From the UHGV virus genome UHGV-1805255: a stretch of 13,501 bases of DNA; one strand, given 5' to 3'. A program made the translations under genes and the position numbers. A model generated the notes under the pieces. It had not been told where the DNA came from. It was given only the letters and a program-made list of their open reading frames with translations, and did not search any database. This document shows, piece by piece, positions 1 through 13,501 of this stretch; positions within the stretch are counted from its first letter, which is position 1; each line of letters opens with the position of its first letter. This DNA comes from a virus.

Positions 1-1
1 C

Positions 2-157
2 CAGCAGAACATCATGAAAATAATGGGTACTGTAAAAGCGGTGCCAGTCGGCATACTCCGTGGATGACATCCCGGCAAGCATGGCACGCCAGTCGGGTCG
101 CCCCATCTCACGCGCCAGTTTCAGGGCAAAACTCAACTCACCGTCGAACGCTTTCCC
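2..157 (-). CDS. T: Tail assembly chaperone GT, T-frame extension reached by -1 frameshift from G (partial; continues past window start)
   Basis: Hand translation of the -1 frame downstream of the slippery site gives ...AFDGELSFALKLARRWGRPDWRAMLAGMSSTEYADWHRFYSTHYFHDVLL, open to position 2. This matches the lambda gpT segment as I recall it. Not in the ORF track because it has no start codon of its own. Confidence 0.8.
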
Positions 158-555
158 GCAGAAACAGGCTCTGCAGGCCCGGCGTCCTCTGCCTGTTCAG
201 GAGCATCATTCACCACAAACTCATACATACCGGACAGCCGGTACACCACGTTTTCAGCATGAGAAATTGCCTCCGTGGGCCAGGTGGTAAGCACTTCCTG
301 CTCAATCTGTTTAACGGCTTCATTCATGGAAGGCAGCTTTGTCTTCTGCGGATGGTTATGCCACAGGGACATCGCCACCACAAAAGCGCCGGTTCTGATG
401 GCGTCTTCCACAGTAAACTTCCGGTTGCTGTCTGACTCCGCCTGTTCTGCCTGTCGTTTCATCAGGGCGAGATGCTCAATACGCTGCAGGGCTGACAGTT
501 CAGAAAGCGTGACGGTCACACCGTTATGTTCAAATGATTCGGTTTTCAGGAACAT
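133..555 (-). CDS. G: Tail assembly chaperone G
   Basis: 140-aa ORF (MFLKTESFEHNGVTVTLSEL...SAGKRSTVS) near-identical to lambda gpG. ATG at 555, TGA stop at 133-135. Confidence 0.95.
   Translation of the reverse strand: MFLKTESFEHNGVTVTLSELSALQRIEHLALMKRQAEQAESDSNRKFTVEDAIRTGAFVVAMSLWHNHPQKTKLPSMNEAVKQIEQEVLTTWPTEAISHAENVVYRLSGMYEFVVNDAPEQAEDAGPAEPVSAGKRSTVS
151..157 (-). other. Programmed -1 ribosomal frameshift slippery heptamer G GGA AAG (G to GT)
   Basis: Plus strand 151-157 is ctttccc, so the minus strand reads GGGAAAG in the G frame as G-GGA-AAG, 6 codons before the G stop. The -1 frame stays open beyond this point. Confidence 0.85.
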
Positions 556-570
556 CGCTGACTCTCCGGA

Positions 571-1311
571 TTAACTGCCGGTGACGGTGATTTCTGCAAC
601 CGCAGCAAGTTCACCATTACCGGATACAACCGGAATGTTGACCTTGCCTGCAGCAACGCCGTTCACGGTGATGGTCATACCACTGACCGACACGGTGGCT
701 TTTGTTTTATCCGCAGACACCGCACGGAAGCTCTTGTCGGTTGCGCCCTCCGGCTGGAATGCCACGGTCAGCGTGATGCTCCGCCCTTTCACCACCGAAG
801 TGCTGGCAGGCGTCACGGTCATGCCGGTTGCCGCTGTTACCGTGCTGCGATCTTCTGCCATCGACGGACGTCCCACGTTGGTGACTTTCACCGTGCGGGT
901 GATCACTTCCTTCGCCGTCACCGCCTTACCGATACTGCTGACCCAGCCGCGGAACACATCGACCGTGCCGTTCGGGAAGCGGATTTTATAGGCACGGGTA
1001 TCCCCTTTATTAAACCACGCCAGCAGCGCCTGCTGCCCCTGCTCTCCGGGCATCCACGCCAGCGTGAAGATGGTATCTCCGGCAGATTTCTGCCCCTGCC
1101 CGGTCGCAGTCCAGTCCGCATTTTCATCATCGAGATAGCTGTCGTCATAGGACTCAGCGGTCAGTTCGCCGGGCGTCAGGTCTTTAACCTTTGCCAGACG
1201 CGACCAGTCATTGTCTGAAAGCGGGTTTGCATAAGGGTCGCCGCTCCCGTTATAAACCCACAGTGTGGTCCCGGCCCCTTTCACCGGTGCCAGAGGATTT
1301 GGTGTTGGCAT
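571..1311 (-). CDS. V: Major tail tube protein V with C-terminal Ig-like domain
   Basis: ORF 571..1341 matches lambda gpV from the internal ATG at 1311 ([20 protein letters not shown]...). A GAGGA RBS precedes that ATG. 246 aa, as in lambda. Confidence 0.95.
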
Positions 1312-1318
1312 ATCGTCC

Positions 1319-1714
1319 TCACATTTCATAGGTAATGACATAAGTCAGATCGGCTGAACTCCACAGGCCCGCATCATCGTCGCGCCGGTAGTCATAGCCG
1401 CTGGCCACCATACTGGTGATCAAATCTGACAGTGCCGGGATATCACTCATCACCGGATAAATCCGGGACTCCATCCACGCATCCAGCTCTGAATCCGGCA
1501 CCTGAGCAGGCAGGAAAACTTCAATATGCAGCTCTGCCTGCCAGGTATCGCTGTCCAGCTCTTCGCCCGTGTATTCAGCGCCAGTGAGATAAACGGCAAT
1601 TGCCGGAAAATCCGCCTCATCAAAAACAGCGGGGCGACCATCAAAAAGCGTCGCCCCGGTGTCATGCTTCTCCAGTGCATCCAGTACGGCTGCACGGAGT
1701 TCAGTATGTTTCAT
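1319..1714 (-). CDS. U: Tail terminator protein U
   Basis: 131-aa ORF ([18 protein letters not shown]...) matching lambda gpU. Its ATG overlaps the Z stop in an ATGA arrangement. Confidence 0.95.
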
Positions 1715-2286
1715 CGCTTTATCACAATCCTCAGTTGTTGTTTCAGCGCATAGCTCAGTTCTTTTGGCAGACGTTCTCGCCGGATACGGTTAACGTTCTC
1801 ATCAAAAGCCTGTTTCAGTGGGACCGCCATCGGAATTTTCACCACCTGAATGGGAAGACGATTACGCTTTTTCCTTCCCTTATCGTCAGTGCCCTTCGCA
1901 TACCGTGCTTCTGGCAGACGTTGCATAACATGCCAGCGTCCATTATTTAATCGCTGGATGAATGCCCGCTGATAACGATGCTGACCGGCTTTGAGTATGC
2001 TGTTCGGGCGATGACCAAGCATCCTGATCCCCAGCTTAATAGCAGGGAGATCACCTCGGTTAACGATAATTTTTGCATTCGGATTTCTGACCGTAGCTCG
2101 TTTCAGTCTGGATCGCTCTTTAACCAGTTTTCTCGGCACCCGGGTTTCACGGGCGACCTGAGACGAAGACTGATTAATCGCCGTTGCGGCCACGCGGTTA
2201 ATGGCCATTGCTGACGCACTAGGCACCGCCGTTTTGCTGATACGGCTGAGGTTTTCAACGGCCTGCTCAAGACCTTTTATGGCCAT
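1711..2286 (-). CDS. Z: Tail completion / minor tail protein Z
   Basis: 191-aa ORF (MAIKGLEQAVENLSRISKTAVP...LRIVIKR) with N- and C-terminal regions matching lambda gpZ as I recall it. A GGGGGG RBS precedes ATG 2286. Confidence 0.9.
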   Translation of the reverse strand: MAIKGLEQAVENLSRISKTAVPSASAMAINRVAATAINQSSSQVARETRVPRKLVKERSRLKRATVRNPNAKIIVNRGDLPAIKLGIRMLGHRPNSILKAGQHRYQRAFIQRLNNGRWHVMQRLPEARYAKGTDDKGRKKRNRLPIQVVKIPMAVPLKQAFDENVNRIRRERLPKELSYALKQQLRIVIKR

Positions 2287-2297
2287 ACACCCCCCTT

Positions 2298-2651
2298 TCA
2301 GCGACGACGGTTAACGGCAGGCGGTACGCCCCGTCCAAGCCAGAGATGACAGCTTCCGCCATCATCCGGCGTAACCCGATCTACCCAGAAGTTTTCCTCA
2401 CCGATGGTCAGCGTGTCTCCGCGCCGCAGCTGCCGCACATCATCAGTCCGGACAAACAGGGACGGGCTGGAGCCTTCAACGCGCACGCCCTGTCCGGCAT
2501 AGCTGATATTTTCAGGGTCATCAAAAACACCACGTATCACAGCACCGGACTGCTCACCGGATGTCATGGTGGCTGACGTTCCCATGTACCCGCGTATCGT
2601 TTCATCGGCGCGGGCAATAGCAGCATCGAACAGGTTATCGAAATCAGCCAC
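2298..2651 (-). CDS. FII: Head-tail joining protein FII
   Basis: 117-aa ORF (MADFDNLFDAAIARADETIRGY...) matching lambda gpFII. Start is GTG at 2651, preceded by a GGGAGG RBS at about 5 nt. Confidence 0.93.
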   Translation of the reverse strand: MADFDNLFDAAIARADETIRGYMGTSATMTSGEQSGAVIRGVFDDPENISYAGQGVRVEGSSPSLFVRTDDVRQLRRGDTLTIGEENFWVDRVTPDDGGSCHLWLGRGVPPAVNRRR

Positions 2652-2662
2652 AGCGCCTCCCG

Positions 2663-3049
2663 TTATTGCATTCTGGCCAGGCCACGCTCTGTCATTTCAG
2701 CTGCCACACCGGCAGAGACACGAAACGCCGTTCCCGGCAGCACAAATGCCACAGGTTCATCCCGCGTGGCGTGAAGTGCATCAGTATGCAGCGTCACCAG
2801 TGCCACAACCGTGACCAGATCAGCCGTATCAGTCACGGTATCCGGCTGCGCTGATACCACCTCATTTTCATGTCCGGTCAGCGCATTTTCCGGGCTGATA
2901 GGGGTATCCTGATCGGCAGTGTCATCAAGCTCCTCTTCCAGCTCTGCCACACGGAGCGCCAGTTCTTCTTTCGTTCCCGTCAAACTGACATCGCGGTTCA
3001 GTTGCTCACCCAGCTCCTGAAGACGGGCAATCAGTTCATCTTTCGTCAT
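2663..3049 (-). CDS. FI: Head assembly / DNA packaging accessory protein FI
   Basis: ORF 2663..3088 matches lambda gpFI from the internal ATG at 3049 (MTKDELIARLQELGEQLNRDVSLTGTKEELALRVAEL...). A GGAGGAG RBS lies immediately upstream. The upstream part of the track ORF overlaps an RNA hairpin and is not coding. Confidence 0.92.
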   Translation of the reverse strand: MTKDELIARLQELGEQLNRDVSLTGTKEELALRVAELEEELDDTADQDTPISPENALTGHENEVVSAQPDTVTDTADLVTVVALVTLHTDALHATRDEPVAFVLPGTAFRVSAGVAAEMTERGLARMQ

Positions 3050-3070
3050 GGACTCCTCCACAGAGAAACA

Positions 3071-3088
3071 ATGGCCCCGAAGGGCCAT
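3071..3088 (-). other. Stable RNA stem-loop with cUUCGg tetraloop immediately after the E stop codon
   Basis: Plus strand atggccc-cgaa-gggccat has perfect 7-bp arms. On the mRNA this is AUGGCCC-UUCG-GGGCCAU, 2 nt after the E UAA and upstream of the FI RBS. Confidence 0.7.
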
Positions 3089-3090
3089 GA

Positions 3091-4116
3091 TTACGCCAGT
3101 TGTACAGACACGAACTCATCAGGGTCAGCCAGCAGCATCAGCGGTGCTGACTGAATCATGGTGAACTCACGCGCCGGATCGCCGGATGTCTTCCAGTTTT
3201 TCGGATAACGGGGAGACGCATTAATACCCTCACTCAATGCATCCGCATCCTGAATGCAGCCATAGGTGCGCAGACCGCGTGCATGAGTGTTACCCAGCAC
3301 CATCGTGTTGTCCGGCAGGAAGTTCTTTTTGACGCCGTTTTCCACGTACTGTCCGGAATACACGACGATGGCCACATCGCCATACATTCCCTTATAAGAC
3401 ACCGCTTTGCCCAGGTCTTTCACCGCTGTCTCCAGCTCGGAATGAGAGCCGCGACGGGTATCCAGCTTATCCTTGACGGCCTTGAAGGAACGGAACAGCG
3501 CCCAGCCTTTCGGATCAAACACGATGATATTCACCACACCGCTGGCGTTCAGCGCGTAGGCTTCGATATCGTCGGTCGGGTCATACGTGGACTTGTCACG
3601 CTTGCTCCACGCCGTGCCGCCGGACTGCGTGATGTTGTTGGCCGCACTGCGGCCCATATCCACCTCAACCGGATCGAAGGCTTCACCGGTCATGGTGTAT
3701 TTGCCCTTGAGCACGGCAGAAACTGCCTGCATCTCTTCCACCTGGGCAATGGCCAGCTCTTCGTCACGCATGTTCTGCATGATGATGCGACGGCGACGGT
3801 AAGCCGGGTCCGCCAGATTCTGCGGATCTTCATCCGGCAGGCGACGCAGGGTCATCTGCGGATTCACTTCATGCTTCGGCTTGACATATCCCGGCGTAAA
3901 TTCAGAGGTGGAGCCGCCACGGGAACGGATAACCTCACCGGAAACAATCGGCGAAACGTACAGCGCCATGTTTACCAGTCCCGGAATTTGTGAGAGATAG
4001 ACTTTCTCCGTAGTGAAGGGATAGCTCTCACGGAAAAAGAGACGCAGAAACAGCGGATCAAACTTAAATTTCTGCTCATTTGCCGCCAGCAGCTGGGCGG
4101 TTGTGTACATCGACAT
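3091..4116 (-). CDS. E: Major capsid protein E
   Basis: ORF 3091..4143 matches lambda gpE (341 aa) from the ATG at 4116 (MSMYTTAQLLAANEQKFKFDPLFLRLFFRESYPFTTEK...). TAA stop at 3091-3093. Confidence 0.97.
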   Translation of the reverse strand: MSMYTTAQLLAANEQKFKFDPLFLRLFFRESYPFTTEKVYLSQIPGLVNMALYVSPIVSGEVIRSRGGSTSEFTPGYVKPKHEVNPQMTLRRLPDEDPQNLADPAYRRRRIIMQNMRDEELAIAQVEEMQAVSAVLKGKYTMTGEAFDPVEVDMGRSAANNITQSGGTAWSKRDKSTYDPTDDIEAYALNASGVVNIIVFDPKGWALFRSFKAVKDKLDTRRGSHSELETAVKDLGKAVSYKGMYGDVAIVVYSGQYVENGVKKNFLPDNTMVLGNTHARGLRTYGCIQDADALSEGINASPRYPKNWKTSGDPAREFTMIQSAPLMLLADPDEFVSVQLA

Positions 4117-4125
4117 AAAAAAATC

Positions 4126-4154
4126 CCGTAAAAAAAGCCGCACAGGCGGCCTTT
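4126..4154 (-). terminator. Terminator-like GC hairpin plus U-tract between D and E (possible attenuator or mRNA stability element inside the late operon)
   Basis: The mRNA reads AAAGGCCGC-CUGU-GCGGCUUUU (9-bp stem with one G-U pair) followed by UUUACGGGAUUUUUUU directly before the E AUG. Read from sequence; function is inferred. Confidence 0.5.
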
Positions 4155-4171
4155 AGTGATGAAGGGTAAGC

Positions 4172-4504
4172 TTAAACGATGCTGATTGCCGTTCCGGCAA
4201 ACGCGGTCCGTTTTTTCGTCTCGTCGCTGGCAGCCTCCGGCCAGAGCACATCCTCATAACGGAACGTGCCGGACTTGTAGAACGTCAGCGTGGTGCTGGT
4301 CTGGTCAGCAGCAACCGCCAGAATGCCAACGGCAGCACCGTCGGTGGTGCCATCCCACGCAACCAGCTTACGGGTGGAGGTGTCCAGCATCAGCGGGGTC
4401 ATTGCAGGCGCTTTCGCACTCAATCCGCCGGGCGCGGTTGCCGTATGTGCCGGGTCACTGTTGCCCAGCGGCTGGTAATGGGTAAAGGTTTCTTTGCTCG
4501 TCAT
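4172..4504 (-). CDS. D: Head decoration protein D
   Basis: ORF 4172..4510 matches lambda gpD (110 aa) from the ATG at 4504 ([41 protein letters not shown]...). An AAGGGA RBS lies upstream. Confidence 0.95.
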
Positions 4505-4513
4505 AAACATCCC

Positions 4514-5119
4514 TTACACTGGTGTGTTCAGCAAATCGTTAACGGCATCAGATGCCGGGTTACCTGCAGCCAGCGGTGCCGGTGCCCCCTGCATCAGACG
4601 ATCCAGCGCAGTGTCACTGCGCGCCTGTGCACTCTGTGGTGCAACTGCCAGAATGCGGCGGGCCGTTTCCACGGTCATACCGGGGGTTTCGGCCAGCACG
4701 CGAGCCTGTTCTTCGCGTCCGTGAGCCTCCTCACAGTTGAGGATCCCCATAATGCGGCTGTTTTCTGCCGCAACCGCAGCGGTGATCTGCGCGTTCACGT
4801 CCGGCTGCGCCGCGCTGGCGTTTTCGCCCTCCGTCGCTGGCACCACGTCAGTAACGTCAGCCTGCGAAGCAGTGGCTGAAACAGTTGTTGATTGAGTCTC
4901 TTTGGTCATTCGCCCTCCTGAGAGACGGGATTTACGTGCATCCAGTGCATCACGCATAACGGTGATCGCATCGGTGCTGTTGACAAGTTCATCAGCCAGT
5001 CCGGCATCAATGGCCTCCTGACCGCTGTACACTGCAGCCTCGGTATCCAGCACAGCCTGCACGGACAGGCCGGTATATGCCGACACCTTCTGCGCAAACA
5101 TCCGGCGGGTTGCATCCAT
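4514..5119 (-). CDS. Nu3: Scaffolding protein Nu3 (in-frame internal start within C)
   Basis: In-frame ATG at 5119 (MDATRRMFAQKV...) gives 201 codons sharing the C stop, matching the lambda Nu3 arrangement. The call rests on lambda precedent. Confidence 0.75.
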   Translation of the reverse strand: MDATRRMFAQKVSAYTGLSVQAVLDTEAAVYSGQEAIDAGLADELVNSTDAITVMRDALDARKSRLSGGRMTKETQSTTVSATASQADVTDVVPATEGENASAAQPDVNAQITAAVAAENSRIMGILNCEEAHGREEQARVLAETPGMTVETARRILAVAPQSAQARSDTALDRLMQGAPAPLAAGNPASDAVNDLLNTPV

Positions 5120-5813
5120 CCGGGACTGCAGTGTCTCCCGGACGTCATCCGGAAGATGGCTGTAGGGATTGCCATCCACCTTATGGCTGCCGCTGTAAAT
5201 CAGCGTGATTTCCACGCCCTGTTTCTCCAGCGCAGCACCGTAATTACTGTGAGCCATCATGACGCCGATGGAGCCTGTCCGGGCGGTCTGCGTGACCAGA
5301 CGCCGGGAAGCGGCACTGGCAAGCAGCTGACCTGCACTGCAGTTCATGTCGTTGGCCAGCGCCCATACCGGTTTTATGTCACGCACACGGGCGATGATGT
5401 CAGCGCAGTCAAATGCCCCCGCCACCATCCCGCCGGGCGTGTCCATATCGAGCAGAATGCCGTCCACCATCGGATCGCTGGCAGCCTGTTGCAGACGGGC
5501 GATAATGCCGTTGTAACCGGTCATCCCCGAGTACGGCTTCAGCGCCCGCGTCCGGCTGACCAGCGTGCCGGAAACCGGCAGCACGGCGATGCCATTCATG
5601 ACCTGATAACTGCGGGCCTGTCGTGGTCCGTTATCATCACCGGATAACGCCAGCGTCGCGGGTGCCTCCGGGGCAGTCAGGCTGTCACCGGACACCGCAT
5701 CTGTCAGGCGGCTGATCCCAAGCTGGCCTGCAAGCGCACAAAAGAAAACCCGCGCATAGGCGGGTTCAAGCATCAGCGGCTCATTAAAGGCCATGCTGGC
5801 AATATGCGGGAGA

Positions 5814-5833
<20 letters not shown>
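4514..5833 (-). CDS. C: Head maturation protease / scaffold-related protein C
   Basis: ORF 4514..5968 matches lambda gpC (439 aa) from the GTG at 5833 (V/MTAELRNLPHIASMAFNEPLMLEPAYARVFF...). A GGAGGAG RBS lies upstream, and the start overlaps the 3' end of B by 20 nt as in lambda. ClpP/SppA-like peptidase fold is established for this family. Confidence 0.93.
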
Positions 5834-9514
<3,681 letters not shown>

Positions 9515-9540
<26 letters not shown>

Positions 9541-10060
9541 TCAGCAACCCCGGTATCAGTTCATCCAGCGCGGCTGCTTTGTTCATGGCTTTGATAATAT
9601 CCCGTTTCAGGAAATCAATATGCCGGTTATCCAGCTCAGGAAAACGTCGCTGCACCGACAGAGGAATACCGTCGAGAATACTGGATATTTCCCTTGCTAT
9701 ACGCGACAGCACGAAAGTACAGAATGCGGTTTCCACCACTTCAGCCGATTCTTTGGCATTTTTCAGTTCCTGCGCCGTCGCCTGAGCACGAGTCAGGCGA
9801 TGGCGCTCAAATTCAAGTGTTCCGGGGTGAAGATCTGCCTCGCTGGCCAGCCGCAGTTCTTCAACCTCCCGGCGCAGCTTTTCGTTCTCAATTTCAGCAT
9901 CCCTTTCGGCATACCATTTTATGACGGCGGCAGAATCATAAAGCACCTCATTACCCTTACCACCACCCCGCAGAACGGGCATTCCCTGCTCCTGCCAGTT
10001 CTGAATGGTACGGATACTCGCGCCGAAAATGTCAGCCAGCTGCTTTTTGTTGACTTCCAT
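9515..10060 (-). CDS. Nu1: Terminase small subunit Nu1
   Basis: 181-aa ORF (MEVNKKQLADIFGASIRTIQNWQEQGMPVLRGGGKGNEVLYD...) matching lambda gpNu1, with the N-terminal winged-HTH region. ATG at 10060, directly downstream of cosB. Confidence 0.97.
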
Positions 10061-10084
10061 TGTTCATTCCACGGACAAAAACAG

Positions 10085-10199
10085 AGAAAGGAAACGACAG
10101 GGGCCAAAAAGCCCGTTTTCAGCACCTGTCGTTTCCTTTCTTTTCAGGGGGTATTTTAAATAAAAACATTAAGTTACGGCGAAGAAGAACGGAAACGCC
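10085..10199. promoter_or_regulatory. cosB: terminase (Nu1) binding R-elements R1, R2, R3
   Basis: A perfect 17-bp inverted pair, agaaaggaaacgacagg (10085-10101) and cctgtcgtttcctttct (10125-10141), plus a third related element gaacggaaacgcc (10187-10199). These match the lambda CGTTTCC-type R sites between cosN and Nu1. Confidence 0.85.
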
Positions 10200-10237
10200 T
10201 TAAACCGGAAAATTTTCATAAATAGCGAAAACCCGCG

Positions 10238-10249
10238 AGGTCGCCGCCC
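10238..10249. other. cosN: 12-nt cohesive-end sequence (GGGCGGCGACCT on the minus strand)
   Basis: Plus strand aggtcgccgccc at 10238-10249 is the reverse complement of the lambda cohesive end. The 49 nt on the Nu1 side are identical to the lambda left end as I recall it. Confidence 0.9.
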
Positions 10250-10310
10250 CGTAACGGCCCGGATCGCCGGAAAGGACCCGTAAAAATGATAATGGTTATC
10301 ATTTTCAATG

Positions 10311-10498
10311 TAGTCCGGTTTCTTCCACCATCGCACCGGACAGGCGACTATGAGGGGACAACGCCGCGCTCCGTTAACGCGGTAAACCCCGGTGTGTATC
10401 GTTTTTGATTATCCCCGCACACTCGCGCAGAGGAGTCTCCCTGTCGGGCTGCGGTCTCTGTTAATGAGGGAATACAGCGACGATACGGCGCATGATGT
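10311..10498. repeat. Copy 1 of a ~190-bp imperfect direct repeat (cos-proximal copy)
   Basis: By-eye alignment with 12086-12285: ttcttccacc...cagg...atgagggaca...gcggtaaa...ccggtgtg.atcgtttttgattat..ccgcacactcgcgcagaggagt...gtcgggct.cggtc...gttaatg.gg.aatac.gcgacgat. Roughly 85-90% identity over the core. Confidence 0.8.
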
Positions 10499-10524
10499 GT
10501 CAGGCTTGAATACATTTATCCGTT

Positions 10525-10550
10525 AAAAGGGATATCAGTTAAGTTATCCC
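10525..10550 (-). terminator. Weak terminator-like hairpin 3' of cargo gene B
   Basis: The mRNA reads GGGAUA-ACUUAACUGA-UAUCCC followed by UUUUAACGG. The 6-bp stem is AU-rich and the U-tract short, so this is a weak call. Confidence 0.25.
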
Positions 10551-10607
10551 GTGTAGGGTATAAGCCATTATCAAAGCCACTCAGTAGCGAATGGCTTTTG
10601 TAATGGA

Positions 10608-11057
10608 CTATTTAATTAGTGATGCTGCGTATTCGATTAGATATAACTTAGGTGCCAACCAGATTTTTAACCATGTCATATTGGTTACTACAGCAATAAT
10701 AAAACTTACCCACAGAACAAAAACTGCTGCTAATGGTAAGATAAGAAAACTAATCTCACCGTTACTTTCCCAAATCATGGTCGGTTTGTATTTAGGCTTC
10801 CCTTTTTCCCATGACCATCCTTCATTATCGAACTTACCAATTTCAACTTTTTGGTACTGTTTCTTCATAAACCAAATAACCAGCGGGATTGTTGAAATGG
10901 CTATTAATGTTTTAATCAGGCTATCAACCATATTCCATACCAGCAACTGATGAACAACATCCGGAATCTGAGCCTGACTGAATGCAATGGCGGAATCAAT
11001 TCCATCGCTGGCCTTCTTCAATAAATCAACAAGAATTTTATTTGCTTCTTCTTGCAT
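10608..11057 (-). CDS. Cargo gene B: small (149 aa) predicted two-pass membrane protein, function unknown
   Basis: ATG at 11057 preceded by AGGA at about 7 nt; the track ORF begins upstream at a TTG. Two hydrophobic segments (SLIKTLIAISTIPLVIWFM and ISFLILPLAAVFVLWVSFIIAVVT) flank a Lys-rich loop. About 37% GC in a sampled stretch. No homolog recognised. Confidence 0.7.
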   Translation of the reverse strand: MQEEANKILVDLLKKASDGIDSAIAFSQAQIPDVVHQLLVWNMVDSLIKTLIAISTIPLVIWFMKKQYQKVEIGKFDNEGWSWEKGKPKYKPTMIWESNGEISFLILPLAAVFVLWVSFIIAVVTNMTWLKIWLAPKLYLIEYAASLIK

Positions 11058-11181
11058 GTTTATATCCTGTAAGTTGTAAGCCTGTTCGAGAAAAATAAAC
11101 AACTACGAGAGACAGAAAAAAATATCTCAGGCTCTCTTTCTATAAGCTTTTAGTTGAGGATGTTCTGCAAAACAAAACTGG

Positions 11182-12042
11182 TTAGTTATGTAACTGCTTC
11201 CGGAATACAACAGCCGACGAGCTACAACGTAAAATTCGTTTGATTGTGGCAGTTGAGGAAACAGACTTGCATTTCTCAACATCATCAATAATGACCACAT
11301 CCGGTACAGGAATGACGCGGGTATGCAATGTTTTTGCACTAATAACATCACAGCCATTCAGTGGTCGAATATCTGCATCTTCAGGCACTACCAGAAGCAC
11401 ACGTTTTTCCGGTGCAGAAAAGCCAGCAGCAAGAGTGCGTGACAATAAAGTCATTCCGCTGCGTGGCTTCATACAAATTTCAGAAATATGATTCTTTTCG
11501 TCCAAATGATGCTGGACATCATTTTTATCATCACTCAACAACTCTGCTGTTAATACAATCCCTGCTGTCTCAGATTTCCAGGAAATGCTGATATCCTGAT
11601 CATCTGCATCAACATCATATTTCATCGAGTAAGGACTAAAGCTACGTCCAACGAACGCATCATTTACCAGTACACGCCCACCCTGTCTGACCTGAAAGTC
11701 AACGCGCCCGGAAAGCTGATTTGCTGTTACAAGCAATGCCTTTTTTCTTTTTGTTTTATTGCTCATTGCCACCAACTGTTCAGCCATCTCTCTTGTCACA
11801 CTACCAGAAACTCTTCCTTGCATTTTCACAGAAAATTTTCTGGATGTAGTAGCATCGACATTAAAAAATCTGGATGTAATCAGGCAGTTATTAACAATTG
11901 GCATCAGCTCACTTACGATTGTAAAAAATTCCCGGTAAAGCTCATTTTGCTTTTCAACACACAGCTTTCCACAATCGTCCAGCTTACGCTCAAGAGCACT
12001 TAACCTTTCCATTATTGAATTAATTTTTTGCAACTCTTTCAT
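11182..12042 (-). CDS. Cargo gene A: 286-aa protein of unknown function, predicted soluble, N-terminal coiled-coil-like segment
   Basis: ATG at 12042 preceded by AGGAGG at 5 nt (MKELQKINSIMERLSALERKLDD...). The track ORF extends to a TTG at 12303 through the GC-rich repeat, with an R/C/S/P-rich translation that I do not consider coding. About 38% GC in sampled stretches. TAA stop at 11182. Confidence 0.75.
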   Translation of the reverse strand: MKELQKINSIMERLSALERKLDDCGKLCVEKQNELYREFFTIVSELMPIVNNCLITSRFFNVDATTSRKFSVKMQGRVSGSVTREMAEQLVAMSNKTKRKKALLVTANQLSGRVDFQVRQGGRVLVNDAFVGRSFSPYSMKYDVDADDQDISISWKSETAGIVLTAELLSDDKNDVQHHLDEKNHISEICMKPRSGMTLLSRTLAAGFSAPEKRVLLVVPEDADIRPLNGCDVISAKTLHTRVIPVPDVVIIDDVEKCKSVSSTATIKRILRCSSSAVVFRKQLHN

Positions 12043-12065
12043 CAAAACCTCCTGACAAAGATACC

Positions 12066-12083
12066 GTGCGACCACGGTCGCAC
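12066..12083. promoter_or_regulatory. Palindrome gtgcgacc-ac-ggtcgcac (copy 1), candidate operator / protein-binding site upstream of cargo gene A
   Basis: Perfect 8-bp inverted arms around a 2-bp centre, 24-41 bp upstream of the gene A ATG and directly abutting repeat copy 2. Confidence 0.5.
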
Positions 12084-12085
12084 GC

Positions 12086-12285
12086 TCCTGAATACATGCC
12101 CTGTTTCTTCCACCCTCGCACAGGACTGGCGAGCATGAGGGACAAACCCGCGAATCATTAGTGCGGTAAAAACCCGGTGTGCATCGTTTTTGATTATTTC
12201 CGCACACTCGCGCAGAGGAGTTCCCCGTCGGGCTACGGTCATGGTTAATGCGGAAATACGGCGACGATGCAGCGCGGTATTTAAT
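12086..12285. repeat. Copy 2 of the ~190-bp imperfect direct repeat (upstream of the cargo cassette)
   Basis: Aligns with 10311-10498 (see copy 1). It is bracketed on both sides by the 16-18-bp palindrome. Confidence 0.8.
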
Positions 12286-12302
12286 GTGCGACCACGGTCG
12301 CA
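12286..12302. promoter_or_regulatory. Palindrome tgcgacc-ac-ggtcgca (copy 2)
   Basis: Same core as 12066-12083 with 7-bp perfect arms. Centre-to-centre spacing is 220 bp, about 21 helical turns. Confidence 0.5.
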
Positions 12303-12322
12303 AACGAGAAACAAAGAGATTT

Positions 12323-12634
12323 TTATGCTACAGAGGAACAAGCTGGCGGGTAATTCAGCGTAGTGAATACCGGCATCTCCATCTTGTATGCGTAATGATA
12401 CTCAGCAGTTGCTCCAGCAGACGCTTTCCAGCCAGGAAGCATCAAAATAGCATCAGCACAACGAAGCATTGCAAAGCAAATATCCATGTATTCACGTTGT
12501 GTCAAACCATTAGGCAAAGTGGCTGGATTCAAGACAGAGTGACCATGTCGTGACAAACGATCTGCCTCTTTATTAAAGGCGTCACGATTAAAGTTCTCAT
12601 ATCCCGTCATTGGCCCGGCAATATAAATTTTCAT
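12323..12634 (-). CDS. DUF4406 / nucleoside 2-deoxyribosyltransferase-like small protein
   Basis: 103-aa ORF with ATG at 12634 (MKIYIAGPMTGYENFNRDAF...LMLPGWKASAGATAEYHYAYKMEMPVF). The N-terminal IYIAGPxTG and the LPGW-x-S-x-GA-x-x-E motifs fit my recollection of the DUF4406 family. Family assignment is from memory. Confidence 0.6.
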   Translation of the reverse strand: MKIYIAGPMTGYENFNRDAFNKEADRLSRHGHSVLNPATLPNGLTQREYMDICFAMLRCADAILMLPGWKASAGATAEYHYAYKMEMPVFTTLNYPPACSSVA

Positions 12635-12675
12635 TCACTATCCAACAAATTGAGCTCGTTTTTGATACAGAGGGA

Positions 12676-13113
12676 TTAATTCAGGCATTGCGTCTTGATG
12701 TATTCCTGCAAGTAGTTAACCTGCGCAGTTATCCTGTCGATCCCACTTCGGAGACGGTAATAATTGAGTTCAGCATCTGCTGTAAGTCTTGGGCTTTCTC
12801 CATCGCCCATGCTGCTGGCTCCGGTCGTTGACTTTGCACAGGTGGCGGCGACTTGCAGGCGCTTACGCCCAGCAGAAACATCAGCACGGAGGCTTTCGAT
12901 AGTCGCGTTAGCATCAGCAAGCTCCTTTGTATATCTGGCATCGAGTTCTGCTACGTCACGTTGACGCTTCTGCATATCAGCGATTGTGGATGTGGCTTTA
13001 TCGCGCTGCTCTTTGTAGGAGATGGCGTTATCACGGTAATGATTAACCGCCCATGACAGGCAGACGATGATGCAGATAACCAGAGCGGAGATAATCGCGG
13101 TTAACCGACTCAT
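12676..13113 (-). CDS. Rz: i-spanin Rz (inner-membrane spanin subunit)
   Basis: ORF 12676..13149 matches lambda-type Rz from the ATG at 13113 ([34 protein letters not shown]...). N-terminal TM segment, coiled-coil-rich periplasmic part, and an embedded Rz1 frame. Confidence 0.9.
12729..12914 (-). CDS. Rz1: o-spanin Rz1 (outer-membrane lipoprotein, embedded in Rz in +1 frame)
   Basis: Embedded ORF with ATG at 12914: [36 protein letters not shown]... Signal peptide with lipobox-like VSAC followed by a Pro-rich segment, as in lambda Rz1. An alternative upstream ATG at 12941 is possible. Confidence 0.75.
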
Positions 13114-13205
13114 GACATCAACACCCCAACGGCCAGAAACCACGGCCACGCATCGTTGCCATTAAATGCGAGCAACGCTGCCATGAAAAAGAAAATCATG
13201 CTCAT
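13110..13205 (-). CDS. Putative 31-aa hydrophobic micro-protein between R and Rz
   Basis: Hand translation gives [31 protein letters not shown]. Its ATG overlaps the R stop (ATGA) and its TGA overlaps the Rz ATG (ATGA). No RBS is evident, and it is below the size cutoff of the ORF track. Confidence 0.35.
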
Positions 13206-13501
13206 TGCTGCCCCCACAAACAGACTTCACGCTCAATCTCACGACGAGTCATCAGGCCTTTCCATTGCTTACCGCCAGCAGATATCCAGCGACGTAGCTG
13301 ATCACATGCGCCTTTGATATCGCCCTGGTTTATTTTGCGAAGAAGCGTCGATGTTCTGAAATTACCAGCGCCCACGTTGTAAACGAACGAGTAAAGAGCG
13401 CCGCGCGTTGTTTCCGGGGCACTGTTGCAAAGTTAGCGATGAGGCAGCCTTTTGTCTTATTCAAAGGCCTTACATTTCAAAAACTCTGCTTACCAGGCGC
13501 A
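13202..13501 (-). CDS. R: Phage-21-type (T4-lysozyme-like, GH24) endolysin R, C-terminal 99 codons; 5' end lies beyond the window
   Basis: Hand translation of the minus strand gives ...[71 protein letters not shown], matching the C-terminus of the phage 21 R / RrrD-type lysozyme as I recall it. TGA stop at 13202-13204. Not in the ORF track because it has no start in the window. Confidence 0.85.

Follow-up and report, generated by a model that had tools for sequence, protein, structure and literature searches.

A duplicated noncoding element with an apparently conserved RNA fold brackets a two-gene cargo cassette at the lysis-packaging junction of a lambdoid phage

RESULTS

The locus and its repeat

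We analyzed a 13,501-nucleotide stretch of virus genome UHGV-1805255 (the window), in which every feature described below lies on the minus strand, i.e., the strand of the late transcript. Read in that direction, a DUF4406 gene (12323-12634; PF14359, E = 3.7e-34), which is cargo between Rz and the repeat, is followed by a noncoding element, E2 (12099-12278), two further cargo genes, geneA (11182-12042) and geneB (10608-11057), and a second copy of the element, E1 (10313-10493). The 3′ end of E1 is 33 nt upstream of what we take to be cosQ (10273-10279), beyond which lies the presumed cosN, the 12-nt cohesive end (10238-10249), both placed by reference to the lambda cos sequence. The cos region of the window (10238-10279) aligns with those of three other loci (L128, L140, and L141). 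The first packaging gene, encoding the terminase small subunit Nu1 (9515-10060), was named from the annotation of PhiR46_1, which is 97% identical here.

The first-pass annotation had described the cassette as flanked by two direct repeats of about 190 bp (10311-10498 and 12086-12285), 85 to 90% identical by eye and without a shared open reading frame. Formal alignment bore out the repeat itself. BLASTN matched 10315-10491 to 12100-12275 with 82.6% identity over 178 bp (E ~1e-45), MAFFT aligned the copies in the same register, and a covariance model built from 81 homologues found exactly two matches in the window (E1, 223.8 bits; E2, 207.2 bits), the next best scoring 7 bits. The window holds no third copy. 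Conservation across 101 flank-extended homologues gave the element sharp edges, running on the late strand from ATGCGCY... to ...GGAAGAAACCGGA. With E1 and E2 delimited in this way, the earlier coordinates are right to within a few bases, but the unit measures about 180 nt, and its copies are 80 to 83% identical rather than as similar as they had looked by eye. The element proper contains 35 differences and 3 gaps in 179 aligned columns; its longest perfect block is 22 nt (CCGCACACTCGCGCAGAGGAGT), and the shared blocks quoted previously are present in both copies. The lack of a conserved reading frame held when all frames and indels were checked: no frame on either strand is stop-free in all copies (shortest run, 20 to 25 of 59 codons), and variants differ by frame-breaking indels of 1 to 2 nt. 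A small protein encoded by the element was thereby ruled out.

Neither gene of the cassette was assigned a function. The geneA product (286 aa) matches phrog_2571 (E = 9e-161) but has no match in Pfam, PADLOC, or NCBIfam and only insignificant ones in the PDB; its homologues, all annotated "hypothetical," come from Escherichia only. An AlphaFold model for the cargo had a mean pLDDT of 52.9, too poor for a fold search. The geneB product (149 aa) matches phrog_3054 (E = 1e-58), and hydrophobic stretches can be seen in it by eye. The G+C content is 34 to 39% in geneB and 34 to 45% across the cassette, compared to 50 to 56% in the neighboring genes. On the minus strand upstream of geneA, we found no sigma-70-like site, only terminator-like hairpins. 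The cassette, whose geneB sequence suggests a putative membrane protein, thus has the atypical composition of a moron, sits as morons do between conserved phage genes, and is present or absent among near-identical phages. In lambdoid prophages, defense morons have been described "upstream of the packaging module," and the lysis-packaging zone is a recognized slot for cargo and defense genes (PMC11364771).

Short palindromes border E2 on both sides. One copy (12286-12303) lies between the DUF4406 stop codon and E2; the other (12065-12084; plus strand, GTGCGACCACGGTCGCAC), terminator-like with a weak U tract, lies between E2 and the geneA ribosome-binding site. A palindrome search gave 2 matches, versus 0.03 expected. 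The unit of element plus palindrome also occurs at loci with a single copy of the element (L128, L030, and L130). E1, for its part, has an upstream flank (10494-10607) that travels with it: L042, L070, and L013, which are loci with one copy of the element, share this segment at 88 to 90%, and the similarity begins right at the geneB stop codon. The flank includes a terminator-like hairpin, read from the sequence, at 10525-10550 (GGGAUA..UAUCCC followed by UUUU).

Distribution and position of the element

The element is present once, ahead of cos or terminase, in about 400 lambdoid phage records that lack the cassette (398 records, of which 391 have it at near full length). Among complete E. 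coli genomes, 4,017 of 5,426 (74%) carry it, at 10,384 places; in 11 of 12 sampled E. coli rows, its annotation was "none." Many lambdoid phages of E. coli, Shigella, and Salmonella carry the element, and a scan of species-representative genomes yielded only 8 loci, mostly from Escherichia or probable contaminants, indicating a narrow taxonomic range.

In annotated contexts, the element is on the late strand, 3′ of the lysis genes (Rz and often bor) and 5′ of cos or terminase. It occupies the same position in PhiR46_1, Lambda_ev203, Stx2 II, S107, phage 21, 1720a-02, and Sakai Sp5 (at 1,275,440-1,275,630 in Sakai), and variable cargo genes occur on both of its sides across phages. It also precedes terminases of non-lambda types (Stx2 type and HK97 type), and its distance from cos ranges from 33 nt to ∼1.5 kb (0.4 to 1.5 kb in Lambda_ev203, phage 21, and wild-type lambda). 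Wild-type lambda carries a variant at 46,867-47,042 (115.7 bits) with a different middle domain. HK97, N15, and phi80 lack the element, and it is therefore dispensable for phage growth in general; taken together with the divergent lambda variant, its absence from these phages means that any function is nonessential.

The first pass had proposed, as one reading, an RNA or DNA element that acts in cis, is required ahead of cos, and became duplicated with the insertion. The cis-acting part gains support from the RNA fold described below, but a requirement linked to cos does not agree with the varied terminases, the distances of up to ∼1.5 kb, and the three phages without the element. The same facts make it very unlikely that the element serves packaging or recombination as a DNA site, whether an accessory cos subsite or a Chi-like site protecting the right end. 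The closeness of E1 to cosQ would suit such a site, as would the octamer GATGGTGG in the 3′ loop, which is one mismatch from Chi (GCTGGTGG) and, given how RecBCD enters lambda DNA, would be in the orientation active from the right end. However, the octamer is not conserved (GGGGGTGG, AGGGGTAG, and CTGGCACGG also occur), the window contains no true Chi site, and compensatory changes in hairpins are not expected of a site bound by protein as duplex DNA. We likewise rejected one of the known cos subsites (cosQ, cosN, or cosB), given the unfixed position, the varying terminase type, and the absence from HK97, N15, and phi80.

Recombination at the element

The sequences flanking the element are strongly reassorted: among 107 copies, we distinguished 19 classes of flank on the upstream side and 19 on the downstream side, which occurred in 46 combinations. 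The element is thus a conserved, noncoding stretch between modules, with unrelated alternative flanks and breakpoints inside it, as in a lambdoid linker. The two copies in the window have different affinities. E1 matches the lone copy in phage 1720a-02 at 99.5% identity, and in comparison with PhiR46_1 its mismatches are concentrated in 10200-10500, as in a swapped patch, while E2 is ∼93% identical to single copies elsewhere (L128, L030, L130, L064, and L070). Each copy is closer to the single copies of other phages than to its partner; E1 and E2 thus descend from two different element lineages that were brought together by recombination between phages. One parent carried the cassette 3′ of its element (E2-palindrome-geneA-geneB), and the other supplied the flank, E1, and cos. 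This agrees with an earlier suggestion that the repeat is a linker for module exchange and that the cassette arrived with its own diverged copy. Duplication on insertion, on the other hand, fails, as the copies were not made by duplication in situ.

Could the repeats instead be the ends of a mobile cassette, i.e., terminal repeats or target-site duplications left by transposition or integration of geneA-geneB? Direct repeats do bracket a low-G+C two-gene cassette, and the 18-nt palindrome is duplicated around E2. We nevertheless consider this origin highly improbable: the element occurs once in the ∼400 records without the cassette, its two copies are not each other's closest relatives, and the cassette encodes no transposase or integrase. 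Furthermore, the arrangement DUF4406-palindrome-geneA without E2 was absent among the 15 matches listed, all of which consisted of two pieces that span 940 nt. A transposon, insertion sequence, or MITE with a target-site duplication was rejected because the repeats are direct, transposase domains are missing, and the position is a single syntenic one. Insertion of E2 plus palindrome as a 220-bp unit with an 18-nt duplication was also rejected because, among the matches listed, DUF4406-geneA always came with E2.

Recombination between the copies had been predicted to excise the cassette cleanly, and alleles with the expected structure exist in nature. The predicted 806-nt cassette-less junction was found as a contiguous sequence in 5 E. 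coli genomes. Both of the loci examined (L140 and L141) have one chimeric element, with an E2-like 5′ part and an E1-like 3′ part, and no cassette; the upstream palindrome is retained. Their flanks are 98 to 99.7% identical to those of the two-copy phages; where the two flank alignments meet, they have the 171-nt element, and nothing more, in common. Near-identical relatives with one chimeric element and without the cassette are the product expected from inter-repeat recombination, and a crossover inside the element thus appears, from these sequences, to add or remove the two-gene cassette, the alleles being compatible with loss as well as gain. A crossover between two phages that each had one copy, and had never carried the cassette, could also have produced the chimeric single-copy alleles.

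A conserved fold on the late-transcript strand

We aligned 81 distinct copies and derived a consensus structure with RNAalifold. The fold comprises 42 pairs, with 98.4% of cells paired, whereas controls with slid registers had 33 to 61% paired. It consists of three separate helical domains. In E1, the 5′ domain is a 90-nt irregular hairpin (P1 to P5; 10396-10486) in which each helix is 99.5 to 100% paired; P1 (GUAUCGU/ACGAUAC) and P2 (UAUUCCC/GGGGAUA) both have compensatory changes, and the internal loops (AUCAAAA and CAUUAAC) are near invariant. The middle hairpin (CCGCG/CGCGG; 10364-10382) is the family's most variable domain, with the haplotypes CCGCG/CGCGG, CUGUG/CGCAG, and CCGUG/CGCGG and with differing forms in the Stx2 and wild-type lambda lineages. 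The 3′ hairpin (10314-10340) has a UCCGGU stem and a conserved 15-nt loop (GCGAUGGUGGAAGAA). Five of its seven pairs have changed on both sides (CCGGU/ACCGG, CCUGU/ACAGG, and CUCGAU/AUCGAG), and its loop varies less than the stem, with an invariant GGAAGAA core.

Twelve pairs in all had compensatory changes on both sides, a number reached in none of 500 shuffles (mean, 4.8), although these counts represent few independent events, as the copies are closely related (mostly from E. coli, with 75 to 100% identity), the pattern used to collect them predetermined some of the 5′ domain's 3′ strand, and the arms are tightly linked within each hairpin. Independent compensations were also seen in further lineages: in that of Salmonella, they affect P2 and the 3′ hairpin, and in wild-type lambda, pair 37:86 has become G-C. 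Relative to E1, E2 has three compensatory pairs, three one-sided wobble changes, and one broken pair. G-U pairs make up ∼10% of cells (summed from the pair table), including an invariant U-G at 39:84; they would mismatch on the opposite strand, and the fold therefore fits only the late-transcript strand. In all annotated contexts, the sense strand of the late genes is the strand of the fold. Predicted folding of the single sequences, however, was not more stable than that of shuffled sequences (z = −0.98 for E1 and −1.12 for E2; +0.08 for the opposite strand). Overall, the family apparently keeps a conserved secondary structure on the late-transcript strand.

These data also address whether the element is purely a DNA linker, with no RNA function, in which similarity is maintained by homologous recombination and the apparent covariation reflects linkage of sites in a few haplotypes. 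The extreme reassortment of flanks, the recombination patches and chimeras at the element, and its dispensability in HK97, N15, and phi80 would all fit, as would the weak folding z scores and the copies with mismatched hairpin arms, likely recombinants (CCGGU/ACAGG in 5 or 6 of 81). We nonetheless regard a pure linker as unlikely. Against it stand the excess of pairing-preserving double changes over shuffles, the collapse of pairing in slid registers, strand-specific G-U patterns, a 3′ loop more conserved than its stem, and independent compensations in the Salmonella and lambda lineages. In addition, conservation ends within a few bases on both sides, which recombination alone does not require. 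Because base-pair covariation is strand specific, the element seems to be more than a passive linker.

Comparison with known RNAs

Rfam cmscan of positions 9900-13501 (both strands, E ≤ 1) returned only a spurious mir-578 match in cosB, and no Rfam model, including those for AsxR, AgvB, STnc100, IsrK, and DicF, matched the element. Searching the literature as text with 15- to 20-mers of the element (both strands) or with "ECs1218" produced no match, and a paper on lambda gene essentiality by CRISPRi does not cover the element. Some candidates were dropped because their defining sequence or context is lacking here: phi29-type packaging RNA, single-strand initiation signals, and ERIC/REP sequences. 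An integron attC site was rejected given the three helical domains, the lack of an inverse core pair by eye, and the lack of an adjacent integrase in annotated contexts.

An RNA of ∼180 nt cut from the late or read-through transcript and acting in trans on a host factor or RNA, e.g., by sponging Hfq, CsrA, or ProQ or by serving as an antidefense decoy, would explain several features: a discrete, sharply bounded unit whose last part is a stable hairpin, invariant unpaired segments (AAUAAUCAAAAAC and the GGAAGAA loop), occurrence independent of the neighboring module types, and nonessentiality, as is usual for cargo. It is still improbable. Neither copy contains a promoter-like or intrinsic-terminator-like site; a query of the supplement on Hfq-bound small RNAs (sRNAs) of enterohemorrhagic E. 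coli (EHEC) prophages with the gene names and coordinates of Sp5 yielded no entry in the bor-terminase interval; and neither packaging nor terminase comes up in a 2025 review of phage sRNAs.

DISCUSSION

The interpretation that we hold to be probable is that of a duplicated, structured, noncoding junction element that works in cis as RNA in the late transcript and provides homology for cargo exchange. Judging from covariation, it would act within the Q-antiterminated late transcript, where it would mark the boundary between lysis or cargo genes and packaging genes as a determinant of processing or stability; alternatively, it could be an insulator that holds terminase silent in lysogens. The most likely cis role thus lies in processing of the mRNA, in its stability, or in insulation. 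Through its conserved sequence, the element would also provide the homology at which cargo is swapped, duplicated, or lost. A stronger version, that the element represents an undescribed family of functional structured RNAs that bind a host factor, set the fate of late mRNA or silence terminase, and double as the crossover site for the transfer of defense-type cargo between phages, is plausible but more tentative. The factor may be an RNase, Hfq, CsrA, ProQ, the ribosome, or RNA polymerase.

The element bears the signature of a folded RNA that is missing from Rfam and from nearly all the annotation we examined, although complete E. coli genomes hold more than 10,000 copies. If functional, this RNA would add a new regulatory feature to the late operon of lambda-type phages. 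Even if the RNA has no function, the element remains useful as a marker by which cargo slots can be located and spurious "hypothetical protein" calls, such as ECs_1218, corrected. A specific conserved element is now identified as the anchor of the lysis-packaging cargo slot, and the cassette-less alleles provide natural evidence that crossovers inside it add or remove the cassette.

Boundary ("linker") sequences of lambdoid mosaics and zones of moron insertion were reportedly described by Juhala et al. in 2000 and Clark et al. in 2001. The former paper is cited in PMC4104026. The element resembles such linkers in being a conserved stretch at a module junction, with unrelated alternative flanks, internal breakpoints, and adjoining low-G+C cargo. 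It differs in its ∼180-nt length with sharp edges, its strand-specific covariation, its single fixed lysis-to-packaging junction in hundreds of phages, and its duplication around a cassette here. The locus also recalls Campbell-type integration and excision or unequal crossing-over, in that direct repeats bracket the cassette, relatives have one hybrid repeat, and the flank alignments overlap by exactly the repeat. Unlike att sites, however, the repeats are 80 to 92% identical, functional-looking elements that imply no site-specific recombinase, and the longest perfect block is only 22 nt in the window, against 55 nt in PhiR46_1.

Among RNAs, the sRNAs of lambdoid prophages (AsxR, AgvB, StxS, Pas, svsR, STnc100, and Esr41) are similarly noncoding and conserved in position, but AsxR, AgvB, and Pas lie 3′ of pR′, near Q and the lysis genes (with AsxR and AgvB being only 51 to 60 nt), and svsR is located at cI. 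The put RNAs of HK022 are cis-acting antitermination RNAs of ∼70 nt with two stem-loops, situated just 3′ of the early promoters. Like put, the element would be a cis-acting folded RNA within a lambdoid operon, with the potential to influence the polymerase that transcribes it; it lies, however, ∼3 to 5 kb into the Q-antiterminated operon, and the two were compared only through the negative Rfam search. RNase III sites of T7 and lambda sib are intercistronic hairpins for processing and stability in polycistronic phage mRNAs. We know of no sequence similarity between them and the element, which shares with them its place, as a structured RNA that separates functional blocks within a long phage transcript, and the form of an irregular hairpin with ∼20 stacked pairs and internal loops. 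Compared with RNase III sites, the unpaired nucleotides of the element are much more conserved, and it has three domains in place of a single hairpin.

Two copies of a noncoding junction element flank the cargo cassette

The window comes from a lambda-like phage with its late genes on the minus strand, where transcript order runs from Rz (13149-12676) through a DUF4406 gene (12634-12323), element copy E2 (12099-12278), cargo gene A (12042-11182; 286 amino acids [aa], phrog_2571), cargo gene B (11057-10608; 149 aa, phrog_3054), and element copy E1 (10313-10493) to cosQ/cosN (about 10279-10238), Nu1 (10060-9515), and terminase A. Between cosN and Nu1, at the place expected for cosB (the terminase-binding region), lies a 26-nt inverted repeat (10085-10141; 88% complementary), the source of a spurious mir-578 match in Rfam.

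The first-pass annotation had proposed a direct repeat around the cassette, and formal alignment bears out both the pair and its location: BLASTN matched 10315-10491 to 12100-12275 (82.6% identity over 178 bp; E of about 1e-45), a MAFFT alignment was concordant, and a covariance model built from homologues recovered both copies (223.8 and 207.2 bits) and no others in the window. The repeat is about 180 nt long with 80 to 83% identity, rather than ∼190 bp with 85 to 90% as first estimated, and the element proper spans 179 columns with 35 substitutions and 3 gaps. The boundaries of E1 and E2 were set from 101 homologues with flanks, in which conservation starts and stops sharply. No reading frame is conserved across element copies, in keeping with the earlier view that the repeat is noncoding and arguing against a small protein. 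As no frame is conserved across the family, three overlapping CDSs called "hypothetical protein" are probably spurious gene calls (ECs_1218 of Sp5 [L139, Sakai NC_002695, 1,275,440-1,275,630], Stx2 phage II ORF C87 [L003, 1295-1540], and phage 21 CPT_21_72 [L006, 1108-1245]).

The element is widespread and fixed in position

An E1 query matched 398 phage records (391 near full length; 400 places in all), only two of which hold two copies; the repeat is therefore not specific to phages with the cassette. Among complete E. coli genomes, 4,017 of 5,426 carry the element, in 10,384 places (median, 2; maximum, 11), and PGAP annotation was absent at the element in 11 of 12 sampled rows. All annotated contexts, including PhiR46_1, a lambda hybrid, Stx2 phage II, Salmonella S107/ES18, phage 21, 434, 1720a-02, and Sakai Sp5, share one orientation, with Rz or bor before the element and cargo, cos, or terminase after it, while the lysis and packaging modules beside it are of several unrelated types. 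The earlier reading had proposed looking for a single copy upstream of cos in phages without the cassette, and such copies lie before cos or terminase in about 400 records. Wild-type lambda (NC_001416) carries a diverged variant between bor and lambdap78 (46,867-47,042; 115.7 bits), in which the middle domain differs and pair 37:86 is a compensated G-C. HK97, N15, and phi80 have no copy, even by unfiltered model scoring, which indicates that the element is common but dispensable and speaks against a packaging-site role. Its taxonomic range is narrow. No Rfam family matches it, known prophage sRNAs map elsewhere, and no description was found in the searchable literature.

The element resembles a folded RNA

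An unbiased MAFFT alignment of 81 distinct copies was folded with RNAalifold, and we added the middle hairpin to the consensus. The fold comprises a 90-nt irregular hairpin (P1 to P5) whose internal loops are nearly invariant, a variable middle hairpin, and a 3′ hairpin with compensatory variation in its stem (CCGGU/ACCGG, CCUGU/ACAGG, and, in DNA letters, CUCGAU/ATCGAG) around a conserved 15-nt loop with the core GGAAGAA. Across the 42 pairs, 98.4% of cells are standard pairs, falling to 33 to 61% when partner columns are slid by 1 to 3. In this sample of closely related sequences with tightly linked hairpin arms, both-side changes occur at 12 pairs, a number reached by none of 500 shuffles (mean, 4.8). 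The pattern used to collect homologues fixed part of one strand, and the arms are mismatched in some copies. E1 and E2 differ by three compensatory pairs, three one-sided wobble changes, and one broken pair. By our sum of the pair table, G-U makes up about 10% of paired cells, including one invariant U-G; the opposite strand would have A-C mismatches at these positions, which assigns the structure to the late-transcript strand. Folding energies do not stand out (z of about −1). Taken together, the data suggest a folded RNA read from the late strand.

Modules are exchanged at the element

The 500-nt flanks of 107 copies fall into 19 upstream and 19 downstream classes, joined in 46 combinations. 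Furthermore, the window is about 97% identical to PhiR46_1 over 3.3 kb, and 52 of the roughly 90 differences lie within 10200-10500, i.e., in E1 and the stretch to cos. Judged by these comparisons, the element is a recombination junction, as in the earlier proposal of a linker for module exchange.

The two copies have separate histories. E1 is 99.5% identical to the sole copy of phage 1720a-02, and E2 matches single copies in five other loci (L128, L030, L130, L064, and L070) at about 93% identity, whereas E1 and E2 are only about 83% alike. Each copy is thus nearer to single copies elsewhere than to its partner, which points to two lineages joined by recombination and contradicts duplication in situ or upon insertion. 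E1 keeps its usual upstream flank (10494-10607), which single-copy phages also have, with homology beginning at the gene B stop codon, and E2 keeps its usual downstream partner, an 18-nt palindrome. This palindrome is followed by short gene A-like ORFs in L130 and L030 and by cos directly in L128. In L060, a diverged gene A remnant and gene B precede a single element. Depending on the phage, the cassette therefore lies on one side of the element or the other, and joining the two arrangements would give the two-copy form.

The window holds two occurrences of the palindrome, GTGCGACCACGGTCGCA, and no more (12066-12083 and 12286-12303; 0.03 expected by chance), one on each side of E2; in related phages, it recurs at other positions (L015:1993, L039:10745, and L052:1340 and 6550). 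Single-copy phages have it downstream only (L128, L030, and L130) or upstream only (L140 and L141). It may serve as a terminator, a protein site, or an alternative point of crossover.

The two-copy form is rare, and every instance in the data examined involves this cassette. It accompanies the full cassette in 25 E. coli genomes and occurs in two phage records and loci L001, L015, L039, L052, and L137. A DUF4406-to-gene A query was covered to at least 80% in 28 genomes, and E2 lay in between in all 15 listed, which argues against a mobile-element end. In the two-copy relative L039 (10745-10853), E1 breaks off after the 5′ half, and the palindrome and cos come next, a further rearrangement inside the element. 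The closest relatives of the window (H71, H165, and H168 to H171) are 45- to 75-kb records, at least one of which bears a plasmid label, and YDC107_1 has been assigned to Ravinvirus (N15-like); the window may thus derive from a plasmid-prophage and not from an integrated lambda. N15 itself has no copy of the element.

Recombination between the repeats as a likely route of cassette loss or gain

We searched for the junction predicted from a crossover in the 22-nt block common to E1 and E2. Five E. coli genomes gave one contiguous 806- to 807-nt match, in the order DUF4406, palindrome, one element, cos, Nu1. L140 and L141, the two examined, carry a chimeric single element, with E2-specific bases and the upstream palindrome in the 5′ part and a 3′ part identical to E1 of PhiR46_1. 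Against PhiR46_1 and YDC107_1, the flanks show 98 to 99.7% identity, and the overlap between the two flank alignments corresponds exactly to the 171-nt element. A pattern of this kind is classically left by homologous recombination between direct repeats or by the reverse event. An allele matching the suggested excision product thus exists, but it is compatible with either loss or gain, and a crossover between two single-copy phages would leave indistinguishable alleles. The cassette should be more stable in the window than in PhiR46_1 and YDC107_1, because the longest perfect block between copies is 22 bases in the former and 55 in the latter two, and RecA requires roughly 23 to 27 bp of perfect identity. 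A separate deletion in YDC107_1 (L137, 3074-3131) and L015 (5869-5926) has removed the equivalent of window 10631-11457, which comprises the 3′ portion of gene A and the whole of gene B, and has left 950 bp between the copies; repeat recombination is therefore not the only route by which the cassette decays.

Possible roles of the element and its cargo

Beyond the observed anatomy, distribution, covariation, mosaicism, and loss-or-gain allele, we tentatively favor a role in processing, stability, or insulation, because we found neither a promoter nor an intrinsic terminator within the element, and because it holds a fixed operon position whatever the neighboring module types and ends in a stable hairpin. 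It may instead be a trans-acting RNA or a purely DNA-level linker. Under the favored processing, stability, or insulation role, it would act as RNA in cis within the Q-dependent late transcript, at the border of lysis/cargo and packaging genes; in one form, it would block read-through from cargo promoters from expressing terminase in the lysogen. The conserved 3′ hairpin loop of E1 contains GATGGTGG (10321-10328, minus strand), one mismatch from the Chi octamer GCTGGTGG and in what we take to be the active orientation for RecBCD that enters at the right cos end close by. The octamer differs from copy to copy, and the absence of a true Chi site from the window argues against a Chi-like role.

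Both cargo PHROGs are of unknown function, and neither gene had a match in Pfam, PADLOC, NCBIfam, or PDB. The cassette is low in G+C, gene A homologues are confined to Escherichia, its AlphaFold model is poor (pLDDT, 52.9), and gene B has hydrophobic stretches by eye. The slot is a known location of defense genes (PMC11364771), and the cassette could be an uncharacterized defense or exclusion system.

Conserved junctions and cargo exchange are already known from mosaic lambdoid phages; new here are the identification of the junction element, the findings that it covaries like an RNA and is abundant without being annotated, and natural alleles with cassette loss or gain through it.

Follow-up and report, generated by a model that had tools for sequence, protein, structure and literature searches.

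Organization of the locus

The window, the whole stretch of 13,501 nucleotides of the UHGV virus genome UHGV-1805255 that was analysed, represents the late region of a phage of lambda morphology and is read on the minus strand. In the order of late transcription it carries the endolysin gene, Rz with the nested Rz1, a DUF4406 gene, the genes A and B, cos, Nu1 and the gene of the terminase large subunit, beyond which the portal, protease, decoration and capsid genes and then the tail genes were found. The DUF4406 gene, counterpart of N15 gene 57 (annotated DUF4406), forms the conserved left border of a cargo slot. The right border is formed by GGGCGGCGACCT at 10238-10249, which we take to be the lambda cohesive-end sequence. 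The features of this part of the window are as follows.

12676-13149, minus strand: Rz, with Rz1 nested within
12323-12634, minus strand: DUF4406 gene (nucleoside 2-deoxyribosyltransferase-like), 103 aa; Pfam PF14359, E 3.7e-34; phrog_355
12286-12303, no strand: putative N15-type SopB centromere palindrome, 17/18 matches (GTGCGACCACGGTCGCAa); sequence as N15 IR1/IR4 (PMC7205306 Table 4)
12089-12284, minus strand: predicted structured RNA motif, copy 1, between both palindromes; covariance model R1, 203 bits, E 5e-66
12066-12083, no strand: putative N15-type SopB centromere palindrome, perfect 18-mer GTGCGACCACGGTCGCAC, 24 nt upstream of the ATG of A
11182-12042, minus strand: gene A, 286 aa, soluble, pI 8.9, phrog_2571; ATG at 12042, stop at 11182
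11058-11181, minus strand: A-B spacer, AT-rich, 34.7% GC
10608-11057, minus strand: gene B, 149 aa, two transmembrane (TM) helices, phrog_3054; ATG at 11057, stop at 10608
10573-10598, minus strand: weak hairpin after B, 7-bp stem AAAGCCA/TGGCTTT without U tract, read from the sequence
10305-10500, minus strand: predicted structured RNA motif, copy 2, just upstream of cos; R1, 236 bits, E 4e-77
10238-10249, minus strand: lambda-type cosN (GGGCGGCGACCT)
9515-10060, minus strand: Nu1
7615-9540, minus strand: terminase large subunit

The first-pass annotation had described A and B as an AT-rich cassette of two co-oriented genes between Rz and cos. Coordinates, sizes and common orientation of both open reading frames were correct, both lying on the minus strand, and so was the location, as Rz, DUF4406, A, B, cosN and Nu1 follow each other in this order. 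The difference in composition was confirmed over the full length, with a GC content of 39.0% for 10608-12042 (A 40.9%, B 36.4%, spacer 34.7%) versus 56.5% for positions 1-9540, and a GC3 of 0.36 for the cassette versus 0.62-0.66 in the terminase and portal genes. The weak hairpin proposed downstream of B is present as well, and an Rfam scan around it returned only meaningless matches to miRNA models, overlapping 10565-10606. Overlooked in the first reading were the DUF4406 gene between Rz and A, a direct repeat of approximately 190 nt and the identity of the palindromes.

Gene A

The ATG of gene A is nested in a longer open reading frame starting with TTG and is preceded at a distance of 5 nt by AGGAGG, in agreement with the near-consensus ribosome binding site reported before. 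The encoded protein is without hydrophobic (TM) segments, and its earlier classification as soluble holds. No match was obtained with Pfam, NCBIfam or PADLOC, while the comparison with PHROGs yielded a full-length match to phrog_2571 (E 8.8e-161), a family listed as of unknown function. A word-indexed search of 5.8 billion proteins retrieved 15 clusters, all from Escherichia/Shigella and at least 79% identical, plus fragments. An exhaustive HMMER scan of 1.84 billion representative proteins gave one full-length cluster plus fragments, and no full-length relative outside the own family of A was found among these representatives. A is an Escherichia/Shigella orphan. A search of 5426 complete E. 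coli genomes detected the gene in 35 (21 chromosomal and 14 plasmid records), as a full-length copy in 28 and, in the other 7, as a version cut off at nucleotide 585 or 353. A is decaying in part of its range.

According to the AF2 model of A, which was poor (pLDDT 52.9), the protein may consist of a helical hairpin at the N-terminus, a middle part rich in beta structure and a small alpha/beta domain at the C-terminus. The last may be RecA-like, without Walker motifs; the domain reading as a whole is weak. The only match to PDB sequence profiles, to the cystovirus P4 NTPase, was insignificant (E 0.26). A relationship to gp59 of N15 was considered, and the two proteins were unrelated on comparison. 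Some role in nucleic acid or protein binding might be assumed for A.

The cassette could also be without current function, A being a decaying remnant or a de novo open reading frame and B a hitch-hiking copy of a pL-operon gene. Such an origin is in line with the orphan distribution of A, with the existence of deletion derivatives of A and with the low AF2 confidence, and long open reading frames are less surprising given the AT-rich composition. However, A is intact, with 96-99% nucleotide identity and a strong ribosome binding site, in 28 genomes of several lineages and replicon types, and the exact A protein of the window was present on 69 public contigs, every one naming it “hypothetical”. 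Moreover, variants of A are separated by an in-frame indel of 6 codons and not by frameshifts, while B is strongly conserved, with invariant residues, over at least 1605 clusters. We consider a cassette without function unlikely.

Gene B

Two TM helices had been ascribed to B, correctly as judged by two hydrophobic segments with centres near residues 52-56 and 108-123 and by the matching helices in the AF2 model (pLDDT 70). The loop between the TM segments is rich in lysine. Throughout the family, invariant N- and C-terminal helices surround the two TM segments, and invariant residues were observed. Pfam, NCBIfam and PADLOC gave no match for B, the comparison with PDB sequence profiles yielded nothing, and a Foldseek search of the model against BFVD returned nothing with an E value below 0.8. 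A full-length match was found in PHROGs with phrog_3054 (E 1.3e-58), again listed as of unknown function. Both proteins are uncharacterised, as stated before: profile searches assigned them solely to PHROG families of unknown function, and profile and structure searches of A and B revealed no well-characterised homologue.

The family of B comprised 488 clusters when searched with the single sequence and at least 1605 when searched with a profile. No cluster contained a Pfam domain, and the best name given was “phage transmembrane protein”. Using tblastn, B was detected in 177 phage records, among them P22-like phages, Vibrio phages, Shigella/Salmonella phages of approximately 71-72 kb and the virulent Justusliebigvirus. 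In phage CUS-3 the homologue of B is located between ral and cIII. In prophages of Salmonella, E. coli and E. albertii the homologue directly follows N; it is a neighbour of sieB and points in the direction of pL transcription. The closest alleles from outside the cassette (approximately 90% amino-acid identity) likewise come first after N. No A-like neighbour was observed beside the B genes inspected in pL operons. Members of phrog_3054 are usually stand-alone genes, first after N in the early-left operon. The possibility that B is a holin was rejected, as relatives already have a holin upstream and homologues of B sit in early operons.

B is a small inner-membrane protein, and as its likeliest role we propose, with low confidence, that of a membrane-level accessory, for example in superinfection exclusion or in blocking injection. 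The B family is normally expressed early by phages, directly after N and beside sieB/ral. Like SieB and T4 Imm, B is a small inner-membrane phage protein, with homologues beside sieB/ral and, as for Imm, in virulent phages. In contrast to this resemblance, B has no homology to SieB. An identity with SieB (PF14163) was rejected, with an hhalign probability of 0.1% for B versus lambda SieB and no Pfam match for B or 18 members of its family. A role of the cassette in defence or exclusion, mainly through B, is possible. With at least 1605 clusters in temperate and virulent phages, a single experiment on the B family would annotate thousands of genes.

Relationship between A and B

In all full-length A loci inspected (L001, L140, L389-L391, L392) B is located after A, and no fewer than 25 of the genomes with full-length A, 28 in all, contain B with an identity of at least 90%. 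The opposite does not apply. A was found in 35 genomes versus 215 for B. Many pL operons contain a B of 74-90% identity but no A, and virulent and Vibrio phages have B as well. The linkage is one-way: A occurs with B, B mostly without A. A may depend on B, although B is independent of A. Between carriers of the cassette, A and the spacer are 96-99% identical, whereas B drops to 89-93%. The spacer travels with A (97.6-99% identity). This discordant divergence fits a separate exchange of B by recombination with other alleles; a relaxed constraint on B is a possible alternative account. The earlier notion of A and B as a co-varying pair was abandoned on the basis of the frequent occurrence of B without A, the discordant divergence and the numbers of 35 versus 215 genomes. 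The related proposal of a two-gene defence module survived in part: the genes are acquired accessory cargo and A is always found with B, but neither a matched pair nor a similarity to known defence systems was found.

In PADLOC-DB v2, 0 families were matched by A, B or the DUF4406 protein at E values up to 1. A similar layout is known from lambda RexA/RexB, in which a soluble protein of approximately 280 aa is followed by a membrane protein of approximately 145 aa, likewise in a temperate phage. A and B might form a Rex-type two-component exclusion or abortive-infection system, with A as a soluble sensor activating the depolarising membrane effector B. The succession of a soluble protein of 286 aa and a membrane protein of 149 aa corresponds in order and size to RexA (279 aa) and RexB (144 aa), B follows A in every full-length A locus examined, and the spacer is conserved along with A. 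However, hhalign probabilities of 2.4% for A versus RexA and of 0.1% for B versus RexB led us to reject an identity with these proteins, and A and B had no PADLOC or Pfam match. B contains 2 TM helices compared to 4 in RexB, and the cassette lies in the late region and not in the immunity region beside cI. Furthermore, B alleles of 74-90% identity stand alone in pL operons and virulent phages, B diverges more than A between carriers, and A is truncated in 7 of the 35 genomes. A Rex-type function of the pair is improbable. As a lead to a defence system the cassette is weaker than it first appeared, consisting of an orphan and of a gene for a membrane protein that stands alone elsewhere. Its flanks are more unusual, with N15 centromere sites and two copies of an apparently undescribed structured RNA.

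The flanking RNA repeat

A direct repeat of approximately 190 nt brackets the cassette at 10305-10500 and 12089-12284. Copy 2 is 100% identical over 204 nt to the copy in a prophage of E. coli 55989, where it is found directly after the lysis gene. Overall, 1912 of the 5426 E. coli genomes contained the element (median 2 copies), and it was also detected in approximately 400 phage records. It usually follows the lysis gene directly, or else bor/iss, and precedes whichever terminase type comes next. Phage lambda has a copy at 46860-47041, between bor and lambdap78, and the element is also found in phages 21, 434, ES18/SPN3UB and in Stx phages, together with unrelated terminases. In N15 it is absent. 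The repeat was rejected as protein-coding, as its copies differ by single-base indels and the YlcI/YnfO annotation only abuts the repeat.

RNAalifold proposed eight helices for the repeat. In an alignment of 42 sequences (clustering at 95% identity), paired cells made up 96.5%, versus 35-60% in slid controls. Pairs changing on both sides numbered 14 versus 5.6 +/- 1.6 in shuffles, and cells changing on both sides 43 versus 8.8 +/- 3.2. All five covariation measures were exceeded in 0 of 500 shuffles. G:U pairs are abundant, one of them invariant, and are compatible only with the late-sense strand. Folding of single sequences was no better than that of shuffles (z -0.7 to -1.0). Since the single-sequence folding energy is unremarkable, support for the structure comes from covariation only.

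Rfam 15 gave no match at gathering score over the whole window and none on either copy at E values up to 10. Known RNAs were considered as well. The repeat did not match lambda PreS/LPR1, LPR2 or 6S. PasB, an RNA of 83 nt, was rejected on the basis of mismatches to the published probe and of the paper's supplements, in which the core sequences of the repeat were not found, and the remaining Pas sRNAs lie close to Q and the holin gene. A literal search of a library of papers for the repeat sequence found nothing, and a scan of genome contigs with a 14-mer pattern gave chance matches only. The repeat appears to be an undescribed covarying structured RNA. Among the features of the locus, this flanking motif ranks first in novelty. 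For lambda, the best-studied phage, an unannotated structured RNA outside Rfam would be of real interest.

For the function of this RNA only a tentative proposal can be made, to which we attribute slightly less than even odds. The repeat would represent an undescribed class of late-transcript RNA with a role in cis or through a protein partner, or would provide homology for the exchange of cargo, with B as founding example of a very widespread family of early membrane proteins that would have an exclusion-type role. Acting in cis, the RNA could, for example, influence processing, stability or translation of the packaging/morphogenesis mRNA. As a conserved element it would plausibly offer portable homology for cargo exchange.

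Palindromes and the link to phage-plasmids

Two palindromes of the form GTGCGACCACGGTCGCA(C) are located 220 bp apart at 12066-12083 and 12286-12303. Two matches were obtained in 0 of 200 shuffles. The SopB-bound centromere sites IR1-IR4 of N15 have been listed (PMC7205306 Table 4), and the IR-type palindrome of N15, GTGCGACCNNGGTCGCAC, is matched perfectly at 12066-12083 and in 17 of 18 positions at 12286-12303. The palindromes had been interpreted as candidate operators of the cassette. Both exist, but instead of operators they match the N15 SopB centromere sites IR1/IR4, and we classify them, going by this identity, as N15-type SopB centromere sites.

N15 has its IR4 palindrome at the corresponding position, the order being DUF4406, dcm, IR4, gp59, cos. 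The window and N15 share the identical 18-bp palindrome just upstream of the last gene before cos and downstream of DUF4406. They differ in that A is unrelated to gp59, that N15 contains the dcm methylase gene but not the RNA motif and that the window contains two palindromes. The best DNA matches to the region, with 97-98% identity, were plasmid records of 46-62 kb. One of them, pEC21Z144-46K, encodes a protelomerase, SopA/ParB and a CyRepA1 replication protein and contains the palindrome five times. The window ends short of sopAB, and SopA/ParB and the protelomerase were seen in its nearest relatives. Because of the identity of the palindromes to IR1/IR4, N15-like linear phage-plasmids are regarded as the closest relatives.

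In every carrier examined (including L389, L392 and L140), a palindrome is located 24 nt upstream of the ATG of A. The chromosomal prophage CP148507 has the order DUF4406-IR-A-B-RNA-ylcI-Nu1, the chromosomal prophage AR_0085 the order Rz-iss-RNA-IR-A-B-IS5-RNA-ylcI. Compared to CP148507, the lineage of the window has 220 bp extra, consisting of a copy of the RNA and the duplicated IR. Because of this constant arrangement of palindrome and A, we regard IR, A, spacer and B as one transferable unit that bears a phage-plasmid signature. A phage-plasmid is the most likely origin of this mobile unit (SopB centromere palindrome - gene A - spacer - gene B), which would then have spread into chromosomal lambdoid prophages by recombination. 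The SopB site 24 nt before A, found also in chromosomal prophages, is a trace of gene flow between phage-plasmids and lambdoid prophages.

Related phages carry a further type of gene pair with which A and B can be compared. N15-like telomere phages of Klebsiella encode toxins together with immunity proteins of the inner membrane, and these pairs are expressed in lysogens (PMC12042878). The pair A/B resembles these telocin:immunity pairs in being cargo of an N15-like phage-plasmid and in combining a soluble with an inner-membrane protein (PMC12042878). Here, A would be a secreted or released antibacterial toxin and B the corresponding inner-membrane immunity protein, as in the Klebsiella pairs; the relatives of the window are telomere phages, and a soluble protein is followed by a small membrane protein. 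However, telocins are encoded between repA and the protelomerase gene (PMC12042878) and not before cos, ImmA contains 4 TM helices (PMC12042878) compared to 2 in B, and B is found widely where A is missing, also in virulent phages and early operons. An identity with telocin:immunity pairs was rejected on the basis of the different locus and of A and B being without bacteriocin or lysin domain or fold, and we rate this function as very unlikely.

Contents of the cargo slot and comparison with morons

The slot between the lysis cassette/DUF4406 and cos is occupied differently among related phages. It contains dcm and gp59 in N15, bor and lambdap78/79 in lambda and a TonB-C gene in phage 21, and nothing in others. 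Either no cargo or other genes were seen at this place in the 55989 prophage, strain 4/0, lambda, phage 21 and N15. The suggestion that the cassette represents dispensable cargo, acquired horizontally into a variable slot, was borne out by these different contents among lambda, N15, 21 and other phages. As for morons in the sense of Hendrix/Juhala, the extra genes are patchy among relatives and their composition is distinct from that of the flanks. The cassette resembles the lambdoid morons between Rz and cos (bor, lambdap78/79, the TonB-C gene of 21, iss) in slot, patchiness, AT-richness and dispensability. It differs from them in that A and B are unrelated to Bor/Iss and that the unit bears a plasmid centromere site. 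A promoter and terminator of its own were looked for in the cassette, and only 3 promoter-like sites versus 5.4 expected and weak hairpins without U tract were found.

The cassette is phage moron cargo of uncharacterised genes, with no recognisable defence system. As the best explanation of the whole locus, to which we assign a probability of roughly 0.55, A and B represent moron-type cargo of a phage that has lambda morphology and is most closely related to N15-like linear plasmid-prophages, and the cassette is a mosaic of two separately evolving genes and not a dedicated two-component system.

Expression of the cassette

Scanning for sigma-70 consensus promoters detected 3 sites versus 5.4 +/- 2.3 expected by chance, with none upstream of A. 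A and B point in the same direction as the late operon, and the scan revealed no convincing promoter belonging to them, so that the Q-antiterminated late transcript is the most likely source of their expression. In the plasmid-prophage state, binding of SopB 24 nt before A could alter this expression, and the site before A offers a testable case for the control of cargo expression by partition proteins. The palindrome at 12066-12083 additionally scored as a weak terminator-like hairpin.

Repeat element and palindromes flanking the cassette

An element of ~190 nt is present in two copies, one on each side of the cassette formed by genes A and B, and two palindromes accompany the copy next to A (copy 1).

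10305-10500, minus strand: ~190-nt element, cos-side copy
12089-12284, minus strand: ~190-nt element, copy 1
12066-12083 and 12286-12303: palindromes identical in sequence (the second at 17 of 18 positions) to the SopB centromere sites IR1/IR4 of phage N15

The element is kept 3' of the lysis cassette in many lambdoid phages, including lambda (NC_001416, 46860-47041), 21, 434, ES18 and Stx phages. Its base pairs showed significant covariation, and its G:U pairs fit only the late-sense strand. Rfam holds no family for it. Copy 1 is tightly enclosed by the N15-type palindromes at a spacing of 220 bp, an arrangement that looks like an insertion with duplication of the site.

Origin of the window

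The nearest relatives of the window were plasmid records of 46-62 kb, for example NZ_CP101226.1 and NZ_CP014491.1. The one relative examined in full, pEC21Z144-46K, carries genes for protelomerase, SopA/ParB and CyRepA1. These relatives and genes make it probable that the source of the window was a linear phage-plasmid of the N15 type whose head, tail and cos genes are lambda-type, or else a prophage that had recombined with such a plasmid.

Borders and variation of the cargo slot

12323-12634, minus strand: DUF4406/nucleoside 2-deoxyribosyltransferase-like gene, 44% GC, between Rz and the cassette

This gene, unmentioned in the first-pass annotation, has a conserved counterpart in N15 gene 57 and constitutes the constant left-hand boundary of the cargo slot, the variable stretch toward cos.

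Deletion derivatives of the cassette occur naturally, as found for NZ_CP019258.1 (set against window 10630-11458) and NZ_CP032265.1 (set against window 10302-11690). One of the two lacks B as well as the 3' third of A; the other retains A no further than nt 353, where it is fused directly to cos-proximal sequence. Among cassette carriers (L389, CP148507, and L392, CP029741, versus window 10608-12042) nucleotide identity was 89-93% for B versus 96-99% for A and the A-B spacer. This far higher divergence of B suggests that B alleles were swapped via recombination with pL-operon copies, B homologues directly following N, in co-resident prophages.

In some carriers, IS5-family insertions were observed between B and the cos-side element copy (L392, NZ_CP029741.1, 4078-5058; also NZ_CP011416.1), thus the slot also gathers insertion sequences.

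Inverted repeat near cos

10085-10141: inverted repeat of 26 nt between cos and Nu1, with 88% complementarity and a loop of 5 nt

This repeat, which drew spurious miRNA-model matches, is presumably the lambda-like hairpin region of cosB/the Nu1 leader.

What the first reader, a model, noticed from the sequence alone, without database searches (positions are those of the whole stretch)
10608..11057. Cargo gene B: small two-TM membrane protein, candidate effector or exclusion protein
Two about-20-residue hydrophobic helices are separated by a Lys-rich, Trp-containing loop (KKQYQKVEIGKFDNEGWSWEKGKPKYKPTMIWESNGE). Small membrane proteins at the 3' end of a two-gene accessory cassette are frequently the membrane-disrupting effector of abortive-infection systems, or superinfection-exclusion proteins that block DNA injection. 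It is the last gene before cos on the late transcript.
Basis: inference. Interest (0 to 1): 0.5.

Follow-up and report, generated by a model that had tools for sequence, protein, structure and literature searches.

The report
Widespread orphan phage inner-membrane hairpin protein
The gene is real and encodes a small two-helix membrane protein, but it belongs to a very large, uncharacterised phage family that usually travels alone in early operons, so it is probably a stand-alone phage membrane factor (best guess: it blocks entry of competing phages) and not the killing half of a two-gene suicide system.

Summary
Observation confirmed. Window 10608-11057 (minus strand) is a 149-aa ORF with an AGGA ribosome-binding site, two hydrophobic helices (about residues 42-64 and 102-124) and exactly the quoted Lys/Trp loop. 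It is under purifying selection (dN/dS about 0.14).

The protein matches PHROG 3054 (unknown function; includes Sf6 gp34 and phi92 gp220). A profile search finds 5,346 clusters at 50% identity. Pfam, NCBIfam, PADLOC, PDB sequences and PDB folds give no significant match, and there is no similarity to SieA or SieB.

Gene B does not depend on gene A:
- 62 of the 80 closest viral loci carry B alone, just downstream of antiterminator N in the early-left operon.
- Similarity to those copies starts at the ATG and ends at the stop codon.
- Lytic phages carry B in early regions.
- Gene A is an Escherichia-only orphan (15 clusters), and it is internally deleted in prophages whose B protein is identical.

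The N-terminal 41 and C-terminal 21 residues are nearly invariant across the family; the helices and loop vary. Charge distribution predicts N-out, loop-in, C-out.

Best guess (about 0.3): an Imm-like superinfection-exclusion factor acting at the periplasmic face of the inner membrane. The main rival is a counter-defence or host-takeover factor. Function is untested.

The parts
10608..11057 (-). Gene B coding sequence, 149 aa plus TAG stop; member of PHROG 3054
   Evidence: ORF list and translation. phrog_3054 E=1.3e-58 over the full length. 488 homologues, mostly 149 aa. dN/dS about 0.14.
11065..11068 (-). Shine-Dalgarno-like AGGA, 7 nt upstream of the ATG
   Evidence: Read directly from the sequence.
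10935..11057 (-). Residues 1-41: conserved, acidic N-terminal helical segment (G19, D21, F26, P32, V34, Q37-L39 and W41 are invariant or nearly so); predicted periplasmic
   Evidence: Alignments A1 and A3. dN/dS about 0.07. Family mean for the N-tail is K+R 2.2 against D+E 5.7, with 0.48 K+R in the 12 residues before helix 1.
10866..10934 (-). Residues 42-64: transmembrane helix 1
   Evidence: Hydropathy peak 1.85. AlphaFold2 helix, pLDDT 72-84.
10755..10865 (-). Residues 65-101: Lys-rich, Trp-containing loop; predicted cytoplasmic; variable in length and sequence across the family
   Evidence: Sequence. Family mean of 3.39 K+R in the 12 residues after helix 1. The loop is shortened or absent in Vibrio-phage members.
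10686..10754 (-). Residues 102-124: transmembrane helix 2, the most hydrophobic and least constrained segment
   Evidence: Hydropathy peak 2.82. pLDDT 77-86. dN/dS about 0.96 (short segment, so noisy).
10611..10685 (-). Residues 125-149: conserved aromatic amphipathic C-terminal helix, motif W-L-K/Q-I-W-x-A-P-K-x-x-L-x-E-Y-A-A
   Evidence: I132, A135, P136, K137, E142 and Y143 are invariant in 45 diverse members. dN/dS about 0.03.
10560..10611 (-). Stable stem-loop starting at the stop codon; no U-run after it, so not a canonical terminator; belongs to the lambdoid backbone and not to B
   Evidence: RNA fold -26.1 kcal/mol, z = -5.55. Positions 10540-10606 are 94-96% identical to lambdoid phages that lack B.
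11182..12042 (-). Gene A, 286 aa, PHROG 2571; upstream neighbour, Escherichia-restricted orphan of unknown function
   Evidence: phrog_2571 E=1.7e-137. Only 15 clusters. No Pfam, PADLOC or NCBIfam match. AlphaFold2 model poor, pLDDT 45.6.
10315..10495 (.). Downstream copy of the roughly 180-bp direct repeat that brackets the A-B cassette
   Evidence: Repeat finder and pairwise alignment, 84-90% identity.
12100..12280 (.). Upstream copy of the same direct repeat
   Evidence: This sequence is widespread in E. coli prophages.
10238..10249 (-). cosN (GGGCGGCGACCT), part of a 60-nt stretch that I recall as the left end of phage lambda
   Evidence: The 60-nt pattern has one exact match in the window and none in 200 shuffles. 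Its identity with the lambda left end is from my own knowledge.

Best explanation
Shown: Gene B encodes a real 149-aa inner-membrane hairpin protein. It belongs to a very large, uncharacterised family of tailed-phage proteins (PHROG 3054; Sf6 gp34, phi92 gp220, Pseudomonas phage Bjorn gp18). It is an autonomous module the size of one ORF. In most relatives it sits alone in early operons; here it has been placed, behind the orphan gene A, in the late region between the lysis genes and cos. The family's constant parts are an acidic N-terminal helical segment (residues 1-41) and an aromatic amphipathic C-terminal helix (residues 129-149). The two membrane helices and the basic loop vary.

Inferred from charge distribution: the loop is cytoplasmic, and both conserved ends lie at the periplasmic face of the inner membrane.

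Inferred, with low confidence: the protein is made during lytic growth and acts alone at that face as an Imm-like superinfection-exclusion factor. The membrane hairpin would anchor it. The conserved periplasmic helices would engage either a conserved host envelope component or the membrane-inserting part of an incoming phage's tape-measure or ejection proteins, so that a second phage cannot open a DNA channel. It is not the toxic effector of an A-B abortive-infection pair.
For: Gene reality and membrane character.

Family size and lack of annotation:
- 5,346 representative clusters at E<=1e-3 and 2,432 at E<=1e-10.
- 180 phage records.
- No Pfam match for 45 diverse members.
- The only names in source databases are 'hypothetical' or 'Phage transmembrane protein'.

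Autonomy:
- About 62 of the 80 closest IMG/VR loci place B right after N, N-ral or N-sieB and before cIII, on the same strand as N. Only about 16 are in the lysis-cos position, and one of those lacks A.
- Nucleotide similarity between the two settings runs exactly from the ATG to the last sense codon.
- Annotated examples: Sf6, Gally, Oslo.

Presence in lytic phages, in early or DNA-metabolism regions: N4-like SP-076, phi92, Bjorn, Vibrio phages.

Predicted N-out topology: K+R in 12-residue flanks is 0.48 before helix 1, 3.39 after helix 1, 0.85 before helix 2 and 0.94 after helix 2. The N-tail is net acidic.

Constraint sits in the termini: dN/dS 0.07 and 0.03, against about 0.96 in helix 2.

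Analogy: T4 Imm is a small early inner-membrane protein with a periplasmic N-terminus that binds the tape-measure protein to block genome entry, and HK97 gp15 is proposed to act likewise (bioRxiv 10.64898/2026.03.06.709160). [quoted passage not shown]
Against: - No experiment and no homology links this family to any exclusion protein. SieA hhalign probability is 0.3%, SieB BLASTP gives E>10, and there is no Pfam Imm or SieB hit.
- Known exclusion proteins that bind ejection or tape-measure proteins are phage-type specific. This family keeps nearly invariant termini across sipho-, podo- and myoviruses and across Vibrio, Pseudomonas and enteric hosts, which fits a conserved host target (takeover or counter-defence) at least as well.
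- In phage Oslo it sits next to a bona fide SieB, so it is not simply filling an empty exclusion slot.
- No promoter travels with the ORF, and none was found upstream here. Expression in the lysogen, where exclusion benefits a prophage most, is therefore unsupported.
- Here the gene would be transcribed late, which is poor timing for exclusion.
- The topology is a prediction from charge counts only. The AlphaFold2 model is of modest confidence (pLDDT 64).
Confidence: 0.3

Rival explanations
1. Counter-defence or host-takeover factor. The conserved periplasmic or interfacial helices bind and neutralise a conserved host inner-membrane or envelope component, such as a membrane-embedded defence sensor or motor, or a membrane protease. 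This would help the phage's own lytic growth, with no effect on rival phages.
For: - The usual position is in the early-left operon among known host-modulating or anti-defence genes: ral, cIII, kil, gam/abc.
- It is present in early regions of strictly lytic phages.
- The termini are nearly invariant across phages of different morphology and host genus, as expected for a conserved host target.
Against: - No partner has been identified and there is no homology to any known anti-defence protein.
- The late-operon position in this window is poor timing for an anti-defence factor.
- Membrane-anchored anti-defence proteins are so far rare (my own knowledge).
Confidence: 0.25
2. Lysis-timing modulator (antiholin-, lysis-inhibition- or spanin-accessory-like) that acts with the phage's own lysis proteins in the inner membrane.
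For: - In this window it lies on the late transcript, three genes after Rz.
- Size and a two-helix hairpin are typical of holin or antiholin-type proteins (my own knowledge).
- One of 45 members gave a very weak Phage_holin_3_6 hit, E=0.13.
Against: - Most relatives are in early operons far from the lysis genes.
- The family co-occurs with unrelated holin types: Phage_holin_2_1 and Phage_holin_2_3 in the loci.
- The membrane helices, which carry holin function, are the least conserved parts.
- No significant match to any Pfam holin family.
Confidence: 0.12
3. One reading: B is the membrane-disrupting effector of a two-gene abortive-infection cassette in which gene A senses infection.
For: - A and B are adjacent and on the same strand. 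They move together as a 1.77-kb AT-rich module among lambdoid and N15-like prophages.
- Every intact copy of A seen is followed by B.
- Small membrane effectors are common in such systems (my own knowledge).
Against: - B is far more widespread than A (5,346 against 15 clusters) and stands alone in most loci.
- A carries a 384-bp internal deletion, or is absent, where B is intact and identical.
- No PADLOC model hits either protein.
- B occurs in lytic phages.
- The membrane helices are not the conserved part.
Confidence: 0.07
4. Lysogenic-conversion or host-fitness factor expressed from the prophage (Bor/Lom-like moron) that changes envelope properties of the lysogen.
For: - The position between Rz and cos is where lambda carries bor (my own knowledge).
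- The base composition is foreign to the backbone.
Against: - No promoter was found upstream and none travels with the ORF.
- Most relatives are inside repressed early operons or in lytic phages.
Confidence: 0.06

Closest known systems
PHROG 3054 (unknown function), e.g. Shigella phage Sf6 gene 34 protein, Escherichia phage phi92 gp220, Escherichia phage PhiR46_1 XSB42773.1
   Same: Full-length profile match (E=1.3e-58). Same length class and the same conserved N- and C-terminal motifs and two hydrophobic segments. PhiR46_1 carries a 98.7% identical protein in the same A-B-cos arrangement.
   Different: Most members lie in early operons without gene A. This copy is in the late region behind A. 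None has a tested function.
T4 Imm (superinfection immunity protein) and HK97 gp15
   Same: A small phage inner-membrane protein made during infection. Imm's N-terminus faces the periplasm, as predicted here. Imm acts alone, by binding the incoming tape-measure protein.
   Different: No sequence similarity: no Pfam Imm hit. Imm has a compact four-helix core, whereas this protein is a hairpin with long conserved terminal helices. Imm-type proteins are phage-specific, whereas this family spans many phage types.
P22 SieA
   Same: A phage inner-membrane protein that blocks DNA delivery and is sufficient on its own (PMC10883804).
   Different: SieA has three predicted membrane helices, its own promoter and prophage expression. 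The profile comparison gives 0.3% probability.
Lambda/P22 SieB
   Same: A small membrane protein encoded in the same neighbourhood (N to ral) as most members of this family.
   Different: SieB is on the opposite strand with its own promoter and shows no sequence similarity. It coexists with a family member in phage Oslo and several viral contigs. SieB is an abortive-infection type exclusion protein.

Membership tests
PHROG 3054 (uncharacterised phage transmembrane protein family) | Full-length match to the family profile | tested here: met
   E=1.3e-58, residues 1-149 against profile positions 1-137 of 137.
PHROG 3054 (uncharacterised phage transmembrane protein family) | Conserved N-terminal (…F-x-Q-A-Q/E-I/L-P-D-V-x-x-Q-L-L-x-W) and C-terminal (I-W-x-A-P-K-x-x-L-x-E-Y-A) motifs flanking two hydrophobic segments | tested here: met
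   Alignments A1 and A3. 320 of 341 members show two hydrophobic segments.
SieB (Pfam PF14163; lambda and P22 SieB) | Sequence similarity to SieB | tested here: not met
   No Pfam hit at E<=1. BLASTP E=17 against lambda SieB and E=11 against P22 SieB.
SieB (Pfam PF14163; lambda and P22 SieB) | Own promoter, transcribed antisense to PL, expressed in the lysogen | tested here: not met
   Family members in the N-ral region are on the same strand as N. No promoter was found here.
P22 SieA | Sequence or profile similarity; three membrane helices | tested here: not met
   hhalign probability 0.3%. Two hydrophobic segments here against three in SieA.
T4 Imm (Pfam Imm_superinfect) | Match to the Imm profile | tested here: not met
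   No Pfam family at E<=1 for the window protein, and no Imm hit among the 25 families listed for 45 members.
T4 Imm (Pfam Imm_superinfect) | Blocks genome entry of superinfecting phage by binding its tape-measure protein | not testable with these tools
   Needs plating and DNA-entry assays and co-purification.
Holins and antiholins (Pfam Phage_holin families) | Match to a holin family profile; position in the lysis cassette | tested here: not met
   No hit for the window protein. One of 45 members hits at E=0.13. Most members are far from the lysis genes.
Known anti-phage defence systems (PADLOC-DB v2) | Match of B or A to any defence-system protein model | tested here: not met
   Zero families at E<=1 for A, B and the DUF4406 protein.
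Two-gene sensor plus membrane-effector abortive-infection system (A+B) | Conserved co-occurrence of the two genes | tested here: not met
   B occurs alone in about 62 of the 80 closest loci, and B follows DUF4406 without A in L026. A is deleted internally while B is intact. A has 15 clusters against thousands for B.
Moron (autonomous accessory unit in a lambdoid genome) | Base composition foreign to the backbone | tested here: met
   34-39% GC over B against about 50-55% in the flanks.
Moron (autonomous accessory unit in a lambdoid genome) | Own promoter and terminator, expression from the repressed prophage | tested here: inconclusive
   The consensus scan finds no promoter upstream of A or B on the minus strand. 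Similarity to other copies stops at the ORF ends. The downstream stem-loop belongs to the backbone. There are no expression data.

The most novel reading that the evidence does not exclude
The family is a previously unrecognised, very broadly distributed phage inner-membrane factor. Its invariant periplasmic N- and C-terminal helices would dock onto one conserved envelope machine of Gram-negative bacteria. That would give either a generic, phage-type-independent block to genome entry or a generic switch-off of a membrane-embedded host defence. Either way it would be a new mechanism shared by lambda-like, P22-like, N4-like, phi92-like and marine Vibrio phages.
Probability: 0.2. Interest if true: 0.65.

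Novelty: new variant of a known kind. Interest (0 to 1): 0.33.

Why it matters
Small phage membrane proteins that act alone (Imm, SieA, HK97 gp15) are among the least understood players in phage-phage competition, and only a handful of families are known. This family has thousands of sequence clusters and occurs in temperate and lytic phages of enteric bacteria, Vibrio, Pseudomonas and Betaproteobacteria, including model or collection phages (Sf6, phi92, BASEL). It has a sharply defined conserved surface and no annotation in Pfam, NCBIfam or PADLOC. Assigning it a function would annotate a large block of phage dark matter. It could also reveal either a new exclusion mechanism or a new host envelope target.

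For this window specifically, the result is deflationary. There is no evidence for a two-gene abortive-infection system.

Tried and rejected
- Profile libraries for B: Pfam, NCBIfam and PADLOC gave nothing significant; PHROGs gave only an unknown-function family.
- PDB sequence profile search: one hit, E=0.63, to an LPXTG anchor protein, judged noise.
- AlphaFold2 of B: pLDDT 64. Foldseek against BFVD found only uncharacterised family members; against PDB nothing. The afdb50 library was unavailable.
- Direct comparisons with lambda SieB, P22 SieB and P22 SieA were negative.
- Sf6 gp33, the downstream neighbour of Sf6 gp34, is unrelated to gene A.
- Rfam over the whole window: no family.
- Gene A:
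  - No related locus in species-representative genomes.
  - AlphaFold2 pLDDT 45.6, with only non-significant RecA/P-loop-like resemblances for the C-terminal alpha/beta part. I do not build on these.
- Literature searches (phrog_3054, PhiR46_1, Sf6 gp34, early-left-operon membrane morons, lambdoid hotspots) found no study of this family.
- I considered a clamp-binding-like reading of the invariant Q-L-L-x-W and rejected it, because the predicted topology puts it in the periplasm.
It was redone with A3.

Full report
**Setting.** The window is a lambda-type phage read backwards, so phage-forward is the minus strand. The gene order on that strand is:
- endolysin fragment
- Rz (12676-13149, Pfam Phage_lysis E=5.6e-37)
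- a DUF4406 / nucleoside-deoxyribosyltransferase-like gene (12323-12634)
- gene A (11182-12042)
- gene B (10608-11057)
- cosN at 10249-10238
- Nu1 (9515-10060), terminase A, W, portal and the rest.

A 60-nt stretch that I recall as the left end of lambda matches exactly once.

**The observation.** Gene B is a 149-aa ORF starting at the ATG at 11057, with AGGA 7 nt upstream. Kyte-Doolittle 19-residue windows peak at 1.85 (residues 46-64) and 2.82 (residues 106-124). AlphaFold2 on a 45-sequence alignment gives helices 3-68, 106-125 and 128-148, with its highest confidence (pLDDT 72-86) over the two hydrophobic stretches and a mean of 64. Homologues are almost all 149 aa, which supports the ATG over the upstream TTG. 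Across 54 distinct alleles dN/dS is about 0.14. The gene is real and the description is correct.

**What family it is.** Pfam, NCBIfam and PADLOC give nothing significant. PHROGs gives a full-length match to phrog_3054, function unknown.
- The first protein search found 488 relatives in Escherichia, Shigella, Salmonella, Cronobacter, Citrobacter, Klebsiella and Pantoea.
- tblastn against phage genomes found 180 records. They include Sf6 (gene 34), CUS-3, HK639, Oslo, Gally, N4-like Salmonella phages, phi92-like myoviruses (phi92 gp220), Pseudomonas phage Bjorn, a Ralstonia jumbo phage and many Vibrio phages.
- A profile of 45 diverse members, run against 1.84 billion 50%-identity representatives, found 5,346 clusters at E<=1e-3 and 2,432 at E<=1e-10.
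- None of the 45 members hits a Pfam family convincingly.
- Source databases call the protein 'hypothetical' or 'Phage transmembrane protein'.
- Species-representative genomes with a copy include many Enterobacterales, Pseudomonas and several Alcaligenaceae.
- 151 of 5,426 complete E. coli genomes carry a near-full-length nucleotide homologue.
- PDB sequence and fold searches return nothing meaningful. The viral structure library returns only uncharacterised family members.

**Anatomy of the family.** Conservation is unusual. Residues 1-41 are nearly invariant from E. coli to Vibrio phages (G19, D21, F26, P32, V34, Q37-L39, W41), and so are residues 129-149 (I132, W133, A135-K137, L140, E142-A144). 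The two membrane helices and the loop change freely, and the loop shrinks to about 10-20 residues in many marine members. Among close alleles dN/dS is about 0.07 for the N-terminal segment, 0.03 for the C-terminal segment, 0.14 for helix 1, 0.16 for the loop and about 0.96 for helix 2. These are short segments, so the values are rough.

Charge counts over the 320 members with two hydrophobic segments give, per 12-residue flank:

| Flank | K+R |
|---|---|
| before helix 1 | 0.48 |
| after helix 1 | 3.39 |
| before helix 2 | 0.85 |
| after helix 2 | 0.94 |

The N-tail is net acidic (2.2 K+R against 5.7 D+E). By the positive-inside rule this predicts N-out, loop-in, C-out. The conserved acidic N-terminal helices and the Trp/Tyr-rich amphipathic C-terminal helix would then lie at the periplasmic face of the inner membrane. 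This is an inference, not a formal topology prediction.

**Is it half of a two-gene system?** Physically, A and B are adjacent, on the same strand and AT-rich (34-44% GC against about 50-55% in the flanks). They travel together as a 1.77-kb module: similarity to other prophages runs from window 12083 to about 10310. The module is found in integrated lambdoid prophages and in an N15-like linear plasmid prophage with a protelomerase. Co-occurrence does not hold, however.
- Of the 80 closest viral loci (73-100% identity to B), about 62 carry B alone in the early-left operon, just after N, N-ral or N-sieB and before cIII, on the same strand as N. About 16 are in the lysis-cos position. One of those (L026) has B directly after DUF4406 without A.
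- Nucleotide similarity between the window copy and the early-operon copies begins at the A of the ATG and ends at the last sense codon. The mobile unit is therefore the bare ORF, with no promoter attached.
- In three prophages whose B protein is identical to the window's, gene A has lost 384 bp (window 11263-11646) and is called as a 114-aa fragment or not at all.
- Gene A has only 15 clusters in 5.8 billion proteins, all Escherichia, and only two phage records.
- Lytic phages carry B in early or DNA-metabolism regions: next to RNA polymerase subunits and dUTPase in SP-076, an AAA ATPase and endonuclease in phi92, and DUF2800 nucleases in Vibrio phages. In one Vibrio myovirus it is a reverse-oriented insert among structural genes.

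B therefore works without A. Whether A needs B cannot be told. Gene A itself stayed opaque: there is no family match, the AlphaFold2 model is poor (pLDDT 45.6), and there are only non-significant RecA/P-loop-like resemblances in its C-terminal alpha/beta part.

**Expression.** No sigma-70-like site was found upstream of A or B on the minus strand; the region has fewer promoter-like sites than shuffles. In this phage B should therefore be read on the Q-antiterminated late transcript. In most relatives it is read from PL after N. What the settings share is expression during lytic development, not in the repressed prophage. A strong stem-loop follows the stop codon (-26.1 kcal/mol, z = -5.55). 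It has no U-run, and it lies in backbone sequence shared with lambdoid phages that lack B.

**Mechanism.** Small phage membrane proteins of known function are mostly lysis proteins or exclusion proteins (my own knowledge).

*Exclusion (about 0.3).* The best-supported reading is a stand-alone factor acting at the periplasmic face of the inner membrane during infection. My preferred version is Imm-like superinfection exclusion. T4 Imm is a small early inner-membrane protein with a periplasmic N-terminus that binds the tape-measure protein and blocks pore formation, and HK97 gp15 is thought to act similarly. [quoted passage not shown]

Against this reading:
- There is no homology to any of these proteins.
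- The termini are invariant across phages with unrelated entry machinery.
- B coexists with SieB in Oslo.
- Expression is late in this window.

*Counter-defence or host takeover (about 0.25).* The invariance of the termini, and the neighbourhood of ral, cIII, kil and gam/abc, fit a factor aimed at a conserved envelope component almost as well.

*Lysis-timing role (about 0.12).* This fits the position here but not the early-operon majority, nor the poor conservation of the membrane helices.

**Comparison and novelty.** The protein is a member of PHROG 3054. It fails the sequence tests for SieA, SieB, Imm, the holin families and all PADLOC models. It may work like Imm or SieA without being related to them. 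I rate it a new variant of a known kind: a small, autonomous phage inner-membrane protein belonging to none of the characterised families.

**Verdict.** Interest is modest (0.33). The window-specific claim of a two-gene system is deflated. The family itself is large, unannotated, sharply conserved at its ends and present in tractable model phages, which makes it a reasonable experimental target.

Noticed in passing
window 10315-10495 and 12100-12280: A direct repeat of about 180 bp (84-90% identity, spacing 1785 bp) brackets the A-B cassette. The sequence is common in E. coli prophages between the lysis genes and cos. No reading frame is intact in both copies. It looks like the footprint of recombination that brought the cassette in.
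   Followed up: partly
window 12066-12082 and 12286-12302: A perfect 17-nt near-palindrome, GTGCGACCACGGTCGCA, occurs twice, on either side of the upstream repeat copy. Similarity of the cassette to other prophages begins at 12083, right at the inner copy. It may be a module-boundary or recombination sequence; it also scores as a terminator-like hairpin.
   Followed up: partly
L017 (NZ_CP145143.1, plasmid pCAVP367-48) and L011 (GCA_019397185.1): The same Rz-DUF4406-A-B-cos-Nu1 segment is carried both by an N15-like linear plasmid prophage (protelomerase, CyRepA1 replication protein, 47.6 kb) and by integrated lambdoid prophages. L011 is 99.96% identical to the window over 10200-12700. Many contigs that carry B are 46-48 kb long, which suggests that phage-plasmids are a major vehicle.
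   Followed up: partly
L012, L014, L015 (corresponds to window 11263-11646): Gene A has a 384-bp internal deletion in several prophages whose gene B protein is identical to the window's. So A decays while B is kept.
   Followed up: yes
window 10560-10611 (minus strand): A very stable stem-loop lies immediately after the gene B stop codon (-26.1 kcal/mol, z = -5.55) and has no U-tract. It lies in sequence conserved in lambdoid phages that lack B (HK544, Gally, mEp460). Its role (RNA end protection, processing site or boundary sequence) is unknown.
   Followed up: partly
window 12323-12634 (minus strand): A 103-aa DUF4406 protein (E=3.7e-34; related to nucleoside 2-deoxyribosyltransferases; PHROG 355) is encoded directly after Rz on the late transcript. 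This is an odd place for a nucleotide-metabolism-like gene.
   Followed up: no
window 11182-11470 (gene A residues about 190-286): The C-terminal third of gene A is predicted as a small alpha/beta domain (pLDDT 58-82). It has a VVIIDDVE stretch reminiscent of a Walker B motif, and weak, non-significant resemblances to RecA-like or P-loop NTPase domains (phi12 P4 E=0.38; Foldseek E>=0.2). The rest of the model is unreliable.
   Followed up: partly
window 10686-10754 against 10866-10934 (gene B helix 2 and helix 1): Among close alleles helix 2 evolves at dN/dS of about 1 and helix 1 at about 0.14. Synonymous divergence also looks uneven along the gene (dS about 1.4 at the 5' end, about 0.3 in the helices). 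This could reflect intragenic mosaicism or diversifying pressure on helix 2. The segments are short and the estimates noisy.
   Followed up: no
L009 (phage Oslo) and viral loci L060, L067, L068, L071, L079, L088, L097: In these phages a gene B homologue sits immediately next to a bona fide sieB gene on the opposite strand. The two membrane proteins therefore coexist and do not replace one another.
   Followed up: yes

Follow-up and report, generated by a model that had tools for sequence, protein, structure and literature searches.

What does the last stretch of late DNA before the cohesive end of an N15-like phage encode, and does the reading frame found there represent a working gene? The question is raised by a 13,501-nucleotide stretch of the viral genome UHGV-1805255 (hereafter the window), in which a 286-residue frame on the minus strand, gene A, had been described in an earlier note from the letters alone as cargo of no recognisable family. 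We followed this description up with profile searches, structure prediction and a comparison of the loci that carry the gene. The results show that gene A is a real gene and an unremarkable orphan moron, which belongs to an already catalogued family and lies in a known variable slot of an N15-like E. coli phage-plasmid. What is new here is the modular dissection of the protein, the stand-alone relatives of its beta-module, its independence from the neighbouring gene B, and the N15 centromere site that lies upstream. As for function, we infer, with a probability of about 0.3, that protein A is a late-expressed protein-binding accessory factor in conflict between phages or between phage and host.

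The locus and its reading frame

The window covers the late region of a lambda-like phage, and every gene in it is encoded on the minus strand. The genes for lysozyme and Rz (12676-13149) are followed by a DUF4406 gene (12323-12634), gene A (11182-12042), gene B, cos, Nu1 (9515-10060), terminase A, the portal, the protease, and the head and tail genes. The cosN site, GGGCGGCGACCT at 10249-10238, is identical to that of lambda, and the gene order places A and B last, next to the right cohesive end. The cargo region is about 97% (96.9%) identical to Escherichia phage PhiR46_1, which also carries a protelomerase-sized gene and which, because it has telL/telR ends, ParA/ParB and an N15-type replication gene, is by its sequence an N15-like linear plasmid-prophage. 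Gene A has a GC content of 36-43%, against about 51% in the backbone; with this low GC content, its rarity and its dispensability, it is a moron, and its variable slot is bounded by the lysis cassette and cos.

According to the open reading frame list and the sequence, gene A starts at the ATG 12042-12040 and ends at 11182, which gives 286 residues plus the stop codon, with the N-terminus MKELQKINSIMERLSALERKL... A Shine-Dalgarno sequence, AGGAGG (12048-12053, minus strand), stands 5 nt before the ATG and is the same in four of the loci that we compared (L001, L003, L006 and L008). The same 861-nt coding sequence was annotated by PGAP and by the depositors of PhiR46_1 (PV340565, NZ_CP100500, NZ_CP126913), and the start Met is shared by all homologues. 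Because dN/dS is 0.25-0.43 among alleles that are 79-93% identical, gene A is a protein-coding gene under purifying selection. We therefore regard it as very probably a real orphan accessory gene, and the frame at 11182-12042 that the earlier note had drawn is confirmed by its ribosome-binding site and ATG, by the annotators' coding sequence and by dN/dS.

The opposite reading, that the frame is a decaying or non-functional remnant, draws on several truncated, frameshifted or fused alleles (P0012, P0015, P0031, P0042, L027 and YDC107_1), and truncated or deleted alleles do occur in otherwise intact elements. However, alleles of full length persist at 79-99% identity and show the dN/dS given above, and their Shine-Dalgarno sequence is conserved; the cluster to which the 99%-identical allele belongs comprises 448 member sequences, and the gene is intact in PhiR46_1, a deposited complete phage genome. 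Decay is thus a highly improbable account of this frame.

Upstream of the ATG the frame of gene A stays free of stops for 285 nt, and its first start codon is a TTG at 12303, 261 nt upstream, before which we found no Shine-Dalgarno sequence. This extension runs through what is left of a small (pseudo)gene, degenerate and frameshifted (12084-12285, plus strand), which is the second copy of a direct repeat of about 190 nt; the copies lie at about 12084-12285 and about 10313-10520, the latter adjoining cosQ. The repeat corresponds to a small opposite-strand frame (...VCIVFDY.RTLAQKEFPVGLRS.L.REY.DD.AHDVSGLNTFIR). Copy 1 has this frame intact, read from a GTG, and copy 2 carries a frameshift in it; the element is found in 3181 of 5426 E. 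coli genomes. Since the open frame runs through this degenerate copy of a gene on the other strand, it is an antisense shadow, and the equivalent frame in repeat copy 1 contains a stop. The earlier judgement that the upstream opening is coincidental therefore holds, and translation from 12042 is supported by the shared Met of every homologue and by the lack of a Shine-Dalgarno sequence at the TTG. A structured RNA in the repeat upstream of gene A was also considered and is not supported by its folding z-scores (-1.4 and -1.7); an Rfam scan of 9900-13501 returned only a chance miRNA match.

Relatives and modules of protein A

Searches against Pfam gave no family for protein A, either as a whole (E<=1) or as three separate segments (E<=10). 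NCBIfam gave no match, and PADLOC-DB v2 contained no family at E<=1 for protein A, protein B or the DUF4406 protein. These HMM searches agree with the earlier description of a protein without a recognisable family. The only family match is to PHROG 2571 (E 8.8e-161, residues 1-286 against positions 1-291 of 291), a phage protein family annotated as of unknown function, which carries no functional information. Running the three segments of A separately against PHROGs added no other family. In RefSeq, a coding sequence identical to that of gene A is annotated as the 'hypothetical protein' WP_021512245.1. The best hit of a profile search against PDB sequences, a DUF4097 protein (E 0.024), is not significant, and fold searches with the predicted models returned nothing significant. 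In the literature we found no function reported for this locus, accession or phage names.

Homologues were sought with three word-indexed searches and one exhaustive HMMER search. Among 5.8 billion clustered proteins only Escherichia was returned, at 71-99% identity, and the exhaustive search of 1.84 billion representatives added single-domain relatives only: proteins of 72-181 aa that match residues 95-170, and the 111-aa protein P0027 of Citrobacter, which matches residues 181-257. A follow-up profile search brought in further 72-aa proteins from Providencia, and the C-terminal module used alone as a query found no further relatives. Single-domain relatives excepted, the family is confined to Escherichia. 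Gene A is present in 35 of 5426 complete E. coli genomes, where 21 copies are chromosomal, within integrated lambdoid prophages, and 14 are on plasmids of about 46 kb; it is also found on an E. albertii plasmid. A tblastn search of 50,697 phage records matched PhiR46_1 and YDC107_1 only.

Profile search and AlphaFold prediction together suggest that protein A is built from three modules, namely an N-terminal hairpin, a beta-sandwich and a C-terminal alpha/beta module. Residues 1-59 (11866-12042, minus strand) are predicted to form an antiparallel, coiled-coil-like helical hairpin, with helices at 2-22 and 29-59 (pLDDT about 55-70) in which the best heptad register places hydrophobic residues at 11 of 17 a/d positions; the coiled-coil-like N-terminus of the earlier note is thus borne out at the level of prediction. 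A linker helix, predicted at pLDDT <50, follows at residues 81-97 (11752-11802) and ends in the basic patch KTKRKK. Residues 100-170 (11533-11745) are modelled as a six-strand up-and-down beta-sandwich (AF2 pLDDT 80-86), with homologues P0023, P0024, P0026, P0028 and P0033-P0038. The C-terminal module, residues 196-286 (11185-11457), is predicted as a small alpha/beta region with P0027 as its homologue; its beta-alpha-beta part (199-273) reaches a pLDDT of 62-76 in the first model only, which is consistent with the alpha/beta fold previously proposed for this half of the protein.

The two models differ in their input. The first was built from 7 close homologues and has a mean pLDDT of 45.7, and the second used a 17-sequence alignment with distant relatives, upon which the beta-sandwich alone became confident; two thirds of the model lie below a pLDDT of 50. 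Protein A lacks transmembrane segments, and its pI is 8.9. It is soluble, basic and modular, with an acidic C-terminal module.

The position of the beta-sandwich bears directly on a possible enzymatic function. The segment VGRSFSPYSMKYDVDADDQD, residues 131-150, had been noted to resemble a Pol-beta-type nucleotidyltransferase signature, a resemblance that its author already distrusted. On this reading, catalysis would use G132-x-S134 and D143-x-D145, and the spacing of these motifs in residues 131-145 is the only point that speaks for it. In enzymes of this type G-[SG], with D-x-[DE] some 10 residues further on, is carried by a helix-turn-strand of an alpha/beta palm and kept among homologues. 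Here the segment sits in strands 3 and 4 and the following loop of an all-beta sandwich predicted at pLDDT 80-86. In distant homologues D143 and D145 are replaced (R-V-N, N-V-N, S-V-S or S-V-M) and S134 varies; no nucleotidyltransferase family was matched in Pfam (NTP_transf_2 and relatives; E<=10, with the middle domain searched separately) or in PADLOC (CD-NTase models), and there was no fold match. Strands 4 and 5 are joined by the acidic loop DVDADDQD (residues 143-150, 11593-11616), which does not represent a catalytic D-x-D motif; among homologues, only its positions 148-150 keep their acidic character. Because the G-x-S...D-x-D pattern lies inside a beta-sandwich and has aspartates that homologues do not share, we regard the nucleotidyltransferase lead as refuted and leave it practically no credence.

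The beta-sandwich also recurs on its own. Its homologues match PHROG 2571 at positions 100-171 with E values of 1e-15 to 1e-25, and the 72-aa Providencia proteins (P0033-P0038) and the 181-aa protein P0024 of an E. coli prophage are 30-39% identical to residues 100-170 of A. Both lack the N-terminal hairpin and the C-terminal module of A, and P0024 has an unrelated C-terminal module of its own (PHROG 2091/1085). All of the beta-module relatives are late-operon morons of lambdoid prophages, and in Providencia and E. coli prophages they stand directly before the holin gene. Their slot is therefore between Q and holin, whereas that of gene A is between Rz and cos.

We also asked whether the remaining modules have partners among the neighbours of these relatives. 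A Rosetta-stone check of an 81-aa helical Providencia gene against the N-terminus of A gave 8 identities in 15 positions (E 0.001, one of about 14 comparisons), which would be at best a weak hint of a match, and P0024 contains no match to the 81-aa protein. A circular permutation between A and P0024, with the helical and beta modules swapped, was rejected (BLASTP E 3.5).

The C-terminal module has a single distant homologue, P0027 of Citrobacter freundii (E 6e-4), in which D222, D254 and E/D256 are conserved. This acidic triad could mark a metal-binding site or a metal-dependent enzyme. A Toprim domain is marked by a conserved Glu that follows strand 1 and a D-x-D that follows strand 3. In a comparison with Toprim the three positions are common to A and P0027, but E221 is Ser in P0027; hhalign of the module against DnaG Toprim scored no better than 28 of 100 column shuffles, and a Pfam search with the separate segments of A returned no Toprim match.

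The upstream centromere site and the neighbouring gene B

An 18-bp palindrome, GTGCGACCACGGTCGCAC, lies at 12066-12083, 22 nt before the ATG of gene A, and is identical to the SopB centromere sites IR1 and IR4 of N15, whose IR1-IR4 site sequences have been published (PMC7205306, Table 4). The form that defines an N15-type SopB site, the palindrome GTGCGACC-NN-GGTCGCAC, occurs at 12066-12083; by chance, no such site would be expected. A second copy with one mismatch (12286-12303) borders the upstream repeat copy. The N15 genome has exactly four IR sites, with IR4 between gp58 and gp59, and PhiR46_1 has five sites in total, including the same pair as the window. The palindrome precedes gene A in all loci that we examined, integrated chromosomal prophages included, and remains perfect at a 79%-identical allele of gene A despite diverged flanks. 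The same 18 bp also form a terminator-like hairpin on the minus strand, which was flagged in the terminator scan.

This invariant association raises the possibility that protein A itself is linked to partition, its C-terminal module being a degenerate ParA/MinD-like fragment that acts on SopB-centromere complexes, for example in incompatibility towards rival N15-like plasmids. Besides the exact N15 site ahead of gene A at each locus, the argument draws on residues 192-224 (KPRSGMT-helix-RVLLVVPEDAD), which look like the deviant Walker A motif, helix and strand of MinD; hhalign selects the same register, and its MinD score exceeds all 100 column shuffles. However, the hhalign probability is 0.2-2%, and when the comparison is made with the SopA type that the phage itself carries, 34 of 100 shuffles do equally well. 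The MinD comparison was moreover picked after the resemblance had been noticed, so the local likeness of A to deviant Walker A ATPases is not significant. In A the catalytic lysine is replaced by Met, P0027, the only distant homologue, reads KRDDDMW where the motif should be, and the module of about 90 aa compares with more than 200 for the ParA fold. Finally, lambdoid prophages in the chromosome, which have no need of partition, account for 21 of the 35 E. coli copies. We consider a partition role very unlikely. Assignment to the ParA/MinD (SIMIBI) ATPases was likewise rejected, as the protein has no K-G-G-x-x-G-K-[ST] motif, lacks the lysine and has too short a module.

A different use of the site would concern control of the gene and not the protein. 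A scan of the interval from the DUF4406 gene to the start codon of gene A found no sigma-70 promoter with at least 9 of 12 consensus matches, and a relaxed scan found one with 8 of 12; a miss in a consensus scan does not prove that a promoter is absent. One could propose that gene A founds a new single-protein family of phage conflict, that its beta-sandwich, shared with the 72-aa Providencia proteins, serves to recognise a target, and that in the plasmid-prophage its expression is gated by a SopB complex on the site 22 nt upstream. This combined proposal is speculative, and we hold it to be rather doubtful. If it were true, SopB gating would couple the plasmid segregation machinery to the control of a cargo gene.

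Next to gene A, gene B (10608-11057, minus strand) encodes a protein of 149 aa with two transmembrane segments that belongs to PHROG 3054. The earlier description implied that the two form a cassette. The comparison of loci does not support this: gene A occurs without B in L004 and L005, where the order is Rz, repeat, IR, A and Nu1. Conversely, at least 24 further E. coli genomes carry B but not A, and B was found in 59 genomes, A in 35. Loci with B alone include L020 and L021; examples of its sites are the ral-cIII slot of the early-left operon and a position adjoining an HNH remnant. Relatives of B are present in 180 phage records, among them virulent Vibrio phages, N4-like phages and phi92-like phages. 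A and B are independent morons and not an obligate pair.

These observations weigh on the idea that the lysogen produces A for defence or abortive infection, and that A senses an infecting phage and acts through the membrane protein B. Both genes are low-GC cargo between direct repeats, B has its two transmembrane segments, the slot is a known defence hotspot, and B alone stands between ral and cIII in lambdoid prophages, a position that in lambda is occupied by the exclusion gene sieB. On the other hand, each gene is found without the other, B in other slots; no promoter was detected before A, and a hairpin lies just upstream of it; and PADLOC has no match for either protein. A joint A-B defence system is for these reasons a doubtful explanation, although a somewhat better one than a role in partition.

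Candidate functions and comparison with known phages

Gene A is co-oriented with the late genes on either side (Rz, Nu1), shows no recognisable sigma-70 promoter, and has the hairpin and centromere site immediately before it. On our preferred reading, that of a late-expressed conflict factor, the protein would be made in lytic growth by read-through of the Q-antiterminated late transcript, which is the simplest account of its expression, and the plasmid-prophage would make little or none of it. It would act by protein binding and not by catalysis, with the hairpin driving oligomerisation and the beta-sandwich recognising a target; such a 'protein-binding adaptor' is the default reading for proteins that combine a coiled coil with a beta-sandwich. 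Its purpose would lie in a conflict between phages or with the host, be it exclusion, defence or counter-defence. We favour this reading because of the moron character of the gene (low GC, rarity and dispensability), because of its slot, and because the relatives of its beta-module are all found in the Q-holin moron slot.

The same genomic facts can be turned towards an ordinary role in the phage's own late programme, in which A would be an accessory of lysis timing or virion assembly and the beta-sandwich a companion of the lysis cassette. Every member of the beta-module family flanks that cassette, before the holin elsewhere and after Rz here; the orientation of A matches the late operon, and the combination of a coiled coil with a beta-sandwich is frequent in virion proteins. 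Yet both positions are generic moron slots of lambdoid late operons, so that adjacency to lysis genes is confounded with them. The gene is also rare, its truncated and deleted alleles in related elements indicate that it is dispensable there, and the protein has no membrane segment. We judge a lysis or assembly function unlikely.

The results leave a clean negative, which is useful in itself: protein A belongs neither to the nucleotidyltransferases nor to the known defence proteins, and it does not form one half of a two-gene system. The beta-sandwich, which recurs as a stand-alone protein in another genus, offers a tractable 72-aa entry for work on structure and function.

The closest parallel for a conflict function is phage phi80. 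Defence and counter-defence genes have been documented in the slot that separates the lysis genes from the packaging module (PMC11364771), and in phi80 this slot contains the defence gene tai, which is on the opposite strand and expressed in the lysogen, and its antidote ati, which is on the late strand and controlled by Q (PMC11364771). The strands and timing of this pair show that orientation in the slot reflects the time of expression. Tai and Ati (orf63 and orf64, within orf62-66 between Rz and cosQ) thus share the slot of A, and both Ati and A run in the direction of the Q-controlled late operon. Tai differs in standing on the opposite strand, and Ati, with 76 aa against 286 for A, has a different architecture. 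A blastp comparison of A with phi80 orf62-66, including TaiEcA and AtiEcA, gave no alignment at E<=10. This missing similarity to phi80, together with the lack of a homologue of known function and of a PADLOC match, speaks against a conflict mechanism.

N15 itself provides the comparison for the locus as a whole. It has the same order of methylase, holin, lysozyme, an Rz-like gene, gp56 and a DUF4406 gene (gp57), and the DUF4406 protein of the window is 83% identical to gp57. In N15 the cytosine methylase gp58 and gp59 then follow before cos, and it is their place that A and B occupy here; A shows no similarity to gp58 or gp59, and N15 lacks homologues of A and B as well as the repeat of about 190 nt. 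Both N15 and the window carry the IR4 centromere palindrome and cosQ. With its place directly behind an N15 centromere site in PhiR46_1, which has been isolated and is inducible, gene A offers a convenient test case for possible ParB/SopB gating of the cargo genes of phage-plasmids.

Gene B and natural alleles of gene A

Gene B, the neighbour of the accessory (moron) gene A, lies on the minus strand at 10608-11057 and encodes a 149-aa protein of PHROG 3054 with two transmembrane segments, for which no Pfam family was found. Its relatives occur in 180 phage records, among them virulent Vibrio, N4-like and phi92-like phages, and in lambdoid prophages the gene is present without A, positioned between ral and cIII. 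Gene B is independent of gene A.

Naturally truncated and fused versions of A were found at L027 4093-4407 (one of the loci compared), in the homologous protein P0031 and in the PhiR46-like record YDC107_1 (CP025712). One consists of an N-terminal fragment of 104 aa with Nu1 immediately after it, another joins a DUF4406 N-terminus in-frame to the C-terminal module of A, and the third is a copy covering 73%. The existence of these truncated and fused alleles indicates, therefore, that A is dispensable for maintenance of the element.

Surroundings of beta-module relatives

In a Providencia prophage (L014), a gene for an 81-aa helical protein (6351-6596) lies directly downstream of a 72-aa beta-module gene. 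The segment SLEERVTALEKQLTD of this protein is identical at 8 of 15 positions to residues 9-23 of A (SIMERLSALERKLDD), with an E-value of 0.001 in a single comparison, a sequence match which weakly hints that the helical and beta modules might work together.

Two further neighbourhoods were recorded. A 72-aa beta-module gene in a Providencia alcalifaciens prophage (L017) is separated from the holin by a gene (6326-6649) whose 107-aa product contains a domain of the GrlR type (PF16518). In the E. coli prophage L012, about 2.9 kb (2934-5826) carry no called gene; this stretch is bounded on one side by an Rce1-like (CPBP) gene that itself lies downstream of Q, on the other by the gene for the beta-module protein P0024.

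The direct repeat around A and B

Genes A and B lie between two copies of a roughly 190-nt direct repeat (10313-10520 and 12084-12285; copies 82–90% identical), which may provide a patch of homology through which morons are exchanged. The repeat corresponds to a small ORF of 44–58 aa on the opposite strand, for which no family was found; it is intact in copy 1 (plus strand, GTG at 10392 to the stop at 10526) and frameshifted in copy 2, and in many copies the ninth codon of its long form is an in-frame stop. In 3181 of 5426 E. coli genomes the element adjoins cos, and its copies there are largely without annotation.

Comparison with N15 and lambda

The upstream repeat copy is flanked on both sides by 18-bp palindromes: a SopB centromere-type site at 12066-12083, identical to N15 IR1/IR4, and a second at 12286-12303 with one mismatch to that sequence. 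PhiR46_1, an N15-like linear plasmid-prophage, has five SopB-type centromere sites as opposed to four in N15; therefore, the IR4-type site is duplicated in this lineage.

The gene at 12323-12634 (minus strand) encodes a nucleoside 2-deoxyribosyltransferase-like DUF4406 protein that shares 83% identity with N15 gp57. This gene belongs to the conserved backbone of the N15-like and phiKO2-like phage-plasmids and is present in 343 plasmid records, with Klebsiella and Escherichia predominating.

Between cosN (10238-10249) and Nu1 lies a 26-nt inverted repeat (10085-10141), which is the counterpart of the lambda cosB region, and the cohesive-end sequence itself, GGGCGGCGACCT, is identical to that of lambda.

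Follow-up and report, generated by a model that had tools for sequence, protein, structure and literature searches.

Two palindromes between the lysis genes and cos of a lambda/N15-type siphophage match the SopB/ParB centromere site of N15-group phage-plasmids

Two short palindromes, P1 and P2, lie between the lysis genes and cos in a 13,501-nucleotide stretch of UHGV virus genome UHGV-1805255 (hereafter the window), and they are very probably two copies of the centromere-like (parS-type) site for the SopB/ParB protein of the N15 group of linear phage-plasmids. As a sequence match, the identification of the motif as a SopB centromere site is secure. Binding of SopB to P1 and P2, and a part for both sites in the partition of the window's own replicon, would follow from that identity; the latter would need cognate sopAB, whether on that replicon or elsewhere in the cell, and no sopA/sopB, telN or repA was found in the 13.5-kb window. 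The presence of two copies is best explained by a homologous crossover between two phage types within a lambdoid non-coding block, here called R.

Results

The window covers the part of a lambda/N15-type siphophage genome nearest to cos, and the late genes lie on its minus strand. Its terminal 84 bases (13418-13501) are the end of an IS26 element inserted in the lysozyme gene; this segment, annotated as IS26 family transposase, matches over 5,000 plasmid records with at least 99% identity, and with 100% identity among the matches listed. Because the element interrupts the lysozyme gene, the phage is probably lysis-defective. Reading along the late strand, Rz (13149-12676, minus) is followed by a DUF4406 (nucleoside 2-deoxyribosyltransferase-like) gene (12323-12634, minus; Pfam E = 3.7e-34), by P2, by one copy of the conserved R block (R2, 12100-12275) and by P1. 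Downstream of P1 is a two-gene cassette comprising gene A (11182-12042, minus; 286 aa, phrog_2571) and gene B (11057-10608, minus; 149 aa, phrog_3054). A second copy of the block (R1, about 10315-10491), which has no SopB site in the window, adjoins cos (about 10160-10262), and beyond cos lie nu1 (10060-9515, minus), the large terminase subunit gene and the portal gene.

Searches of Pfam, PADLOC and NCBIfam gave nothing for gene A or gene B, which fall only in PHROG families of unknown function, so that the cassette says nothing about the site. A reading of the gene B translation suggests membrane-spanning segments. The cassette fills the moron slot between the lysis genes and cos and is present in both phage-plasmids and integrated prophages; in YDC107_1, a deletion has removed gene B and the end of gene A. 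The same region holds two further inverted repeats. One, at 10283-10305 between cos and R1, is perfect and AT-rich (AAAATGATAA-TGG-TTATCATTTT) and stands where some relatives (Type I, below) carry a SopB palindrome. The other, at 10085-10141 between cos and nu1, has 26-nt arms and gave a spurious miRNA match that was the only one of our Rfam scan; we take it to be the gpNu1-binding R elements of lambda cosB.

P1 (12066-12083) is an 18-bp perfect palindrome, GTGCGACCACGGTCGCAC, with a 16-bp core at 12067-12082 and a dyad that can be extended to 20 bp (12065-12084). P2 (12287-12302) is a 16-bp perfect palindrome, TGCGACCACGGTCGCA, and this sequence occurs exactly at both 12067-12082 and 12287-12302, with no third copy in the window. 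Searching the 13.5 kb with the query TGCGACCNNGGTCGCA and tolerating up to two mismatches yielded P1 and P2 alone. By chance, 0.05 occurrences would be expected in the window against the two found, and none of 200 shuffles gave two. Both sites have the purine-pyrimidine centre A-C. The earlier note on this DNA, made from the sequence alone, had described a two-copy palindrome with an identical core, separated by 220 bp, located upstream of gene A and absent around the first repeat copy. All of this is borne out: the matches are exact at both places, the starts of the two palindromes are exactly 220 bp apart, P1 stops 23 nt short of the gene A start codon (ATG at 12042, minus strand), and the motif is absent around R1 within the window at two mismatches or fewer. 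P2 lies 20 nt downstream of the DUF4406 stop codon. Two details needed correction. The coordinates given for P1 were right, but P2 had been started one base early, at 12286, a g that is not matched by the a at 12303. The palindromes do flank R2, but they do not bracket it quite as exactly as had been written, since the homology between R1 and R2 runs from about 12100 to 12275 and therefore leaves P1 16 nt and P2 11 nt outside its limits.

The sequence TGCGACC-NN-GGTCGCA, which both palindromes match exactly over 16 bp, is the core shared by the published N15 IR1-IR4 oligonucleotides, IR4 being tcgTGCGACCACGGTCGCAcgc (PMC7205306). P1 is identical to the IR4 oligonucleotide, a likeness that extends over 18-20 bp (cgTGCGACCACGGTCGCAcg), as well as to three of the four partition sites annotated in phiKO2. 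For the N15 IR sites, specific SopB binding and SopAB-dependent stabilisation or incompatibility have been reported, and N15 SopB foci form on a "4xIR" centromere array assembled from IR oligonucleotides (PMC7205306). When we scanned the N15 genome, the motif matched at exactly four positions, those of the published IR1-IR4 centromere sites: 33480, in repA; 35931, after a Q-like gene; 41125, immediately ahead of the late promoter; and 45562, in the gap separating genes 58 and 59. At the first of these (IR1, 33480-33495), the genome reads AGCGACC... where the published oligonucleotide has TGCGACC.... The GenBank record of phiKO2 (NC_005857) annotates four 18-bp "putative plasmid partitioning sites", each consisting of GTGCGACCACGGTCGCA followed by C or T. 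The earlier note had predicted a site for a dimeric regulator, and the match to the N15/phiKO2 SopB centromere upholds a site for a dimeric helix-turn-helix protein while replacing the identity and the purpose that had been proposed for that protein.

The palindromes also resemble the sites of F sopC. The F site is likewise a 16-bp inverted repeat with an A-C centre, to which a SopB dimer binds with one helix-turn-helix per arm, nucleating the partition complex (PMC3177203, PMC2910045). It differs in sequence, being TGGGACCACGGTCCCA (TGGGACC-AC-GGTCCCA), so that the third arm base is G where P1 and P2 have C (PMC3177203). It differs also in layout, with 12 tandem 43-bp repeats beside sopB, 10 of them SopB-binding, whereas the window has two copies 220 bp apart. 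The N15 and F SopB sites are one nucleotide apart per half-site, and the specificity determinant of N15 SopB has been placed in residues 179-200 (PMC2910045); F SopB is non-functional with N15 sites (PMC7205306). We rejected membership of the F-type sopC class on the third arm base, C instead of G, and on the lack of 43-bp tandem repeats.

The surroundings of the sites agree as well. Homologues of the DUF4406 gene precede the matching SopB site in both N15 and phiKO2, and the window protein shares 84-85% amino-acid identity with N15 gp57 and phiKO2 gp58 (85% with the latter). The fourth phiKO2 site (48618-48635) begins 17 nt after gp58, itself DUF4406-like, much as P2 begins 20 nt after its DUF4406 gene, which makes P2 the equivalent of IR4 in position. 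N15 IR4 occupies the same interval between the lysis/DUF4406 genes and cos as P1 and P2, and in N15, too, the sites are dispersed and do not lie beside sopAB. N15 differs in having a single site in this interval, located after an extra cytosine-methylase gene, whereas the window has two sites 220 bp apart on either side of R; the R block is absent from N15, and the 13.5-kb window has no sopAB. phiKO2 differs in its HK97-type head genes, its four sites and its lack of both the R block and the gene A cassette.

The closest relatives, pG749_3 and PhiR46_1, are N15-like replicons. The best match to the whole window is pG749_3 (96.7% identity), in which sopA is accompanied by genes for a ParB-family partition protein, a protelomerase and a CyRepA1 replication protein. 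The other, PhiR46_1, has telL/telR ends and ParA/ParB, its ParB being 74% identical to N15 SopB with a near-identical helix-turn-helix segment. For both, ParB matches NF010252, a plasmid-partition equivalog of NCBIfam. Each of these two genomes has five exact sites: three at the IR1, IR2 and IR3 positions, of which one is in repA, one follows the Q gene and one precedes the late region, and the pair spaced by 220 bp. For the 4-kb region around the sites, 46-48-kb plasmids from E. coli, E. albertii and E. fergusonii account for the top match (97.9%) and for the majority of the closest ones. Over the whole window, plasmid and chromosomal relatives are about equally similar (96.6-96.7% identity).

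Alternatively, P1 and P2 could be SopB sites by descent that now sit in an integrated lambdoid prophage, or in some other replicon without cognate SopB, where they would be idle and simply carried along with a recombined lysis-cos module. An identical two-palindrome module does occur in a lambdoid prophage integrated at dusA, which has an integrase and neither sopAB nor any further site. Other prophage loci hold single copies of the palindrome, and the stretches fetched around these showed no plasmid gene of the N15 type. Of the E. coli records with the P2-DUF4406 junction, about 8 to 21 are chromosomes; a decayed P2 allele exists and is mostly chromosomal; and the window phage is already defective through IS26 in its lysozyme gene. 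Against this, both copies in the window are perfect, and its closest matches around the sites are predominantly the 46-48-kb plasmids, N15-like phage-plasmids included. We consider such an idle state conceivable, but somewhat unlikely.

Conservation of the sites points in the same direction as their identity. In the plasmid copies of an alignment retrieved by flanking sequence, the sites are perfect despite differing adjacent bases, and P2 is intact in plasmid relatives with diverged flanks, so that the SopB site forms an island of perfect identity between diverged or unrelated sequences. Two chromosomal copies of this alignment carry the decayed P2 allele AGCGACCACGATCGCA. In complete E. coli genomes this was the sole decayed P2 allele seen, being found in 10 chromosomes, for example L172 (NZ_CP065613.1) and L173 (NZ_CP011416.1), and one plasmid, against an intact allele in about 15 plasmids and 8 chromosomes (Fisher p = 0.003), a contrast that probably reflects one mutational lineage; as the decay events are probably not independent, it is only suggestive of selection. 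By analogy with F SopB, and if arm positions are counted inwards from the outer end, one of the allele's two changes in AGCGACCACGATCGCA would fall where the base matters for binding and the second where substitutions are tolerated (PMC3177203). Chromosomal variants with a 1-nt insertion between P1 and P2 also occur.

The pairing of the sites is bound up with the history of R. R1 and R2 are 83% identical and 1785 bp apart, and R is a widespread lambdoid block, with 424 phage records and 3,181 of 5,426 E. coli genomes containing it. In HK629/lambda it holds a predicted promoter and is located upstream of bor; in lambda-like phages and in the relative L130 it lies upstream of bor/iss. No palindrome adjoins R in the copies that we inspected from sequenced phages such as lambda, 434 and 3W. 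In N15 and phiKO2 the site is present, and R, gene A and gene B are absent. Since these two phages carry the site without either, the palindrome is not a property of R or of gene A. The relatives of the window show four main arrangements, the window's own included. In Type I the order is cos-PAL-R-...-Rz (PAL denoting a palindrome); in Type II, which is that of L086 and has no cassette, it is cos-R-PAL-DUF4406-Rz; and in the L130 type it is cos-R1-geneB-geneA-PAL-R-iss/bor-Rz. Some relatives thus have a copy of the palindrome between cos and the repeat equivalent to R1. When these sequences are aligned, those of Type I match P1 and the left part of R2 without a difference, and L086 does so for the right part of R2 together with P2 and DUF4406. 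L130 shares the geneA-PAL-R order, and its R is 98% identical to R2. It follows from the left/right mosaic of R2 that one crossover inside R, between an L130-type and an L086-type phage, would give the order in the window, with one site contributed by each parent. Judged from these alignments, the window looks like such a single-crossover recombinant.

Identical copies flanking a 176-bp repeated block could also be read as scars, either the target-site duplication or ends left by insertion of a mobile R2, or copies of a dispersed host repeat of the REP or MITE kind. The earlier note had raised the first of these readings, in the form of junctions of an inserted segment, together with a comparison to cassette-free relatives, and the cassette-free L086 does retain exactly one palindrome, P2, beside its single R. 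Breakpoints do lie at the palindrome edges, but a target-site duplication does not agree with the relatives, and a crossover within R fits best. R is found in hundreds of phage records and more than 3,000 E. coli genomes, with the inspected copies of lambda, 434 and 3W free of the palindrome; there are phages with the palindrome only to the left or only to the right of R, and the window R2 is a mosaic of both types; and the palindrome is present without R in N15 and phiKO2. As far as sequence can show, the architectures of the relatives and the R2 mosaic rule out a target-site duplication or a mobile R element. As for a dispersed repeat, the 18-mer is rare in a scan of one genome for each of 185,579 species, occurring in 37 stretches against about 17 expected by chance. 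It was multi-copy solely on a 46-kb Pseudocitrobacter contig, nearly all other occurrences were single, and it was never multi-copy on a chromosome. A REP/BIME/MITE-like element, with its tens to hundreds of copies per chromosome, was not seen in these genomes, and the motif is not the generic host repeat that the earlier note had considered as grounds for dismissing it. The Rfam scan (10000-13501, E <= 1) gave no match to the palindromes. Taken together, scars of either kind have almost no probability in our view.

The viral distribution of the motif is consistent with a partition site of N15-type phages. A scan of viral contigs placed the 16-mer in at least 120 stretches, often several per contig and with many different flanks. 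Among 162 motif instances in the viral loci fetched, 96 adjoin homologues of N15 RepA, Q, gp51, DUF4406/methylase or Nu1, and 50 of the remaining 66 fall in two contexts beside an HK97-type capsid gene. BLAST against phages and plasmids showed these two contexts to be those of Klebsiella phiKO2-like telomere phages, with matches also in 171 Klebsiella/Citrobacter plasmids, about 52-72 kb in size among the matches listed; 167 of the 171 are non-mobilizable. In 565 kb around sopB homologues, there were eight exact sites and a single near-match with two mismatches.

Many of the Klebsiella phiKO2-like telomere phages carry an extra exact SopB site just after the major capsid gene or within the next gene (for example, L008 near 7221 and L034 near 4072, as well as Klebsiella plasmids), a position that is siteless in phiKO2 itself. 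The number and placement of SopB sites thus vary within this family.

The position of P1, 23 nt upstream of the gene A start codon, had led to a different reading in the earlier note, in which the pair form an operator. A dimeric regulator, supplied by the host or encoded by gene A itself, would there control gene A by cooperative binding or looping over 21 helical turns. A perfect dyad is of the type bound by helix-turn-helix dimers, and silencing of flanking genes by ParB is known, so that a side effect on gene A is conceivable; Rodionov et al. reportedly described such silencing in 1999 (cited in PMC5016525). However, the identical motif is present in N15 and phiKO2 in the absence of gene A, gene B and R, and it also lies inside the repA coding sequence and at unrelated loci. 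No sigma-70-like promoter was predicted on the minus strand between 12042 and 12330, and the gene A product has no recognisable DNA-binding domain, both of which count against local control. Nor does the 220-bp distance lend independent support to helical phasing, because it is inherited with a near-identical module (99% identity) in every relative and is not independently conserved. We rejected the gene A operator on the occurrence of the site without gene A and on the lack of a promoter, and local regulation of this kind is very unlikely to be what the palindromes are for.

A role in RNA is another reading, in which the palindromes would fold into hairpins in the transcript or act as intrinsic terminators, punctuating the late operon and insulating the cassette. 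In a loose scan, P1 on the minus strand looked terminator-like, with an 8-bp stem and a 4-nt loop followed by GTATCTTTGT, and the N15 record annotates IR4 in this way, over a stretch that folds at z = -2.6. Yet the fold at P1 has a z-score of only -1.4 with a poor T-tract, and P2 has no T-tract and its hairpin is missing from the predicted minimum-energy fold (z = -0.1). Conservation is in sequence and not in compensatory changes, sites also lie inside coding regions, and phiKO2 and the Klebsiella phages have separate, proper terminators beside the site. Only P1 qualifies, and weakly, and a terminator function is very unlikely.

Discussion

P1 and P2 are best read as N15-type SopB sites, and the steps by which they would act can be drawn from established work on the F and N15 Sop systems. 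A SopB dimer would bind each 16-bp inverted repeat through its helix-turn-helix, and the bound sites would seed a larger SopB-DNA partition complex. The SopA ATPase would then act on this complex, so that the low-copy plasmid prophage reaches both daughter cells. In the N15 group, such sites are scattered round the genome and not clustered. Within this scheme, P2 would be the ancestral site at the IR4 position, directly after the DUF4406 gene, and P1 would have arrived with the lineage of the gene A/gene B cassette. A single homologous crossover inside R would then have joined the two, giving a local two-site cluster and, in the close relatives, five sites per genome.

Chromosomal and P1 plasmid-type parS are likewise short palindromic nucleation sites, from which a ParB-family protein spreads and can silence neighbouring genes. 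They differ from the window palindromes in sequence and specificity; P1 plasmid-type parS is a composite with an IHF site, and chromosomal parS sites cluster near the replication origin. Putative spreading or silencing by SopB that affects gene A is possible.

A further idea is that SopB sites serve as portable module boundaries. Together with R, they could act as short-homology crossover points at which morons such as gene A/gene B are shuffled between N15-type phage-plasmids and integrative lambdoid prophages, and a pair that flanks a promoter-bearing R and abuts gene A might also impose SopB-dependent silencing or insulation in the plasmid state. The sites could serve in crossover because they are 16-20-bp islands of perfect identity in a variable region. 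The homology breakpoints coincide with the palindrome edges, and one site is found joined to several unrelated left and right flanks, a pattern that is suggestive only. We regard this idea as unlikely.

As SopB sites, P1 and P2 are an ordinary, already described element, with a minor novelty in the second copy 220 bp away, acquired through recombination. Knowledge of this motif in N15 and phiKO2, of the protein that binds it and of its scattered copies dates from about 1999-2004, the phiKO2 "putative plasmid partitioning sites" reportedly going back to Casjens et al. in 2004, and the value of the finding as a discovery is correspondingly small. Its use is in annotation, where the motif marks a module as coming from, or exchanged with, N15-type phage-plasmids and cautions against operator or terminator labels. 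The RefSeq record of N15 (L123) offers a case in point, labelling IR4 (45560-45584) a "putative rho-independent terminator" and not a partition site. The analysis also documents an E. coli lineage with five sites instead of four. Finally, it shows that centromere sites also reach integrated lambdoid prophages and that at least one allele has decayed there, providing a small natural experiment on the selection that acts on partition sites.

Follow-up and report, generated by a model that had tools for sequence, protein, structure and literature searches.

The closest described relatives of the gene studied here are gene 57 of phage N15 and ORF64 of Yersinia phage PY54. Both encode DUF4406 proteins (110 and 108 aa, respectively), and in both genomes the gene follows the holin-lysozyme-Rz cassette, not far from the right end (cos). 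The same slot, between Rz and a conserved segment before cos, is the place of lambda Bor and of Iss. These are unrelated outer-membrane lipoproteins, encoded on the opposite strand from their own promoter and expressed in lysogens. In the literature on DUF4406, PF14359 and N15 gp57 we found no functional study of any member of the family; just three papers use the name DUF4406.

The described enzymes to which DUF4406 can be compared belong to the superfamily of the nucleoside 2-deoxyribosyltransferases (NDT). Human DNPH1 (Rcl in rat), a 2'-deoxynucleoside 5'-phosphate N-hydrolase, binds the 5'-phosphate through the hydroxyl of Ser98 and the NH of Gly100, and nucleosides are not its substrates (PMC10483697). 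DmtZ, from Z-genome actinophages, is a phage member of the superfamily acting on dNMP, as dAMP hydrolase / deoxyribose-5-phosphate transferase (PMC12884076). In the characterised DmtZ-DutZ fusion of Arthrobacter phage Wayne, the pyrophosphatase produces dAMP, from which the NDT-like domain then cleaves the base (PMC12884076). MilB (158 aa, from nucleoside-antibiotic biosynthesis) and BcmB are N-glycosidases of CMP and hydroxymethyl-CMP, while DUF1937 (PDB 1t1j) is itself an uncharacterised family. Sequence identity to DUF4406 is about 20% for MilB / BcmB and DUF1937, and DNPH1/Rcl has no significant sequence similarity to it (hhalign E 0.18).

The window analysed here is a stretch of 13,501 nucleotides from the virus genome UHGV-1805255. 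Its late genes around the DUF4406 gene are arranged as follows:

13417-13501, same direction as the late genes: end of an IS26 (terminal repeat 13430-13417, tnp26 stop near 13470)
13202-13416, minus strand: endolysin remnant, the last ~71 codons, the remainder cut off by IS26
12676-13149, minus strand: Rz spanin gene, proximal edge of the slot (Pfam Phage_lysis, 5.6e-37)
12729-12941, minus strand: Rz1, embedded in Rz (Pfam Rz1, 3.1e-20)
12635-12675, minus strand: spacer of 41 nt from the Rz stop codon to the DUF4406 start codon; contains a weak Shine-Dalgarno-like GGA
12323-12634, minus strand: DUF4406 gene, ortholog of N15 gp57; core domain in residues 1-91, the last ~12 residues unconserved and of low confidence

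An earlier note on this DNA had placed a gene at 12323-12634 and had read the motifs IYIAGPMTG and LPGW..S.GA..E in its product. The ORF is real and has exactly these coordinates. It is intact on the minus strand, with ATG at 12634 and TAA at 12325-12323, and encodes 103 aa containing both motifs. The protein sequence is MKIYIAGPMTGYENFNRDAFNKEADRLSRHGHSVLNPATLPNGLTQREYMDICFAMLRCADAILMLPGWKASAGATAEYHYAYKMEMPVFTTLNYPPACSSVA, starting MKIYIAGPMTG...LPGWKASAGATAEYHYA. It shares 83% identity with N15 gp57 and 65% with PY54 ORF64, and Escherichia phage PhiR46_1 has the very same protein. In RefSeq it is already entered as "DUF4406 domain-containing protein". The gene call is correct but ordinary: public records already contain the protein, its family and its place in N15-like phages. 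No Pfam match was obtained for ORFs that overlap the gene or the gap.

Prophages with bor/iss have the order Rz, bor/iss on the opposite strand, and a conserved segment of ~180 nt. In the window the order is Rz, DUF4406 gene and the same segment, which bears out the idea of a late-strand gene standing where lambda has the oppositely oriented bor. The note's description of the gene as inserted is right about the slot and wrong if a novel insertion is meant, since the gene is a regular resident there in N15-like phages (N15 gp57, PY54 ORF64). In N15, gene 57 is preceded by an additional small gene, 56, and overlaps a C5 methyltransferase gene; the window has instead a hairpin, the conserved lambdoid segment and an AT-rich cargo of two genes. 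The GC content of the DUF4406 gene, put at about 47% in the note, was measured as 44.2% (GC3 38.5%). It is indeed intermediate between the neighbouring core genes (51-56%) and the two downstream cargo genes (36-41%).

Assignment to DUF4406 was obtained from a Pfam profile search, in which the protein matched PF14359 over profile positions 1-90 of 91 (E 3.7e-34) with 117.4 bits against a cut-off of 22. It also matched PHROG 355 (phrog_355), 'nucleoside 2-deoxyribosyltransferase', at E 3e-45. Pfam matches below threshold were to DUF1937, Nuc_deoxyri_tr2 and PF05014 (NDT), the last with 20.7 bits against a gathering threshold of 28.8. The protein had no match among PDB sequences, in NCBIfam or, at E <= 1, among the PADLOC defence models, and the family profile gave only marginal NDT matches in the PDB. 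An exhaustive profile search collected 19,511 family clusters at 50% identity with E <= 0.001 (8,061 with E <= 1e-10). Because the family is of this size, the observation is far beyond chance. Many DUF4406 proteins are longer, with 190-358 aa and N- or C-terminal extensions that have no Pfam family (phage D6 orf89, L003 3986-4597; P0121-P0265); a Pfam scan of these long representatives found no domain besides DUF4406.

Further information was obtained from the AlphaFold model, which is confident (pLDDT 94) and displays a fold of the NDT type, flavodoxin-like alpha/beta with a parallel sheet. The fold matches were DUF1937 (1t1j; score 12.3), the CMP/hydroxymethyl-CMP hydrolase MilB (11.0), several NDT/PDTs (9.4-11.0), Rcl/DNPH1 (8.6) and TIR and ThsB domains (8-9). 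Profile match and modelled fold together confirm the placement of the window gene in DUF4406, within the NDT-like superfamily, as the earlier note had proposed. The protein is a minimal member, with a core of ~90 residues, of the NDT/DNPH1/MilB N-glycosidase superfamily.

Conservation was evaluated in the 150 best-scoring of the 19,511 representatives of 50%-identity clusters, plus 47 closer homologs. Among these 150 representatives, G7, F20 and S72 are conserved in 100%, P37, Y49, G74 and E78 in 99% and A75 in 97%, while Y4 is found in 86% and replaced by Phe in 13%. The window protein has all family-invariant residues: G7, F20, N36-P37-A38, P41, Y49, L66, W69 and S72-x-G74-A75-x-x-E78. The invariant N-P-A-x-L-P loop, Y49 and W69 are lacking in DNPH1.

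Four independent profile alignments, to LmPDT (Leishmania), TbPDT (T. brucei), rat Rcl (the sequence of PDB 2khz) and phage DmtZ, are weak when taken one by one (E 0.04-0.2) and depend on the agreement in fold. All four place Y4 opposite the catalytic Tyr, E78 opposite the nucleophile Glu, G74 opposite the conserved Gly and P37 opposite the transferase-type Pro. In the superfamily, the nucleophile Glu opens the helix that follows the third strand and its partner Tyr lies in strand 1; E78 and Y4 align with these two residues. At the position of S72 there is Asp in nucleoside transferases, Ser87 in rat Rcl (human Ser98) and Thr97 in DmtZ. In the L. leichmannii NDT this position is Asp92, which binds the free 5'-OH of the nucleoside. 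S72 and G74 align instead with rat S87 and G89, equivalent to human S98 and G100, the phosphate contacts of DNPH1. The DmtZ authors made the same argument for uncharged residues in the 5' pocket (PMC12884076).

The third residue of the triad is where DUF4406 may depart from this pattern. Canonically, it is an Asp/Asn, the general acid/base, located 8 residues before a conserved Asp that precedes the next strand. In this register DUF4406 has C53 (Cys in 63%, Asp in 15% of the 150 best-scoring representatives), and the canonical Asp of DNPH1 (rat D69, human D80) has no clear counterpart. HMMER sets D51 in the register by means of a gap of 2 residues; D51 is conserved in 49% and was rejected as a catalytic Asp of the family. 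The segment carrying the second-subunit phosphate-binding Ser of DNPH1 (Ser117/128) is absent as well: the rat S117 segment has no counterpart in the Rcl alignment, the core ending at residue ~91. By alignment, the protein has the Ser/Gly of the phosphate pocket and two of the superfamily's three catalytic residues. Lacking a clear third residue, the protein may follow a different chemistry or may only bind its ligand. Finally, P37 aligns with a Pro that is a transferase feature in the view of the DmtZ authors (PMC12884076), a match that leaves both a hydrolase and a transferase standing as predicted activities.

DmtZ resembles DUF4406 in having a small uncharged residue for the NDT Asp in the 5' pocket, in the transferase-type Pro and in being fused to, or encoded next to, an NTP pyrophosphatase. 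It differs in its length (161 aa), in having Asn77 as the third triad residue and in belonging to the PurZ0 2-aminoadenine pathway, which is absent in the window. Moreover, DmtZ matches PF05014 weakly and PF14359 not at all, and is thus not a DUF4406 member. A direct transfer of function from DmtZ or from the NDT of 2,6-diaminopurine phages was ruled out, the latter being a PF05014 protein.

A tblastn search uncovered a natural fusion of DUF4406 (E 8e-22) and MazG in gp164 of Mycobacteriophage Minerva (248 aa; L091 1480-2226). The partner is an NTP pyrophosphatase of the MazG/PRA-PH type (22.9 bits against a cut-off of 21.3), and the DUF4406 part keeps the Y, GPM, NPA, Y49, LPGW and S-x-GA-x-x-E residues. 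Since gp164 parallels DmtZ-DutZ, it supports nucleoside monophosphates as the substrate class of DUF4406. The record names gp164 only 'nucleotide pyrophosphohydrolase', overlooking the N-terminal DUF4406 domain. The earlier note had left the choice between nucleosides and nucleotides undecided; 5'-phosphate substrates, rather than true nucleoside deoxyribosyltransfer, are favoured by the MazG fusion and by the conserved Ser that replaces the NDT Asp.

From these residue correspondences, the modelled fold and the likeness to known enzymes, we propose that the protein is most likely a (deoxy)nucleoside 5'-monophosphate N-glycosidase or phosphoribosyl-transferase working by a covalent Glu78 intermediate, a proposal for which we see about equal weight for and against. 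In the bound nucleotide, the phosphate would lie against S72, G74 and the loop formed by G7-P8-M9-T10-G11. With Y4 holding it, E78 would then attack C1' and expel the base, giving a covalent (deoxy)ribosyl-5-phosphate-enzyme intermediate. This would be resolved by water, in a hydrolase, or by another base, in a phosphoribosyl transfer.

As for expression, a scan of the spacer 12635-12675 found no promoter-like or terminator-like site. The lack of such sites between Rz and the DUF4406 gene implies co-transcription with the lysis genes, and we infer that the gene is read together with them. In an N15-type phage it would have no promoter of its own and would be carried on the late transcript. The endolysin gene is cut short by IS26 about 780 nt upstream of the DUF4406 gene, and this interruption may disturb expression of the late operon in this window. 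The present copy of the prophage or phage-plasmid is probably defective in lysis, and late transcripts have to run through the IS26 before they reach Rz-DUF4406.

The window is most closely related to N15-like linear plasmid prophages. One of them, E. coli plasmid pCAVP367-48 (L005 1-47626), has protelomerase, RepA and SopAB. The closest full-length relatives carry lambda-like head and tail genes; one of these linear plasmid prophages has a gene for a macro-domain protein (43567-44469) between the tail-fibre gene and its assembly gene. Among 5426 complete E. coli genomes, 38 carry the DUF4406 gene, split between chromosomal prophages and plasmids of ~46 kb, and the protein is 98-100% conserved across 37 E. 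coli genomes. For the gene context we fetched 80 IMG/VR loci, 70 of which could be parsed (34 at >=75% identity and 36 at 57-68%). The distribution around the lysis genes that the earlier note wished to see followed was clear-cut at >=75% identity, where the gene comes after the lysis cassette in 34 of the 34 parsed loci. In most of the 36 loci at 57-68% identity it comes after replication genes (O/DnaB, or an HTH initiator and a DnaC-like loader); this context also holds DUF1627/DUF977, with DUF4752 or Ead/Ea22 genes after the DUF4406 gene. Homologs in actinophages sit among nucleotide-metabolism and replication genes. The predicted late/lysis transcript in this window and the replication-gene context in other lambdoids point to a nucleotide-pool role in lytic growth, not to lysogenic conversion. 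The role could be the remodelling or the sanitising of the nucleotide pool.

Other functions have been considered. Many phage annotations state that these proteins are true nucleoside 2-deoxyribosyltransferases, which would swap bases between deoxynucleosides for salvage. These labels are homology transfers and not experiments, and PF05014 stays below its gathering threshold. The Asp that holds the 5'-OH is replaced by an invariant Ser, as in the nucleotide hydrolase DNPH1; the C-terminal tail and the Asn used by NDTs are absent from the 91-residue core, and the MazG fusion points to NMP substrates. We consider this activity improbable. A role in counter-defence is unlikely too, if slightly easier to accept: the protein would remove a nucleotide required for immunity, either a precursor such as dAMP or a nucleotide-derived signal, or would sequester it without catalysis. 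The argument here is the precedent of T5 Dmp acting against Kongming (dAMP). Against it, the PADLOC models did not recognise the protein, metabolism is suggested by the MazG fusion and by a Glu/Ser/Gly motif that is nearly invariant, and many members are found among replication and nucleotide-metabolism genes in lytic actinophages.

Methyltransferase genes near DUF4406 genes suggest a helper of phage DNA methyltransferases, for example one cleaving S-adenosylhomocysteine or methylated nucleotides (m6dAMP, 5mdCMP), so preventing inhibition of methylation or re-incorporation. In N15, gene 57 and the beginning of a C5 cytosine methyltransferase gene share 20 nt (L006 4234-5542, genes 57-58), and this gene pair, possibly coupled in function, is also present in 7 IMG/VR loci (cluster 50). 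An adenine methyltransferase gene directly precedes the lysis cassette in PY54, N15, PhiR46_1 and pCAVP367-48, and likewise in the majority of the IMG/VR loci at >=75% identity. In addition, DNPH1 sanitises modified dNMP and MilB prefers hydroxymethyl-CMP. However, no C5 methyltransferase gene adjoins the gene in the window, homologs located after replication genes have no methyltransferase neighbour, and the linkage with the adenine methyltransferase may be mere synteny. We thus regard such a helper as very unlikely. Finally, the IS26-truncated endolysin gene, which may leave the element no longer able to lyse cells, could indicate a defective prophage in which the DUF4406 gene is a non-functional remnant undergoing decay. 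Measured against the profile, the ORF has its full length, with every family-invariant residue intact; its product is identical to that of an isolated phage, PhiR46_1, and scarcely varies among E. coli genomes. A remnant is hardly credible in view of this.

The preferred reading, an enzyme acting on nucleoside 5'-monophosphates, has its value at the level of the family, with about 19,500 clusters at 50% identity, almost all of them functionally uncharacterised and common in temperate and lytic phages. It narrows the prediction to a nucleoside 5'-monophosphate rather than a nucleoside as substrate, E78 as nucleophile, S72 as phosphate ligand and a non-canonical third residue. If it is true, many phage annotations as 'nucleoside 2-deoxyribosyltransferase' need correcting, and phages have one more tool for manipulating nucleotide pools. 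It is tempting to go further and to see in DUF4406 a class of nucleotide N-glycosidases, very large and carried by phages, whose non-canonical Glu/Tyr/Ser site lacks the Asp and has invariant Tyr49 and Trp69. Temperate phages would deploy it from accessory slots against a specific nucleotide, possibly a modified one or a signalling precursor, blunting nucleotide-based immunity or protecting the phage DNA pool. This wider view is speculative, and we think it improbable as a whole.

Downstream of the DUF4406 gene the window contains the following elements:

12286-12302, no strand: perfect 17-nt palindromic hairpin GTGCGACCACGGTCGCA, 20 nt past the DUF4406 stop codon
12089-12275, no strand: conserved lambdoid backbone segment of 187 nt, distal edge of the slot
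12066-12082, no strand: identical second palindrome GTGCGACCACGGTCGCA, flagged as terminator-like on the minus (late) strand
11182-12042, minus strand: cargo ORF of 286 aa, AT-rich, no Pfam match
10608-11102, minus strand: cargo ORF of 149-164 aa depending on the start codon, AT-rich, no Pfam match
10315-10491, no strand: second segment copy, on the far side of the cargo cassette, with the cos-proximal region and Nu1 next
9515-10060, minus strand: Nu1, past the cos-proximal region

The two exact copies of the palindrome, against 0.04 expected by chance, are 220 nt apart and bracket the segment copy 12089-12275. In the minus-strand scan only the copy at 12066-12082, and not that at 12286-12302, was flagged as terminator-like. 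The hairpin at 12286-12302 may be the 3' end or an insulator element of the gene module. An Rfam search of the 3' intergenic region found no RNA family, and the z-score of its fold, -2.5, is unremarkable.

Of 5426 complete E. coli genomes, 3181 have the conserved non-coding segment of ~180 nt, which in ordinary lambdoid prophages is located between bor/iss, on the opposite strand, and ylcI; the possibility that it is ylcI itself was rejected, as it merely abuts that gene. The two copies in the window are direct repeats flanking the cassette, each 85-86% identical to the same iss-ylcI stretch of another locus (L007), and the duplicated segment bounds the cassette. The two cargo ORFs (36-41% GC) co-occur in most near-identical loci (clusters 16 and 24). 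An IMG/VR relative (L017) has Rz, DUF4406, the hairpin, one hybrid copy of the segment and Nu1, with the cargo genes absent. Because it carries the gene without the cargo genes, the DUF4406 gene is separable from the cassette. A single hybrid copy is what gain or loss of the cassette through recombination of the two repeats would leave. HK630 has a leftward promoter annotated upstream of bor in the homologous stretch, 45281-45307. The corresponding stretch in the window, 12236-12262 on the plus strand, would point antisense into the 3' end of the DUF4406 gene, and the hairpin at 12286-12302 stands between the two.

Follow-up and report, generated by a model that had tools for sequence, protein, structure and literature searches.

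Few gene sets in virology are as well studied as the phage 21/lambda-type lysis cassette, which in the usual account consists of a holin, an endolysin and Rz/Rz1. The window analyzed here, a 13,501-nt stretch of virus genome UHGV-1805255, carries the remains of such a cassette and raises the question of whether a further, very small gene lies between the endolysin gene R and the spanin gene Rz and, if so, what its product might do.

Layout of the R-Rz junction

The initial annotation described a hydrophobic ORF of 31 codons between R and Rz with an ATGA overlap at each end, and this ORF was found exactly so on the minus strand (31 codons plus stop, 13110..13205). Its ATG (13205-13203) and the R stop TGA (13204-13202) form one common ATGA, and its stop TGA (13112-13110) forms a second one with the Rz ATG (13113-13111). 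The gap had been put at 92 nt. The untranslated gap from the R stop to the Rz ATG is 88 nt; the value of 92 nt corresponds to the indel that distinguishes this arrangement from cassettes lacking the micro-ORF, in which R and Rz meet on a single ATGA. Rz (i-spanin; minus strand, 12676..13113), whose ATG overlaps the micro-ORF stop, was assigned from the Rz-like spanin annotation in homologous phages. Rz1 (o-spanin; minus strand, 12729..12941) lies in the +1 frame within Rz and was taken from the ORF listing together with its lipobox, LGVSAC, which was recognized in the sequence from the established features of lambda Rz1. The true start of Rz1 is probably an internal Met at ~12914.

The double overlap had been called unlikely to arise by chance. 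In a single-sequence test, 27% of shuffles of the inner 90 nt retained an open frame, which, multiplied by the 1/3 odds that the two ATGAs fall in register, gives an expectation of ~9% by chance. One sequence alone thus makes a weak argument, and it is comparative evidence that carries the case for a gene.

The ORF had also been thought to lack an obvious ribosome binding site. A Shine-Dalgarno (SD)-like GGGGG (minus strand, 13211..13215) was identified by anti-SD duplex energy 5 nt upstream of the micro-ORF ATG, with a predicted pairing to the 16S 3' end of −8.4 kcal/mol vs. a local background of −2.2 ± 2.5 kcal/mol. A second SD-like element, GGGG (minus strand, 13124..13127), was identified by anti-SD pairing inside codons 27-28 of the micro-ORF, ~10 nt upstream of the Rz ATG, and reads GGR GTR in homologs. 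All features of a coupled operon (an ATGA at both ends and an SD of its own) are present, and translational coupling is predicted from them.

Coupling to R as originally imagined does not apply to the window itself, where R is a fragment truncated by IS26. Only the final 71 codons and the stop codon of R, an endolysin gene of the R21/RrrD SAR type, are left (minus strand, 13202..13417), as judged from matches to full-length endolysins of 165-167 aa. Homology to R21/RrrD-type endolysins ends at 13417; the 5' two-thirds of the gene are gone, and the fragment has neither the SAR domain nor the catalytic residues. The adjoining sequence (plus strand, 13418..13501) is an IS26 end, identified by an exact 30-nt match, with the 14-bp terminal inverted repeat GGCACTGTTGCAAA at 13418-13431 (identity of the repeat: PMC8477213), and >5000 plasmid records match this stretch. 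IS26 thus truncates R at 13417/13418, and the cassette is defective, with its copy of the micro-ORF orphaned. Because IS26 removed the 5' two-thirds of R, the cassette is unable to lyse cells, and because R is truncated, coupling to R is inoperable in the window. The whole window is ~96% identical to lambda-like E. coli phage-plasmids of 46-62 kb, and those relatives are without the 92-nt segment. The practical message for the window is modest, as its cassette has already been inactivated by IS26.

Occurrence and conservation of the micro-ORF

The micro-ORF is an optional part of the cassette. Although 330 phage records match the region, the 92-nt insert was present in only 18, including BTP1, Emek, PS34, SEN22, P6 and 2B8, and in 60 of 5426 complete E. 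coli genomes. Most related cassettes, for example that of Stx phage 1717, are without the segment and have R and Rz on a single ATGA. The indel is flanked by the repeat ATGAG(C/T), and codons 1-2 of the micro-ORF (ATG AGC) are those of Rz in the ORF-less form. Comparison of the junctions showed that the GGGGG element serves Rz in the ORF-less cassettes. Most R21-type cassettes work without the micro-ORF, and in most phages the endolysins and pinholins that accompany it elsewhere function in its absence. The precise 92-nt deletion amounts to a natural ORF-less junction, which makes the gene easily testable.

Annotation of the micro-ORF is sparse. It is listed as a hypothetical protein in Emek ("orf30", YP_006560616.1), P6 and vB_ST415_1NRH, while RefSeq/PGAP annotation of the E. 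coli genomes leaves the R-Rz gap empty, with the micro-ORF uncalled. The prior record of the micro-protein consists only of an unknown PHROG and of "hypothetical protein" entries in a few phage records. Since E. coli RefSeq annotation has missed a conserved nested micro-gene, even this well-studied operon has an uncharacterized component. Protein-level searches recovered little: a concatenated-query search returned only four proteins, and a search of 1.84 billion protein representatives only two matches. Such ORFs are seldom called by gene callers; consequently, we used degenerate DNA-pattern scans. A scan of species-representative genomes gave only three true matches (Escherichia sp., Kluyvera and Raoultella), which says little beyond that the window's subfamily is rare and enterobacterial.

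Conservation of the frame was investigated across these loci. A scan of IMG/VR with one 20-mer retrieved 81 loci, and no indels were found inside the micro-ORF in the 81 loci retrieved by this 20-mer alone. Pooling of the 20-mer, degenerate and genome scans provided 79 usable loci, which reduced to 29 distinct ORF DNAs; 27 of these ran from ATG to TGA, one had a GTG start, and one had its stop changed to TGG. In all, ~90 homologous loci had an intact frame. Variable columns among the 29 variants were distributed 10/4/24 over codon positions 1/2/3. The dN/dS of the whole micro-ORF was 0.12, compared with 2.4 and 8.8 in the other two frames. For codons 2-18, it was 0.078 (pS 0.60), compared with 1.8 and 25.6, and this estimate is free of ascertainment bias because these codons lie outside every search pattern. 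Likewise, three E. coli chromosomes picked by nucleotide similarity only carried the intact peptide in 3/3 cases.

The initiation signals were conserved as well. The SD-like site upstream of the micro-ORF had a pairing energy of −5.4 to −8.4 kcal/mol in 18/18 distinct upstream contexts, and the start codon and SD-like element were retained even where the gene upstream belonged to another lysozyme lineage or was an HNH endonuclease insertion. The Rz SD-like element inside the micro-ORF reached −5.9 to −9.7 kcal/mol in 13/13 distinct variants. The comparison of synonymous and non-synonymous variation across related cassettes, which the initial annotation proposed as a check, came out in favor of the gene (dN/dS of 0.08-0.12 vs. 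>1.8 in other frames). The suggestion of a genuine small hydrophobic protein gene is also borne out by the intact frame, the retained SD-like site and a sister subfamily in the same slot. The micro-ORF is almost certainly a real, selected protein-coding gene.

Two further observations concern single loci or short stretches. One decayed copy was encountered: in NCBI protein P0002, a frameshift has fused R, the ORF and Rz, and the locus is either decayed or mis-assembled. Codons 18-24 (GAT GCG TGG CCG TGG TTT CTG) fall in a low-diversity stretch. No Rfam match or promoter was found in the micro-ORF region, and no overlapping element was found on the other strand.

The neighboring genes were consistent in kind. 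In the window's subfamily, the callable downstream gene was always of the Rz type and started at −1 (at −10 in one locus). The upstream gene was a signal-anchored GH24 SAR endolysin in nearly all loci; the few remaining loci had, directly upstream, a gene for an HNH endonuclease or a short ORF of unidentified type. Where the upstream sequence sufficed, the holin was always of the small two-TMD pinholin type, S21 itself included. All three enterobacterial subfamilies of the micro-ORF follow signal-anchored lysozymes, and in the SPN3UB type, the ORF adjoins the endolysin even with Rz not adjacent. Identical SAR endolysins and S21 pinholins were found with and without the micro-ORF; hence, the micro-ORF does not co-vary with R, S or Rz.

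The peptide and its wider family

The peptide is strongly hydrophobic (GRAVY 1.37), with D18 as its sole charged residue. AlphaFold, run on the single sequence (pLDDT 89), predicted a helix at residues 2-15, a non-helical turn at 16-19 (G-N-D-A) and a second helix at 20-30. As modeled, each helix (14 and 11 residues) is too short to cross a bilayer alone. The model is most reasonably read either as a hairpin of two helices or as one span with a sharp kink, the Asp/Trp turn lying within or at the membrane, and the product is probably a membrane helix-turn-helix peptide. Phe5 is found in the window copy and in L041, a relative from IMG/VR, whereas the other recovered members of the subfamily have Cys5. 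Because L041 has the identical F5 peptide next to an intact 166-residue endolysin, F5 either predates the IS26 event or is independent of it.

The turn region holds the signature of a wider family, N-G-N-D-A-W-P-W (codons 15-22; minus strand, 13140..13163), defined from alignment A1. Across the 25 diverse members of this alignment, window peptide included, G16, D18, W20 and W22 (window numbering) are invariant, and homologs down to ~25% identity keep G-x-D-x-W-x-W. The family build is 31-50 residues long, with a hydrophobic helix, the motif [NST]-G-[NH]-D-[GA]-W-[GP]-W and 8-10 hydrophobic residues to the C-terminus, and the window peptide fits it. Using tblastn, peptides of ~40-55% identity were found in the same slot of other Salmonella and Klebsiella phages. 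Specifically, gp28 of UPF_BP1 (YP_009793811.1; 35 residues, MKYLPSATCMAAAGFIAANGNDGWGWFLFIGVILL) has 4-nt overlaps with both endolysin and Rz, Klebsiella phage RCIP0114 has an unannotated sister-subfamily peptide in the post-endolysin slot, and SPN3UB and FSL SP-016 have an unannotated sister peptide directly after an RrrQ-type lysozyme. The sister subfamily (UPF_BP1 gp28, RCIP0114 and SPN3UB), at ~45% identity, showed a dN/dS of 0.068 with synonymous sites nearly saturated. The slot after a SAR endolysin and overlapping the Rz start is thus also occupied in UPF_BP1, RCIP0114 and ~25 IMG/VR loci.

A scan of IMG/VR for DNA encoding G-[NH]-D-G-W-G-W retrieved 49 loci, and 49/49 were tiny ORFs of common architecture: a short, often basic N-terminus followed by an Ala/Gly-rich hydrophobic stretch of 13-17 residues, usually with a Cys. 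These members typically matched phrog_14810 ("unknown function") at E-values of 1e-5 to 9e-8. The match of the window peptide was weak (E = 0.036), as was that of the common Cys5 form (E = 0.0034). No Pfam (E ≤ 10) or NCBIfam model matched the micro-protein family, a PDB profile search found no relative and only a spurious match to acetylglutamate kinase, and literature searches on the motif strings and on small ORFs in lysis cassettes returned no relevant paper. By its motif and build, the window peptide appears to be a divergent member of a broad, uncharacterized phrog_14810-like phage family, and the micro-gene ties the lysis cassette to this wider set of 31-50-residue phage membrane peptides.

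Distant members outside the Enterobacteriaceae have other surroundings. They were found after SSB, before an ATP-dependent DNA ligase or RNA ligase and before an antiterminator. In Mu-like phages, a family member lies between the genes for a DUF1804 DNA-binding protein and TerL, as in gp25 of the Haemophilus phage SuMu (YP_007002933.1). Given these positions beside SSB, ligase and terminase genes, the family is not intrinsically a lysis function.

Possible roles and known systems

The most fitting description of the micro-ORF is an accessory gene of the lysis operon whose micro-protein product is uncharacterized. Among enterobacterial phages of the lambdoid and P22-like kinds, the micro-gene is an optional 92-nt cassette placed precisely in the ATGA junction of SAR endolysin and Rz. 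It would use the SD and start that are otherwise those of Rz, and ribosomes would be handed on to Rz through the second ATGA overlap and the internal SD. Because of its slot in the R-Rz junction, its takeover of the SD and this handing on to Rz, the peptide would be produced late and together with the lysis proteins. Within the cytoplasmic membrane, it would most likely modulate pinholin/SAR-endolysin lysis as a dispensable accessory, for instance by affecting the retention or release of weakly hydrophobic SAR or pinholin helices and, through these, the timing or sharpness of lysis. An inner-membrane micro-protein gene, carried as an optional cassette and serving as an accessory lysis modulator, is the best explanation overall, and we place it at about even probability.

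Three readings would do without a separate functional peptide. The frame could be a chance opening in a spacer or a recombination scar between R and Rz, as the ~9% expectation, the missing RefSeq/PGAP annotation in E. coli and the lack of a Pfam or NCBIfam model would allow. It is effectively refuted by the comparative data, namely the period-3 substitutions, the dN/dS of 0.08-0.12 vs. >1.8 in other frames, the lack of indels in 81 loci, the conserved start and SD and the G-x-D-x-W-x-W kept at ~25% identity, and we give it almost no weight. It is similarly hard to credit that the ORF belongs to a neighbor, either as a C-terminal extension of R by −1 frameshifting or as an N-terminal extension of Rz from the GTG at 13149. 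The ORF does lie in frame −1 relative to R and is open a few codons upstream of its ATG, and the Rz frame has no stop codon as far back as the in-frame GTG 13149. Against this, no X XXY YYZ slippery sequence occurs at the junction, unrelated upstream genes (HNH endonuclease included) are still followed by the ATG/GTG start and SD, and the upstream Rz-frame codons vary non-conservatively (RWGVDV vs. CWSNHV) with a dN/dS >1; both extensions were rejected on these conservation grounds. The ORF might instead be a cis-acting translational leader, in which the passage of ribosomes opens a hairpin that buries the Rz start and the peptide is irrelevant. RNAalifold indeed predicted a stem, within 13096-13144, that pairs micro-ORF codons 21-26 with the Rz initiation region, the Rz SD lies inside the micro-ORF, and third-position diversity drops to ~0-0.07 at codons 18-24 vs. 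~0.5 on either side. Codon preference or recent recombination are alternative causes of this synonymous dip. The predicted hairpin over the Rz start was not better than shuffles (z = −1.17) and showed no compensatory changes; amino acids are strongly conserved along the whole ORF (dN/dS 0.08), also across synonymously saturated subfamilies, and family members also occur where no Rz follows. A leader of this kind is improbable.

The more substantial choice is between lysis and another membrane function. The micro-gene could be a moron-like gene for a small membrane protein that has nothing to do with lysis, acts on a host inner-membrane target in exclusion or host takeover, and merely uses the R-Rz ATGA junction as a permissive, well-expressed parking site. 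This is a serious rival because distant members lie outside lysis cassettes (beside SSB, DNA/RNA ligase or antiterminator genes, or between a DNA-binding/TerS-like gene and TerL) and because the gene does not co-vary with R, S or Rz; the insert is also optional and, as expected of a cassette, flanked by the short ATGAG(C/T) repeat. It is at odds with three diverged enterobacterial subfamilies all lying directly after a signal-anchored lysozyme, and with the ORF following another kind of endolysin in 0 of ~120 loci, despite the N-terminus of lambda Rz being, presumably, nearly identical. The late-operon position, moreover, would give no expression in the lysogen, contrary to an exclusion function. 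We consider the lysis-unrelated reading, parking site included, a real possibility that falls well short of an even chance. The persistent linkage to the endolysin and the late-operon position favor a role in pinholin/SAR-endolysin lysis, and a lysis-related function is tentatively proposed, at somewhat below even likelihood. The lysis-timing modulator suggested in the initial annotation would fit the regular company of SAR-type lysozymes in enterobacterial phages and of pinholin-like holins in the window's subfamily, and it would fit less well with the non-lysis surroundings of the more distant members. It is rather unlikely, on present indications, that the G-x-D-x-W-x-W micro-proteins form a previously unrecognized class of phage membrane regulators and a fifth lysis gene of pinholin/SAR-endolysin cassettes. 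If they did, this fifth gene would tune the exit of SAR or pinholin helices from the bilayer, possibly by means of the membrane-embedded Asp and Trp pair.

Among catalogued proteins, the closest counterparts of the window ORF are family members. Emek orf30 (YP_006560616.1) corresponds to the 31-residue ORF itself, in an identical position, and UPF_BP1 gp28 shares the double 4-nt overlap between endolysin and Rz. Together with phrog_14810 and SuMu gp25, they share with the window peptide the hydrophobic helix, the motif and the short hydrophobic C-terminus, and none of the four has been functionally characterized. The window's subfamily differs from the phrog_14810 type in having A-W-P-W rather than G-W-G-W and in being without the short basic N-terminus. 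Unlike the window ORF, SuMu gp25 precedes the large terminase gene and lies outside a lysis cassette.

Of the established lysis proteins, S21 68/71 of phage 21 (class II holins) resembles the micro-protein as a small inner-membrane protein of the same late lysis operon, and the first helix of many family members resembles a SAR-type TMD1 in being rich in Ala/Gly and weakly hydrophobic. The gene for S21 precedes R, and the protein combines two full TMDs with a dual-start motif and a charged tail at its C-terminus. The micro-protein, whose gene comes after R, is only half as large, has no such tail and shares no sequence similarity with S21, and a separate pinholin-type gene precedes R in the homologous cassettes that bear the micro-ORF. 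A holin or pinholin was consequently rejected, given helices of 14 and 11 residues, D18 as the only charge, a hydrophobic C-terminus and the wrong position. A spanin was rejected as well, since the 31-residue peptide has no periplasmic domain, the Cys5 of its homologs has no preceding signal peptide, and canonical Rz/Rz1 follow. A derivative or mimic of a SAR domain (the R21 SAR TMD plus the "SGNDG" junction) reached an hhalign probability of 7.7% over 9 columns only and was also set aside.

Phage Mu has an accessory protein, the releasin gp25 (DUF2730), which is tethered to the membrane and controls the release of SAR endolysins (PMC9239132), and this control is the kind of activity proposed for the micro-protein. 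Releasin is larger, has one N-terminal TMD and a cytoplasmic domain, and is required for Mu lysis, whereas the micro-ORF product is devoid of a soluble domain and most cassettes can dispense with it. With no Pfam match at E ≤ 10, the micro-protein is not a releasin of the DUF2730 type. A known anti-phage defence component was likewise rejected, as PADLOC defence models gave no match at E ≤ 10. Hydrophobic peptides of similar size that bind an inner-membrane protein include the single-gene lysis peptides of ssRNA phages (e.g., the 37-residue LysM) and other membrane micro-proteins. The ssRNA phage peptides are sole lysis effectors, whereas the micro-ORF accompanies a complete holin-endolysin-spanin set.

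Sequence variation within the micro-ORF

Codon 5 of the micro-ORF (window 13191-13193, minus strand) encodes Phe (TTC), and in the other recovered members of the window-type subfamily this position is occupied by Cys (TGC or TGT), as it is in most of the wider family. The F5 variant was also found in one further IMG/VR locus, L041, where it lies beside an intact endolysin gene. Across codons 18-24 (GAT GCG TGG CCG TGG TTT CTG; window 13132-13154, minus strand), synonymous-site diversity was nearly zero, and the codons flanking this stretch varied freely. A hairpin was predicted at 13096-13144 on the minus strand, in whose stem the low-diversity stretch would pair with the start region of Rz. 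The predicted structure was statistically no better than shuffled sequences (z = −1.17), and no covariation was found in it. A single disrupted copy of the micro-ORF was seen, the NCBI protein record P0002 (123 aa), a frameshifted fusion of the 3′ end of the endolysin gene R, the micro-ORF, and the 5′ end of Rz, which is explained by either prophage decay or misassembly.

State of the lysis cassette and the window backbone

The endolysin gene of the window is interrupted by an IS26 end (13418-13501, plus strand; terminal inverted repeat GGCACTGTTGCAAA). R is reduced to its final 71 codons (13417..13202, minus strand), so the element has an inactivated lysis cassette. Directly 3′ of Rz/Rz1 is an ORF of 103 aa (12323-12634, minus strand; MKIYIAGPMTGYENFNRDAF...), which may resemble DUF4406 or nucleoside 2-deoxyribosyltransferase-like proteins. 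The backbone (1-13113) is ~96% identical to lambda-like E. coli phage-plasmids of 46-62 kb, with matching gene content that includes terminase, portal, S49 protease, and capsid. These phage-plasmids, the closest relatives, are without the 92-nt segment that carries the micro-ORF.

Other genomic settings of the family

In four similar IMG/VR loci, among them L005, a gene for an HNH/AP2 homing endonuclease (phrog_99) lies immediately 5′ of the micro-ORF and occupies the usual position of the endolysin, with the micro-ORF start and its Shine-Dalgarno-like site kept downstream. The lysozyme-Rz interval of Salmonella phage SPN3UB (L094) holds two small, unannotated membrane ORFs (1480-1596 and 1752-1889); one is a family member of 36-38 aa, and the other, of 45 aa with a single hydrophobic stretch, abuts the Rz start. 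Among Mu-like phages, the family is represented by the hypothetical protein gp25 of Haemophilus phage SuMu (37 aa; L149 3495-3608). Its gene is flanked by that of the large terminase, whose start it overlaps, and that of a DUF1804 DNA-binding protein; the lysis genes lie ~1.5 kb upstream.
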